Assembly: GCA_021789555.1 (NCBI GenBank)
Contig: JAJYJK010000006.1
Location: 36,445-100,444, forward strand
From: Nitrospirota bacterium
GTDB lineage: Bacteria; Nitrospirota; Thermodesulfovibrionia; Thermodesulfovibrionales; JdFR-88
Length of the DNA: 64,000 nt
Reading direction: 5' to 3'
The notes beneath the pieces were generated by a model. It made no database searches. It saw nothing but the letters and a program-made list of their open reading frames with translations, and had not been told where the DNA came from. The translations under genes and the position numbers were made by a program. Of this stretch, positions 1-64,000 are shown in pieces (positions within the stretch are counted from its first letter, which is position 1; every line of letters starts with the position of its first letter).

Positions 1-7459: not shown

Positions 7460-8797
7460 TTATGACAGAATTACGGGCTTTCCGATGGCCATGCCCTCTT
7501 TTTGACCCACAATCTCCGCATTCACAAGGCTTCCGTCGGCAATCCCTCCGGAAAACCGCGTGTATTCGGCTGGAATAAAGACTTTTACATAATTGTCCGC
7601 AACCCCTCGATACCCGAAACAAACCCCTTTGCCGGCCCCGGCGCAATCGCCGGCTTCGCCGCCCCTCTCGATCAGGACCCCGAGCGTCTCCCCTTTGAGG
7701 CGCTCTATAAAAGAGCGCTTCTTTTCCGCGGCCAGCGCCCTTAAAATCCCTGAACGTCTCTTCTTTATCGGACTTTCAACCGCTGCGCTTAAATGTGCCG
7801 CCTCGGTGCCCGGCCTGGGGGAATAGGCAAATACGTGCATGTATGTGAAGGGAAGCTCCCTTAAGACCGACAGCGTGTTTTTGAACTCGGGCTCTCCCTC
7901 GCCTGGGAAACCCACTATGACGTCCGTGCCCAGTCCGAGAGACGGTATTTCTTTAACCATTTTATTAACTTTTCCTATGAAACCGGCTGAATCATAATGT
8001 CTTTTCATCAATTTCAGGATCCTGTCATCGCCGCTTTGAAGCGGCAGGTGGAGGTGTCTTGCCAGTCGCCCCCCCTTAAGCAGGTCAAGGAGCCTGCCGT
8101 CCACCTCGTTTATCTCCAGGGAGCTAAGCCTGAGCCTTGGGACATCAGTCTCGGCAAGTATCTTTTCAAGGAGCCAGGAAAGGCACGGGGCACCAGCGCC
8201 ACGGATGAGATTACTGTCGTCAAATTCCCTGCCATAAAGGCCAAGATGAATGCCCGTAAGCACGACTTCTTTATATCCGCACTCGACGGCCCGACGCACC
8301 CGGCGGACGACTTCATCGGGCCTTACGCTCCTTGCCCGCCCTCTTGCCTTCCAGACAATACAATAGCTGCAGGAGTAATCGCATCCGTCCTGGATTTTTA
8401 GAAAATACCTGCTCCGGCGCGCCCCTCGGGGAAGTGCAGCCTGATTATCTAACGTGCAACTTGAAATTTCATCAGTTATCATATTGATTATTGAATCTTT
8501 TTCGTTATTGGATACGACATGTGAAACGCCTTTCATGTCCTTAACCGCCAGTGGATTCAGCTCTGAATAACAACCAGTGACTATCACGCGTGCGCCGGTT
8601 GCGGCCGCCCTTCTTATGAGCTGTCTGGACTGGTAATCGCTTTTTGCCGTGACACTACAGGTATTTATGACGCAGATTTCGGGGGCCCCATCGAGGCCGA
8701 CGATGTTTATGTGTCCCCTGCCCCTGAGGGACGTTTCGATATCGATGAGTTCCGACTGGTTTACCTTGCACCCCAGCGTCAGGAGGGCCACTTTCAT
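7460..8797 (-). CDS. mtaB: tRNA (t6A37) methylthiotransferase MtaB (radical SAM)
   Basis: N-terminal LGCKVNQSE motif, radical SAM CDYSCSYC motif and a TRAM-like C-terminus. Confidence 0.85.
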   Translation of the reverse strand: MKVALLTLGCKVNQSELIDIETSLRGRGHINIVGLDGAPEICVINTCSVTAKSDYQSRQLIRRAAATGARVIVTGCYSELNPLAVKDMKGVSHVVSNNEKDSIINMITDEISSCTLDNQAALPRGARRSRYFLKIQDGCDYSCSYCIVWKARGRARSVRPDEVVRRVRRAVECGYKEVVLTGIHLGLYGREFDDSNLIRGAGAPCLSWLLEKILAETDVPRLRLSSLEINEVDGRLLDLLKGGRLARHLHLPLQSGDDRILKLMKRHYDSAGFIGKVNKMVKEIPSLGLGTDVIVGFPGEGEPEFKNTLSVLRELPFTYMHVFAYSPRPGTEAAHLSAAVESPIKKRRSGILRALAAEKKRSFIERLKGETLGVLIERGGEAGDCAGAGKGVCFGYRGVADNYVKVFIPAEYTRFSGGIADGSLVNAEIVGQKEGMAIGKPVILS

Positions 8798-10269
8798 CGC
8801 TTTTTCGTCTTGCCGCCATTCGCCCGGGATACAGTCTCACCCCCAGGTGCCCGAAGCTCACCTTCAAGTACCCGAAGTTCACCTTCAAGTGAATGCCTCC
8901 TGGCCTTTATGATTTCAAGGGACACGAGGGCTCCAGGGGACAAGTCTGCCCCCCCGGAGGGGACCGCGCTGAAAAAATTCACGGTCTTGTTCGTCCGGGT
9001 CCTGCCGGCGAGCCGGTCTTTATTTTTTTCATCGGCATTTTTTTCATCGGCCCCTTCGACCATGACCTCCTCGGTCGTGCCCACGAGAGCCCTGTTTTTC
9101 TCCAGCGTTATGTCGTCCTGGAGGGCAAGGATTTCATCGAGTCTCCGGGCGGAGACGTCATCCGGCAGATGGCCTGAGAATTTCGAGGCGGCGGTCCCCG
9201 GCCTCGGCGAGTATTTAAACGCGAATATCCCGTCAAACTCTATCCGCCTCAGGGCGGTCATGGTGGCCTCGTGGTCTTCTTCCGTCTCCCCCGGAAAACC
9301 GGCTATGATGTCGGTGGTTATGGAGATGCCGGGCACGCGGCGGCGCAGGCGCTCAATCCTGCCCATGTAATCGGCGAAGCTGTACCGCCGGTTCATACGC
9401 GCAAGCACCGCGTCGGAGCCGGACTGGAGGGGCAGATGGACGTGTTCGCAGAGCTTTTCGAGCCCTCCGATGGCCTCGATAAGCCCTTCGGAGAGGTCCC
9501 TCGGATGAGAGGTGACGAAGCGAATGCGGCTGATCCCGTCGATGCGGTCGGCCATCTCGAGCAATCCCGGGAAGTCGACCCCGCCAGGGGCGGGGTTTCT
9601 GTAGGAGTTGACGTTCTGCCCGAGCAGGGTCACTTCCCTAAACCCCTCCTCAGCCAGGCGCCGGATTTCATCCAGGATACTGCCCGAGGGGCGGCAGACC
9701 TCCCTGCCTCGCGTGAAGGGCACGATGCAGTACGTGCAGAAATTATTGCAGCCGTACATGATGGAGACCCAGGCCCCAGGTTTCTTCTTCCTCGCCGCCG
9801 GCAGTTCAATCGAAGCGAGCTGGTGGTTTTCATCGATGAGGACGTCTCTGTCAAGGCGGGCTTCTCCGCCGGCGCAGGCGCGGCAGGAGACGCCCTCCGG
9901 CCCCGAGAAGATTCGCCCCAATGAATGAATATTCTGCGGCCCCACTATGCAGTCGACAAACGGGGCCTTCCGCAGAAGCTCACGGCCCATCTGCTGGGCG
10001 ACACAGCCCGCGACGGCGATCTTCAGACCGGGCCTCTGCCTTTTAAGCTTTTTCAGCCTGCCTAGTTCGCTGAAGAATTTCTGCTCCGCCTTCTGCCTTA
10101 TGCTGCACGTGTTGAAGACGATGATGTCGGCCCGGTCCTTGTCCTCGTCTGAAACCTCCGAAAATCCGCTCCGGGCAAGGACCCCTGATATCTTCTCCGA
10201 ATCATGGAAGTTCATCTGGCAGCCGAAGGTCCGGATATAAAAATAAACTTTCACTTTCTTCTTTTCCAT
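8794..10269 (-). CDS. miaB: tRNA-2-methylthio-N6-dimethylallyladenosine synthase MiaB
   Basis: TFGCQMNFHDSE motif and radical SAM CNNFCTYC motif, followed by a TRAM domain. The C-terminal extension carries a 7-aa duplication. Confidence 0.9.
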   Translation of the reverse strand: MEKKKVKVYFYIRTFGCQMNFHDSEKISGVLARSGFSEVSDEDKDRADIIVFNTCSIRQKAEQKFFSELGRLKKLKRQRPGLKIAVAGCVAQQMGRELLRKAPFVDCIVGPQNIHSLGRIFSGPEGVSCRACAGGEARLDRDVLIDENHQLASIELPAARKKKPGAWVSIMYGCNNFCTYCIVPFTRGREVCRPSGSILDEIRRLAEEGFREVTLLGQNVNSYRNPAPGGVDFPGLLEMADRIDGISRIRFVTSHPRDLSEGLIEAIGGLEKLCEHVHLPLQSGSDAVLARMNRRYSFADYMGRIERLRRRVPGISITTDIIAGFPGETEEDHEATMTALRRIEFDGIFAFKYSPRPGTAASKFSGHLPDDVSARRLDEILALQDDITLEKNRALVGTTEEVMVEGADEKNADEKNKDRLAGRTRTNKTVNFFSAVPSGGADLSPGALVSLEIIKARRHSLEGELRVLEGELRAPGGETVSRANGGKTKKR

Positions 10270-10683
10270 CGCCTATCCTGATAATTATCACAGATAATCC
10301 GCCGCCAAGGCAAATCACCGCGCCAGTCTGAAATGACATCCTCCGTCAAAAGGCATGCCCGAAGGAAAAGCGAAAAGTAAAAAAGTGAAAAAATGAAAAT
10401 GTATCCCATAGAAACAAAAGCCCCGGGGGATATGGGCAATTGTATCTTTAAGTTACATAGGGGTGCGAGGGCCAATCGGGCGGGCGCGAAGGTCCATCGG
10501 GACCGAAACCTTCTGCCGGGCCTCGGATTTCATGGTTGATAACGGCCTCTTTCATATGCGTCGGGCATTTCGGGCCGGCCGCCGCCCCGCCCTTTCCCCT
10601 GATGGCACATGCTTTGCTTATTCAGGTTGGGGTCAATCTACCGTTTTCATCGAGAAAACTTGCCAGTTCAAGGAGAAATTGCA

Positions 10684-11715
10684 ATGTCAGACAGGAGCAT
10701 CTTAAGTTTAAGCCATCCGCTGCCGGCCATCGCGCTGACCGCACTTCTTCTAATGGGCCTTGTTTCATGCGCGAGCCAGATACGTCCGGATCAGGTTTTA
10801 CTTAAAAATTCGCAAAATACGGGCAATCCGCTGGTGGATAAATACAACTACCAGATTGCCGCCAGCGGGCTGCAGAACGCGGTCGCCCCCCGATTGTCGA
10901 AGGATTACAGGATAGGCCCCGAGGACCTGCTGGATATAAGCGTCTTTGAAGTAAAGGAGATGACGTCGGAGGTCAGGGTAAACGGCAGCGGTTACATCCG
11001 CCTGCCCCTGGCCGGGCAGATAGAGGCCGGGGGGCTGACGACCTCCCAGTTGGAAAACCTCATAGCGAAGAAGCTTGACCATTATCTTCAGGAGCCGACC
11101 GTAAGCGTTTTCATAAAAGAATACCGGAGCCAGCCGATCTCGGTCCTGGGGGCTGTAAAGACCCCCAAGATCTATTATGTCACCGGGCAGATGCACCTGC
11201 TTGACGTGCTTTCGATGGCGGGCGGGCTCACGTCCGACGCCGGCAACATCTGCATCGTGCAGAACACAACTGGCGCCAGCCCCCAGAAACAGACGGTAGT
11301 GGACCTGGAGGCGTTGCTCTCAAAGGGCCATACGGACCTTAATATCCCCGTATACTCAGGTGACATCGTGAATGTGCCCACAGGCGGCACATTCTTTGTG
11401 GACGGGGCGGTAAACGCCCCCGGCTCCTTTTCCCTGAAAAGCAGGACCACGCTCACCCAGGCCATATCCATGGCCAAGGGGCTTGCATTTGAAGCGGTGA
11501 AATCGGGCATCAAGATATACCGGGGCTCCGGCCAGGCCGACAGGAAGGTCATAGCCGTCAACTACGACTCCATCCTGTCGGGCAAAACCCAGGACATAGG
11601 GCTAAAGGACAACGACATAATCATAGTGCCGAAAAGCGGCTTCAAGACTTTCGTCAAGGGGCTCACGACTTACATAGGCCTGGGGCCTTTCGGCCTCGGC
11701 AGGGCGGGTCTCTAA
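10684..11715 (+). CDS. polysaccharide export outer-membrane lipoprotein (Wza-like)
   Basis: The ATG at 10684 follows an AAGGAG RBS. Lipobox LMGLVSC. Poly_export/SLBB-type sequence (YRIGPEDLLDISVF..., GDIVNVP). Confidence 0.8.
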   Translation: MSDRSILSLSHPLPAIALTALLLMGLVSCASQIRPDQVLLKNSQNTGNPLVDKYNYQIAASGLQNAVAPRLSKDYRIGPEDLLDISVFEVKEMTSEVRVNGSGYIRLPLAGQIEAGGLTTSQLENLIAKKLDHYLQEPTVSVFIKEYRSQPISVLGAVKTPKIYYVTGQMHLLDVLSMAGGLTSDAGNICIVQNTTGASPQKQTVVDLEALLSKGHTDLNIPVYSGDIVNVPTGGTFFVDGAVNAPGSFSLKSRTTLTQAISMAKGLAFEAVKSGIKIYRGSGQADRKVIAVNYDSILSGKTQDIGLKDNDIIIVPKSGFKTFVKGLTTYIGLGPFGLGRAGL

Positions 11716-11735
11716 TCCAATCCGGAGCGGGTGAA

Positions 11736-14009
11736 ATGGACATTCTTCAAAACGAAGGCAAAGGCAGGGAAAACGGGACGCAACCCCGCGAGTTGAAACC
11801 GTATGAGCCGGCGGCGCTCTCGACGGAGCAGATAAAGTTCGAGGAGTTCACCCAGCCGGAAGATGCGCATCTGAGGGACTACCTGGGCGTAATAATGCGC
11901 AGAAGGTGGGCGGTGATTCTTTTTTTCATATCGGTCGTCGTCACGGTCACCATCTCCAGCTACGTAATGAAGCCCCTTTACAAGGCCACGGCCGTCATCA
12001 GGATAGACAACGAAAACCCGAACGTCTACACGTTCAAGGACGTTCAAGCCGCGGCCCCGGACGATGAATACTACGAAACACAGTACAAGATGCTCAAGAG
12101 CCGCGCCCTCGCCAGGATGACCATCGACCGCATGGCGCTCTACAATAACCCCGCCTTCAACCCGTCGCATGGCGGCAGCTCGCTGTTTGCCGCAATCAGG
12201 GGTTCCATCGCGGGGCTGATGCCGTTTATGCAGGCAAAGGACGACGACGCCCGGCAAAAGGACGCGGGCAGGCCAAGCGATAATGAGTACCGGGGCCTGA
12301 TAGACAGGTTCGTCGGGATGCTCGATATAATGCCCGTAAAAAGGTCCCAGCTCGTCGACGTCTCCTTTGTTTCCCCCAGCCCGGAGCTTGCCAGGCAGGC
12401 CGCCAACGCCCTGGCCCACACCTACATAGATTTCAACATCGACAGGCGGCTTGACGCCTCCAGGCAGGCCAAGGTCGTGCTTGAAAAGCAGCTTGGCATC
12501 CTGAGGGGCAAGGTCGAGGGCTCGGAGGCGGCGCTTAACGATTACGCGCAGAAAAACCAGATGCTCATCGTCGACAACAAGGACGACAAACAAAACATCC
12601 TTGTCCAGGGGCTTTCGGAAATATCCGGCGCCCTGAATACCTCTACGGCAAACCGGATAAAGGCCGAGGCGCTGGAGGATGAGCTCAGGCGCTCCGGCGA
12701 CGATAATCCGGTCGTCCTGAATAACCCCCTGATCCAGGGGCTGAAGAAAGACTTCAACTCCCTGGAGTCCGAATACTACAACCTGCTCAGGATTTACAAA
12801 CCCGATTTCCCGAAGATGCAGCGCATCAAAAGCCAGATGGACGCAATCGCGCGCAGGATAGCAAGGGAGAGAAAGAACATCGTGCGCTCCGTGGATGCCC
12901 AGTACAAGACCGATCTCACCAGGGAAAAATACCTTGGCATGGAGTTCGAAAGGCAGAAAAACGGCATCCTCGACTACCAGAGAAAAAACACGCAGTACGA
13001 AATCCTGAAAAGGGACGTGGATGCAAACAGGGAGATTTACAACAGCCTGCTGCAGAGGCTCAAGGAGGTGAGCGTTTCGGCCACCAAGACGACGAGCAGC
13101 ATACAAGTGCTCGACGATGCCGAGCTGCCGGAAACCCCGTACAAGCCCAACAAGCCCATGAACATCCTGCTTGGGATTGTCTTCGGGCTGGCGGGGGGCG
13201 TCGGGCTCGCCTTTTTCATGGAATATTTCGACAACACCTTCAAGAACACGCACGAGATAGAAAAATCGACACGCCTGCCCGCGCTGGGGATGATACCCAT
13301 GCAGAAGCTGACGGACTCGATCAAGCGTCCGCTCATCGCCCACTCCAGGAGCCGGAGCCCCGTTGCCGAGGCCTTCCGCTCCATAGGCACTTTCATACTG
13401 CTTTCCTCTTCATCGAAACCGCCCAAAACTATCCTCGTGACGAGCCCGGGCGAGAAGGAAGGCAAGACGACCATCTGCATAAACACCGCCATGGCCCTGG
13501 CCGAGACGATGGGCAACGGCATCATAATAGACGCGGACCTTCGCAAACCCAGGCTCCACCACTCTTTCGAGATCGAAAACACCGTGGGGCTTTCCACCTT
13601 CCTTTCAGGCAACATCGAGTTCGAGGAGGGGCTCATCAGGAAGACCACGATAAACGGCCTGAGCATAATCACCTCCGGGCCTATCGCCCCAAACCCCTCG
13701 GAGCTTATCGTTTCGAGGCGGATGAAAGACCTCCTTGAGGCGCTCTATACGATATACGATTTCGTGATCATCGATTCGGCCCCCATCATGGGCATGCCGG
13801 ACAGCGTCTACCTAAGCAGCATAGTGGACGGCTCTGTCGTAGTCGTAAAGGCCGGACATACCACCAGGCAAATCCTTGCCGAGACTAAGAAGATATACAG
13901 GAGCATAAACGCGAAGATCCTGGGGGTGGTGTTAAACGGCATGAAGGAAAGCGACCTCAGGTACAACTACCATTCCAATTATTATTCATCCTATTTCAGG
14001 GAGGGATAG
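11736..14009 (+). CDS. polysaccharide chain-length determinant / tyrosine autokinase (Wzc-like)
   Basis: Wzz-type N-terminus with a TM segment, a long coiled-coil, Walker A SPGEKEGKTT and a Tyr-rich tail (YNYHSNYYSSYF). Confidence 0.85.
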   Translation: MDILQNEGKGRENGTQPRELKPYEPAALSTEQIKFEEFTQPEDAHLRDYLGVIMRRRWAVILFFISVVVTVTISSYVMKPLYKATAVIRIDNENPNVYTFKDVQAAAPDDEYYETQYKMLKSRALARMTIDRMALYNNPAFNPSHGGSSLFAAIRGSIAGLMPFMQAKDDDARQKDAGRPSDNEYRGLIDRFVGMLDIMPVKRSQLVDVSFVSPSPELARQAANALAHTYIDFNIDRRLDASRQAKVVLEKQLGILRGKVEGSEAALNDYAQKNQMLIVDNKDDKQNILVQGLSEISGALNTSTANRIKAEALEDELRRSGDDNPVVLNNPLIQGLKKDFNSLESEYYNLLRIYKPDFPKMQRIKSQMDAIARRIARERKNIVRSVDAQYKTDLTREKYLGMEFERQKNGILDYQRKNTQYEILKRDVDANREIYNSLLQRLKEVSVSATKTTSSIQVLDDAELPETPYKPNKPMNILLGIVFGLAGGVGLAFFMEYFDNTFKNTHEIEKSTRLPALGMIPMQKLTDSIKRPLIAHSRSRSPVAEAFRSIGTFILLSSSSKPPKTILVTSPGEKEGKTTICINTAMALAETMGNGIIIDADLRKPRLHHSFEIENTVGLSTFLSGNIEFEEGLIRKTTINGLSIITSGPIAPNPSELIVSRRMKDLLEALYTIYDFVIIDSAPIMGMPDSVYLSSIVDGSVVVVKAGHTTRQILAETKKIYRSINAKILGVVLNGMKESDLRYNYHSNYYSSYFREG

Positions 14010-14015
14010 GGGCGA

Positions 14016-14681
14016 ATGGGCGAAAAGACACCCGCGGGCGGGGTCAGGCTCATGGTCGCCGCACGGCTCATTCGCGGGATTTCAAACGGGCTGGTGCCGG
14101 AAGGGATTTATGAAAACGCCGTTTATTCATACGGGATAATCGCAGGGGCGCTCAAAGACGGGCAACTCGTCGGGACGATATCAGAGGCCGCCGGGGTCCC
14201 CCACGAAAAAGTCCTGTCCGCGGCCCAAAAGATAATTGAGCTGCTGCTTTGGAACAGGCAGGACAACCCGTTTACCTCGCTTGGCCTCTCGCCCTTCGCC
14301 ACGATCGAGGAAATCCACGGCAGATGGCAGAGGCTTATTGCAATCTATCACCCGGACAGGCACATGGACGACCCCCGAAGCGAGGAGATCGCAAAGAAGA
14401 TAAACGAGGCATACAAAAGGGCCTGCCAGATAAAATCGTCCGCTCCACGGAAGATCAGGCCTCCCATCGCCCCGGTCAGTCCGGCCGGCAGGGGCAAGCC
14501 GGAGGGTTTCACGGGAAAGTTCAGGGGCCGGAAGAACCTCACCACACCCCAGGCGATAGTCCTCATCGCCGTGGCGCTGCTCGTCTTTTTTTTCATCCTT
14601 CTGTTTCTTGGCGGGCGTGAGCAGGCCCCGTCTTCAACCCTTGAAAAAACCCCCGGCGGCGTTTTTCACCAAAGGCTCTGA
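14016..14681 (+). CDS. J-domain (DnaJ-like) membrane-anchored protein
   Basis: J-domain with an HPD motif (LIAIYHPDRH) and a C-terminal TM segment (AIVLIAVALLVFFFILLFL). Confidence 0.7.
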   Translation: MGEKTPAGGVRLMVAARLIRGISNGLVPEGIYENAVYSYGIIAGALKDGQLVGTISEAAGVPHEKVLSAAQKIIELLLWNRQDNPFTSLGLSPFATIEEIHGRWQRLIAIYHPDRHMDDPRSEEIAKKINEAYKRACQIKSSAPRKIRPPIAPVSPAGRGKPEGFTGKFRGRKNLTTPQAIVLIAVALLVFFFILLFLGGREQAPSSTLEKTPGGVFHQRL

Positions 14682-14687
14682 ACTAAA

Positions 14688-15239
14688 CTAAAAACCCTCA
14701 CCGCAGGCGCCGGGCAGGCGGCAGTTCAATGCGTTAAAAGCAAGAAGTATGCGGCGCTCCATCCTCAGTCTCTCCTCCGGGACCGGCAGGGGACGGAATT
14801 CCCCGTTTTTGCCCATGGCGACGGCCCTGGGCCTGTCGGGGACGGCGGAGAGTTCCTCGGAGATAAGCTCCCCGGTGTCTGTATTCAGGACCCTTGAATA
14901 ATCGGAGCTTGTGACGACGCAGATGGGGATGCCCCCGGCCACCCGGCTGAAGGCAAGGACGTGCCTCTCGATCGATTCCAGGGCGGAAAGGGCGCACTTT
15001 ATGGCTAAAATCCTCAGGCCCCCGACCTTGACTATGAAGTCAACGGAGCATTGCTCGTTTTGCCCCGTGGTGGGCGAAAAAACATCGAAGGGGGCGTCGA
15101 CCTCAATCTCATCCTCCCGGAAACCCTTTTGCTTTATCAGGAACTCATAGACGTTCTCGCGGATGAAGCCGGTCAGCATGACGCTCTTGCGCTCCTCATC
15201 CCGGAGCTTATCCAGTATCATCTTCTCGCGCTCTTCCAT
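14688..15239 (-). CDS. hypothetical protein, possibly HsdR-N-terminal-like (PD-(D/E)xK fold) domain
   Basis: A D...(D/E)xK-like pattern (SVDFIVKV...LAIKC) resembles the HSDR_N family. This rests on weak recall only. Confidence 0.35.
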   Translation of the reverse strand: MEEREKMILDKLRDEERKSVMLTGFIRENVYEFLIKQKGFREDEIEVDAPFDVFSPTTGQNEQCSVDFIVKVGGLRILAIKCALSALESIERHVLAFSRVAGGIPICVVTSSDYSRVLNTDTGELISEELSAVPDRPRAVAMGKNGEFRPLPVPEERLRMERRILLAFNALNCRLPGACGEGF

Positions 15240-15342
15240 GAAAAAATTATACCCTCACCCGCATTTTTATTCCAACTGCCGCTGAATTAAAACCCCTCAT
15301 TCTTGACAGGACAGGGCGCCAGGGCGCCTGGAACTGGCGCTT

Positions 15343-15985
15343 ATGGTAAACTCATCCCGGTCCCGCGCAAACGGCCTGATGGGCCTCATGGGATGGGACG
15401 AAATACGTTTCACCATGGAGGAAACCGGGGAAGTCGTCCGGAACCAGTTGCAGGGGAAGGCCCGGGAGATGTCCGATGGCGCACTGGCGAAACTTTATGC
15501 GAAAACGGATGGCTGGATTGCCGGGATAGTACTCATGCTTGACGGGATGATCTCCGCAAATGGCATTGCAACGGCCCCTGGAAAACGTAAAGGCCGGCCT
15601 GGGACCGGGCCGGCGCATATCGCACGTCATTTATTATCACCAGCTCTCATGGTTTAACCTTCTTCCGGGTAATCCGTTTGAAGCCAAAATTTTTGCGAAG
15701 AAGGCGGTTGCATTGGCTAAAGAGACCGGAGCGCCTATAGGGGAGGCAGTATCGGAGGAGCAATTGTCCGATGCCCTGTGGCCGGAAGCCGACGGCAAGG
15801 GGCTTGAGGCCGATGACCTTGCCGAAGACCTCTACCGGGGCCTGATGGCCTGCTATAACCGGATGGGCCGGAGACCCGATGCCCTTTCCGCCTATGAGCG
15901 CTGCAAAAAGACGCTTTCGGCCGCTTTAGGCATCCAGCCCTCCCCCGAGACCGAGAGATTGAAAGAAGACATCTTCAGGAACTGA
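15343..15985 (+). pseudogene. remnant of a large ATPase/TPR/BTAD-type transcriptional activator
   Basis: Two overlapping ORFs lie in different frames. The first has a MalT/AfsR-like segment (LYAKTDGWIAGIVLML). The second ends in a BTAD C-terminus (LYRGLMACYNRMGRRPDALSAYERCKKTLSAALGIQPSPETERL). NTPase and DNA-binding parts are missing. Confidence 0.55.
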
Positions 15986-16131
15986 CCCTCTTTCCCGGAT
16001 TTGTAACGGGGAGGAGCGGGAGGCGCGTCGAAAGCCTCCCGCTGAAGAAAAAAGGGTGGGCGGAGGGTTAGCCAAATTCCCGAAATCCTTGAAAATTTAA
16101 GGAAAAAAATATTATTCTAATCCATAATCCC

Positions 16132-17217
16132 ATGAACAAGCTGGAAAAATTAAGAAAAGGCATCGACAGGATAGACCAGGAAATCCTGAAACTCCTCAAT
16201 GAGCGCGCCTACGCGGCCATAGAGATAGGGAAGGAAAAAAAGGGCTCAAATGTAAACTGCTACTCCCCGGAGCGTGAAAAAGAGGTGCTTGAAAACGTGG
16301 TGCGGCTAAACCAGGGGCCGCTTCCCAACGAGGCCCTCAGGGGCCTCTATCGGGAGATCATGTCCGCCTCCCGCTCGCTGGAGGGGCCGCTGAAAGTGGC
16401 CTATCTCGGGCCGCTGGCCACCTTCACCCACCTGGCCGCGATAAGGCATTTCGGCTCGTCGGCCGATTTCATGCCGGCAGACAGCATCAGGAACGTTTTC
16501 GAGGAGGTCGACTCCGGCAAGGCCGGTTTTGGGGTGGTGCCGATAGAAAACTCGAACGAGGGGGTCGTAAACTACACTTTGGATATGTTCGTGGATTCCG
16601 ACCTGAAGGTCGCGGGCGAGATAATGCTCGAGATATCCCAAAACCTCCTCTCCAAAAGCGGGGAGGCCGGGAAGGTGAAGCGCATTTACTCCTTCCTGCC
16701 GGCCACCGCCCAATGTAAGGGCTGGCTTGAGAAGAATATGCCCGCAGTACAGGTGATCGACCCGGGGGGCAGCACTGCCAAGGCCGCCGAGATCGCCTCC
16801 AGGGACGACGAGGCCGCGGCAATCGGAAGCGAAGCGGCGGCAAAACTCTACAACCTGAAATTCGTCGCCAGGGACATCGAGGACGGAAAGCACAATTTCA
16901 CGCGCTTCCTCGTCATAAGCAGGGACCACCCGAAGAGGACCGGCAGGGACAAGACCTCCATCATGTTCTCGATAAAGGACCGTCCCGGGGCCCTCTACGA
17001 CATACTCTCCCCGCTCAGAAAGGCGGGCATAAACCTAACGAAGATAGAGTCCCGCCCGTCGAAGCGAAAGGCGTGGGAATATATCTTCTTCATGGACATG
17101 CAGGGGCATATAGAGGACAAGCCGCTGAAAAAGGCTGTCGAGAGGATAAAGCGGGACTGCCTGTATCTAAAGATACTGGGCTCCTATCCGATGGTGGATG
17201 ATGATAAAGGCTCCTGA
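16132..17217 (+). CDS. pheA: bifunctional chorismate mutase / prephenate dehydratase (P-protein)
   Basis: N-terminal chorismate mutase helix (LRKGIDRIDQEILKLLNERA), a PDT domain (VAYLGPLATFTH) and an ACT domain (TSIMFSIKDRPGALY). Confidence 0.9.
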   Translation: MNKLEKLRKGIDRIDQEILKLLNERAYAAIEIGKEKKGSNVNCYSPEREKEVLENVVRLNQGPLPNEALRGLYREIMSASRSLEGPLKVAYLGPLATFTHLAAIRHFGSSADFMPADSIRNVFEEVDSGKAGFGVVPIENSNEGVVNYTLDMFVDSDLKVAGEIMLEISQNLLSKSGEAGKVKRIYSFLPATAQCKGWLEKNMPAVQVIDPGGSTAKAAEIASRDDEAAAIGSEAAAKLYNLKFVARDIEDGKHNFTRFLVISRDHPKRTGRDKTSIMFSIKDRPGALYDILSPLRKAGINLTKIESRPSKRKAWEYIFFMDMQGHIEDKPLKKAVERIKRDCLYLKILGSYPMVDDDKGS

Positions 17218-18298
17218 ACACGTGCTTGCGGTCAAGGCCTACGTGCCGGGCAAGCCGGTCAAGGAGCTTGAGCGGGAGCTTGGCATCAGAAATCCGGTAA
17301 AGCTCGCCTCGAACGAAAACCCGCTTGGCCCATCCGCCATGGCCCTTGAGGCGATCGCCGGGGCCAGTCGGGACATTCACAGATACCCCGACGGCAGCGG
17401 CTATTACCTGAAAAATGCGCTCTCCCGGCGTCTTGGCATAGACCCCGGCTGCATCATCCTCGGAAACGGCTCCAACGAGCTTATCGATATCGCCGTCAGG
17501 ACTTTCATGGTCCCCGGCGATGAGGCCGTAATGGCCACGCCTTCATTTGTCGTCTATTCAATGGCGGTGACGCTTGGCGGGGGAAAGGCCGTTGAAATCC
17601 CCCTGGGCGGTCCCGCTTTCGGACACGACCTGCCCGCGATGCGAAATGCAGTGGGCCCGAAGACCCGGATGTTTTTCATCGCGAACCCCAACAACCCGAC
17701 GGGGACGATAAACCGCCGGGAAGAATACGGCCGTCTCTTTGCCGGCCTCCCGGAGGACGTCCTTGTCGTGCTGGACGAGGCGTACGTGGAATACGTGAGC
17801 CATCCGGATTATCCCGACAGCATGAGATACCTGCTTGAAGGCAAAAACGTGCTCATACTGAGGACGTTTTCAAAGATATACGGGCTTGCCGGTCTCAGGG
17901 TCGGCTACGGCATAAGCAAACCGGGCATCCTGGCCCAGATGGAGAGGGTCAGGGCGCCGTTCAATACGAACTCCATAGGCCAGGCGGCCGCCATCCGCGC
18001 CCTTGAGGACGAAGCGCACGTGGCAAGGTCCCGGGCCGTCAACGAGGAGGGCAAGGTTTTACTTTACAGAGAGCTCTCTGCGCTCGGCGTAGACTTTGTA
18101 AAGACGGAGGCCAATTTCATCTATATGCGCGTCAGCGACGCCCAGGCGCTTTTTAATGCCCTGCTTAAAGCCGGGGTGATAATAAGGCCCATGGGCGGCA
18201 AGGCCGTCCGCGTCACGATAGGGCTTCCAATGGACAACAGGAGATTCCTTGACGCGCTGAAGGCGGTCTTAAAAGCGGACGATTCAATTAAAAAATAA
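17198..18298 (+). CDS. hisC: histidinol-phosphate / aromatic aminotransferase
   Basis: LASNENPLGP, NPNNPTG and the TFSKIYGLAGLRVGY (PLP lysine) motifs. Confidence 0.85.
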   Translation: MMIKAPEHVLAVKAYVPGKPVKELERELGIRNPVKLASNENPLGPSAMALEAIAGASRDIHRYPDGSGYYLKNALSRRLGIDPGCIILGNGSNELIDIAVRTFMVPGDEAVMATPSFVVYSMAVTLGGGKAVEIPLGGPAFGHDLPAMRNAVGPKTRMFFIANPNNPTGTINRREEYGRLFAGLPEDVLVVLDEAYVEYVSHPDYPDSMRYLLEGKNVLILRTFSKIYGLAGLRVGYGISKPGILAQMERVRAPFNTNSIGQAAAIRALEDEAHVARSRAVNEEGKVLLYRELSALGVDFVKTEANFIYMRVSDAQALFNALLKAGVIIRPMGGKAVRVTIGLPMDNRRFLDALKAVLKADDSIKK

Positions 18299-18334
18299 AA
18301 AATTAAAAATAAAAATCATTTTTGGAGGAAAGAG

Positions 18335-19360
18335 TTGGATATAATCGTACTTAAGCCAGGCGCAGCGGATGAGCAGATCAGACACATAATCAAAAAACTG
18401 GAGGGCCTGGGGCTTACCGCCCATCTGTCCAAGGGGACCGAGAGGACCGTCATCGGCGTCATCGGAGACACCTCAAAGGTGACCGAGGATACGGATGACG
18501 GTTTCCGTGCAATCCCCGGCGTCGAGAGCGTCATGCGCATACTAAAACCCTTCAAGCTCGCAAGCAGGGAGTTCAAGAAAACACCCACGGTGATAAAGGT
18601 GGGGGAAACAGCGATAGGGGGCAGGAAGATATGCGTCATCGCCGGGCCCTGCTCTGTCGAGAGCAAGGCGATGATGATAGAGACCGCGAAGCAGGTAAAA
18701 AAGGCGGGGGCGAGTTTCCTGAGGGGCGGCGCCTTCAAGCCGCGCACCTCGCCCTACTCCTTTCAGGGACTTGGGGAGGAGGGCCTGAAATACCTGGAGG
18801 CCTCCAGGCAGAAGACGGGGCTTCCCATCGTGACGGAGCTGATGGACCCGAGGGACATTGAAGCGGTGGAGCAGTACTCGGACATAATACAGATAGGGAC
18901 CAGGAACATGCAGAATTTCAGGCTCCTGCTGGAAGTGGGCCAGAGCAGGAAACCCGTCCTCCTTAAGCGCGGGCTTGCCGCCACCATAAAGGAATGGCTG
19001 ATGTCGGCCGAATATATCATGAGCAGGGGCAACCACAACGTCATAATGTGCGAAAGGGGAATCCGGACGTTCGAGACGTCCACCAGGAACACCCTCGATC
19101 TGAGCGCCGTGCCCGTGCTGAAGAAACTCACGCACCTGCCCGTGATCGTCGACCCGAGCCACGGGGTCGGGGTGCTCGACCATATACCCGCGATGGCCAA
19201 GGCCGCGGTCGCCGCGGGCGCCGACGGGCTCCTCATAGAGGTCCACCCGAACCCCGAAGAGGCGCTGTCGGACGGCGAGCAGTCGCTAACACCGGAGATG
19301 TTCAAAAAGCTGATGAAGGAGCTTGCGCCCGTGGCTAAGGCTGTGGGAAGGGAGATTTAA
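18335..19360 (+). CDS. aroF: 3-deoxy-7-phosphoheptulonate (DAHP) synthase, type I-beta with N-terminal regulatory domain
   Basis: TTG start after GGAGGAAAGAG. The core (GPCSVES...[17 protein letters not shown]...DPSH) follows a ferredoxin-like N-terminal domain. Confidence 0.85.
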
Positions 19361-19408
19361 AGCCCAGGCTTTCCGGTTTTTTGACCGCGGACTCTTCGGG
19401 AAAACGCG

Positions 19409-20290
19409 ATGGTTTTTTTCAGGAAAACGGCAATATTGGGGGTTGGGCTCTTGGGGGCCTCGCTTGCGCTCGCCATGAGGGACAAGGGGCTCACCGAAGA
19501 GATATCCGGCTTCGGGCGGAGCGCGGAGAACCTTGAAAAGGCGAAGGCCAGGGGGATAATAGACACCTGCCATCCCGATGACCCCGCGGCCGCCGCGGCA
19601 GGCGCGGACCTCGTTGTGCTGGCTACCCCCGTGGGTATTTTTACTCAGATCGCTAAGGCCATAAGAGACTCGATAAAAAAAGACTCCATCCAGACGGACC
19701 TGGGCAGCCTTAAAGGCGGGCTCGTTTATGAGCTGGAGGAGATATTGCCGCGTTTTGTCGGCTGCCATCCCATCGCGGGCGGAGAGCGCATGGGCATCGG
19801 GGCGGCCTCGGAACGCCTCTTCGAAGGCTCAAAGTGCATCATCACCAGGACGGAGAAGGCGAACGCGCGGGCCGTGGATGCGATGGCCGGCCTCTGGAGC
19901 GCTGTCGGCTGTGAGGTCGAATTCATGGACCCCTTCGTCCACGACGAGGTCTATGCGCTTGTAAGCCACCTGCCCCACCTGGTCGCGTATGCGCTGGTAA
20001 ATACCGTGGGCGATACGGACGGCGATCTCATAAGGTTCGCGGGCAAGGGGTTTAGAGACTCCTCCCGGATCGCCATGAGCTCCCCCGAGCTTTGGCGCGA
20101 CATCTGCCGGATGAATAAAGACAACCTCCTGCGGTTCACAGGCGTCTTCAAAAAGAACCTGGAGCGGATTGAGGCCCTCCTCAAAAGCGGGGAACCAGGG
20201 GCGCTGGAGCGCGAATTCGACTCCGCCAGAAAGCTTAGGAGCCGGCTTGAAAATGAAAATGGAAATGAAAATAAAAATGGGAATGGATAA
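19409..20290 (+). CDS. tyrA: prephenate dehydrogenase
   Basis: Rossmann N-terminus (ILGVGLLGASLA), the HPIAG motif and operon context. The C-terminus carries an ENENGNENKNGNG repeat tail. Confidence 0.85.
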   Translation: MVFFRKTAILGVGLLGASLALAMRDKGLTEEISGFGRSAENLEKAKARGIIDTCHPDDPAAAAAGADLVVLATPVGIFTQIAKAIRDSIKKDSIQTDLGSLKGGLVYELEEILPRFVGCHPIAGGERMGIGAASERLFEGSKCIITRTEKANARAVDAMAGLWSAVGCEVEFMDPFVHDEVYALVSHLPHLVAYALVNTVGDTDGDLIRFAGKGFRDSSRIAMSSPELWRDICRMNKDNLLRFTGVFKKNLERIEALLKSGEPGALEREFDSARKLRSRLENENGNENKNGNG

Positions 20291-21681
20291 TGAGAATAAC
20301 CATTGAGCCGGGGGGCCCCCTAAAGGGGGAACTCACCCCGCCCCCCGATAAATCCATCTCCCACAGGGCCGTCATGCTCGCTTCCATTGCAAAAGGGAAA
20401 AGCAGAATCGAAGACCTTTTGTTAGCGGCCGATACCATCTCTACCTTAAAAGCCATAAAGCTTCTAGGCGCGAAAATAAAGGGTTATGGACAGAAAATAC
20501 CTGTTCCGGGTTTCGGTGCTCGTTATCAAAATTATGAGATAACCGGAAATGGTTTGTACGGTCTCTCTGAGCCTGCTTCGTTTATAAATTGCGGAAATTC
20601 CGGGACAACAACAAGACTGCTTTGCGGACTGCTATCCGGCAATCCTTTTTTTTCGGTCCTCTCCGGAGACAAATCGCTTAACTCAAGGCCAATGAAACGG
20701 GTAATTAAACCGCTTGCGGAGATGGGGGCGCAGATCATGGCCAGGGCATCGGATTCCTATCCGCCCATTGCGATCAGGGGGGGCAAACTGAAAGGGATCA
20801 AATATGAGATGCCCGTTGCCTCGGCGCAGGTAAAATCCGCGCTCATGTTGGCCGGGCTATATGCGGATGGCGAGACCGCAATAAAAGAACCCTCCCCCTC
20901 CAGGGACCATACTGAAAAGATGCTATCTTCGATGGGCGCAGAAGTAAAAGAAGAATGGGGAATAAAAGAAGGATACATAACCGAGGATTTTATGGGCATG
21001 GGCGCAGAACATGTAATAAAAATACGAAAAATGTCGAATGAGCTAAACCCGTTCGAAATCAGAATACCCGGCGATTTTTCCTCGGCGGCTTTCTTTATAG
21101 TAGGCGCGCTGATAACCCGGAATTCCGAAATCCTCATAAAAAATGTTTGCCTGAATCCGACAAGGACCGGATTTTTGGGCGCACTCAAATCGATGGGCGC
21201 AAAAATAGATGTAGAAAATCTGAAAGTGATCTCGGGCGATCTCGTTGGGGACCTGCGCGTAAAAGGAGACCAGGAACTCAGAGCGATAAATATAGGCAAA
21301 TCTTCGGTCCCGCTTATGATAGACGAACTCCCCATTCTGTTTATCGCCGCCGCCTGCGCTAAAGGCCGCTCGGAGATAAGAGGCGCGGCAGATCTCAGGG
21401 TAAAGGAATCCGATCGCATAAAGGCCATGGCCGCGGGACTGAAGGCCATGGATATAGAGGTTGAGGAATTCGAAGACGGCCTGGCTATAACCGGGGGCAA
21501 AATGAAAGGGGCCCGGATCGATTCGTTCGGAGACCACAGGATCGCCATGTCCTTCGCTATGGCCGGACTGGCCGCTTCCGGAATTACAGAAATAGAAAAT
21601 GGGCGGGAAGCCGTGAAAATATCGTATCCAGAATTTTTTCCCAGACTGTATGAACTGCTGGGATCATCCCGAAATGACTGA
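20290..21681 (+). CDS. aroA: 3-phosphoshikimate 1-carboxyvinyltransferase (EPSP synthase)
   Basis: PPDKSISHRA, NCGNSGTTTRLL, LRVKESDRI and FGDHRIAMSFA motifs. GC is visibly lower than in the flanking genes. Confidence 0.9.
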   Translation: MRITIEPGGPLKGELTPPPDKSISHRAVMLASIAKGKSRIEDLLLAADTISTLKAIKLLGAKIKGYGQKIPVPGFGARYQNYEITGNGLYGLSEPASFINCGNSGTTTRLLCGLLSGNPFFSVLSGDKSLNSRPMKRVIKPLAEMGAQIMARASDSYPPIAIRGGKLKGIKYEMPVASAQVKSALMLAGLYADGETAIKEPSPSRDHTEKMLSSMGAEVKEEWGIKEGYITEDFMGMGAEHVIKIRKMSNELNPFEIRIPGDFSSAAFFIVGALITRNSEILIKNVCLNPTRTGFLGALKSMGAKIDVENLKVISGDLVGDLRVKGDQELRAINIGKSSVPLMIDELPILFIAAACAKGRSEIRGAADLRVKESDRIKAMAAGLKAMDIEVEEFEDGLAITGGKMKGARIDSFGDHRIAMSFAMAGLAASGITEIENGREAVKISYPEFFPRLYELLGSSRND

Positions 21682-21716
21682 TTATCAAGAGGTTCACAAG
21701 TATGATTGCTTTGTTT

Positions 21717-21816
21717 GTCATTCCCGCGCAGGCGGGAATCCAGAGATTTTTAAAACCTGCCCTCGCAGACCATAAGCGGGGGGCCTTGGATTCCCGATTA
21801 AGACCTCGGGAATGAC
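21717..21816. repeat. 100-bp palindromic (MITE/REP-like) intergenic element
   Basis: The termini GTCATTCCCG and CGGGAATGAC are reverse complements. Nested pair: GCGGGAATCC and GGATTCCCG. Internal hairpin: attcccgc-gcag-gcgggaat. Confidence 0.6.
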
Positions 21817-21887
21817 GGATTTTAACGAAGGGAAGGATACCTTACTTAGGTACTGCTGGTAAAATATGGGTAAAGTAGTGGCCATAG

Positions 21888-22586
21888 ATGGCCCCTGGTT
21901 TTCAATTGGGTAAGGTCGTGGCCATAGATGGCCCCTCCGGGGCGGGCAAAAGCACCGTCGCCAGGGCGCTGGCCCGGGCGCTCGGGTTTCATTACCTGGA
22001 TACCGGCGCGCTTTACAGGGCGGCCGCCCTTGCGCTCTTGAAAAAAGGCCTCACGCCGGAGGCGGGCGATGAAGAAATAAAAACGGCGCTTGAAGGGCAT
22101 GACGCCCACGACGGCGTGTCGATAGAGTTCAGGGACGAGCGGGTCCTGTTGAACGGCGAGGATGTCTCGGATGAGATAAGGACGAAAGAGGCGGGCCATT
22201 ATTCCTCCGTATTTTCGGCCCGAAAACCCGTGAGGGAATTTCTGCTGCCGCTGCAAAGGAAACTGGGAAGAAACCGAAACCTTGTGGCGGAGGGCAGAGA
22301 CATGACGACCGTGGTCTTCCCACGCGCCTGGAAAAAATTTTATCTGGACGCCTCGACCGAGGAAAGGGCCAGAAGGAGATATGACCAATTAAGGGCGGCA
22401 AGCATGAAGATATCGAGACAGGACGCCATGGAAGATGTGGCCAAACGCGACCATCGGGACTCTTCCAGGCAACTGGCGCCCCTGAAAAGGAGCCCGGAGG
22501 CCGTTTACCTGGACACTACGGACCTCTCGCTGGAGGAAGTGATAAAAAAGCTGCTGGCCGCCATAAAGGGGCCGGGTGTAAGATGA
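21888..22586 (+). CDS. cmk: cytidylate kinase
   Basis: P-loop IDGPSGAGKST and the GRDMTTVVFP motif. The true start may be the TTG at 21906, because the start region is tandemly duplicated. Confidence 0.85.
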   Translation: MAPGFQLGKVVAIDGPSGAGKSTVARALARALGFHYLDTGALYRAAALALLKKGLTPEAGDEEIKTALEGHDAHDGVSIEFRDERVLLNGEDVSDEIRTKEAGHYSSVFSARKPVREFLLPLQRKLGRNRNLVAEGRDMTTVVFPRAWKKFYLDASTEERARRRYDQLRAASMKISRQDAMEDVAKRDHRDSSRQLAPLKRSPEAVYLDTTDLSLEEVIKKLLAAIKGPGVR

Positions 22587-23194
22587 GTTCCTACTATGTA
22601 TTCAGGGAGATTTTCGATCTCTACTTCAGGGTCTACAACAGGCTGGAGGTGCAAGGCAGGCAGCACATGCCCCGCTCCGGGGGCCTGATAGTCGTCTCAA
22701 ACCACTCCAGTTATCTGGACCCGCTTGTGATCGGCTGCGCGGTGGCCAGGCGGATGACCTTTATTGCCAAGAAGGAACTATTCGGAATACCGCTTGTAGG
22801 CACATTCGTAAAGAGCTTTTCTGTGCCCGTGGACCGCGACAGGACGTCTCACGCGGTAATCAGGGAGCTTGTCAGGCGCCTTTGCCTCGGGGAGGCGGTC
22901 GCCATGTTCCCGGCCGGCGAAAGGGACAAGGCAGGCGACGGCGCGGAGGCCGGTTTCAAACGCGGGCTGGGCCTGCTTGCCAGGCTCTCGAAGGCAAGCG
23001 TGCTGCCGGCCTACATAGAAGGTACGGACAGGTCGCTCCCCGTAAGCGGAAAATTCCCGAAGCCATCAAAGATATCGGTCCGGTTCGCCCCCTGCCTGAA
23101 CCTGAAATCCGGAGAGCCGGACGCCGAGGAGATGGCCTTCATGGCGATGGAGAGCATAAACGGGCTTAAAAACAAGGGATTGAAACTTCTTTAA
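22583..23194 (+). CDS. plsC: 1-acyl-sn-glycerol-3-phosphate acyltransferase
   Basis: HX4D acyltransferase motif (NHSSYLDP) and the FPAGER motif. Confidence 0.8.
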   Translation: MSSYYVFREIFDLYFRVYNRLEVQGRQHMPRSGGLIVVSNHSSYLDPLVIGCAVARRMTFIAKKELFGIPLVGTFVKSFSVPVDRDRTSHAVIRELVRRLCLGEAVAMFPAGERDKAGDGAEAGFKRGLGLLARLSKASVLPAYIEGTDRSLPVSGKFPKPSKISVRFAPCLNLKSGEPDAEEMAFMAMESINGLKNKGLKLL

Positions 23195-23209
23195 AAAAAA
23201 CAAAAAAAC

Positions 23210-24076
23210 ATGAAACTGGTAATCGCAAAAAGCGCAGGCTTCTGCTTCGGGGTGAAAAGGGCCATTAACAAGGCCTTCGAGGTGGCCAAGGCCGACAGAA
23301 ACGTCTTTACGCTGGGGCCCATAATCCACAACCCCCAGGTGATAGAGGCCCTGGCCGCCCAGGGCGTGGGCGTTGCCAGGGATATTACGGAGCTTAAACA
23401 GGCCAATGCGAAAAAGGTGATCATAAGGACGCACGGCATCTCCCTCGAGGACATGAGCATGCTGAAGCAGGAGGGTTTCGACGTGATGGACCTGACCTGC
23501 CCCTATGTCAAAAAAGCGCAGCATTATGCTAAACTTCTTAAGAAAGAAGGCTACCAGGTAGTCATTCTGGGCGATATCGAACACCCCGAAGTAATCGGCC
23601 TGAAGAGCTACGCCGGAAAAGCCGCCTGGGTGGTGAAGGACGCGGAGGGCCTCCCTAAAGAGATCAAAAGCAAGGTTGGTCTTATCGTGCAGACCACCCA
23701 GCCCATAGAGGCCTTGAAGAGGCTTATATCGAAGGTAGTTGAGCAAACAAGACAGATGAAGGTTTATAATACGATATGCAGCTCGACTGCGCAAAAACTC
23801 AAGGAGACCGAAGAAGTGGCCAAGGGCGCGGACGTAATGCTTGTGGTGGGGGGCAGAAACAGCGCCAATACCACACAGCTTGCCAGGCTGTGTGAGCATC
23901 TCTCGGTGCCTACCCATCACATAGAGACTGCGGGCGAATTGCAGGAAAGATGGTTCAGGGGGGCACGGAAGATCGGCTTGACCGCGGGCGCATCCACCCC
24001 GGACTGGATTATAGAGGGCGTTATCAAAGTTTTGAAGGATATGGGAGGTTGTAATGACAATGGAAATCAACGATAA
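23210..24076 (+). CDS. ispH: 4-hydroxy-3-methylbut-2-enyl diphosphate reductase
   Basis: AGFCFGVKRAI, GPIIHNPQV, TCPYVKK and VVGGRNSANT motifs. Confidence 0.9.
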   Translation: MKLVIAKSAGFCFGVKRAINKAFEVAKADRNVFTLGPIIHNPQVIEALAAQGVGVARDITELKQANAKKVIIRTHGISLEDMSMLKQEGFDVMDLTCPYVKKAQHYAKLLKKEGYQVVILGDIEHPEVIGLKSYAGKAAWVVKDAEGLPKEIKSKVGLIVQTTQPIEALKRLISKVVEQTRQMKVYNTICSSTAQKLKETEEVAKGADVMLVVGGRNSANTTQLARLCEHLSVPTHHIETAGELQERWFRGARKIGLTAGASTPDWIIEGVIKVLKDMGGCNDNGNQR

Positions 24077-25643
24077 CGAGCTTCAAAGGCTGTACGAGCA
24101 GAGTTTTCATGAGATCGAAGCCGGCACTTTAATAAAGGGCAAGGTTATTTCGGTAAAGGAAAACGGCGTGGTTGTGGACGTGGGTTACAAGTCCGAGGGT
24201 TTCATCTCGAGGGATGAGTTCTCCGAGGGGGAGATGGAGAATCTGCACCTGGGCGACGTCCTGGAAGTCTATATCAGGCAGCTCTCCGATTCCGAAGGCA
24301 TGGTGGTGCTCTCGCGGAGGCAGGCCATAAGAATAAAGGCCTGGGAATACGTGGAGGACGCGCTCAGAAACGAGCAGCCCGTCGAGGGCGTGATAACCGG
24401 AAAGACAAAGGGCGGCCTCTTTGTGGACGTCTTCGGGCTGAAGGCCTTCCTTCCGGGCTCTCACGCCGGGGTGAAGGTCAGCGAGATAGATTCATCCATA
24501 GGGCTGAAGCTGAAATTCAAGGTCCTGAAGACCAACAACAAGCACACCACCCTGGTGGTCTCGAGGAAAAGCCTTATAGACGAGGAGAGGCAGAAGAAAA
24601 AGGTCGAGACCCTGCAGCGCCTCCAGGAAGGCGCCGTGCTCAGCGGCACGGTAAAAAACATCACCGACTACGGGGCCTTCATAGACCTGGGCGGCCTTGA
24701 CGGGCTGCTGCACATATCCGATATGTCCTGGGGCAGGATTTCACATCCCTCCGAGATGCTGAAAGTCGGCCAGGAAGTCGATGTGCTGGTGCTGAAATTC
24801 GACCCGGCAAACGAGAAGGTCACGCTGGGGTACAAGCAGAAGATGCCGGACCCCTGGAGCAATGTCGATGAAAAATACCCCGCGGGCAGCAGGGTCGCGG
24901 GCAAGGTCGTCAGCATCACCGATTACGGGGCATTCGTAAAGGTGGAGGAAGGCCTTGAAGGGCTGGTCCATGTCTCCGAGATGGACTGGGCGCCCAAACC
25001 CAAGCATCCCTCGAAATATGTCCAGCCGGGCGACGAGGTGGAAGCGCTCGTCCTGAAGGCCGACAGGGAGGAAAGAAGGCTTTCGCTTTCGCTGAAACAG
25101 CTGAAACCCTCCCCCTGGCAGCTTGTGGCTGAAAACTATGCCCCCGGCAAGATCATCTCCGGCAAGGTAAAGAGCGTGACGGACTTCGGTGTCTTCGTCG
25201 GTCTGCCCGAGGGGGTCGACGGCCTTATCCACATCTCCGACATCTCATGGACGAAGCACATAAAGCACCCCAACGAGGTCATCAAGAAGGGCCAGAAGGT
25301 GGATGCGGTGGTGCTCAACGTCGAGACCGAAAAGGAAAGGATCGCGCTTGGGCTCAAACAACTGAGGCCCGATCCCTGGATCGAGGAGATACCGCAGAAA
25401 TTCCATCTGGGCTCGGAAGTCGAATGCACCGTGCTGAGGCTTACCGACTTCGGCATATTCGTCGAGATGCCCGGCGAGATCGAGGGGCTCATCTATTCCT
25501 CCGAGACCCTGAGGGACGAGGACAACCCCGTTAAGGAGGGCGATACCCTTTGGGCCAGGATCATAAAGATAGACCTGGAAAACCGCAAGATCGGGCTCTC
25601 TATGAAGAACGTCAGGACGCAAAAGGTCCAGTCGGAGGAATAG
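24054..25643 (+). CDS. rpsA: 30S ribosomal protein S1
   Basis: Six S1 repeats (e.g. GTVKNITDYGAFIDLGGLDGLLHISDMSW). Classical cmk...rpsA neighbourhood. Confidence 0.9.
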   Translation: MTMEINDNELQRLYEQSFHEIEAGTLIKGKVISVKENGVVVDVGYKSEGFISRDEFSEGEMENLHLGDVLEVYIRQLSDSEGMVVLSRRQAIRIKAWEYVEDALRNEQPVEGVITGKTKGGLFVDVFGLKAFLPGSHAGVKVSEIDSSIGLKLKFKVLKTNNKHTTLVVSRKSLIDEERQKKKVETLQRLQEGAVLSGTVKNITDYGAFIDLGGLDGLLHISDMSWGRISHPSEMLKVGQEVDVLVLKFDPANEKVTLGYKQKMPDPWSNVDEKYPAGSRVAGKVVSITDYGAFVKVEEGLEGLVHVSEMDWAPKPKHPSKYVQPGDEVEALVLKADREERRLSLSLKQLKPSPWQLVAENYAPGKIISGKVKSVTDFGVFVGLPEGVDGLIHISDISWTKHIKHPNEVIKKGQKVDAVVLNVETEKERIALGLKQLRPDPWIEEIPQKFHLGSEVECTVLRLTDFGIFVEMPGEIEGLIYSSETLRDEDNPVKEGDTLWARIIKIDLENRKIGLSMKNVRTQKVQSEE

Positions 25644-25650
25644 GGCGAAT

Positions 25651-26490
25651 TTGAAAAAAATCTGCCTCGTGCTCTCCGGACTGGTGCTCATGCTGCTGAT
25701 CATCGGGGCTGCGATGGCTTTTTTCTCCAAAATCCAGGCGGGCGAAAAAATCGGGCTCGTCAGGGTCGAGGGCCCCATCACGGATTCAGGCAATATAATC
25801 GATGAGATCAAGGACTACGCGTCGGACCCGTCGATAAAGGCCATCGTCATGAGGGTTGACAGCCCCGGCGGCGGCGTTGCCCCCTCCCAGGAGATATACG
25901 AGGAGGTCAGGAAGGCGGCGGCAAAAAAATTCGTGGTCGTCTCGATGGGGTCGCTTGCGGCCTCGGGCGGCTATTACATCTCGGTGCCGGCCACCAGGAT
26001 ATTCGCAAACCCGGGCACGATAACGGGCTCTATCGGCGTCATAATGGAAGTGCCCAATATCCAGGGGCTGCTTGGCAAGCTGGGAGTGAAAACCGAGGTC
26101 ATCAAAAGCGGCAGAAACAAGGACTTGGGCTCGCTGTTTAAAGCCATGCCCCCGGAGCAGCGCCGTATCCTCCAGGAGGCCCTCGATAATGTGCACGAGC
26201 AGTTCATCGAGGCGGTGGCCAGCGGCAGAAAAATCCCGCTGGACAGGGTAAAGGCGCTTGCGGACGGGCGGATATTCACCGGCGAGCAGGCCAAGGCCCT
26301 GAAACTCGTGGACAACCTGGGGGACCTCGAGGACGCGATAGCGGCCGCCAAGACCATGGCCGGCATCAAGGGGAAGCCCTCAATCGTCAAAAAGAAGAAG
26401 GGCCATGGGATACTCGGCCTGCTGGACTCGAAGATATCGCTGCCGGATATCTATCCGTTTTTCAAGATGAGTTATCTATTCTCTCCATAG
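25651..26490 (+). CDS. sppA: signal peptide peptidase SppA (36K type)
   Basis: TTG start, N-terminal TM segment, and the VMRVDSPGG and SMGSLAASGGYYIS (catalytic Ser) motifs. Confidence 0.85.
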   Translation: MKKICLVLSGLVLMLLIIGAAMAFFSKIQAGEKIGLVRVEGPITDSGNIIDEIKDYASDPSIKAIVMRVDSPGGGVAPSQEIYEEVRKAAAKKFVVVSMGSLAASGGYYISVPATRIFANPGTITGSIGVIMEVPNIQGLLGKLGVKTEVIKSGRNKDLGSLFKAMPPEQRRILQEALDNVHEQFIEAVASGRKIPLDRVKALADGRIFTGEQAKALKLVDNLGDLEDAIAAAKTMAGIKGKPSIVKKKKGHGILGLLDSKISLPDIYPFFKMSYLFSP

Positions 26491-26504
26491 GAGGGTTCTT
26501 TATT

Positions 26505-26795
26505 ATGACCAAGTCCGGCCTTATAGAGAAAGTGGCGGCAAAAGTCGAAGGACTTACCCTGAAGCAGACGGAGATAATAGTCGATACCGTATTCGACAGC
26601 ATGAAGGAGGCCCTCGCCGGCGGCGACAAGATCGAGATTAGGGGGTTTGGCAATTTCAGGCTGCGCGAGAGGCGGCCGCGGAAGGCCAGAAACCCGAAGA
26701 CAGGCGAAAGTGTCGACGTGCCCCAGAAGGTCGCGCTCCACTTCAAGATGGGCAAGGCCCTCAAGGAGTCGTTGAACCTGGACTCCAGGGGCTGA
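26505..26795 (+). CDS. HU/IHF family DNA-binding protein (IHF beta-like)
   Basis: RGFGNFRLRERRPRKARNPKTGESVDVP arm motif. Confidence 0.8.
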   Translation: MTKSGLIEKVAAKVEGLTLKQTEIIVDTVFDSMKEALAGGDKIEIRGFGNFRLRERRPRKARNPKTGESVDVPQKVALHFKMGKALKESLNLDSRG

Positions 26796-26902
26796 ATACC
26801 GAGAGGAATACCGATTGAGTCTGCGCGCACGGCTTCAAACCGGCAGGACCTTCGCTTCGGGATAATCGCCACTGCCGCGTATACGGCGTCTTCTTCGGTC
26901 AA

Positions 26903-27331
26903 ATGCAAAGGAGAGAGTTTCTTTCATGGCTTTTAAAATCTGCGGGCGTCGCGCTCGGTCTTGAGGGTCTGGCCGCCCTCCCCTACTTTTACCATTCCAG
27001 GAAAGAGGGGCCCCTGCGCTACATCATGGCGGCGGAAGAGGGAAAAATCCCCCGTCGCGGCGTAAGGCAGGTCGATTTTTCCGTCGCGGGCATGACGCGT
27101 AAAATCTTTATCGTAAGAGAAGAGAAAGAGCTTTTCGTCCTCTCCCCGACCTGCTCCCACCTGGGATGCCTGGTCAGCTGGAACTACCTGAAACAGGAAT
27201 TTGACTGCCCGTGCCACGGCGGCAGATACGACATCTCGGGCCGCGTCATCGGGGGCCCTCCGCCAAAACCCCTCACAAGGCTCCCGTATGAAATCAAAAA
27301 CGGCTCCCTTTATGTGGGCGTCAGGGCCTGA
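26903..27331 (+). CDS. Rieske [2Fe-2S] subunit of a cytochrome bc/b6f-type complex
   Basis: Tat-like RREFL N-terminus and the CSHLGC...CPCHGG Rieske boxes. Confidence 0.85.
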   Translation: MQRREFLSWLLKSAGVALGLEGLAALPYFYHSRKEGPLRYIMAAEEGKIPRRGVRQVDFSVAGMTRKIFIVREEKELFVLSPTCSHLGCLVSWNYLKQEFDCPCHGGRYDISGRVIGGPPPKPLTRLPYEIKNGSLYVGVRA

Positions 27332-27981
27332 TGATAGATTTCATCATAAGACTGCTGGACCGATGGTTCAAGCTAAGGGAACCGCATAGGAATTTTCTCT
27401 CCAGGGCGCTGCCCGAAAAGTTAAACCCCGCGTACTGCCTGGGCGGCATGGCGTTTACGGCCTTTCTGCTGTCGGCCGCGACGGGCCTTCTGCTTTCCAT
27501 CTATTACGTCCCGTCGGGAAAGGAAGCCTACCAGAGCATCGTCATGCTCCATAACAGGATATGGCTTGGGTGGCTGGTGCAAAGCGTGCATAAATGGTCG
27601 GCGAACCTTCTGATCGTCTTTACCCTTCTGCACGCGGCGAGGGTCTTCATACATAAGGCTTACAGGCCGCCGAGGGAGCTCAACTGGATGGCCGGGGCCC
27701 TGGGTTTCGTCCTTATAATGGTCTCCGGGTTCACGGGTTATCTGCTGCCGTGGGACCAGAGGGCCTACTGGGCGACGGTGGTGGGCACGGGGATGGCCGG
27801 CAAGACGCCGGGCGCGGGCGGATTTCTTGTGCGGCTGCTCCGTGGGGGGCCGGAAGTGGGCAGCGCAACCCTGCTTAGGTTCTACAGCCTGCATACGCTG
27901 TGGGTACCTTTCATGCTCCTTATGATCTTCTGGGCCCATTTCCACATGGTCAAAAGGCAGGGGATATCGGGTGGGATGTAG
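27331..27981 (+). CDS. cytochrome b (b6-like N-terminal half)
   Basis: Four-helix haem-binding half (SVHKWSANLLIVFTLLHAARVF..., GYLLPWDQRAYWAT). The start overlaps the Rieske stop. Confidence 0.85.
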   Translation: MIDFIIRLLDRWFKLREPHRNFLSRALPEKLNPAYCLGGMAFTAFLLSAATGLLLSIYYVPSGKEAYQSIVMLHNRIWLGWLVQSVHKWSANLLIVFTLLHAARVFIHKAYRPPRELNWMAGALGFVLIMVSGFTGYLLPWDQRAYWATVVGTGMAGKTPGAGGFLVRLLRGGPEVGSATLLRFYSLHTLWVPFMLLMIFWAHFHMVKRQGISGGM

Positions 27982-28359
27982 ATGATTGGAAACGGGAAAA
28001 AAAGTCTCTACCCCGACTACCTCCCCTATGTGGCCGCCGCCCTTCTGCTGGCGGTGGAGGCGATTTTGGCGATGGCCCTCCTCTTTCCGCCCTCTATCGG
28101 GCCGGCCATAGATTTGGCTTCACCCTACCAGCCCCGGCCGGAGTGGTATTTTCTGTGGCTCTATCAGCTTTTGCGGTATTTCCCCGGCAGGTCCGCCGTG
28201 CTGGGGACGGTCCTGATCCCCTTACTGTTCATCCTTGTCTTCATATTCATGCCCTATATCGACAGGGGGAAAAACGGAAGGAAAATTGCCGTATTGGCGG
28301 GGTCGGCCCTCTTTGCCGTCGTCGCCGCCCTCACGCTGATGGCGGTCTTTTTTACCTAG
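27982..28359 (+). CDS. cytochrome b C-terminal half (subunit IV-like)
   Basis: PEWYFLWLYQLLR motif. Immediately follows the b6-like gene. Confidence 0.75.
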   Translation: MIGNGKKSLYPDYLPYVAAALLLAVEAILAMALLFPPSIGPAIDLASPYQPRPEWYFLWLYQLLRYFPGRSAVLGTVLIPLLFILVFIFMPYIDRGKNGRKIAVLAGSALFAVVAALTLMAVFFT

Positions 28360-28542
28360 ATGCCTGGGATTTTTCAGGACCTGATTCAAGTTGTGTATTC
28401 CGGGGATTTCCTTTCATGGTCTCGGTTTTTCCCTATCCCGCTACCAAAATTTTCTCGAAAAGTGTAAAGTACTAGCGGAATTAAACAATAACAACAGTGC
28501 ATAGGGCAAAAAAACGTTTCCCTCATCCGGACCCGTGCAACT

Positions 28543-29070
28543 ATGAGAAATTTCCAAAAGGAATTTTCCAAGGAGGAGATAAAAAAGGTGCAGGATACAA
28601 AAGCCGTAATAGAGACCAAATTCGGCGACATCACTCTTAAATTCTTTCCCGAGGCGGCCCCCAACCATGTAAAGAATTTCATCGACTTGTCTAAAAAAGG
28701 ATTTTATGACGGAACGATATTCCACAGGGTGGTGCCGGGCTTTGTGATACAGGGAGGGGACCCGAATACCAAAGGGCCGGACCGCTCGACATACGGCATG
28801 GGCGGTCCGGGATACACGCTGAAAGCCGAGTTCAACTCAAAGCCCCATAAGCGGGGGACACTCTCCATGGCGCGATCCAGCGATCCCGACAGCGCCGGCT
28901 CGCAGTTTTTCATAACCGTGGCCGACGTGCCCTTTCTCGATAACCAGTACACGGTCTTCGGGGAGGTGGTGTCCGGCATGGACGTGGCGGACAAGATTGT
29001 AAACCTGCCCAGGGACGCGGCCGATGACCCGAAGGAACGGGTAGAAATGGGAGTGAAAATCATAGAGTGA
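28543..29070 (+). CDS. ppiB: peptidyl-prolyl cis-trans isomerase (cyclophilin type)
   Basis: FHRVVPGFVIQGGDP and GTLSMARSSDPDSAGSQFFI motifs. Confidence 0.9.
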   Translation: MRNFQKEFSKEEIKKVQDTKAVIETKFGDITLKFFPEAAPNHVKNFIDLSKKGFYDGTIFHRVVPGFVIQGGDPNTKGPDRSTYGMGGPGYTLKAEFNSKPHKRGTLSMARSSDPDSAGSQFFITVADVPFLDNQYTVFGEVVSGMDVADKIVNLPRDAADDPKERVEMGVKIIE

Positions 29071-29088
29071 AAATCATTTTTTAAAATA

Positions 29089-29115
29089 GGGACAGCCTCT
29101 GTGTCCCCATTTTTC
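29089..29115 (+). terminator. putative rho-independent terminator after ppiB
   Basis: GGGACA-gcctctg-TGTCCC stem-loop followed by CATTTTTC. Confidence 0.45.
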
Positions 29116-29143
29116 ATTAATTTTTTAAATGAGGAGGTGACTG

Positions 29144-29641
29144 ATGGCTGACGAGCATTCTTTCGATATCGTATGCGAGGTGGATAAGCAGGAAGTAACC
29201 AATGCCGTGGCCCAGGCGGTGAAGGAGATCGGCCAGAGATTTGATTTCAAGGGCAGCAAGAGCTCCATAGAGTTTGATAAAGGGAAGGGTGCTATTACAC
29301 TTTTGTCTGACGATGAGCAGAAGATGAAGAGTGTTGTTGATATCCTCCAGACAAAATTGGTGAAACGCGGGATTGCACTCAAGGCGCTCAGTTACGGCAA
29401 ACTTGAACGGGCGGCTGGAGATACGGTGAGACAGGTGATTACGCTTCAGCAGGGCATCCCCCAGGAAAAAGCAAAGGAAATCGTCAAGATCATCAAGGAT
29501 ATGAAGCTTAAAGTAAGTGCCGAAATTCAGAAAGACCAGGTGCGCGTCAGGGCAAAGAAGATAGATGATTTGCAGGCCATAATGGCACATTTCAAGGAAA
29601 AAGATCTGGGCATTCACCTGCAATTTTCAAATTACCGTTGA
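29144..29641 (+). CDS. yajQ: YajQ family nucleotide-binding protein (UPF0234)
   Basis: SFDIVCEVDKQEVTNAVAQAVKEIGQRFDFKG is the typical YajQ N-terminus. 165 aa. Confidence 0.85.
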   Translation: MADEHSFDIVCEVDKQEVTNAVAQAVKEIGQRFDFKGSKSSIEFDKGKGAITLLSDDEQKMKSVVDILQTKLVKRGIALKALSYGKLERAAGDTVRQVITLQQGIPQEKAKEIVKIIKDMKLKVSAEIQKDQVRVRAKKIDDLQAIMAHFKEKDLGIHLQFSNYR

Positions 29642-29724
29642 GCGCAGTTTGGCAGGGATAATGGGTCAGTCTGGAAACAGGAATCGCGGGGAGGCTTTTT
29701 CAGGGGCCGGGGGTATGGTGTTTC

Positions 29725-31068
29725 TTATCTGAAATTGGGGATGCCGGGCATGCGGAATTTGCCGCCCTTGAACATCCGGAGCATCTTTTTCATCTCGACG
29801 TACTGCTTTACGACTCGGTTTACGTCCGAAACGGTAGTGCCGCTGCCGATGGCGATGCGCCTGCGGCGGCTGCCGTTCAGGAGGTTGTGGTTTTTGCGTT
29901 CCGCCTTCGTCATGGAGTCGATTATCGCCTCCACCTTCACGAACTCGCTCTCGTCGACCTTCACGTTTTTAAGCTTGCCCTTCATGCCGGGTATCATGTT
30001 GAGAAGGTTTTCAACGGGGCCCATGCTGCGGACTTTCCTGAGCTGGTCCCTGAGGTCCTCGAAGGAAAAACTCTCCGTCAGTATCTTCTTGCCGAGCCTT
30101 TCGGCCTCGGCCGCATTGTAGGCGCTCTGGGTCTTCTCTATCAGGCTTAGCACATCGCCCATGCCAAGCACCCTGGAGGCGATCCTTTCGGGATGGAAGG
30201 ACTCGAGCATGTCCAGCTTCTCGCCGGTCCCGATGTATTTTATCGGCTTGCCGGTGACGGATTTTATGGAAAGCGCCGCGCCCCCTCTGGCGTCTCCGTC
30301 CATCTTCGTGAGGACAACCCCCTCGACCCCTATCTCCTCGTTGAATGTGCGGGCTATATTTACCGCCTCCTGTCCAGTCATGGCGTCCGCCACAAGGAGG
30401 GTCTCGCTGGGCCGGGCGCTGTCCTTCATCTCCTTAAGCTCGGCCATGAGGGCCTGGTCTATATGGAGCCTGCCCGCGGTATCGAGGATAACGATGTCCC
30501 TGCCCTCGAGGCGCGCCCTTTTGACGGCGTCAGCCGCGAGGGCGGCAGCCCCGGAGGAGCCTTGATAGCCGGGCTCGCGGTTCGAGTGGACGGGCACGTC
30601 TATCTGGCCGCCGAGGGTTATGAGCTGGTCGATGGCGGCCGGTCTTTGCAAATCGGCGGCCACGAGCATCGGCCTCCTGCCTTCGCGCTTGAAGAGGCCG
30701 GCCAGTTTCGCCGAGGTCGTCGTCTTGCCCGAGCCCTGAAGCCCTATCATCATTATGACGGTGGGTGGGTTCGGCGCAAGCTTTATCCTGTTTTCAGATT
30801 GAGAGCCCCCGAGGAGTTCACAGAGCTCCGCGTGGACTATCTTTACCACCTGCTGGCCGGGGGTCAGGCTCTCCAGGACCTCTTTGCCCGTGGCCTTCTC
30901 TTTCACGCTCTGTATGAAGTCCTTTACCACGCGGAAATTTACGTCGGCTTCGAGAAGGGCTACCCTCACCTCTTTCAGGGCAAGCTCTATGTCCTCTTCC
31001 TTCAGGAGCCCCCTGCCCTTCAGTTTCCTGAATATGCCTTCCAGTCTTTCGCCCAGGCTCTCCAGCAT
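29725..31068 (-). CDS. ffh: signal recognition particle protein Ffh
   Basis: N domain, G domain (GLQGSGKTTT, DTAGR, TKMDGDARGG) and a Met-rich M domain. Confidence 0.95.
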   Translation of the reverse strand: MLESLGERLEGIFRKLKGRGLLKEEDIELALKEVRVALLEADVNFRVVKDFIQSVKEKATGKEVLESLTPGQQVVKIVHAELCELLGGSQSENRIKLAPNPPTVIMMIGLQGSGKTTTSAKLAGLFKREGRRPMLVAADLQRPAAIDQLITLGGQIDVPVHSNREPGYQGSSGAAALAADAVKRARLEGRDIVILDTAGRLHIDQALMAELKEMKDSARPSETLLVADAMTGQEAVNIARTFNEEIGVEGVVLTKMDGDARGGAALSIKSVTGKPIKYIGTGEKLDMLESFHPERIASRVLGMGDVLSLIEKTQSAYNAAEAERLGKKILTESFSFEDLRDQLRKVRSMGPVENLLNMIPGMKGKLKNVKVDESEFVKVEAIIDSMTKAERKNHNLLNGSRRRRIAIGSGTTVSDVNRVVKQYVEMKKMLRMFKGGKFRMPGIPNFR

Positions 31069-31094
31069 GCTATTTCACCCGATTCTGCGGCATC

Positions 31095-31607
31095 TTATTT
31101 TAAAAGCCCCTCTATCTCGTTTGAAAACTCGTCGAATTCGTCGGCGCTGAACCCCAGATGATGGTCCCTTATGACGCCGTTTTTATCTATGATAAACACA
31201 TTTGGTATGCTCTGCACGTTGTAGGAGTCGGCAACGTTTTTATTGTCCCAGAGGAGCGTGTAGAGGACTTTGTGGCTCTTCATGAATTCCATTATGTCCT
31301 TCTGGCCGTCGTCGATCGAGACGCCCAGCATCTCGACCCCTCTGCCATTGTAACGCTCGTATATCCTGTTTAACACGGGTATCGAGGCCCGGCAGGGGGG
31401 GCACCACGTGGCCCAAAAATCAAGCACCACCACCTTGCCGCGAAGCGAGGAGAGGCTGTGAGGATTGCCGTTAATGTCTGTAAGGACGAAAGCCGGCGCG
31501 CTGGCGCCAACGCCTATGCGGGACGCCTTCCGCTGGCAGCCGGACAGGCAGACCGCCGCGGCAAGGACGAATATTGCAAGCGCTCTGAAAGAGTAAAAAC
31601 CCTTCAT
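31095..31607 (-). CDS. TlpA/ResA-like periplasmic thiol:disulfide oxidoreductase (lipoprotein)
   Basis: Signal peptide plus lipobox (CLSGC) and the WATWCPPC active site. Confidence 0.8.
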   Translation of the reverse strand: MKGFYSFRALAIFVLAAAVCLSGCQRKASRIGVGASAPAFVLTDINGNPHSLSSLRGKVVVLDFWATWCPPCRASIPVLNRIYERYNGRGVEMLGVSIDDGQKDIMEFMKSHKVLYTLLWDNKNVADSYNVQSIPNVFIIDKNGVIRDHHLGFSADEFDEFSNEIEGLLK

Positions 31608-31644
31608 CCGCAGAAAAGCTGTAAAACCAGAAGGAGGCGTAATT

Positions 31645-31977
31645 TCACTTGGCCAGGAGCGCGTCTATCTTGGCCTTCAACTGGGGTTTCGGGACCGCGC
31701 CCACTATCTGGTCCACCTTCTCGCCGCCCTTGAAGAATATAAGGGTCGGTATGCCCATTATCTTGTACTTGCTCGCAACGTCCGGGTTTTCATCCGTATT
31801 GAGCTTGGCGACCTTCAGCTTGCCCGCATACTCGCCTGCAAGTTCCTCAACCGTCGGGGCGATGATGCGGCAGGGGCCGCACCACGCAGCCCAGAAATCC
31901 ACCATGACAAGACCGTCCGATTTGAGCACTTCACTGTCCCACGTGGCTGAAGTAACGGCCACTATTGCCTCCGCCAT
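31645..31977 (-). CDS. trxA: thioredoxin
   Basis: WAAWCGPC active site. 110 aa. Confidence 0.9.
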
Positions 31978-32103
31978 TGAAGATTCCTCCTCTATAGTTA
32001 CTTTTTTTTGAGAATAATCCAGCGAGCGTGTTTAGTATATTATAATAGAAATCCTGATAATAATTAAAGTTTAAAAAACGGGATATTTTCAAAAGGAGGA
32101 CCG

Positions 32104-33804
32104 ATGCGATTCTCAAGGATGCTCATCCCGACGGTCAGGGAGACGCCCTCCGAGGCCACGGCCGAAAGCCACAAGCTCATGCAGAGGGCGGGCTATGTAA
32201 GGCAGCTCGCGGCGGGACTTTACATATATCTGCCGCTTGGCTGGAGGGTCATCTCCAGGATAAACCGCATCCTGCGGCAGGAGATGGACGCCATCGGGGC
32301 GCAGGAGGTCTCGATGCCTGTTCTACAGCCGGCCGAGCAGTGGCAGCAGAGCGGCAGGTGGTACGACATTAAGGAGGAGATGTTCAGGCTGAAAGACAGG
32401 GGCGGCCGCGACATGTGTCTGGGCATGACCCACGAGGAGATGATGACCTGGCTTGCCTCCAGGGAGATACGCTCCTACAGGCAGCTGCCCCAGATATGGT
32501 ATCAGATACAGACCAAGCTCCGGGACGAGCCCCGGCCCAAAAGCGGCATCCTCCGCACGAGGGAGTTTTTGATGAAGGACAGCTACAGCTTCGACGCCTC
32601 GGTGGAGGGCCTCAGAGAGAGTTATAAACTCCACGAGGACGCATATCACAGGATATTCACCCGCTGCGGGCTTAAATTCCACCAGGTGGAGTCCGACACC
32701 GGCATGATGGGGGGCGCCGTGGCGCACGAGTTCATGGCGCCAAGCCCCTCGGGCGAAGACGATATCGTTTTGTGCGCGGCATGCGGCTATCAGGCCAACG
32801 TGGAGGTCGCGGGTTCCGTGCCGTCTGCCGCCCGCTACGGCGAAGACGCGCCTCTTGAAGACGTCCATACGCCCGAGAAAAGGACGGTCGAGGAAGTAAG
32901 CCGGTTTCTAAAGGAGCCCCCGGAGCGCTTCATAAAAAGCATCCTCCTCCTAGCGGGAGAAGGACCGGTGCTGGCCCTTCTCCGGGGTGACCAGCAGCTC
33001 CATGAAAAAAAGCTCCAGCGCCTGATAGGCCCTTTCCGGGCCGCCGGAAAACCGGAGGTCAAGGACGTCCTGGGCGTGGAGGCCGGTTTCATCGGCCCGA
33101 TGGACCACGAGGACATTCACATAAAGATCATCGCGGACCCCGTTTTGAAGACCGGCAGCTACATAACGGGCGCAAACAAGCCTCACTACCACAAGCGGGG
33201 CGTAAGGGCGCAAGTCCATTTCCAGGCGGCCTGGCATGATATCCACGTGGCGGCCGCGGGCGATGGGTGCCCCCGCTGCGGCGCGCCCCTGGCGATCGAA
33301 AAGGCGATCGAGATAGCAAATATCTTCCAGTTGGGCACGAAGTACTCGGCGGCCCTGAACGCCGTCTTCCTTAATGAATCCGGCGCCGAAGAGCCCATCA
33401 TAATGGGCAGCTACGGCATAGGCCCGGCGAGGATCGCAGCCGCCGCCATAGAGCAAAACCACGACAGAGACGGCATCATCTGGCCGGAGGCCATCGCGCC
33501 CTTCGACGTGGAGATCGTGCCGCTTGGCGCGGGGGACAGCCCCGAGGTCGAATCCGCAGCCTGGGACCTTTACAGGGAGCTGGACAAAAACGGGATTGAG
33601 GCGATCATCGACGACCGCGACCTCCGGGCGGGGGTGAAACTCAAAGACGCCGACCTGATTGGAATCCCGAAGCAGATAATCGTCGGGCAGCGGAACCTCA
33701 ATGAAGGTCTTGTCGAGCTCAAGGGCAGGCGCACCAAGGAATGTTTGCGCATTAGGCCTGGTGAGGCGCTGGATGCCCTGCGGGCCGGCAAGGAGATTGA
33801 TTAG
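32104..33804 (+). CDS. proS: proline--tRNA ligase
   Basis: Class II motifs (RDEPRPKSGILRTREFLMKDSYSF; GSYGIGPARI), an INS editing domain and an anticodon-binding C-terminus. Confidence 0.95.
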   Translation: MRFSRMLIPTVRETPSEATAESHKLMQRAGYVRQLAAGLYIYLPLGWRVISRINRILRQEMDAIGAQEVSMPVLQPAEQWQQSGRWYDIKEEMFRLKDRGGRDMCLGMTHEEMMTWLASREIRSYRQLPQIWYQIQTKLRDEPRPKSGILRTREFLMKDSYSFDASVEGLRESYKLHEDAYHRIFTRCGLKFHQVESDTGMMGGAVAHEFMAPSPSGEDDIVLCAACGYQANVEVAGSVPSAARYGEDAPLEDVHTPEKRTVEEVSRFLKEPPERFIKSILLLAGEGPVLALLRGDQQLHEKKLQRLIGPFRAAGKPEVKDVLGVEAGFIGPMDHEDIHIKIIADPVLKTGSYITGANKPHYHKRGVRAQVHFQAAWHDIHVAAAGDGCPRCGAPLAIEKAIEIANIFQLGTKYSAALNAVFLNESGAEEPIIMGSYGIGPARIAAAAIEQNHDRDGIIWPEAIAPFDVEIVPLGAGDSPEVESAAWDLYRELDKNGIEAIIDDRDLRAGVKLKDADLIGIPKQIIVGQRNLNEGLVELKGRRTKECLRIRPGEALDALRAGKEID

Positions 33805-33809
33805 GGGAC

Positions 33810-35267
33810 ATGGAAAAAGCCGATTACATCCTGAAGGCCGAATACGTTGTTACGATGGATCCACATAGCGGCGGCAAGACGGGGGATCCACATAGCGGCG
33901 GCAAGACGGGATATCCACATAGCGGCGGCAAGACGGGATATCCGGACAGAGGCGAAAAGACTTGGGATGGGGCCGGTGAGGCCGTCATAAGTGACGGGGC
34001 CGTTGCCGTAAGAGACGGAACAATAGCGGGTGTGGGCCCCCGAAGCGATATCGAAAAAAAATTCGAGGTCTCAAAAAAACAAGACGCAATCGGCGGTGAC
34101 GGGCGGCGGAAAGCCCTCATGCCCGGGTTCATAAACACCCATACCCACGCCCCGATGGTCTACTTAAGGGGGATAGCCGACGACCTGCCGCTAAAGCGTT
34201 GGCTTGAAGAGCACATCTGGCCTATAGAGAGCAAATGGCTCGGCCCGGAGTTCATAAACGACGCAACCGAGCTGGCCTGCCTTGAGATGCTAAAGGCCGG
34301 CATCACCACCTTCAATGACATGTATTTCTTTGAAAAAGATGCCGCCCGGGCCATTGCCAGGCTCGGCATAAGGGCGGTGCTCGGGGCCGGCATCCTGGAT
34401 TTCCCCACCGCGGTGGCTAAAAACACGGATGAGTATTTCGAGCGCGCCGAAGAATTCATAGGCGAGTTTCTTGACGGGGAGCTCATAACGCCGAGCATCG
34501 CGCCCCATGCCCTTTACACCTGCGGGCCGGAAGGGCAGAAAAGGGCCGCAGCGATGTCCGAAAAATACAATATCCCGCTTCACATGCACCTTTCGGAGAC
34601 GAAGTGGGAGACCGGGGAGATAGAAAAACGCTACGGTCAGAGGCCTGTAAAATTCCTGGACTCCCTCGGAGTGCTTTCAAGCCGCATGATAGCGGCCCAC
34701 TGCGTCTGGCTCGACGACGAGGAAATTGAAATCCTGGCGGAAAGGCAAGTGGGTGTTGCGCACTGCGCGGAGAGCAATCTGAAGCTCGCCTCGGGGTTCG
34801 CCCCCGCGGCAAAGATGATCCGGGCCGGCATAAGGGTCACCCTTGGGACGGACGGGGCCGCAAGCAACAACGATTTGAATATTATTGGAGAGATGAGCAC
34901 GGCCTCGAAACTCCAAAAAGCCGTCTCCGGGGACCCCACGGCCCTCGACGCCAGGACCGTCGTCAGGATGGCGACCAGATGGGGCGCGGAGGCGCTCGGC
35001 CTGGGCGGCAAGACGGGCTCCATCAAAAAGGGCAAGGCAGCCGACCTGATAATGCTCGATCTGGACAAACCCCACCTCACCCCCATGTACAACATCTACT
35101 CCCACCTGGTCAATTCGGCAAGGCCGTCGGATGTCCAACATGTAATGGTTGCCGGGAAGCTCGTGGTGGAAGACGGCCGGCTTACGACCGCCGACGAGCG
35201 GGAGATACTGGAAAAGGCCAGAAGGTGGGGGGAAAAGATAGGAGGGGCGGGAAATAAAGGGGTGTGA
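33810..35267 (+). CDS. mtaD: 5-methylthioadenosine/S-adenosylhomocysteine deaminase (amidohydrolase)
   Basis: FINTHTHAPM metal site, HMHLSET and LGTDGAASNN motifs. A repeat insertion lies near the N-terminus. Confidence 0.8.
   Translation: MEKADYILKAEYVVTMDPHSGGKTGDPHSGGKTGYPHSGGKTGYPDRGEKTWDGAGEAVISDGAVAVRDGTIAGVGPRSDIEKKFEVSKKQDAIGGDGRRKALMPGFINTHTHAPMVYLRGIADDLPLKRWLEEHIWPIESKWLGPEFINDATELACLEMLKAGITTFNDMYFFEKDAARAIARLGIRAVLGAGILDFPTAVAKNTDEYFERAEEFIGEFLDGELITPSIAPHALYTCGPEGQKRAAAMSEKYNIPLHMHLSETKWETGEIEKRYGQRPVKFLDSLGVLSSRMIAAHCVWLDDEEIEILAERQVGVAHCAESNLKLASGFAPAAKMIRAGIRVTLGTDGAASNNDLNIIGEMSTASKLQKAVSGDPTALDARTVVRMATRWGAEALGLGGKTGSIKKGKAADLIMLDLDKPHLTPMYNIYSHLVNSARPSDVQHVMVAGKLVVEDGRLTTADEREILEKARRWGEKIGGAGNKGV
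33858..33965 (+). repeat. 27-nt in-frame tandem repeat (3 near-perfect units plus 1 degenerate) inside mtaD
   Basis: The unit gatccacatagcggcggcaagacgggg occurs at 33858, 33885 and 33912, with a degenerate unit at 33939. It encodes (D/Y)PHSGGKTG x3. Confidence 0.9.
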
Positions 35268-35284
35268 ACTCTTTTACTCCTCGC

Positions 35285-35635
35285 CTACTTATCCTCTTCC
35301 ATATCTATATGGAACCTGTGCAGGAAGCGGTGATAAACGGGCGCGAAGAGCACGCCTATAAAGGTCAGGAACGCCACTCCGCTAAAGAGGGCGTATAAGG
35401 CGGCAAAGAGTTTTCCGCCGCTTGTTTCCAGGTGGTCCACCGGACCCATCCCGGTCAGGATCATCGAAGCGTTTAGAAAGGCGTCGATGAGGGCCAGTTT
35501 CCCGAAGTAATGATACCCCGCCGTCCCCACTCCAATCGACAATATCAATATGACCATTGAGAAGGCCAGGTATTCCAGCTGCCTTCGAATGAATTCGCCC
35601 CGGCTTGCCAGGGGTTTTTTATGGTGCTCGAACAT
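35285..35635 (-). CDS. small two-TM ion-channel-like membrane protein
   Basis: TM1, a pore-helix-like segment with LTGMGP (in place of the K+ channel TVGYG), then TM2. 116 aa. The family assignment is tentative. Confidence 0.4.
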   Translation of the reverse strand: MFEHHKKPLASRGEFIRRQLEYLAFSMVILILSIGVGTAGYHYFGKLALIDAFLNASMILTGMGPVDHLETSGGKLFAALYALFSGVAFLTFIGVLFAPVYHRFLHRFHIDMEEDK

Positions 35636-35771
35636 TACCGTGGCGGCGGAACAAAATTAAACGCGTTCACTCTGTAACTTCGCTCCGATCCTGGTTTATT
35701 GTCGTTTGCGGGGCGTTGGGGCGCCAGCCCCAACGGAAGAAAAAAACAGGGAGGGCGGGTGGGCTCCATAT

Positions 35772-36368
35772 CTACTCGATTGCCCTTCTTCCTTCGAGCG
35801 ATTTTTTCATCGTGATCTCGTCGGCGAATTCGATGTCTCCGCCAAGCGGCAGCCCGTAGGCGATCCTCGTGACGGCGACGTCAAGGGGGCCAAGGGCCTC
35901 CTTGATGTGCCTCGCGGTAAGCTCCCCTTTCGTGTTGGGGTTTGTGGCTATCACGACTTCCTCGACGCCGCCCCCGCGCACCCGCTCCACCAGTTCTTTG
36001 ATTCTCAGCATCTCCGGGGTTATGCCGTCGATGGGCGACAGCGCGCCCATGAGCACATGGTACAGGCCGTTAAAGCCGCCCGAGCGCTCCACAACCAGTA
36101 TGTTGCTGGGCTCCTCGACGACGCAAATTCTCCTTTTGTCCCTGAGGGAGTCCCGGCAGATGCCGCAAAACTCCGAGTCCGTAATGTTGAAGCAGACACG
36201 GCAGAACCTTGCCTTCCGCTTGAGGTCCGCCACCGCCCCGGCAAGGGCGGATGCGTCCTCATCCTTCATATTGAGGATAAAGAAGGCGAGCCTCTGGGCG
36301 GTCTTTCTTCCGATGCCGGGGAGTTTCGAGAGCTGTTCTATCAGGTTTTCGATGACGCCTTGAGACAT
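35772..36368 (-). CDS. recR: recombination protein RecR
   Basis: HhH N-terminus (LSKLPGIGRKTAQRLAF), a C4 zinc finger (CRVCFNITDSEFCGIC) and a Toprim domain. Confidence 0.9.
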   Translation of the reverse strand: MSQGVIENLIEQLSKLPGIGRKTAQRLAFFILNMKDEDASALAGAVADLKRKARFCRVCFNITDSEFCGICRDSLRDKRRICVVEEPSNILVVERSGGFNGLYHVLMGALSPIDGITPEMLRIKELVERVRGGGVEEVVIATNPNTKGELTARHIKEALGPLDVAVTRIAYGLPLGGDIEFADEITMKKSLEGRRAIE

Positions 36369-36391
36369 TTTTAAAAAATCCCGTTTTCCCG

Positions 36392-36733
36392 TCAGGCCCC
36401 GAACATTCCGCCCAGGCCGCCCAGGCCCGGGATGTTCAGACCGCCCGCAAGCCTCGACATCTCCTGGCTGACCGCCTCCTTGGCGCGCCTGAGGGCCTCG
36501 TTCGAGGCCGCCAGCACGAGGTCTTCGAGCATCTCGACGTCCTCCGGGTTGACCACGTCCTTCTCGATCTTTATGGAGACTATCTCTCCCGCCCCGTTTG
36601 CCTTCACCGTGACCATGCCTCCGCCGGAGGTGGCTTCGACAACCTTGTTCTTGGCCTCTTCCTGAAGCCTCTGCATCTCGGCCTGGAGTTTCTGGGCCTC
36701 CCTGAGCATGTTTCCAAGCATCTTCTTTGACAT
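36392..36733 (-). CDS. ybaB: nucleoid-associated protein YbaB/EbfC
   Basis: MLREAQKLQAEMQRLQEE...GGGMVTVKANG. Conserved dnaX-ybaB-recR order. Confidence 0.9.
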   Translation of the reverse strand: MSKKMLGNMLREAQKLQAEMQRLQEEAKNKVVEATSGGGMVTVKANGAGEIVSIKIEKDVVNPEDVEMLEDLVLAASNEALRRAKEAVSQEMSRLAGGLNIPGLGGLGGMFGA

Positions 36734-36805
36734 TGTTTATGCTCCTCCGTTGAAGATTCCCGCGGACTCGCCTCCGGGAATCTTAATGCAATGAATTTTT
36801 ATTTT

Positions 36806-38473
36806 TTATCCATTTATCTCTTTTACGTCGACTACCTTGCCGTCGAAAAGCTCCAGCGCCTCGCGCGTGAAAGGCCGTTCAACCGCCTTCTGAAGGAGGT
36901 CCTTTTTTGAAAGACCCTTTTCGCCCCCGCCCGAGACGCTTATCTTAAGCGGGGCCCCGAAGATCGCACTCGCCTCGTCTTCAAGCCACTGCCGGTCCTG
37001 TTGCAGGCTCCCCTCGAAGAGCTCAGGGTTCACATCCCTGAAGCGGAGGACCAGTTTTCCGTCCTCTATCCTGCCCTCAGCGATTTTTAGCGCCGACTGC
37101 AGCATCGGACCTTTGGCCCTCGCGGCCAGCAAGGCAAGTATTTCATTTGCATCTTTTGTCCCCTTCACCTGCCCGTCATCGGCTACGGGCGGCTTTACGG
37201 CCGGCGTCTTCGTTTTTTTCTGCGGCTCCGCCGGCGGCCCAGGTGGCAATGGCCCTTCAACCGCCCGCATTTTTACCGCGGGGTCGTGGACTGCGGGGGC
37301 CGCAGGGGCAGGCGGCGCAATCGAATGGATCGAATGGTTCGGAGGCGTTTCCTCAAGCATTTTAAGGGCCTCTTTCAGCGGCAGAAACGCCTTGAAGTAA
37401 CTCGCCTTAAGCAGGGCCATCTCAAGGGCCACCCGCGGGTTCGAGGAGAATTTCAGTTCCGGCTCCGCCTTGAGAAGCTCGGACAAGAGCGCAAGGAGCT
37501 GCTCTTCAGCAGCCATCGCCGAAAGCGATTTCAGGCTGCTCATCTGCTCCTCGCCGGCTTCAAGGGCCTCCTCGGGCCTCTTGGTGAGCTTGAATACAAG
37601 GATGTCCCTGGCAAGCCTTATAAAATCTTTAAGCACCTGCCTCAGATCGGCCCCCTTGTCCGCAAACCCGGCCACTCCGGAAAGGACCGCCTCCTTGTCG
37701 TCGGCAAGCACCGCCTCCATCAAGGCCGAAAGGCCCTGGTAATCCGTAATGCCCAGCAGCTCCCGCACCAGATCCTCGTCTATCTCCTGCGAGACCGAGA
37801 CTATCTGGTCCAGTATCGTAAGCGAATCCCTGATGCTGCCGTCGGCGGCCCTGGAGATTATCTCAAGCGAGCCGGGGCTTATCCTAAACCCTTCGGCAGC
37901 GGCAATCCGCTCCAGGCGTCCCCGTATCTCGCCGGCCGATACGCGCCTGAAGGGCAGGTGCTGGCAGCGTGAAAAGACGGTAAGGGGGATCTTTTTTGGC
38001 TCGGTGGTGGCCATCACAAAGACCACGTGGGCCGGGGGTTCCTCCAGGGTTTTTAGAAGGGCGTTGAACGCGGACTCCGATAGCATGTGGGATTCGTCTA
38101 TTATATAGACCTTGTACCGGCCGGCCGACGGGGCGTACTTGACCATCTCCCGGAGTTCCCTTATGTCGGCCACGCCGTTATTGGAGGCGCCGTCTATCTC
38201 CAGGACGTCCATGCTCGAGCCGCCCGCAATCGACAGGCAGAAATCGCATTTGCCGCATGGGTTTGGCGTCGGTCCCGCCTCGCAATTGAGGGCCTTGGCC
38301 AGAATCCTTGCCGTCGAGGTCTTCCCTACCCCCCGGGGCCCGGAAAATATGTAGGCGTGCGCGATCTTGCCCTGCAGGATGGAATTTTTCAGGATCCTGG
38401 CTACCGGCTCCTGGCCTACCAGATCTCCAAAGCCGGAGGGTCTCCATTTTCTTGCCAGAACGAGATAGCCCAT
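36806..38473 (-). CDS. dnaX: DNA polymerase III subunit tau/gamma
   Basis: GPRGVGKTS Walker A, a zinc module (CGKCDFC), the SRC motif (FSRCQ) and a Pro-rich linker containing an A7 run. Confidence 0.9.
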   Translation of the reverse strand: MGYLVLARKWRPSGFGDLVGQEPVARILKNSILQGKIAHAYIFSGPRGVGKTSTARILAKALNCEAGPTPNPCGKCDFCLSIAGGSSMDVLEIDGASNNGVADIRELREMVKYAPSAGRYKVYIIDESHMLSESAFNALLKTLEEPPAHVVFVMATTEPKKIPLTVFSRCQHLPFRRVSAGEIRGRLERIAAAEGFRISPGSLEIISRAADGSIRDSLTILDQIVSVSQEIDEDLVRELLGITDYQGLSALMEAVLADDKEAVLSGVAGFADKGADLRQVLKDFIRLARDILVFKLTKRPEEALEAGEEQMSSLKSLSAMAAEEQLLALLSELLKAEPELKFSSNPRVALEMALLKASYFKAFLPLKEALKMLEETPPNHSIHSIAPPAPAAPAVHDPAVKMRAVEGPLPPGPPAEPQKKTKTPAVKPPVADDGQVKGTKDANEILALLAARAKGPMLQSALKIAEGRIEDGKLVLRFRDVNPELFEGSLQQDRQWLEDEASAIFGAPLKISVSGGGEKGLSKKDLLQKAVERPFTREALELFDGKVVDVKEING

Positions 38474-38512
38474 ATCAACCGATTCGGATCAATTAAGATT
38501 AATCAACTCTCT

Positions 38513-38644
38513 CTCCGGAATCAAAGCCGGGCAGCGACTTGCCGCGGTACACAGCGAAAAATGCTTACCGTTGCTTCCTTCCGGACCTGGCGGAGTTCAC
38601 ACCTCACTGTTACGCAGGGCCGCTGTCCGGCTTTAATCCCGGAG
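38513..38644 (-). ncRNA. ffs: signal recognition particle RNA (small/4.5S type)
   Basis: The minus strand contains CCAGGTCCGGAAGGAAGCAACGG, the conserved domain IV motif. The ends CTCCGGGATTAAAGCCGG and CCGGCTTTGATTCCGGAG pair as the closing helix. Typical location upstream of dnaX. Confidence 0.8.
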
Positions 38645-38696
38645 TAGCCCACAGACATTTTAAACGCCGCGCCTAAAATAATCAAAAAGAAAAAAA

Positions 38697-38789
38697 TGGC
38701 GGAGAGAGTGGGATTTGAACCCACGGTGGAGGTATAAGCTCCACACACGATTTCCAGTCGTGCTCCTTCGGCCGCTCGGACATCTCTCC
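38697..38789 (-). tRNA. tRNA-Ser (anticodon GGA), CCA encoded
   Basis: Folded by hand: acceptor GGAGAGA/TCTCTCC, anticodon stem CACGA/TCGTG with loop CTGGAAA, a long variable arm, T-loop GTGGGTTCAAATCCCAC and a 3' GCCA. Confidence 0.9.
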
Positions 38790-38946
38790 TCGCTTCGAAT
38801 GTCCCGTCCCGCGCGCTGAAACCAAATCGAAAAATCTTTTAAAACCGCGAATTTCCGATAAGTTTTATATTACAACACGCCCGGAGGCTTTGTCAAAAAA
38901 GGCAGATAAGATCGGGGCTCCGCTTACGGATTTGGCGGGTGGGTTA

Positions 38947-39708
38947 TTAAAAAAGCCTGAGGCTCTCCTCGCTTGCCGTCTTTTTTCTGAACTCGCCAGG
39001 GGTAAAGCCGCTTAACTTTTTGAACTGTTTTATGAAGCTGCCAAGATCATTAAACCCCACCTCCGCCGCCACCGTCGATACCGACAGCGTACCTGTCTTC
39101 AGCAGCTCTTTGGCCCTCTCCACCCTGAGGCGCGCAAGGAAGCGCATGGGAGTGAGACCCATATGCCTCTTGAACGCGCGGCAGAGGTAGTGTTTGCTTA
39201 TACCCGCCTCCCTGGCGAGCCTTTGAAGACAGATATCGCCGGAAAAATTTATTTCCAGGTGGCTTACGGCCCGAAGAATATGCGGGGGGAGCCCACCCTC
39301 CCCCGTCCCCTCCCGGGAAGGGATAAAGGGGTGGGGCTCTCTTATGAAGGAGGGCGCCCTGTTTCGCATACTGAGGAGATTATGGAGCGCCCCTTTGAGT
39401 TCGATGATATTTACGGGCTTTTTGAAGTAATCCCCCGCCCCGGACCGGAAAGCGCCCACTATGATATCTTCGGAGCTTATGTCCGTAAAAAAGATGACCG
39501 GGATCGCCGGCCGCCCGGTCTTTAGCGCCCTCAAAAGTGAAAGCCCCTTTTCCACGCTGCGGCCGCAATCGAGCAATACGGCTTGCACTGCCCCGTTTGC
39601 CGCCGAGAGCGCGTCTCTTAATAAACAGGTTTCAATGCTGTAGCCTTCCCGCGCGAGAGGGCCGGCTAGTTCCGGGGAACTGGTCTCGGAGGCAACTAGC
39701 AGCGCCAT
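38947..39708 (-). CDS. response-regulator receiver domain fused to AraC-type HTH
   Basis: N-terminal REC-like fold (VLLDCG...PVIFFT) and a C-terminal AraC signature (LAREAGISKHYLCRAFKRHMGLTPMRFL...GFNDLGSFIKQFKKLSGFTPGEFR). Confidence 0.8.
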   Translation of the reverse strand: MALLVASETSSPELAGPLAREGYSIETCLLRDALSAANGAVQAVLLDCGRSVEKGLSLLRALKTGRPAIPVIFFTDISSEDIIVGAFRSGAGDYFKKPVNIIELKGALHNLLSMRNRAPSFIREPHPFIPSREGTGEGGLPPHILRAVSHLEINFSGDICLQRLAREAGISKHYLCRAFKRHMGLTPMRFLARLRVERAKELLKTGTLSVSTVAAEVGFNDLGSFIKQFKKLSGFTPGEFRKKTASEESLRLF

Positions 39709-39832
39709 TTAAATCAGATGATACTCTACTGCCCCGCCTTTTACAATTCCCCCTGCCCTTGATAAATTAGTATTAATAATTGTCATCGGATATAACGATT
39801 AAGATAGAAACACGCCGGGAGGTAAAAAACCC

Positions 39833-41119
39833 ATGGCCGGAGAAAAAAGGCTCTCCCTGATACAAGACGCCCCCCTCGAGGGCAAGGTCGTTCTCGTGAG
39901 GTTCGACCATAATGTGGTAAAAAACGGGGAAATCCGTGACCCATACCGGATAGACAGGAGCCTGGGCACCCTCTACAACATCGTGGAGCGTGGCGGAAGA
40001 CCCATCCTCATGACGCATGTCGGGCGCCCCAGGGGCAAGGACGGGCAGATCGCCTGCCGGCAGGCGGAATCGGTGAGACCGATAGTGGAGTATATCGAAC
40101 GCAAGCTGCACGTGAAATTCCTGGTGCCGGATTTCCCGGCCGAACCTGGGCAGGGGATAAAAAACATAGACACCTCGATAAACCACGCGATAAAGGCCCT
40201 GCGGCAGCACAGGGCCGGGGGCATATACCTGCCCAACACAAGGTGGTTCGCGGGCGAAGAGGCCGCGGGCGAGATGAGGGAAAGGTTTGCCCTCCAGCTT
40301 GCGGGGCTTGCGGACATCTATATAAACGACGCCTTCGGCTCATGGCAGCCCCATGTCTCGACTTTCGATATAGCCCGGCACCTGCCCAGCTTCGCCGGCT
40401 ATCTCATGCAGGAGGAGATAGAAAACCTAAATTATGTGCTTGCCCCCCAAAGACCGTTTCTGGCGGTCGTGGCGGGCTCCAAATACGATACGAAGATAGG
40501 GCCCCTCTACGCGATATACAGGAAGGCGGATTATATAGTCCTTGGCGGCGTCATCTATAACACCTTCCTCGCGGCAAAATACGGCATAACCATCAAGGGC
40601 ATAACGGCGGAGGACGTCGAGGCCGCAAGGGACCTGGTGGAGCAGGACCGGGCATCAGGGAAGATAATAGAGCTCCCCTACGTCGTGGAGTCCGATGACC
40701 CCGGCGCAAAGGAGGAAGGCAGGTACAGGACGGTCGCCGTCAGGGATTTCAAAAAGGGCCAGACCTATAATTATTTCCTGGATGTCGCGCATGAGTCCTT
40801 TGCCGACCAGAGAGTGCTTGAAAGCCTCCTTGCGGCAAAGACGATATTCGTAAACGCGGTGATGGGTTTTACGCCGCACTTCGTGGAGGGCTCCAGGGCC
40901 CTCGATGAGACGATAGACCGCAACACGCAGGCAAAAAAACTCTACGGCGGCGGCGACACGCTCCAGGAGTTCAAAAACCTCTGCCCCGGCCTTTACCTCT
41001 CCGTACTGGACAACGCGCAGTATTATTTTTTTACCGGCGGGGGCACCGTCCTTACCGCCATCGAGAAGGGAAGCCCCTACGGCCTGAAGCCGGTGGAGGC
41101 CCTGTTTGAAAAAGGGTAA
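39833..41119 (+). CDS. phosphoglycerate kinase-like protein (divergent)
   Basis: PGK-like blocks: VRFDHNVV, THVGRPRGK, YINDAFGSWQPHVST, YGGGDT and FFTGGGTVL. The canonical AHRAH substrate motif is replaced by SWQPH. Confidence 0.6.
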   Translation: MAGEKRLSLIQDAPLEGKVVLVRFDHNVVKNGEIRDPYRIDRSLGTLYNIVERGGRPILMTHVGRPRGKDGQIACRQAESVRPIVEYIERKLHVKFLVPDFPAEPGQGIKNIDTSINHAIKALRQHRAGGIYLPNTRWFAGEEAAGEMRERFALQLAGLADIYINDAFGSWQPHVSTFDIARHLPSFAGYLMQEEIENLNYVLAPQRPFLAVVAGSKYDTKIGPLYAIYRKADYIVLGGVIYNTFLAAKYGITIKGITAEDVEAARDLVEQDRASGKIIELPYVVESDDPGAKEEGRYRTVAVRDFKKGQTYNYFLDVAHESFADQRVLESLLAAKTIFVNAVMGFTPHFVEGSRALDETIDRNTQAKKLYGGGDTLQEFKNLCPGLYLSVLDNAQYYFFTGGGTVLTAIEKGSPYGLKPVEALFEKG

Positions 41120-41190
41120 GGGATTTTGGGCTATAATACTTTCAATTTTCAAAAGATAAAATTAAAATTGGAAATTCCTTCAAGGAGGGT

Positions 41191-42411
41191 GTGATGGGCC
41201 AAAACATAAAAAGGATAGGCATTATCACCAGCGGCGGGGACTGCGGCGGCCTCAATGCCGTCATCAAGGGGGTCGGGCTCATGGGGCTGTCCCTGGGCAT
41301 CGAGACCGTGATCGTCCCCAATGGCTACGCAGGGCTTTACAACCTGGCGGAGATGGAAAGCGTCGTGACCCTCACGCCCCTGAGGCTCTCGTTCATAAAA
41401 CCTTCGCTGGCCGGTTCCGAGGCGGGACATTCGCGGGTGAAGGTAAAAAAAATCGAAGACCCGGATAAATACGAGCGGATAAAAAGCGGCCTCAGGAAAT
41501 TCGGCATAGACGCCCTCATCATAAGCGGCGGCGATGACACGGGCAGCGTAATAGTGGACCTCACCGGACAGGGCATCTCATGCGTCCACGTGCCAAAGAC
41601 GATGGACCTCGACCTCCAGACCTATAGCGTGGGGGGCGATTCCGCCGTGAACCGGATCGCCGGCTTCATGCGCGACCTGCATACGACCGGCATGAGCCAC
41701 AACAGGGTCATCGTCATGGAGGTCTTCGGCCGTTACGCCGGGCATACGGCCTTCCGGGGTGGGATTGCCGGAGAGGCGGACTGCATCCTTATCCCCGAGG
41801 TCCCCGTGGACTTCGACGTCGTCTATAAACACATGAAGAAAAACTATACCGAGCGCGTCCTTCAAAGCGACGTGAAGGCCGGCACTTACGGCATCGTCGT
41901 GGCGGAGGGGATTACGGACGCCGCGGGCCAGGTCCTGTCGGACAAGTCCGCCGGCGTCGACGCCTTCGGTCATGTGAAACTGGCCGGGGCCGGCAAATAC
42001 GTCAGGAAAAAACTCGAGGAACGGATGAAAAACGACCCCGATATAACCGCCTTCATGAAAAAATCGTTCATGTTCACCCCCGGGGTCTACATGCTTCCCG
42101 AGATCAGGGAAGTGACCCCAGGCCACCTCGTCCGCTCCGGAGGCAGTTTCGCTTTCGATGTGAACTTCGGAATGCGCGTGGGCGCGGCGGCCGTACAGTT
42201 GGTGAAAGACGGCATCACGGGCGTCACCGTCGTGGAAGTAAAGGGCAACCGGATAGAATACATCCCCACCGCGGAGGCCATAAAGCAGAGAAAGGTGGAC
42301 CTGGAAGAACTCTCGCTCTACGAGAGCATGGGGCTTTGCTTCGGCCGCGAACCCGTGCCCTTCAAACCCGAGACCGTAAAAAGACAGTTGCCGATAGACC
42401 GGCACGTATAA
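41191..42411 (+). CDS. 6-phosphofructokinase family protein (GGDD motif suggests PPi dependence)
   Basis: IGIITSGGDCGGLN, ISGGDDTGS, PKTMDLDL, EVFGRYAGH and GHLVRSGG blocks. Confidence 0.8.
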   Translation: MMGQNIKRIGIITSGGDCGGLNAVIKGVGLMGLSLGIETVIVPNGYAGLYNLAEMESVVTLTPLRLSFIKPSLAGSEAGHSRVKVKKIEDPDKYERIKSGLRKFGIDALIISGGDDTGSVIVDLTGQGISCVHVPKTMDLDLQTYSVGGDSAVNRIAGFMRDLHTTGMSHNRVIVMEVFGRYAGHTAFRGGIAGEADCILIPEVPVDFDVVYKHMKKNYTERVLQSDVKAGTYGIVVAEGITDAAGQVLSDKSAGVDAFGHVKLAGAGKYVRKKLEERMKNDPDITAFMKKSFMFTPGVYMLPEIREVTPGHLVRSGGSFAFDVNFGMRVGAAAVQLVKDGITGVTVVEVKGNRIEYIPTAEAIKQRKVDLEELSLYESMGLCFGREPVPFKPETVKRQLPIDRHV

Positions 42412-42526
42412 AAGACATCTCCGCCGGGCGATGGCGGCGCTTACAGTCCGTTATCCCCTGGCGCTATTTCTCGAACAGCACCCACTTCCCGGGCCTCCTT
42501 TCACGCCTGACGGCTTATCCTTCAGT

Positions 42527-42668
42527 TGGTGGGAGGAGGCGGGGATGGCATGCGAGCGGATTTTTTTGCCGAAGCTGCTGCCCGGATGGCAGCAGCAGGC
42601 AAAAACCTCGGAGGCGGCCAGGACGGTCGCCGAGAATGATGCGAGCCATGTCATCCCCGCCTCCTCCC
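42527..42668. repeat. nested long-range inverted repeat (structured element / bidirectional terminator candidate)
   Basis: The 24-nt arms at 42527-42550 (GTGGGAGGAGGCGGGGATGgCATG) and 42645-42668 are reverse complements with one mismatch. The inner hairpin is gctgctgcc-cggat-ggcagcagc, flanked by tttttgc and gcaaaaa. Confidence 0.6.
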
Positions 42669-42682
42669 ACTGCAATGCCAAA

Positions 42683-44413
42683 TTACTTTAGAATCAATCG
42701 TTTCTTGTGCAAAACCTCAAGCATTTTATTAAGTTCAAACGTATTCACCACGTCTTTCGGCTCAAGCCAGGCCCTGCGGGCGATGGCAACGCCGTAGGAC
42801 ATATAATCAAAGTGCTCCAGGATATGGGTATCGGTGCTTATAACCAGGGGGATGCCCATGTCCCTGGCCTTTCTGGCCGTGATGTCGTTCAAGTCGAGCC
42901 TGGCCGGGAATGCGTTTATCTCGATTGCGGTCCCGGTGTCGGCCGCGACCCTCAGGACCTCCTCCATATCCACCTGGTATGCGTCTCTTTCCCCCAGGAG
43001 ACGCCCCGTCGGGTGCGAGATGGTCGTCACAAACGGGTTTCTCATCGCGGCCGTTATACGCCCGGTTATCTTCTCGGAGGTCTGCCTGAAACCCGAATGC
43101 ACGCTGGCGTTCACGATGTCCAGCTTGGAGAGGACCTCGTCGGGCAGGTCAAGCGTGTTGTCGCTTCTTATGTCCACCTCCACGCCTTTTAGTATCCTGA
43201 AACCCTTTAGCTTCCTGTTCAGGGCGTCTATCTCCGCTATCTCCTCCAGCATGCGCTCCACAGAGAGGCCGCGCGCGATGCCGAGCCCCTTTGAATGATC
43301 GGTGACGGCTATATAGGCCCATCCGCGGGCGATTGCGGCTTCGGCCAGCTCAAGGGCGGTGTTATGTCCGTCGCTGAGCTTTGTATGGACATGCAGGTCG
43401 CCCCTTATATCATCGAGTTCGATGAGCTTCGGGAGTTTGTCTGACAGCGCGGCCGCGATCTCGCCCGAATCTTCCCTCAGCTCCGGCGGTATGAGCGGAA
43501 GGCCGAGGACGCGGTAGACGTCCTCTTCCTTGCCGCCGCCAATTTTTTTGCCCTTCTTGTCGAATATGCCGTACTCGTTTATCTTAAACCCCCTTTTCAC
43601 TCCCATCTCCCGGAGCCTTATGTTATGCTCCTTGCTGCCCGTAAAATAGCAGAGCGCGGCCCCGAAGGAGCCCTCCTCCACCACCCTTAAATCGGCCTGC
43701 ATACCCTCGGCGAGTATGACGGTGGATTTGGTATCGCCCCTGGCAAGCACCTGTTTCACTTGCGGAAGATGAATAAAAATGTCCATTACCCGCTCGGGGT
43801 CATCCGAGGTGGCGAGGATGTCGATATCCCCGATGGTCTCTTTCCACCGCCTGAGGCTGCCGGCAATCTGGAGCTGCTTCACGGGGGCCTTTTCCCTCAG
43901 GTGGGAAATAATGTCCTGGGCGACCGGCAGCGCCTTGCCAAGCGGCCTTCTCCCGGCGCCTTTCCTTACAAGCTCAATCCCCCGCAAGATGTTTTGCTCC
44001 GTCTTGTCCTTTATCTTCGGGACCGCCGCTTTCAGCCGGTGCCCTGCGGCAAGCCTCTCAAGCTCGTCGATGCTCCCGATTGGAAATTTCTCATATATGG
44101 CCCTGGCCGTCTTCGGGCCGAGCCCCGGAATGCTCAGGAGCAGCGAGAGCCCGGCAGGCGATTTTCGCCTCGCGGCCTCGTAAGCCTTGCAGGTGCCGGT
44201 CTCCACGATCTCGAGGAGTTTTGAGGCCAGGTCTTCTCCTATGCCGGGTATCTTTTTAAGCTCGTCTTTCGACATCCCCGCTATGTCCCTGGGCAGGCCC
44301 TCAATGACCATCGCCGCCCGCCTGTAAGCGCGTATCCGAAAGGGGTTTTCCCCCGCCAGGTCGAGAATGTTGGCCATCTCCGAGAAAATCCTCGCGGCCT
44401 CGCTGTTTTTCAT
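42683..44413 (-). CDS. polX: DNA polymerase/3'-5' exonuclease PolX (Pol beta-like plus PHP domain)
   Basis: HhH motifs (IPGIGEDLA; IPGLGPKTA), an NT domain (GSLRRWKETIGDIDIL) and PHP motifs (GDLHVHT..., TDH). Confidence 0.85.
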   Translation of the reverse strand: MKNSEAARIFSEMANILDLAGENPFRIRAYRRAAMVIEGLPRDIAGMSKDELKKIPGIGEDLASKLLEIVETGTCKAYEAARRKSPAGLSLLLSIPGLGPKTARAIYEKFPIGSIDELERLAAGHRLKAAVPKIKDKTEQNILRGIELVRKGAGRRPLGKALPVAQDIISHLREKAPVKQLQIAGSLRRWKETIGDIDILATSDDPERVMDIFIHLPQVKQVLARGDTKSTVILAEGMQADLRVVEEGSFGAALCYFTGSKEHNIRLREMGVKRGFKINEYGIFDKKGKKIGGGKEEDVYRVLGLPLIPPELREDSGEIAAALSDKLPKLIELDDIRGDLHVHTKLSDGHNTALELAEAAIARGWAYIAVTDHSKGLGIARGLSVERMLEEIAEIDALNRKLKGFRILKGVEVDIRSDNTLDLPDEVLSKLDIVNASVHSGFRQTSEKITGRITAAMRNPFVTTISHPTGRLLGERDAYQVDMEEVLRVAADTGTAIEINAFPARLDLNDITARKARDMGIPLVISTDTHILEHFDYMSYGVAIARRAWLEPKDVVNTFELNKMLEVLHKKRLILK

Positions 44414-45168
44414 TTTTTACCTTTGCCAGCCAGCACTTGAAGATAAAGAGCGTTTTCAGGGGCAAAACCTCCCTGGTCGTTATTGAAATATATGAAGACC
44501 TCCTTGCCGGCCTTGCTGTACCGCCGGATGCGGCCGGCGTCCTGCCGAAGCTCCTCCTCGGAATAGGAGCCGCCGTAGGTCCCGTGTCCATGCCTCCGCA
44601 GGTATACGAAATCGGCCGTTTGGGGGAGTTCATCCAGAAACTCCGGCCAGTCCGCCATGCAGAGGGCATGGCCCGCGCCGGAGAGCATCCTTATGATGTC
44701 CTCCTCGCGCACCCATGTCTCGTCCCTGAACTCGAATGCGCATCTGCTTTTATAGCGTTCCAGCTCCTTCAGGAAATTTTGAAACCTCTCCACGTCCGCC
44801 TTGAAACCGGGCGGAAGCTGCCAGAGGACGACACCGGCCTTTCCCCCTAGAAGTTTTACATTTTCAAAGAACCTCGCCAGCGGTACGGCGGGGTCCTTCA
44901 ATCTTTTTACATGCGTTATGAAACGGCTGCCCTTGACGGATATGAGGAAATGTGCGGGGGTCCTTTCATGCCATCCCCGGAAGGCGGCCTCCGTGGGGAG
45001 GCGGTAAAAGGTGACGTTCAGCTCGACCGTATGGAATCTCGCCGCGTAATATTCGAGCCACTTGTTTTTGGCAAGCCCTTCCGGGTAAAAAGGGCCGCGC
45101 CAGTGGTCGTAGGAAAAACCGCTGCAGCCGATATGCACGCAAGGAGACCCGCGGGCCGCCATATGCAA
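44410..45168 (-). CDS. DUF72 (YecE/UPF0759) family protein
   Basis: GCSGFSYDHWRGPFYP...FHTVELNVTFYRLP is the typical DUF72 N-terminus. Confidence 0.8.
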   Translation of the reverse strand: MHMAARGSPCVHIGCSGFSYDHWRGPFYPEGLAKNKWLEYYAARFHTVELNVTFYRLPTEAAFRGWHERTPAHFLISVKGSRFITHVKRLKDPAVPLARFFENVKLLGGKAGVVLWQLPPGFKADVERFQNFLKELERYKSRCAFEFRDETWVREEDIIRMLSGAGHALCMADWPEFLDELPQTADFVYLRRHGHGTYGGSYSEEELRQDAGRIRRYSKAGKEVFIYFNNDQGGFAPENALYLQVLAGKGKK

Positions 45169-45208
45169 ATTCTACCATGATATCTGTTAGAATAAGTTTC
45201 GGTAAAAA

Positions 45209-46204
45209 ATGAGCGGTCAGTACAGCATAAAGATACCGGTCTTCGAAGGCCCGCTCGACCTCCTTTTGCATCTCATCAAGAAAAACGAGATAGATATCTA
45301 CGATATACCCATATCCCTTATAACGGGCCAATATCTTGAGTATATCGGGATCATGAAGGAGCTGAACCTGGAGATAGCCGGGGAATTCCTGGTGATGGCG
45401 GCGACCCTCATACAGATAAAATCGAGGATGCTGCTGCCAATCGAGGAGCAGGGGCCGGAGGGCGAAGGCGACGAAGACCCGCGCCTGGAACTGGTCCAGC
45501 GGCTGCTCGAATACCAGGCGTTCAAAGAGGCTTCCCTTGCCCTGAAGGAGTGGGGGCAGCAATGGTCCGAGGTACGATACAGGACGTCCGAGGACGAAGA
45601 GGAGCCGGATGAAAAAGGTGGTGAAACCCTTCCGCTCTCCGATATCTCGCTATTTGACCTGATCCAGGCCTTCCAGAGAATCCTTGAAAAGGCCCCGCCC
45701 GAGCTGCAAAACATCTCCAGGCAGACGCTCAGTCTGAACGACAGCGTCTCCAGGATACTGGAGCGGCTCGAAGAGAAGGAGACGGTCAGGTTCGAGGAGC
45801 TTTTTCCCGAAGGGGCCGCAAAATCCCACCTCATCGTGACCTTCGTGGCCATCCTGGAAATCCTTAAACTGGGCCTTGCCCGCGTATACCAGGAAGAGAA
45901 GTTCGGGCCAATATGGGTAATAAGGGCCGCAGAAGAACGGCTGGAAGACGATGCGCTGACGGCTGCGGAGCTAGGGGCTGTGGAACCCTCGGATATGGAG
46001 TCTATGGCTATGGAGCCAGGGGCTCTGGAGCCCAAAATGGCCCCGGAGGAGATATTCGGGGACGCGTATGCCGAAGACGCGGGGTTCGCCGCGCAGGAAA
46101 GTTTTCCGGAAGACGTGGCGGCCGGGGACGCCGGCTTGCCGGATGCCCTCCCCGGAATAAACGCTCTAACAGAAGAAAGCACGCAGGATGAGGCATCGCG
46201 ATGA
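45209..46204 (+). CDS. scpA: segregation and condensation protein A with long acidic C-terminal extension
   Basis: FEGPLDLLLHLIKKNEIDIYDIPI and VTFVAILEILK motifs. About 90 extra acidic or low-complexity residues at the C-terminus. Confidence 0.85.
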   Translation: MSGQYSIKIPVFEGPLDLLLHLIKKNEIDIYDIPISLITGQYLEYIGIMKELNLEIAGEFLVMAATLIQIKSRMLLPIEEQGPEGEGDEDPRLELVQRLLEYQAFKEASLALKEWGQQWSEVRYRTSEDEEEPDEKGGETLPLSDISLFDLIQAFQRILEKAPPELQNISRQTLSLNDSVSRILERLEEKETVRFEELFPEGAAKSHLIVTFVAILEILKLGLARVYQEEKFGPIWVIRAAEERLEDDALTAAELGAVEPSDMESMAMEPGALEPKMAPEEIFGDAYAEDAGFAAQESFPEDVAAGDAGLPDALPGINALTEESTQDEASR

Positions 46205-46866
46205 ATATCGAAACAGGAGATAACTGCACTCACTTTTTCAAGGTTTTAGTGGCAGCCCTCGCCCTTTTCATCTCCGTGTTTGCAATGGGCGCCGAAGGGG
46301 CCGCGCTCCCGGAGGCCGCCGCAAGGATACAGTCGGCTTACAGGCAGATCAGGGACGCAAGCGGCAGTTTCGAGCAGAAGAGCTACCTGAAGGACCTCGG
46401 CAAGACGGAGACCTACGGGGGGGATTTCATGATAAAGCTGCCCTCGAGGATGCGATACATCTACAAGACCGGCAGTCAGGACCAGGTAATCATAATGAAG
46501 GATACGGTCATTATCTATCAAAAGAAGGAAAATCAGGTCCTTAAGGGGAAGTTCGACGCCGGCACTTACGGGACGGCGCCCGTGGCCTTCCTGAGCGGGC
46601 TTGGCGACATAGAGCGGGATTTCCGCGTCACAGAGAAAAAAGGGGAGCTGATACTGAAACCGAAAGACCCGATGAGCGGCATCACATTCATAGAGGTCGA
46701 GCCTTCAAACGGGGCGTTCCCGGTAAAGAGCTTCCGCATTCACGACAGGTATGCAAATACCGTCCAGATAACCCTGAAGGACGTGAGACTAAACAGGGGG
46801 ATGAAGGATTCGGCCTTCGAATTCACCCCTCCGGCGGGCACAAGCGTCTTCGATTATACGCACTGA
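46201..46866 (+). CDS. lolA: LolA-like outer-membrane lipoprotein carrier protein
   Basis: Signal peptide, GSFEQKSYLKDLGKTETYGGDFMIKLPSRMRY, and the VIIYQKKENQV pattern typical of LolA. Confidence 0.65.
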   Translation: MNIETGDNCTHFFKVLVAALALFISVFAMGAEGAALPEAAARIQSAYRQIRDASGSFEQKSYLKDLGKTETYGGDFMIKLPSRMRYIYKTGSQDQVIIMKDTVIIYQKKENQVLKGKFDAGTYGTAPVAFLSGLGDIERDFRVTEKKGELILKPKDPMSGITFIEVEPSNGAFPVKSFRIHDRYANTVQITLKDVRLNRGMKDSAFEFTPPAGTSVFDYTH

Positions 46867-46870
46867 GATT

Positions 46871-47890
46871 GTGCTCATCCTGGCGATAGACACCTCCTGC
46901 GACGACACCTCGGCCAGCCTTGTGGAGTTCGAGGAGGCAAGCGGCGCAAAACCCCGCATCCTCTCGAACATCATTTCCTCCCAGACCGAGATACACGCAA
47001 AATACGGCGGGATAGTCCCGGAGCTTGCCTCAAGGAGGCATAACGAGCTGATATGGCCCGTGGTGGACGAGGCCATGGCCGCCGTTGGTGAAACTCCCCT
47101 TGAAGGGCTCTCCGCCATCGCCGTGTGCGCCGGCCCCGGGCTCATAGGCTCGCTGCTGGTGGGCTGCTCGTTTGCCAAGGCGGTCAGCTTCTCGAAAAAA
47201 ATCCCGCTCGTCGGCGTAAACCACCTCGAGGGCCATATACTCTCGGTGTTCCTCGAAGGCGCGGGGCCCCGGTTCCCCTATGTCTGCCTGATAGTGTCTG
47301 GCGGGCACACCTCGCTATACCTTGTGGAAGGGTTTATGCATTACCGGCTGTTGGGCAGAAGCCGCGATGACGCGGCCGGAGAGGCCTATGACAAGGTGGC
47401 GAAACTTTTGGGGCTGGGCTATCCCGGCGGGCCGGAGATAGACCGGCTGGCAAAAGAAGGAGACCCAAAGGCCATCGCCTTTCCGAGGGCCTATCTTCCC
47501 GGGACGCTCGATTTCAGTTTCAGCGGCCTGAAGACCGCTGTAGCCAATTTCCTTAAGGGCCATCAGCGGCCCTACGGACAGCAGATGGTCAGGGACGTGG
47601 CCGCCTCTTTCCAGGCGGCCGTCCTCGACGTGCTCATAAGAAAATGCCAGTGGGCGGCAAAAAAAACAGGCGCAGAAAATCTCGCCGTGGCAGGCGGGGT
47701 CGCCTCCAACAGCGCCCTTAAACATGGCATGAGCGAGATGGCCCGAAAGATGGAGATGGAGCTTTTCATCCCCTCGCCCGCCTTCTGCACCGACAACGCC
47801 GCCATGATCGCCATCGGCGGGTTTCATCGCCTGAAGGCCGGTGAGATATCGGGGGCCGGCCTGAACCCGCAGGCGTCGCTAAAACTCTAG
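46871..47890 (+). CDS. tsaD: tRNA N6-adenosine threonylcarbamoyltransferase
   Basis: ILAIDTSCDDTSA, VNHLEGH and AGGVASN motifs. Confidence 0.9.
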   Translation: MLILAIDTSCDDTSASLVEFEEASGAKPRILSNIISSQTEIHAKYGGIVPELASRRHNELIWPVVDEAMAAVGETPLEGLSAIAVCAGPGLIGSLLVGCSFAKAVSFSKKIPLVGVNHLEGHILSVFLEGAGPRFPYVCLIVSGGHTSLYLVEGFMHYRLLGRSRDDAAGEAYDKVAKLLGLGYPGGPEIDRLAKEGDPKAIAFPRAYLPGTLDFSFSGLKTAVANFLKGHQRPYGQQMVRDVAASFQAAVLDVLIRKCQWAAKKTGAENLAVAGGVASNSALKHGMSEMARKMEMELFIPSPAFCTDNAAMIAIGGFHRLKAGEISGAGLNPQASLKL

Positions 47891-48132
47891 ACATCCAAAA
47901 ATATCCATTTCCATTTCAAGAATTTCTCAAGGGGATTTTCTAAATATGTTTCTATTTTTAATTATTAATAAACATAACAATTACCTTATAAAGAACGCCT
48001 GCCTTTAAATTTACGGCCTTTTTTCCTAAATGAAATTACGAGGACAAAACCGAAATTATGAGCTAGAATTTTTTTCGGTGATGCGTGAAATTTCGAAACA
48101 GAAATTCAAAAATCCATTTAAACGATCTTTTC

Positions 48133-48160
48133 TTGACAAGGCGGCAAATTATAGTAGCAT
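48133..48160 (+). promoter_or_regulatory. candidate sigma70-type promoter for the cupredoxin/Cyc2-like operon
   Basis: TTGACA (48133-48138), a 16-nt spacer, then TAGCAT (48155-48160), inside a 390-bp AT-rich spacer. Sequence inspection only. Confidence 0.25.
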
Positions 48161-48278
48161 GAAAAAATCAAGTCTTTTGGCGATCGATACTTTCGCCACG
48201 GGCTGGGCGCGGCGGGACTCATCACAAGAATTGCATCTCGAATAAAGAACGATAAACCGGAGGAGAAAGGACAAGCGG

Positions 48279-49088
48279 ATGAAAAGAAACGCAGGACAAA
48301 AAATGCGTGGCATGTTCCGGTCAGGATTCGGACCCGCGCAAGGGGTATTCGCCATGATCAAGAAAATCGTCATATTGACAGCGCTGTTTTTCGTTTTGGG
48401 TATCCCCCTAAACTCCTTTGCCTACCAGGCCAGGGCGGTTTCAAACGGCGGGACGATCTCCGGCACGGTCATGTTTACCGGCGCCCCCGTCCCCAAGGAC
48501 CCTGTGATCCACCCGACCACCAATGTGAATTATTGCGGCAGGACGCTTCCGGCGCTGAAATACCTCATTAAAAACAGAAAAATTCAGAACGTGGTCGTCT
48601 TCATAAAAAATATCCAGGCAGGCGCACCGGCCCCCAGGCAGGCGTCCGTAGTCGACAACCTGAAATGCGCCTTTGTGCCGCACGTGGGGATCGGCTACCT
48701 GGGAAGCCCGCTCATTTTCAAGGATTCCGACCCCCTGTTCCACAATATCCACACCTATATCGAGGACCGTACCTATTACAATGTCGGCCTGCCTTTCAAG
48801 GGCGCGCAGGTCACAAAGGTCCTCACAAGGACGGGGATCATCGAGATAACCTGCGACGCCCACCCGTGGATGCGCGGATATCTCTACGTGTTTGACAATC
48901 CCTATGCCGCGATGACCGGACCGAACGGCGAGTTTATGCTAAGAGACGTCCCGCCCGGCACTTATACTGTTGAGGCCTGGCACGAGGCGCTCGGGACGGT
49001 CGATCTGGGCAATGTGAGGGTGGAAAGCGGAAAGACCACAACGATCAAACTGGATTTCAAAAAAGGCCCGAGCAGGCATGAATTTTAA
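48279..49088 (+). CDS. secreted cupredoxin (amicyanin-type type-1 Cu site) with CarboxypepD_reg-like beta-sandwich regions
   Basis: The signal peptide begins at the alternative ATG at 48354 (MIKKIVILTALFFVLGIPLNSFA). Copper-ligand pattern: FHNIH...CDAHPWM (C-x2-H-x2-M, as in amicyanin CTPHPFM). C-terminal PPGTYTVEAWHE segment. Confidence 0.6.
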   Translation: MKRNAGQKMRGMFRSGFGPAQGVFAMIKKIVILTALFFVLGIPLNSFAYQARAVSNGGTISGTVMFTGAPVPKDPVIHPTTNVNYCGRTLPALKYLIKNRKIQNVVVFIKNIQAGAPAPRQASVVDNLKCAFVPHVGIGYLGSPLIFKDSDPLFHNIHTYIEDRTYYNVGLPFKGAQVTKVLTRTGIIEITCDAHPWMRGYLYVFDNPYAAMTGPNGEFMLRDVPPGTYTVEAWHEALGTVDLGNVRVESGKTTTIKLDFKKGPSRHEF

Positions 49089-49116
49089 TCTCCAGTCAAA
49101 TTCCAAGGAGGTCCTG

Positions 49117-50565
49117 ATGAAAAAGACCGGATTTTTTCTTGTCCTGATCGCCTCTTTTTTCGTCTTGTCCCTGGCGCAAAACTCGGAAGCCGTCCCCTCG
49201 TATTCGCGCCAGCTCAAGGTATCCTGCACGGCCTGCCATACGATATGGCCGAACTTGAACCAGTACGGCAGGCAGTTCAAGGTGAAGGCGTATACGGATG
49301 CCTCTCCCGACTGGGGCGTCATCTCCGAGGATAAACTCAATCTATTTTATGTCTTCCCGATTTCAGCGCGCATCATGTTTATTCCCTACCAGATTGAGCA
49401 GGACGCTGCCGGGTCGTCTCCCAGCGCGGGAAGCCCCGGGTACGGCAATGGCGGTTACAATGCCAACTCAACGGAAATTGACAATATGCAGCTCTTCATC
49501 GCGGGCAGGATTTACAAGTATGCCGGCGTATTCACCAGCATAGAGAGCGGCTCGGTGCCAAATGGAGACACTAGTGGAAACTTCAATCTGGCGGTCGCCA
49601 AAGTCGCTTTCGCATACCCGGTGTCCGAGGGCAACACCCTTGGAGCGGTGCTTTTTTGGGGCTTGCCCACCGCCGCAGACCCGTTTAACAGCCTTGGCGG
49701 CTGGGACAGGGACATAGCCACGCCTGACGACGAGACCCTCCCGTGGGTCCTTACCAAGGGCTGGACGGGCAGTTTTTGGAGCGGAAGCAACTATGGCGCG
49801 GTAGTACATGGATACTTCCTGGGCAACAGGCTCTATGCGGCCATCGGCGGCATGAGGAGCGGGGACGTCGCGGACGCAGACAGCGGAAATGCCGGCTTCA
49901 TGCACCAGTTGCCAGGCACCCCCTTTAAAACCGCAAAAGGGGTGACAGGTAATCCGTTTGGGGGGTATGCGCGCGCCGCATGGGACCAGGAACTATCTAA
50001 CGGGGCCGTCACCTTCGGCGGCACGGTCTACACCGGGCGTGAAGACGTGCTTGCCTCAGACGGCGTATCCATCGTCAGCACACACGTAAACAGGCAATAT
50101 ATCGACGCCTCGCTGGAACAGAATTTCGGAGCTGACCACCTGGTGGAGGCAAAGGCGATTTATGGATTCGGCCAGGAATCGGGGCTAGCGCCGCTGGAGG
50201 CAATCTCGGCCGGGAAGCCTGGCACCTTGGGACCAGTTGCCGGCGGGACTCCTGAAGACAAGAGGAATTTCAACGGCGGGGCAATAGAGGCGGACTACTT
50301 CTACCAGAGGACCTACGGCATAGTGGGCCAGTATAACTGGGTCACCAACTCCAAGGTCCAGGCCGCTGATTTCGATCCCGCGACCAGCCAGCACACATGG
50401 CTTGTGGGCCTGAACTATCTGCCGTGGCTCAATACCAAGATACAGTTCATCTACGCCAATGTAAGGAGCAATTACCTGACAGACCCGTCCGGTACCGTTA
50501 CCGGGGCCAATGGTTCTTCCGAGACGGACAAGATATACAAAGTTCTGGTGGACGTGGCGTTCTAG
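49117..50565 (+). CDS. cyc2: Cyc2-like fused monoheme cytochrome c - outer-membrane beta-barrel porin
   Basis: The ATG at 49117 follows AAGGAGG. Signal peptide ...AQNSEA. A single CTACH haem motif 13 residues into the mature protein is followed by PNL (PxL). About 440 aa of Gly/Tyr/aromatic-rich alternating sequence ends in a terminal Phe (VLVDVAF). Confidence 0.6.
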   Translation: MKKTGFFLVLIASFFVLSLAQNSEAVPSYSRQLKVSCTACHTIWPNLNQYGRQFKVKAYTDASPDWGVISEDKLNLFYVFPISARIMFIPYQIEQDAAGSSPSAGSPGYGNGGYNANSTEIDNMQLFIAGRIYKYAGVFTSIESGSVPNGDTSGNFNLAVAKVAFAYPVSEGNTLGAVLFWGLPTAADPFNSLGGWDRDIATPDDETLPWVLTKGWTGSFWSGSNYGAVVHGYFLGNRLYAAIGGMRSGDVADADSGNAGFMHQLPGTPFKTAKGVTGNPFGGYARAAWDQELSNGAVTFGGTVYTGREDVLASDGVSIVSTHVNRQYIDASLEQNFGADHLVEAKAIYGFGQESGLAPLEAISAGKPGTLGPVAGGTPEDKRNFNGGAIEADYFYQRTYGIVGQYNWVTNSKVQAADFDPATSQHTWLVGLNYLPWLNTKIQFIYANVRSNYLTDPSGTVTGANGSSETDKIYKVLVDVAF

Positions 50566-50578
50566 AGAGGATATTTTG

Positions 50579-52476
50579 ATGGCGGAGACAACGGTAGGCA
50601 GGGGTGTTTTCAAGGGGATAATAAAATTCCTCGCCATCCTCGGCGCGGGATTTGCCGCCCTTTTCATTCTCAAGGGGGTGCTTGCTGCGCCCACGGCGGA
50701 GGGCTACAGGTTTTTCCCGGTCATAGGCAGCCGGGACTGGATATGGGTCGTCGCGCAGACACACCTCAATTTCGCGGCGTTTGTCCTTGGGGTGCCGATA
50801 TTCGCCGTGACGATGGAATTCATCGGGTGGAGGAAGGCCGACCCGCGCCTTGACCGCATCGCATACGATTTCGCAAAACTCTTTACCCTGGCATATACCT
50901 TCACGGCGCTCATGGGCGCGGTCTTCCTCGTAAGCGTGCCCCTGCTCTACCCGAAGTTCATCTCCTGCATGATGCAGATACTCGGCTATACCTGGTGGCT
51001 CTATCTGTGCGTGATGTTTGCGGAAGTGGTGATCTGCTACCTCTATTTCTATTCCTGGAACCGGATGAAGGAGAAAAAGGGGCTCCATGTATTTCTGGGC
51101 GCGTTGCTGAACCTCTTCGGGGTATTGATCCTGCTCATCACCAGCGTCCGGGTCGGGTTCATGACCACCCCGGCGGGGGTCAGCAAGACCGGAGAGCTTA
51201 TAAACAGGTGGGCGACGATACACACCCATATGTGGCTGCCCCTCAGCCTGCACAGGTTCATCGCGAACATCGTATTCGGGGCGGGGATTGCGGCCGATGG
51301 GCATCCAGCTCATGGGCGGTTTCTTCGCATGGCTATGGGTCATGCAGGCCATGCTCATAGGCGCGATACTCTTCTTCATCAACTATTACCTGTGGATATC
51401 GCTGCATAAGATGCCGGGTGGCGAGCGCTATTTCGGATATGTGAAGTACCTGTTCATAGTTGTCCTGCTGGGGTTCGTGGTATGGGTCACGCCTCATGAC
51501 ATAGCCCTCTCCCTCTCGGGGCCAGGAGGATAGGTTCTTATCACCCGGTCCTTGGCAAACTGGGCGTCATGGCGGCCAAGAACACCGCGGTGATACTTTC
51601 CTATCTGGCCACCTTCCTCTCCTTTTCCATCTTCAGGATGAGCAACAAGGAGCCGGTCGTCTCATGGGCCGGGGCGGGCCGCCGTGATAAGGGGGCTGAT
51701 AATCACCGTCTCCACGGGCGGCGTGCTGTTTCTGGGGGTGCTGGGCTACACCGTCTCCGCCGCCGTAAGGGTAAGAGTGCTCTCCCCCATACAGTTCAGT
51801 TTGTTTTTCGCCGCCATTTTGGCCCTTTTCCTCCTTGACTTCTTCATGTACAGGGGCGCAAGGATAATCGGCGAGCCGCGCTGGGGACAGATGCCCGAAC
51901 GCTCGCAGTACGCGCTCATCGGGATAACCGTCACGTTCACATGGCTGACAATGAAGACCGGCGTGCTCAAACTCGCCCTGATCGTGATAGTCCTAAACCT
52001 TGCCTTTTTGTATATAGGCATCGAGTACCTTCCCCAGTCCGAATCGAGGCCGCCCAAGACGATAGTGCTGAAGCCGGGCATCTCGCAGGCGGACCTCGTG
52101 TCCATCGGCGAGAAGATAGTCTTCGACAAGGGGCAGTGCATGGTCTGCCACAGCGAAACGCCGTCTACAACGGAGCGGGCGCCGGCCATGGCCACCATAG
52201 GCGCCGAAATCGCAAGGGAGGCGAAAGAGCGCGGCATAACGCCGGAGCAGCACCTGTTCGAGTCGCTGGTGAGCCCCGTGGCGTATATCGTGAAAGGGTT
52301 TAAAACATAATGCCCGCCGCCAATGAGTCGCCAACGTCCCTTACGGACGGGGAGATAATCGCGATGGCCGCATACCTGCAGAGCCAGGGCTCAAACGTAA
52401 CGGTCTCGTACCCGGGCTCCGTGCCTCTGCTAAAGGCGGAGGAGGCGAAGGCGGCAAGGGGCGAAAAGGGCAAATG
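50579..52476 (+). pseudogene. cytochrome bd-like oxidase (CydA-like) with C-terminal cytochrome c domain, interrupted by four frameshifts
   Basis: CydA-like N-terminus (AQTHLNFAAFVLGVPIFAVTMEFIGW), many TM segments and a CMVCH haem c motif. The reading frame changes near 51290, 51525, 51675 and 52305. The stitched product is about 630 aa. Confidence 0.6.
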
Positions 52477-52610
52477 AGAACAAATGAAATGAAAAACGGG
52501 AAAAAGAGACGTCATGCCCGAGGCATTAGTCAGGCGCCCTTCTCAAAAAGGAATTTTGAGATGGGTCCTGTTCAAATCAGGCGCGGCATCGAAATGGAGG
52601 GAGCCCGGTA

Positions 52611-53321
52611 ATGCAATACATATTCCCGGCAGTCGCCGTCATCGGGCTTGCAATAGCCATCGCCGCCGCATTCAGGAAGGCCGTTGCCCTGGGCCTCGAG
52701 TTCGGCATGGATGTCGAGGCCGTCTCCGTCTACGACCCCCATTTCCACAGGCGGGCCTTTGAATCGCTGGTAAAAGTCCTCTCCGATGAGGCCCAGAAGT
52801 TATTCAAGTTCAAGGAGCAGGAGAAACTCCATGACGAAATAATCGATGACGGACTGGGAAAGATATACCAGGGCGCCCTGGAAGAGGCCAGGCAGGAGGG
52901 CCTTAAATCCGGGGTGGAGGTGAAGACGACCCTGCTTGCCGGAAAGGCCGCCCACGAGATATGCGAGCACCTGAAAAAAGACCCGCCCTCACTCTTTGTG
53001 GCGGGCAGGTTTGGCGCCCACCGGGCCGAGGAACTGGATATCGGCAATACGGCCGAGAATCTCCTGCGGACGTCGCCCGTCCTGGAATCGTTAAGAACGG
53101 CTGGGAACGCGCTTAAAGGCAAATGCGGGGCCTGCGAATACCGCCTGCTCTGCGGGGGATGCAGGGCCCGTGCGTATGCCCTTCGGGGGGACTACCTTGA
53201 TGAAGACCCGTGGTGCGCGTACGGCACCCGCTGCAGGCGAGGTGATAAAACCTCCAGCGCCCGCGGCGGATGCCGGTCCGGAGACGGATGCGCGCCCCCA
53301 ATGGAGCCGGCAGGCCAGTGA
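52611..53321 (+). pseudogene. chimeric ORF: universal stress protein domain joined to the SPASM tail of a radical SAM enzyme
   Basis: A USP-like core (...[31 protein letters not shown]) runs directly into [33 protein letters not shown]. No radical SAM core is present. Confidence 0.4.
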
Positions 53322-53694
53322 GCGATTAAACCGGGTCCCTTATTTCGTGAGGGCCATGGTAAAGGCGGCGGTGGAGCGCTACGCAGCCGAGCGGGGCTGC
53401 AGCGAAATCACGCCGGAGATGATGGAGGAACTTAAAAGCCGGGTAAGGAGGCCGGCAAAGGCTTTTTTGCTCCGGGTGGCCCGGAGGGGGAATTTATGGC
53501 GGCTGTTCAGCATGCTCTCCGTCGCCGCCGCTGTATTCGTCCTCGTATACCACGGCCTCATAAGGAAGGATTTCAGCGGGCTGGTATTTTTGGTGATACT
53601 TCTTCTGCTTTTGTCGGCGCGCTCCCAGCTCAGGATATGGAAGTGCGCCAGGATATTCGATAAGGTAAAAGCTCAAATCGCCGGCGGCCAGTGA
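53170..53694 (+). CDS. PCP-reductase-like domain protein with C-terminal TM segments (start uncertain; possibly frameshifted continuation of the preceding ORF)
   Basis: [41 protein letters not shown] matches the PCP_red-type domain pattern. Two hydrophobic segments follow. Confidence 0.45.
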
Positions 53695-54063
53695 TGGAAG
53701 GCAGGGTCACATCCGGCAGGATACCGTCAAGGTGCCTGGACTGGCTCGTCGGCAGCCGGCTTGGATTCCTGCGCGACATGCCAAGAGGCGGCCGGAAACA
53801 TGCGCGACAACCCCCGCGCAAGCCTTCTTTATTCAGGGATGAAAACCCTCCCGGGCGGCATGGAGTACATAAGTTTTCAGGTGAACGGCACTATCCGGAT
53901 ACTTGAGAAAGAAAGTGGAAACCCTTATTACAGGTTCCTGCTGGCGTCGAGAAAACTCTTCGAGTTCGAAAAGTTCCACCTCTTCCAGTCCGATTATCCA
54001 TTCGGCTATCTTATCCGGGTGGACGAGGTGCTGGACAAATCCCCGTTTTCGAAGGGCCGCTGA
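53694..54063 (+). pseudogene. pyridoxamine 5'-phosphate oxidase-like remnant
   Basis: The N-terminal piece in one frame ([26 protein letters not shown]) continues in another frame (ATCQEAAGNMRDNPRASLLYSG...). The result is shorter than the family norm. Weak call. Confidence 0.3.
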
Positions 54064-54099
54064 TATAAAGGCTTGTCAACGGGAAATCAAGAGCGGCTT

Positions 54100-55443
54100 T
54101 TAAAGCCTGGCAAGCAGGCAGAGGACTTCGATGTGGTATGTATGGGGGAAGAAATCCACGAGCCGTACGGACTCCACCTTGTATTTTTCCAAAAACTTCT
54201 TTACGTCCCTTGCGAGGGTCGCGGGATTGCAGGATATATAGAGCAGCCTTTCCGGTTGCATCTCCAGCAGTCTCCTTGCCGCCTCCCGGCTGAGACCGGG
54301 CCTCGGCGGGTCCACGATAACGGCGTCGAAGTTTTTTTGCCCCTTCGAGTGGAATTTTTCAAAGGAGGTTTTGATGAATTTCATGTTCCTGATGCCGTTT
54401 AGCTCCAGGTTCCTGATGCCGTCCTTTACCGACGGGGCGTTATCCTCCACGGCCGTAATTTTTTTTGCCTCGGGGCTCAAGGGGATGGAGAAATTCCCTC
54501 CCCCGGCGTAAATATCGAGCAGGGTCCCGCCGGAGGCGGGCCCGAGCATTTCCTTCACCGCTTCGACCGCCTTTAAGTTCAGGCGCCAGTTGCTCTGGAA
54601 AAAACTCAAGGGAGAAACGCTGTAAGCGAAGCCGCCCAGCTCGAAGCTCACAAACCCCCTGCCGCGATAGCTGCCGTCGTCGAAAAACACGGTGTCGAAC
54701 CCGGCGTCTGCGTATTCCCGCGATAAAATCTCATCGAACCCCCGCCCCTTTATGAGCGCCGAGGGCCCTGCGGGCCCCTCTCCAAAAAGCCCTGCCTCCG
54801 GTGAAGGTGCGCTATCGTCCCCATGATGGCCGGCCATCTCGCGGCCGCCCGATTCGTCCATTTCATATCCACCCGGTTTGTCCCCCCTGTATCCAACCGT
54901 CACGTGCACTTCCCTTACGCCCTCAAGCGGCAGGCGCTTTATCGTCTGCAAGGCATCGTTTACGCCGTCGGCGAGCAGGGGGCATTCGCTTACCGGCACG
55001 ACGTCACGGGAGCCTTCCCTGAAAAAGCCGACTGAACCTTCGGCTGAAATCTTGAATTGGGCCCTGTGCCTGTACCCGGTGTCATGCCCGGTAATCGGGG
55101 CGGCAGGCTCGATCTCGAGCCCCGCGATGCGTTTAAAAGAATCCATTATTATGGCTTTTTTCATGATGACCTGCCCCTCGTATGACGCGTGCTGCAGATG
55201 GCAGCCGCCGCAGTTGAAGACTCCGAAATGGAGGCAAAAAGGCTCCACCCGCAGTTCCGACGGCTCCAACACCTCCGACACGGTTGCAACGCTGTAGTCC
55301 CTTTTTTTCTCGTTCACCACGGCATCGACCGTCTCGCCGGGCAGCGCGCCCTTTACGAAAACGACCCCTTCATCTCCGGCCCCATCGCCCCTGGCAATAG
55401 TAAAACCCCCGTAAACGGGTATCTCGGTCCTCACCCGTATCAT
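54100..55443 (-). CDS. 23S rRNA/tRNA (uracil-5-)-methyltransferase, RumA/TrmA family
   Basis: TRAM-like N-terminus, a Cys cluster (CLHFGVFNCGGCHLQH), the SAM motif LLDIYAGGGNF and the catalytic region LLYISCNPATLARD. The ATG at 55443 overlaps the response-regulator stop (ATGA). Confidence 0.8.
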   Translation of the reverse strand: MIRVRTEIPVYGGFTIARGDGAGDEGVVFVKGALPGETVDAVVNEKKRDYSVATVSEVLEPSELRVEPFCLHFGVFNCGGCHLQHASYEGQVIMKKAIIMDSFKRIAGLEIEPAAPITGHDTGYRHRAQFKISAEGSVGFFREGSRDVVPVSECPLLADGVNDALQTIKRLPLEGVREVHVTVGYRGDKPGGYEMDESGGREMAGHHGDDSAPSPEAGLFGEGPAGPSALIKGRGFDEILSREYADAGFDTVFFDDGSYRGRGFVSFELGGFAYSVSPLSFFQSNWRLNLKAVEAVKEMLGPASGGTLLDIYAGGGNFSIPLSPEAKKITAVEDNAPSVKDGIRNLELNGIRNMKFIKTSFEKFHSKGQKNFDAVIVDPPRPGLSREAARRLLEMQPERLLYISCNPATLARDVKKFLEKYKVESVRLVDFFPHTYHIEVLCLLARL

Positions 55444-55787
55444 TTGGAAAGGAGTTCCTTTATCTTGCCCTTCAGCTCCGTCAGGTCGGCGGACTTCACG
55501 ATGTACGCCTCGGACGCCCACACGGCAAAGTCGTCGCGGTAATCGTAGGCGGTGGACATTATGATCGGCACGCGGGGTTTCATCTCCTTCATCTTCCTGA
55601 GGACCGCGATGCCGTCCATGTCCGGGATAAGGATATCGAGCGTCACCAGGTCCGGGTTTTCCTCCGCGAAGGCCTCGAGGGCCGCCGCGCCGGTCTTGGC
55701 CACGACAATATCGTAGCCTTCCTCCTCAAGCTCTTCCCTGTAGAGCCTCAGTATGTGCTCATCGTCGTCTACAACCAGTATCTTCAT
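55440..55787 (-). CDS. single-domain response regulator (CheY-like)
   Basis: KILVVDDD...DLVTLDILIPDMDG...PIIMSTA...K: canonical receiver residues. Confidence 0.9.
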   Translation of the reverse strand: MKILVVDDDEHILRLYREELEEEGYDIVVAKTGAAALEAFAEENPDLVTLDILIPDMDGIAVLRKMKEMKPRVPIIMSTAYDYRDDFAVWASEAYIVKSADLTELKGKIKELLSK

Positions 55788-58700
55788 CTATCCCTCCTTT
55801 CTCAAAGGTAAATAAATTTTAAACCCGGTACCCCCTCCGGGCCAATTGCTCTCCACGGTGATCCGGCCCCCGTGCTCCTCGACTATCCTCTTGGATATGG
55901 CAAGGCCGAGGCCCGTCCCCATGGGCCTGGTCGTGAAAAAAGGATCGAATATACGGGTCAAATCCTCTTTTTTGATGCCGCAGCCGGTATCGAATATCTC
56001 TATGACCGCCTCGCCGTCTTTCTCGTATGCCTTTATGCCCAGGGTGCCGCCGTCGGTGGCCTGGTTGGCGTTTGTTATGACGTTCCAGAGGGCCTCTTTC
56101 ATCCGGTTCGGGTCTATGAAGGCGCTTACCGGCGAAATGGCCGCATGGACCTTGTTGCCCTTCTCCATCACCTCGGGCTCTATCATATTGATAAGGCCCG
56201 ACAGCAGCTCATCCAGGGCGATACGCTGCCTCGATATCCTCACCTCCCGGACGAAGCCCAGTATCTCCTTTAATATCTGCTCCAGCCGGTCGACCTCGGT
56301 GGAGATGATGGCGGCATATTCCTTAAGTCCTCCATCCAATTTCTTTTCGAGCCTCTTTGCGAAACCGCCGACGGAGACCATCGGGTTTCTTATCTCATGG
56401 GCGACCTTGGCCGCCACCTCCCCAAGGGCGGCCATCCGCTCGGCGGACTGGAGCCTCTCCCTGAGCTGCTTCATCTCCGTTATGTCCCTCACGACGTGGA
56501 CCACGCCTATGAAGTTGCCGTCCCCGTCGAAGAGGGGCGAGGTGGAGGAAAGATATGTGCCTTTCAGGTACGGGTCTTCGTACTCCTCGATGTTGGAGCG
56601 CCCCGTGGATATGGTGTTCATATGGGGGCAACTGGGAAAGGGCTCCTCCAGGCCGTGGAATATCTGGTAGCATTTCTTGCCTATGACCTCGTCAAGGCCC
56701 TTCCCGACTTTCCGCAAGACGGCCTCGTTTACCTTTTTAAGATTATAATCCTTGTCGGTCAGATAGACCATGTCGGAGATGGAACGGAAGATGTTCTCAA
56801 GCTCGGCCTCCGCCACGGAAATGCCCTCGAAGAGCCTTGCGTTTTCGATCGCCGCGGCCATCTGGTTCGAAAAGGTGTTCAGGAATTTCATGTCCTCCTC
56901 GGTGATCGGGCGTCCGTTGAAGAGGTTGTCGACCCAGAGGACGCCAACCACCCTGTTTCTGGATATGAGGGGCACCCCGGCATAGGCGCTCGTCCTGAGC
57001 CTTTGGACGATGGGAGGGTCGGCAACCGGTTCGGCCCCCACCTGGGCCACGTTGAAGGGCTTCATCTCCCTCACCGCCTTCGCCATGACGGTATCTCCGG
57101 CAATGTCCACCTTTATCTCCTTCGCCAGCCTGTCGAAGGGGGATTCCTCGGCCGCCCCCTTCGTTTCCTCTATCTCCCTTACGATATCGTGCAGGGTGCT
57201 GTGGGCCGTGGAGAGACGCTGCCATATCTTGCCGGCCTCATCCGGCGAGGCGGGGCCCACTCCCATTGCCCCCCTGAGGAAGTTCGAGGACTCGTCCACC
57301 CAGAAAAGGATAGCGCGGTTGAATCCAAGGCCGTCACCCATCGTGACGGCGGTCAGTATCATCCGCAAGAGCCTCTCGAGATCGAGCGTGCCCCTCATCG
57401 CGGAGCTGATGAAGAAGAGCCGGGAGAGCTCCTGGTTTCTCCTTATGAGCTCCCTTTCCACCTGCTTTTTCTTCGTGATGTCCTGCGAGATGCCGCTTAT
57501 GCCGATGACCTCTCCGATGGCGTCCTTTATGGGGGAGAGCGTGAGGTTCACCTCGATGAGGGAGCCGCCCTTCGTGAGTCTCAGGGCCTCGGCCTTTATC
57601 ACGTCGCCCTCCCTTATCCTCTCCATGTAGGCCCTCTCCTGCTCGCTGGCGGATTCAGGCAAAAACGGAAGGAATTTCCCCACCACCTCGGACTCCGTGT
57701 AGCCGTATATCTCCTCCGCGGCACGGTTCCAGGAGATTATGTTGCCTTTAAGATCCGTAGTGACGATCGCGTCGGCCGAGTTGTTTATGAGGCTCTCCAG
57801 GTACTCCTTGGTCTGCGCGACCTCCCGGTAAAGCCCCATTATCTCCTCCTGGTAGAGGACCCTGTCGGTTATGTCCTGTATAAATACGACCGCCTCGTCC
57901 ACCCGGCCGTCTTCGCCCTTGACGGGATAGGCCGTAAGTTCGGCGTAGTTGAGCCCGTTGGACTGCGTGATGGCGCTGATGTCCCCGGTGTCGAAGGTGG
58001 AACGGGCCGCGCAGTGGGGGCATATCCCCCCCTTGGGATGGAACACGTCCTTGGCGTTGTTGCCGATGACCTCGCTCAAGGGCAGGTCCATCCAACGTTC
58101 GACGTAACGGTTGGCAGCGAGGATATTGTAATCCGAATCCAGGGAGACGATGCCGCCCTGCACGGTCTCAAACAGGAGGTCCAGCCTCTTGTTGGCCTCG
58201 AAGACCTCCCGCCTTCTGCTCTCCTGCTCCTCTTCCATCCTCGCCTTCTCTATGGTGATGGCCGACATCGACGCGAAACCCTCGGCCATGTTGAGGTCCT
58301 CCAGGTCGAAGGGTTTCGGCGCCCCGCTTTCGCCGGCCTTGTCGTAGATGCCGAGGGTGCCTATTATCCTGTTTCCTATCCTCAGGGGCACGCAGATCGC
58401 GGATTTGGCCCTGATGGTCTTCGGTTTCAGGCCCTCCGGCAGCTTCACGACATCCTCAACGAAGAGCGACCTGCCTTCCCGGACGACCCAGCCGGCTATC
58501 CCCTCCCCCACCTTCAGGCTCTTCTCCTCCGTCTCTTCCGGGGATATGCCGTAGCAGGATTTTATGTTAAGGCTTTCGCCCTCCAGCAGCCGTATTATGC
58601 AAATCCTCGCGCCGCTAAGTTTTGCGATCTCGGCCGAGATGGTGGCCAGGAGGTCCTCGGGTTTATACACCGAGGTCAGCAGCCTGTTTAGCTCATATGT

Positions 58701-59969
58701 GACAGAGAGCTGTTTGAGCTGTCTTTTCGTAGTGGAATAGAGCTCCGCGTTTTTTACCACGGCCCCCGTCGTATGGGCCAGTATCATCGCGGTGTTTTTT
58801 TCGTCGGGGCCGAACCCCCCGGCCGAGGGCCTGCCCAGTATCAGGATGCCCTTGCAGATATTGTCCCTCAGTATGGGCGCGGCAATGAGCGAGCCGCATT
58901 TCCCGCAGGGCCCGTCCTTGCCGGCGGCGGCGGCCGTGTCCTCAATGAGAACGGGTTTCATCGTCTCAAGGACGCCCCTGGTTATATAAGAGTCGAGGGG
59001 CAGCGAGATATTGGAAAGGGTCTCGTCGGCGTTCGAGGCCTCCAGCACGAACATCTCGATCTCGGGATAGAGCAGAAATATGGCGCAGAACTCCGTGCCG
59101 AGTTTCTTTGCGACCGTCTCGACTATCAGGGTGAGGGCCTCCTTCAGTTCGGGGGTGGCGCCCGCAATCCGCGCGACTTCCAGCAGGAGTTCCGTCTCCT
59201 TCAGTCTGGCGCTTAGCTTGTTGCTGGATTCCTCGAGCCTCTCCAGCATCCGGTTGAACCTTGCCCCTATGAGACCGAATTCGTCTTTCCTGCCCGGCGG
59301 GATCCTGTATGCCAGGTCGCCGGAGGCCACCTTCTCCGTTGCCTCCAGCATCTCGCTGAAGGGCTGGCTGAGCATCCTCCTCATGAAAAGGGCGAGGAAG
59401 ATAAAGGCCAGCGAGACAAACGACACCAGCAGGACGAGATAGCCGGTCGTCGTCCTCCTAATCCTCTGTCCCAGGAGGGAGAGGCCGGCCATGGTGGTTA
59501 TGGAACGCTCGTAGCGTGAATCCATCGAGCCAAACAACCTGTCCCCGGAAGACTCCAGGTCTTTCAGGTACTGCGCCACCTTCCGGTTGCCTACCGGATT
59601 TGCAGTGGTGAAAATCCGGTCGGCCGACGTCCTGGCCTCATTGAAATCCATGGACATTTCATGGACATCACTTCCCCCGGCCCCCATGAGCTGGACGTCC
59701 CCGAAATTCCTGTAAAGGCCGGGGAGGCATTTTTTATACCCGTCCAGGTATCTCCTGTTGCCGGTAATCGCCCAGCCGTTTGCGTTTTTTACAAGCTCCC
59801 GGATGGAGCCCCTGAGCGCAATGAACTGCCGGTTGGCCTCTATCTCCTGGTTCGTAAGGGAGAGGTTCCTGTTTAAGTTCGAGAATATATAGAGCGCGCC
59901 CATCCCAAGCACGGCCGCCGCCGCCAGGAAGGCGAACATGAACATTATCAGCTTTAGCCTGATGCTCAT
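55788..59969 (-). CDS. multidomain sensor histidine kinase (TM sensor-HAMP-GAF/PAS arrays-HisKA-HATPase)
   Basis: The start is taken at M46 (MSIRLKLIMFMFAFLAAAAVLGM), 4 nt after the glgA stop. HAMP (ASGDLAYRIP), several GAF and PAS blocks, the H-box VAHEIRNP and the G-boxes DTGCGI and GTGLGL. Confidence 0.9.
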   Translation of the reverse strand: MSIRLKLIMFMFAFLAAAAVLGMGALYIFSNLNRNLSLTNQEIEANRQFIALRGSIRELVKNANGWAITGNRRYLDGYKKCLPGLYRNFGDVQLMGAGGSDVHEMSMDFNEARTSADRIFTTANPVGNRKVAQYLKDLESSGDRLFGSMDSRYERSITTMAGLSLLGQRIRRTTTGYLVLLVSFVSLAFIFLALFMRRMLSQPFSEMLEATEKVASGDLAYRIPPGRKDEFGLIGARFNRMLERLEESSNKLSARLKETELLLEVARIAGATPELKEALTLIVETVAKKLGTEFCAIFLLYPEIEMFVLEASNADETLSNISLPLDSYITRGVLETMKPVLIEDTAAAAGKDGPCGKCGSLIAAPILRDNICKGILILGRPSAGGFGPDEKNTAMILAHTTGAVVKNAELYSTTKRQLKQLSVTYELNRLLTSVYKPEDLLATISAEIAKLSGARICIIRLLEGESLNIKSCYGISPEETEEKSLKVGEGIAGWVVREGRSLFVEDVVKLPEGLKPKTIRAKSAICVPLRIGNRIIGTLGIYDKAGESGAPKPFDLEDLNMAEGFASMSAITIEKARMEEEQESRRREVFEANKRLDLLFETVQGGIVSLDSDYNILAANRYVERWMDLPLSEVIGNNAKDVFHPKGGICPHCAARSTFDTGDISAITQSNGLNYAELTAYPVKGEDGRVDEAVVFIQDITDRVLYQEEIMGLYREVAQTKEYLESLINNSADAIVTTDLKGNIISWNRAAEEIYGYTESEVVGKFLPFLPESASEQERAYMERIREGDVIKAEALRLTKGGSLIEVNLTLSPIKDAIGEVIGISGISQDITKKKQVERELIRRNQELSRLFFISSAMRGTLDLERLLRMILTAVTMGDGLGFNRAILFWVDESSNFLRGAMGVGPASPDEAGKIWQRLSTAHSTLHDIVREIEETKGAAEESPFDRLAKEIKVDIAGDTVMAKAVREMKPFNVAQVGAEPVADPPIVQRLRTSAYAGVPLISRNRVVGVLWVDNLFNGRPITEEDMKFLNTFSNQMAAAIENARLFEGISVAEAELENIFRSISDMVYLTDKDYNLKKVNEAVLRKVGKGLDEVIGKKCYQIFHGLEEPFPSCPHMNTISTGRSNIEEYEDPYLKGTYLSSTSPLFDGDGNFIGVVHVVRDITEMKQLRERLQSAERMAALGEVAAKVAHEIRNPMVSVGGFAKRLEKKLDGGLKEYAAIISTEVDRLEQILKEILGFVREVRISRQRIALDELLSGLINMIEPEVMEKGNKVHAAISPVSAFIDPNRMKEALWNVITNANQATDGGTLGIKAYEKDGEAVIEIFDTGCGIKKEDLTRIFDPFFTTRPMGTGLGLAISKRIVEEHGGRITVESNWPGGGTGFKIYLPLRKEG

Positions 59970-59973
59970 TTGT

Positions 59974-61404
59974 CTAAATCCCCATGGCTTCCCTGTAAAC
60001 CTCGACATACCGTTCGGCCGATTTCCTCCAGGAAAAATCCTCGGCCATGGCGTTCCTGATGACGCCCCTCCAGCGGCCCGCGCCGCGGTAGACGCAGAGG
60101 GCATACCACAGGGATTGCCGAAGCGATGCAGGCGACGCCTCCGCGAACAGAAAGCCCGTGCCGGCGCCGCTTAAGGGAAGGTAGTTTCGCACGGTGTCCG
60201 TGATGCCGCCCGTATCGGTGGCTACGGGGGGGGCGCCGTAGCGAAGCGCAATCATCTGCCCCAGCCCGCACGGCTCATACCTCGATGGCATGAGGAAGAT
60301 GTCGGAGCCCGCATAGACCAGATGGGAGAATTCCTCGTCAAAGCCGATCCGGACGCAAAGGTTTTTGGGGTATTTTTCGCCGAGGGCCTCGAGTTCAAGC
60401 TGATATGGCTCATCGCCCTTGCCCAGGAAGACAAGGTTCACCCCCTCCGCGACAGCCTCGCCTGCTACGGCCGCCGCCAGGTCAGAGCCCTTCTGGTGCG
60501 AGAGCCTCCCGACAAAGCAGACGAGCGGCCTGCTGGCGTCTTCGAAACCGCAGAGCGATGAGAGCTTTTTTTTGCAGACGCCCTTGCCCGTTAGGTTTTT
60601 GGGCGCGGAGTAATTTTCGGGAATATAACGGTCCCTGGCGGGGTCCCAGAGGCGATGGTCTATGCCGTTTATGATCCCGCGCAGCCGGTCCGCCCTCCTT
60701 CGAAGGACGCCGTCCAGCCCGAAACCGTATTCGGGCGTCTGTATCTGCCTGGCGTAGGTAGGGCTTACCGTCGTTACGATATCGGCCCATGTTATGCCGG
60801 CCTTCAGAAAATTCACCTTCCCGTAGAACTCGATCCCCTCGGGGTTGAAGATGTCAGGTGGCAGTCCGGAGAGCGGCAGGACCTCCGCGCGGAAAACACC
60901 CTGGTATCCCATATTGTGAATGGTAAAGACGCTCTTTGTCCCGGAGAAAAAGGGGTCCCGCCGGTAAATGTTCTCCAGGTATGCCGGCGCGAGGCCCGCC
61001 TGCCAGTCGTGGCAGTGGATGATATCGGGTTTGAAGCCGCAAACCCTTGCCGCCTCAAAGATGCCGCGTGAAAAAAAGATGAACCTGACAGCATTGTCCG
61101 GATAGTCGCCTGACGGCGTGCCGTAGAGCTCGGGCCTGTCATATAACTGGTCGCACCCGATAAACACGGCGTTTTCGTGCCGGTATAGACTGCCGATGAA
61201 AGCGTGCTCGCCGATGCTGACCTCGAAGGGGCCGCCAAAGAACCGGGCCGGGAAACGCTCCTTCACCGTCCTGTAAAAGGGCATCACCAGCAGGACGCGG
61301 TTGTTCATCTTTGCCAGCTCGGCCGCGAGCGCCCCCGCCGCGTCGGCAAGCCCGCCCGTCTTTGCGTAAGGGAATGCCTCGGGTGCGGCCATGAGCACAT
61401 TCAT
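59974..61404 (-). CDS. glgA: glycogen synthase (ADP-glucose type)
   Basis: The start at MNVLMAAPEAFPYAKTGGLADAAGAL carries the KTGGL motif. GT5/GT1 C-terminus (PSRYEPCGLGQM). The ATG overlaps the galT stop (ATGA). Confidence 0.9.
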   Translation of the reverse strand: MNVLMAAPEAFPYAKTGGLADAAGALAAELAKMNNRVLLVMPFYRTVKERFPARFFGGPFEVSIGEHAFIGSLYRHENAVFIGCDQLYDRPELYGTPSGDYPDNAVRFIFFSRGIFEAARVCGFKPDIIHCHDWQAGLAPAYLENIYRRDPFFSGTKSVFTIHNMGYQGVFRAEVLPLSGLPPDIFNPEGIEFYGKVNFLKAGITWADIVTTVSPTYARQIQTPEYGFGLDGVLRRRADRLRGIINGIDHRLWDPARDRYIPENYSAPKNLTGKGVCKKKLSSLCGFEDASRPLVCFVGRLSHQKGSDLAAAVAGEAVAEGVNLVFLGKGDEPYQLELEALGEKYPKNLCVRIGFDEEFSHLVYAGSDIFLMPSRYEPCGLGQMIALRYGAPPVATDTGGITDTVRNYLPLSGAGTGFLFAEASPASLRQSLWYALCVYRGAGRWRGVIRNAMAEDFSWRKSAERYVEVYREAMGI

Positions 61405-62399
61405 TTCAAAAAAGTCCCTCTCATGAAACGCGCCGCCTCTTCCGGCGGGGTCGGGTTCACATAAAAACCCGTGCCCCACTCGAACCCGGCTATCTTCGTC
61501 AGTTTCGGCATTATCTCCATGTGCCAGTGGTAATAATCGCTCTGCTCCTCTGAAAAGGGAGCGGTATGCACCACGTAATTATAGGGGGGGGACTCGAGCA
61601 TCAGGTCGAACTGCCTGAGTATGCGCTGAATGATCTCGGCAAGCCGTTTAAAACTCTTTTGCTGCGGGGCGAAAGAAGCCTCGTGGTTCTTGGGCAGTAT
61701 CCAGGTCTCGAAAGGGGCCCTCGGCGCGAAGGGCGAGATGGCGACGTAGCTTTCGTTTTCATATATCACCCTCTTGCCGTCCGCGAGCTCCTGGTCGATA
61801 ATGTCGCAGAATATGCACCGCTCCTTCATGTCGTAATGGTTCCTCGCCCCCTGCAGCTCGTCCCTCACCGTACGGGGGACGATTGGGAGCCCTATGATCT
61901 GGGAATGGCTGTGTTCGAGGGAAGCGCCCGCCGCCTCGCCCTCGTTCTTGAAGATGAGGACGTATTTTATACGCGGGTCGTTTTTCAGCTCCGTCAGCCT
62001 CAGGGAATATGCCCACAGGGTGTCTTCGACCGATTTTTCCGGCATCGTCGACAGCGACAGGAAATGGTCCGGGTTCTCCACCACCACCTCATGCACCCCG
62101 AACCCCTCCATCCTGTCGAACATCCCCTCGCCGCTTTTTTTCGGCTTGACCGAGGGCTCGAGGACAGGGAACTTGTTCGGCATCACCCGGAGCGTCCAGC
62201 CGGGCCCGTTCGGCTCGGAACCCGCGGGCCTGAAGGCCAGTATCTCCGCCGGTGTGGTATACTCGCCGCCTGGGCAGAACGGGCAAAACCCGCCCTTCTT
62301 CTTATGGATGACCGGACTGAAATCCGTCGGCCTCTTGCCCCTTTCAACCGAAATGATTACCCACCTTCCGAGTATGGGGTCTTTTCGCAACTCCGGCAT
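61401..62399 (-). CDS. galT: galactose-1-phosphate uridylyltransferase
   Basis: Zinc site CPFCPG and the active site ASLEHSHSQ (HxHxQ). Confidence 0.85.
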   Translation of the reverse strand: MPELRKDPILGRWVIISVERGKRPTDFSPVIHKKKGGFCPFCPGGEYTTPAEILAFRPAGSEPNGPGWTLRVMPNKFPVLEPSVKPKKSGEGMFDRMEGFGVHEVVVENPDHFLSLSTMPEKSVEDTLWAYSLRLTELKNDPRIKYVLIFKNEGEAAGASLEHSHSQIIGLPIVPRTVRDELQGARNHYDMKERCIFCDIIDQELADGKRVIYENESYVAISPFAPRAPFETWILPKNHEASFAPQQKSFKRLAEIIQRILRQFDLMLESPPYNYVVHTAPFSEEQSDYYHWHMEIMPKLTKIAGFEWGTGFYVNPTPPEEAARFMRGTFLK

Positions 62400-62465
62400 G
62401 GGGAAACCTCCCTTAGGCGGCTAAAATTAACCAAATATCAGCTTTTGTTATTATACTAGAAAAAC

Positions 62466-63497
62466 ATGAAACCCACATTTCTGCACAGGGCCGTAAACGG
62501 CCCTTTCGAGGACCCATGCGTCTATGTGAGGCTGCTCAGGGAGAAAAGGGCCCTCCTTCTGGACCTGGGAGACATCGGCAGGCTGCCGGCGGGGCTCCTT
62601 TCCAAGGTGACCGGCGCGTTCGTCACACACGCCCATATCGACCATTTCATCGGCTTCGACCACCTGCTTAGAAACATGTTGGGCAATGCCTCGCCCCTCT
62701 CCATCTACGGGCCTTCCGGCATAATAGAAAAGATCGGCGGCAAGCTCAAAGGGTATTCATGGAATTTGATAAGGCAATATCCCATCCGCATCGAGGCGTT
62801 CGGCATCTCGGAAGACGAGGTGAGGCACGCGACGTTCGCGGCGGAAAACGGCTTCGAGCCTGTTCATGGCCCCGCCCTGCCCTTTACGGGCGTTGCCCTC
62901 GAGGAGACCTATTTCAAGGTAAAGGCGGTCGTCCTGAAACACGATATAGATTCCATCGGCTGGAGCATCGAGGAAGATTTTCACATCAATATAGACAAGG
63001 CAGCCCTTTCGAATGAGGGCCTTCCGGTCGGCCCCTGGCTTTCGGATTTCAAGCAAAAGCTGCGAGCGGGCGCGCCAGGCGGCACAGCCTTTAGTGTGCG
63101 CCTCCCGGAGGGCGAAAGACATTTCACCCTCGGGGAACTGAACAGGAAGATCGCAAGGACCACCCGCGGCCAGAAAATCACCTACGTGATGGACTCCTCC
63201 CCGACGGACGACAACATCGGGAAAATCGTGGATTTCGCCGCCGGCTCGGACACGCTTTACCTTGAAGCCTACTTCCTGGACGAGGACATCGAACGTGCAA
63301 GACAGAGAAATCACCTTACGGCGCGCATAGCGGGCGGCATCGCGCGCAAGGCCGGGGTCAAAGACCTCATAATCATGCATCATTCCCCAAAATACCGGCT
63401 GACGCCGGAGGCGATAATCCGAGAGGCGTCGGAGGCGTTCGGGGGCCCGGTCACTCAAGCGGCAAGGGACAGGCGGCAAGGGACAACCCCCGGATAA
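62466..63497 (+). CDS. MBL-fold metallo-hydrolase (RNase Z/BN-like)
   Basis: The THAHIDH motif plus a downstream HHSP motif. Confidence 0.7.
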   Translation: MKPTFLHRAVNGPFEDPCVYVRLLREKRALLLDLGDIGRLPAGLLSKVTGAFVTHAHIDHFIGFDHLLRNMLGNASPLSIYGPSGIIEKIGGKLKGYSWNLIRQYPIRIEAFGISEDEVRHATFAAENGFEPVHGPALPFTGVALEETYFKVKAVVLKHDIDSIGWSIEEDFHINIDKAALSNEGLPVGPWLSDFKQKLRAGAPGGTAFSVRLPEGERHFTLGELNRKIARTTRGQKITYVMDSSPTDDNIGKIVDFAAGSDTLYLEAYFLDEDIERARQRNHLTARIAGGIARKAGVKDLIIMHHSPKYRLTPEAIIREASEAFGGPVTQAARDRRQGTTPG

Positions 63498-63565
63498 AAA
63501 TCATTTTCCTCTTGCCACCTGCAACTCCGGTGATATAATTTCTTTGGAGGGCGGGAAAGGTTGAA

Positions 63566-63781
63566 ATGCCTGAAAAGCTGGAGATAAAAGTGCCCAGGGA
63601 GATGTGCACGAGCTGTTCGCTTGCCCTTGAAAGATTTTTGGGCAAGATGGAGGGTGTGGGCTCCATAGATACCGAAACTGACAAGATAATAATAAATTAC
63701 GACAACGGGAAGATCAGCAGGCAGGAGCTGCTGAATATCTCGAAAATGGCGCTTGAAAAGCTTGGATACCCCTTGATCTGA
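63566..63781 (+). CDS. heavy-metal-associated (HMA) domain protein
   Basis: MCTSC (MxCxxC) metal-binding motif in a roughly 70-aa ferredoxin-like module. Confidence 0.7.
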   Translation: MPEKLEIKVPREMCTSCSLALERFLGKMEGVGSIDTETDKIIINYDNGKISRQELLNISKMALEKLGYPLI

Positions 63782-63837
63782 AACCACTCTCAGAAAGCGT
63801 GTAAATCTTCAAAAATATGAAAAGGAGGAAATTTGGC

Positions 63838-64000
63838 ATGAGAAAGCTGTTTGCAATTATTGTTGTGGCGCTGTCGATGCTCTTCATGGCCGCGGTGGCC
63901 CAGGCGGAGGACATGCCTGCGATGGCCGGCGATCCTGGAAGCGCGTCCTGCAACTGCCCGATGATGAAAGACGGCGATATGATGGGCAAGGGTATGATGG
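63838..64000 (+). CDS. secreted Met-rich protein (partial; runs off the right edge)
   Basis: AAAAGGAGG RBS and signal peptide ...AAVAQA. The mature part is rich in Met/Cys/Asp (CNCPMMKDGDMMGKGMM). Confidence 0.5.
   Translation, partial: MRKLFAIIVVALSMLFMAAVAQAEDMPAMAGDPGSASCNCPMMKDGDMMGKGMM

Follow-up and report, generated by a model that had tools for sequence, protein, structure and literature searches.

The window analysed here, a 64,000-nucleotide stretch of Nitrospirota DNA, keeps an intact pair of genes for a cupredoxin and a Cyc2-type cytochrome-porin beside a decayed operon for a bd-like haem protein, all on the forward strand. Where an earlier note on this DNA had counted three consecutive genes, the first two are intact and as it described them, and the third is not a gene.

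The intact cupredoxin and Cyc2-type genes

The first gene (48354..49088) has its longest open reading frame at 48279-49088 with a probable start at 48354 (MIKK..., 244 aa), and its product is identical to NCBI MDA8171114.1. The earlier note had called it a secreted protein with amicyanin-type copper ligands, and this holds: FHNIH and CDAHPWM are both present, and in an alignment of 31 homologues H130, H133, C167 and H170 never vary and at least 90% keep M173, so the ligands proposed there are conserved. The AF2 model (pLDDT 91.5) has amicyanin, plastocyanin, pseudoazurin and AcoP as its top PDB matches in Foldseek. The expected match to a cupredoxin HMM did not appear in Pfam, which found in the 269-aa open reading frame a C-terminal CarboxypepD_reg / transthyretin-like domain (aa 209-258). 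The predicted cupredoxin fold is that of the amicyanin, pseudoazurin and plastocyanin carriers (Foldseek TM 0.68-0.72 on the target), and the ligand loop, His...Cys-x2-His-x2-Met, is spaced as in amicyanin. Unlike these carriers, the protein has some 75 additional residues at its N-terminus, two conserved Cys among them, and the added transthyretin-like domain. It is the "CUP-B" paralogue with axial Met, and relatives carry, unlike those carriers, a tandem paralogue with axial Gln, as in stellacyanin. Its dN/dS is 0.16 against the related locus L006. On modelled fold and aligned ligands, we take gene 1 to be a genuine amicyanin-like cupredoxin. A promoter-like site upstream (TTGACA-16-TAGCAT, 48133..48160, + strand, 10/12 consensus positions) is weak evidence only, and such sites are no more frequent in the region than in shuffled sequence.

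The second gene (49117..50565) encodes a 482-aa protein, MDA8171115.1, with a signal peptide, a single CTACH, a PNL and a C-terminal Phe, all as noted before except that CTACH lies 12, not 13, residues into the mature chain; the proline of PNL is four residues past the haem histidine. Its N-terminus, AVPSYSRQLKVSCTACHTIWPNL, carries a variant of the Cyc2 motif AxPxFAR[Q/K][T/Y]...CXXCH...PxL (Keffer 2021). The AF2 model (pTM 0.75) is a barrel of ~16-17 long strands, within the 16-18 that the note had proposed to look for with AlphaFold, and it matches 16-strand porins with E ~1e-10 in Foldseek. A published tree carries a homologue with 45% identity, HAM50271.1, under the label "Cluster 2-type Cyc2", and the cluster assignment of gene 2 rests on this one label. 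The identification as a fused monohaem cytochrome-porin of Cyc2 type is thus borne out by motif, model and homologue: gene 2 has the Cyc2 sequence features in variant form together with a predicted porin fold. Its dN/dS is 0.15.

With the Cyc2 oxidases (A. ferrooxidans Cyc2, Mariprofundus Cyc2PV-1, Leptospirillum Cyt572 and Ca. Mariimomonas Cyc2) gene 2 shares the signal peptide, the single N-terminal CXXCH between an AxPx[F/Y]AR[Q] motif and PxL, and a C-terminal porin barrel of ~16 strands ending in Phe. The family profile reaches 2733 clusters, and an 82-sequence sample of its best matches gives the consensus AxAVPSFARQTGxxCxxCH...PxL. In contrast to the known Cyc2 proteins, the close relatives of gene 2 form a small, separate clade from Nitrospirota (24 of the 2733 superfamily clusters at E<=1e-30) in which the last motif position is V/L/I instead of T/Y and the proline of PxL is replaced by G or A in 8/33 members; the window copy additionally has F>Y and A>S in the motif.

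Two pseudogenes and further remnants downstream

The earlier note had read the stretch 50579-52476 as one CydA-like membrane protein with its own C-terminal haem c entry domain. All three motifs quoted for it do occur in the DNA, but in three reading frames: AQTHLNFAAF... sits in an open reading frame at 50510-51409, CMVCH in another frame (51684-52310), and a third stretch (52304-52476) holds MPAANE...AYLQSQG. No single open reading frame covers the region, and four frame changes are required to read through it. Compared with intact orthologues, it consists of two pseudogenes, a deletion that joins them, a second internal deletion and three 1-nt frameshifts, a call based on two metagenome assemblies that are possibly from related samples.

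The first pseudogene (50579..51971) is a bd-like CydA homologue of OR-N type, and the bd-oxidase HMM proposed as a check does match it (PF01654, E=1e-11). Intact orthologues have 581-582 aa and 14 TM helices. Mapped against the intact L006 orthologue, the window copy has lost residues 240-291 and 519-581 (52 and 63 residues, with TM helices and the invariant His526 among the losses) and has frame changes at ~51291, 51520 and 51682. The second (51951..52476) derives from a gene in its own right, for a membrane-anchored monohaem class I cytochrome c, and has a frameshift at ~52306; its intact orthologues in relatives have 171-175 aa and match PF00034. The deletion of residues 519-581 joins the truncated bd-like gene in frame to this cytochrome gene, and the two are separate in 12/12 relatives with complete copies. 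We therefore reject the CydA-like protein with a C-terminal haem c domain as an artefact of reading across a deletion.

The decay continues downstream. A tandem Usp gene is reduced to residues 144-325 of 332 (52563..53078, +), and before it two cytochrome genes present in relatives are absent, one for a 267-aa cytochrome c and one whose dihaem cytochrome c product includes an EB_dh haem b domain. Of a NirJ2/AhbD-like radical SAM/SPASM + PCP_red gene only residues 307-439 of 442 survive, and the remnant is frameshifted (53058..53457, +). At 53458..54006 (+) there follow a small open reading frame that groups by BLAST with the Usp/PCP_red family and now continues the reading frame of the radical SAM remnant, and a PNPOx-like gene that has lost residues 53-148.

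The operon in related Nitrospirota and its probable function

The whole operon, with cupredoxin(s), Cyc2, bd-like protein and three cytochromes, is found in 13 related Nitrospirota loci, so the co-localisation of the three gene types in relatives that the earlier note had staked its reading on was seen. The cupredoxin gene adjoins Cyc2 in 27/27 loci with enough flanking sequence, and in the 13 the bd-like gene and its cytochrome genes come after the pair. The intact operon begins with one or two secreted type-1-copper cupredoxins (axial Met; axial Gln) and the Cyc2-type cytochrome-porin, continues with the 14-helix bd-like (OR-N) haem protein, the membrane-anchored monohaem cytochrome c and a 4-TM cytochrome c, and ends with a dihaem cytochrome c that bears a fused EB_dh-type haem b domain, followed by Usp and a radical SAM enzyme resembling NirJ/AhbD. 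The route is thus not the minimal three-component one that had been proposed. In other MAGs genes of a cbb3 oxidase immediately precede the cupredoxin-Cyc2 pair: Pfam confirms ccoN and ccoO/P in L022 and L028, and for L024 and L025 the preceding gene was assigned solely by homology to the ccoO/P-like protein of L022. In L002 and L008 the pair is kept with no oxidase nearby and is followed by an MCP gene instead.

Like the rus operon of Acidithiobacillus ferrooxidans (cyc2-cyc1-orf-coxBACD-rus), the intact Nitrospirota operon unites an outer-membrane Cyc2, a periplasmic blue-copper protein, c-type cytochromes and a membrane terminal complex. It differs in that the cupredoxin resembles amicyanin, is not rusticyanin and bears an additional CarboxypepD_reg domain, the cupredoxin gene lies immediately upstream of cyc2, and the terminal complex is bd-like OR-N (cbb3 in other MAGs) and not aa3; the hosts are neutrophilic Nitrospirota of an anaerobic lineage, and in the window the terminal part is pseudogenised. 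In the mechanism that we consider most likely, Cyc2 would oxidise dissolved Fe(II), or some other reductant outside the cell, at the cell surface; the cupredoxin in the periplasm would collect the electrons, like rusticyanin in Acidithiobacillus, and membrane-anchored c-cytochromes would hand them to the bd-like complex, which would reduce O2 or another small oxidant. In the window genome deletions and frameshifts have recently inactivated this acceptor arm. Taken jointly with this mechanism, it is reasonably probable that the locus is a decayed copy of an operon conserved in Thermodesulfovibrionia-type Nitrospirota. Thermodesulfovibrionia are generally seen as anaerobes, which counts against the mechanism.

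We infer O2 reduction by the bd-like protein, and the occurrence of its module in a nosZ operon opens a serious alternative. Such activity has never been demonstrated for OR-N bd-like proteins (bioRxiv 10.1101/2021.01.16.426971). Like these proteins, or "TO_1", of Nitrospira and Ca. Manganitrophus, our homologue has a PF01654 match limited to the N-terminal helices, a conserved His19 equivalent, ~14 TM helices as in OR-N1/N2, and, in place of CydB and a quinol site, haem b (EB_dh) and haem c subunits that face the periplasm; the window copy, unlike them, is non-functional. In magnetotactic Nitrospirota a cupredoxin, bd-like and three-cytochrome module lies within the nos operon. Ca. Magnetomonas plexicatena and L032 have it inside a complete nosZRDFY...L operon without Cyc2, and in a closed genome and in L032 cupredoxin, bd-like protein, cyt c174, cyt c266 and dihaem c/EB_dh stand between nosY and nosL. 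Because the same module is embedded there without Cyc2, the bd-like complex may serve something other than O2 reduction. We found no description of OR-N bd-like genes linked to cyc2 and a cupredoxin, or to nos in magnetotactic Nitrospirota, in the searchable literature. It is unlikely, but deserves weight, that the complex is a portable periplasm-facing redox module with high-potential partners (NosZ or Cyc2 by lineage), acting for example in NO/N2O reduction, oxidant scavenging or electron relay, so that in anaerobes the Cyc2 operon would link the oxidation of Fe(II) to an acceptor other than O2. The nos context, the missing quinol site and the anaerobic host class would fit this, but the protein retains residues (the His19 equivalent) that are typical of the di-haem site in O2-reducing bd oxidases, a true O2 reductase, cbb3, adjoins the pair in other MAGs, and co-location with nos could merely reflect co-regulation in micro-oxic conditions.

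The oxidative direction of the preferred mechanism is supported by the pair's position next to cbb3 genes and by the Fe(II) oxidation demonstrated for Cyc2 homologues (PMC8406198, PMC13647500). If electrons instead left the cell, passing from the cytochromes via cupredoxin and Cyc2 to Fe(III) or another acceptor outside, the module would be a metal reductase. Cyc2 homologues do occur in many organisms not known as iron oxidisers (PMC7029218), iron reduction has been linked to Thermodesulfovibrionia MAGs via other cytochromes (PMC8478452), and the pair persists without an oxidase arm in the window and in L002/L008. We nevertheless consider this direction improbable: every Cyc2 tested so far is an Fe(II) oxidase, the operon has no visible quinol-oxidising subunit, and the pair is linked to cbb3 oxidase genes. 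Type-1 copper is also high-potential and ill-suited to Fe(III) mineral reduction at neutral pH.

Decay of the operon in the window genome

A sister assembly (L001) shares deletions of ~156 nt, ~190 nt and ~4 kb with the window and has further lesions of its own in the bd-like gene (a TGG>TAG stop at 50745, a 1-nt deletion and a 565-nt deletion). Mismatches between the two are 2.4x as dense in the decayed stretch as in its flanks (Fisher p=0.002). The five small indels and the two length differences are all confined to that stretch, and 10.7 kb of flanks have zero indels. The bd-like remnant shows 0 synonymous and 5 non-synonymous differences, including the nonsense codon, and gene 2 shows 2 synonymous and 0 non-synonymous. 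Measured against L006, the remnants still have a dN/dS of 0.06-0.15, which indicates that the inactivation is recent, and since the upstream PolX-DUF72-ScpA-LolA-TsaD synteny is common to L006 and L007, the window's state arose in place.

That the disruptions are assembly or sequencing errors in an organism with an intact operon is very improbable. The DNA does come from a metagenome-assembled genome, split genes also occur in two related loci from long-read MAGs (bd-like in L010, Cyc2 in L021), and the two assemblies of this population differ at several 1-nt indels; but the main lesions are the large deletions found in both, the flanks are free of indels, and the substitutions in the bd-like remnant point to relaxed selection and not to random error. 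We give next to no credence to an intact minimal chain of Cyc2, cupredoxin and bd-like oxidase with a fused haem c domain: the three kinds of sequence do occur on a single strand and in the order expected, but the frame analysis, the lost residues, the separate cytochrome gene and the two missing cytochrome subunits stand against it, and it is already refuted, barring raw reads that show both assemblies to be wrong.

The locus is thus a half-dead variant of the known Cyc2/rus-type chain, in which the cupredoxin and Cyc2 genes alone of the operon survive intact, under purifying selection. Only the front half of a probable iron-oxidation electron chain remains in this genome. With the acceptor arm dead, any remaining cupredoxin-Cyc2 activity must therefore depend on an acceptor whose gene lies outside this locus, or else the pair too is being lost.

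The cytochrome-porin and cupredoxin genes

The cupredoxin gene (gene 1; 48354-49088, with the longest open reading frame starting at 48279) and the 482-residue cytochrome-porin gene (gene 2; 49117-50565) are clean plus-strand reading frames that carry the motifs quoted in the earlier note, and their products are identical to MDA8171114.1 and MDA8171115.1, respectively, both of one 'Nitrospiraceae bacterium' MAG. The gene 2 protein begins with the signal peptide MKKTGFFLVLIASFFVLSLAQNSEA, after which the mature chain reads VPSY...CTACH. It has exactly one CxxCH, near the mature N-terminus, as does each of the 33 family members and of the 82 superfamily sequences that were aligned. Keffer et al. 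2021 defined Cyc2 by AxPxFAR[Q/K][T/Y] before a single CXXCH and PxL four residues after it (PMC8406198). The corresponding stretch of gene 2 is AVPSYSRQL-KVS-CTACH-TIW-PNL, and the N-terminus of its family is nearly invariant, AVPS[Y/F]ARQxxKPC[T/S]ACHT.W[P]NLNQYGRQFKVKAYTD. The family consensus for the motif, AVPS[F/Y]ARQ[V/L/I], retains the A, P, R and Q of the published form, from which gene 2 itself departs by F>Y and A>S. The strict motif occurs in none of the 33 family members, where the last position is aliphatic and never T/Y, and in 37 of the 82 superfamily sequences, where it likewise stands three residues before CXXCH. The motif upstream of the gene 2 haem site appears to be a variant form of the Keffer motif, with no strict match. 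The PxL element is present in gene 2 (PNL), and its proline is changed to G or A in 8/33 family members.

Gene 2 has at least 139 close homologues; nearly all come from MAGs of Nitrospirota or Thermodesulfovibrionales and bear the annotation 'hypothetical'. A profile of the family, searched against 1.84 billion representatives, matched 2733 clusters at E<=1e-3, 609 at 1e-10 and 24 at 1e-30, and the 82 full-length best matches, with identity down to ~20%, share the equally spaced consensus AxAVPSFARQTGxxCxxCHTxFPxL. These counts and the alignment indicate that the gene 2 family forms a distinct clade of small size in the Cyc2 superfamily. The C-terminal outer-membrane beta-barrel proposed in the earlier note is borne out by structure prediction: the AF2 model (pTM 0.75) is a barrel with ~16-17 long strands that ends in Phe and has an N-terminus with pLDDT <50, and Foldseek matched it to the 16-strand porins Omp32, PorB, OmpF/C and OprP at E ~1e-10.

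One homologue, HAM50271.1 (45% identity to gene 2, E=2e-110), is labelled 'Cluster 2-type Cyc2 ... Nitrospirae UBA9159' in the 2026 study of Ca. Mariimomonas and in its preprint; the study also showed that another Cyc2 of the Thermodesulfovibrionia type oxidises Fe(II) (PMC13647500). From its sequence and predicted fold, gene 2 is most probably a Cyc2-type cytochrome-porin and a putative Fe(II) oxidase. Gene 2 matched nothing in NCBIfam or among PDB sequences, and its one Pfam hit, to NOL10_2nd (E=0.032), is at chance level. We found no UBA9159 or Nitrospirae entries in the Keffer 2021 supplements, and the source names of the superfamily matches, searched for known iron oxidisers, gave no more than 'hypothetical protein' or 'cytochrome c', as in Desulfurella.

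The AF2 model of gene 1 (pLDDT 91.5) has a Greek-key cupredoxin fold. Its top PDB matches are the amicyanins 1id2, 1sfd and 2gb2 (E 1e-6, TM-target 0.68-0.69), followed by plastocyanin, pseudoazurin and AcoP. The copper ligands, which the earlier note had named as a test, are conserved as His...Cys-x2-His-x2-Met both in 31 homologues and in the alignment of our loci; every one of the 31 has H130/H133, C167 and H170, and at least 90% have M173. The cupredoxin family match that the earlier note looked to was not found, as no such model in Pfam or NCBIfam reached E<=0.1. The only domains matched were CarboxypepD_reg (C-terminal) and fn3_3, NCBIfam returned nothing, and phmmer against PDB sequences reached amicyanin only at E=0.61. 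The assignment therefore rests on fold and ligands, which point to gene 1 being an amicyanin-like type-1 copper cupredoxin.

Decay of the bd-like and cytochrome genes

The earlier note had read 50579-52476 as a third gene, a CydA-like protein fused to a haem c domain. Three-frame translation splits its quoted motifs between frames, with stop codons between them: AQTHLNFAAF... and MPAANE...AYLQSQG share the first frame, and CMVCH, between them, lies in another. The supposed fusion is the stump of a gene for a Nitrospirota-type cytochrome bd-like CydA homologue (OR-N) joined to a cytochrome c gene, and these are separate genes in relatives. The family assignment held, with PF01654 matching the bd-like fragment in the window at E=1e-11 and the protein of L006, the locus we used as the intact-operon reference, at 3e-12. 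As a caution, it was the reading of motifs across frames that made a pseudogene look like a 'novel fusion'.

When the L006 proteins were mapped onto the window, residues 240-291 and 519-581 of the bd-like protein were found to be deleted, which removes regions covering ~3 of 14 TM helices, and the bd-like and cytochrome c remnants contain three 1-nt frameshifts. With these deletions and frameshifts, the window has no intact translatable bd-like gene. Both larger cytochrome genes are absent. Downstream (52563-54006), the Usp, NirJ2/AhbD-like radical SAM/SPASM + PCP_red and PNPOx-like genes are truncated or frameshifted: only the C-terminal half of Usp and the last 133 residues of the radical SAM gene are left, and the PNPOx-like gene has lost its middle. 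A chimeric ORF (52611-53321) joins a Usp fragment to the C-terminal 56 residues of the radical SAM protein. Altogether, ~7.3 kb of L006 corresponds to ~3.4 kb in the window.

The window is 99.5% identical to a Nitrospirota MAG contig of GCA_027328945.1 (L001), a sister assembly of the same population. L001 has the large deletions in common with the window but not two of the frameshifts, and it has private lesions of its own (a stop codon and deletions of 1 nt and 565 nt). When the two assemblies are compared, the flanks differ by 37 mismatches in 10,694 nt with no indels, and the 2,800 nt of the decayed stretch by 23 mismatches and five indels (Fisher p=0.002). The five differences that fall in the first bd-like segment are all non-synonymous, and the two in gene 2 are synonymous. 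Sequencing error as the source of the frameshifts can be rejected, since the large deletions are present in both assemblies and the flanks are free of indels. Relative to L006, dN/dS is 0.06-0.15 in the remnants, similar to the intact cupredoxin (0.16) and Cyc2 (0.15), indicating that constraint was lost only recently. The decay is real and recent, and the cupredoxin-Cyc2 pair has been kept under purifying selection after loss of the bd-like arm. In the window genome the acceptor arm is dead and the system is half pseudogenised.

Pfam searches of 20 other ORFs in the window found housekeeping functions only and no other respiratory genes, and a promoter and terminator scan gave site counts not above those of shuffled sequence. 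An ORF on the minus strand (5174-6091) resembles the C-terminal domain of viral coat protein P2 (PF25513, E=7e-10) and lies near the lowest-GC part of the window (2001-4000, GC 0.47); it may be a viral or prophage remnant.

Gene neighbourhoods in relatives

A scan of GTDB genomes gave 24 related loci, and the co-localisation of cupredoxin, Cyc2 and bd-like genes on which the earlier note had staked its reading was found in 13 of them. The order in these 13 is a cupredoxin with axial Gln (in some), the cupredoxin with axial Met, Cyc2, the bd-like CydA homologue (581-582 aa, ~14 TM helices), a membrane-anchored monohaem cytochrome c (171-175 aa), a 4-TM cytochrome c (267 aa), a dihaem cytochrome c with an EB_dh haem b domain (~480-540 aa), two Usp genes, the NirJ2/AhbD-like radical SAM + PCP_red gene and the PNPOx-like gene. 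PolX, DUF72, ScpA, LolA and TsaD lie upstream in L006, L007 and the window, so all three occupy the same chromosomal site. The axial-Gln paralogue stands in tandem upstream in many relatives (L005, 356-1186; L009, 6453-7181; L010, L015, L021 and L023) and is absent from the window; its ligand loop reads C-x2-H-x2-Q, with axial Gln as in stellacyanin.

The bd-like protein is 64-88% identical across Nitrospirota, magnetotactic ones included. His62 of AQTHL(N/D)F, the equivalent of His19, is invariant in 12 orthologues, and a hydropathy scan of the intact orthologues gave the 14 helices of OR-N1/N2. No second CydA or CydB gene occurs in the operon. In two long-read 'MFD' MAGs, the bd-like gene of L010 (9296-11039) and the Cyc2 gene of L021 (7959-9266) are split into two or three ORFs, through either assembly indels or further decay. 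At its N-terminal haem c part, the dihaem c + EB_dh subunit of L006 (12635-14251) resembles Leptospirillum cytochrome 579 in NCBIfam at E=1.5e-11, a sub-threshold match (44 bits against a cut-off of 280). Cytochrome 579 accepts electrons in the periplasm from Cyt572, a homologue of Cyc2.

In further MAGs, some of them Deltaproteobacteria-type, the cupredoxin-Cyc2 pair comes immediately after cbb3 oxidase genes. Pfam confirmed ccoN and a fused ccoO/P in L022 (4266-9182) and L028 (3855-8269); for L024 and L025, the gene upstream was matched only by homology to the ccoO/P-like protein of L022. A copper-ATPase-like gene follows in L022. Elsewhere in the Cyc2 superfamily, L029 has a small COX2-like cupredoxin as the neighbour and L030 a small cytochrome c. 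L002 and L008 have the pair with no oxidase or bd-like genes nearby, and a methyl-accepting chemotaxis protein (HAMP + MCPsignal) directly follows it (7485-9110 and 2203-3873, respectively). Together with the selection acting on the pair in the window, these two loci suggest that the pair can use other partners.

L032 and the closed genome of Ca. Magnetomonas plexicatena have the cupredoxin, the bd-like gene and the same three cytochromes, without Cyc2, inside a complete nos operon, whose order in Magnetomonas (L033; CP049016.1, 424055-445806) is nosZ-nosR-nosD-nosF-nosY-[module]-nosL. The insert between nosY and nosL also holds a single Cys-less protein with cupredoxin-like and DUF1573 parts, a transglutaminase-like protein and a thioredoxin-like protein. 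The Cys/His/Met ligand loop is kept in the Magnetomonas copy of the cupredoxin (L031), the one checked. No nos accessory genes lie within 8 kb of the Cyc2 genes in the 24 related loci. The bd-like module is thus portable, associating here with another high-potential periplasmic enzyme.

A candidate electron route and its meaning

The rus operon of Acidithiobacillus contains Cyc2, rusticyanin, Cyc1 and aa3. The operon of the relatives unites Cyc2, cupredoxin and cytochromes in a comparable layout, but it ends in a bd-like complex (13 loci) or cbb3 (two loci confirmed, two matched by homology) and never in aa3; it resembles the rus operon without being a member of that type. In intact relatives, electrons from external Fe(II) would pass through Cyc2, the cupredoxin and the anchored c-type cytochromes to the bd-like complex and on to O2. 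The rus-like layout and the cbb3 linkage of the pair lead us to favour this inward Fe(II)-to-O2 route, whose direction and chemistry we infer, and the cbb3 linkage supports flow to a terminal oxidase from an independent gene context.

Described OR-N proteins have no quinol site and are uncharacterised. Given this and the module within the nos operon, we treat 'terminal O2 reductase' as a hypothesis, and a role for the bd-like complex with N-oxides, or a more general one as a hub for redox reactions in the periplasm, is a serious alternative to it. A broader reading, which we consider unlikely, makes the amicyanin-like CarboxypepD_reg cupredoxin a universal adaptor between high-potential redox partners on one side (Cyc2 in the outer membrane or NosZ in the periplasm) and membrane terminal complexes on the other (OR-N bd-like or cbb3); OR-N would then not simply be an O2 reductase, and the pair retained here would work without O2. 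If so, the pair could, in an anaerobe, couple Fe(II) oxidation to N-oxide reduction, or it could run in reverse.

Each part is of a known kind (Cyc2 superfamily, type-1 cupredoxin, OR-N bd-like/TO_1-like complex, PMC9040806). We found no published account of Cyc2, bd-like and cupredoxin genes sharing an operon, of a dedicated cupredoxin partner with CarboxypepD_reg, or of the module set among nos genes. Literature on Cyc2, bd-like oxidases and Nitrospirota yielded only a Manganitrophaceae comparison in which the cluster is not described, and PMC12442345 and PMC10654088 contain nothing on it. What the earlier note observed stands for genes 1 and 2 and fails for its third gene, and the Cyc2-cupredoxin-bd-like chain it proposed is partly supported, in the relatives.

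The conserved operon of Cluster-2-type Cyc2, blue-copper carriers and OR-N is a compact candidate pathway. Its context is evidence that OR-N complexes draw electrons from the periplasm and addresses a question about their 'oxidase' function dating from 2010. Cyc2 is a marker gene for neutrophilic iron oxidation, and surveys would score the window genome as Cyc2-positive despite its dead linked acceptor complex. The operon extends iron-oxidation potential to Thermodesulfovibrionia-type lineages, which are usually treated as sulfate reducers.
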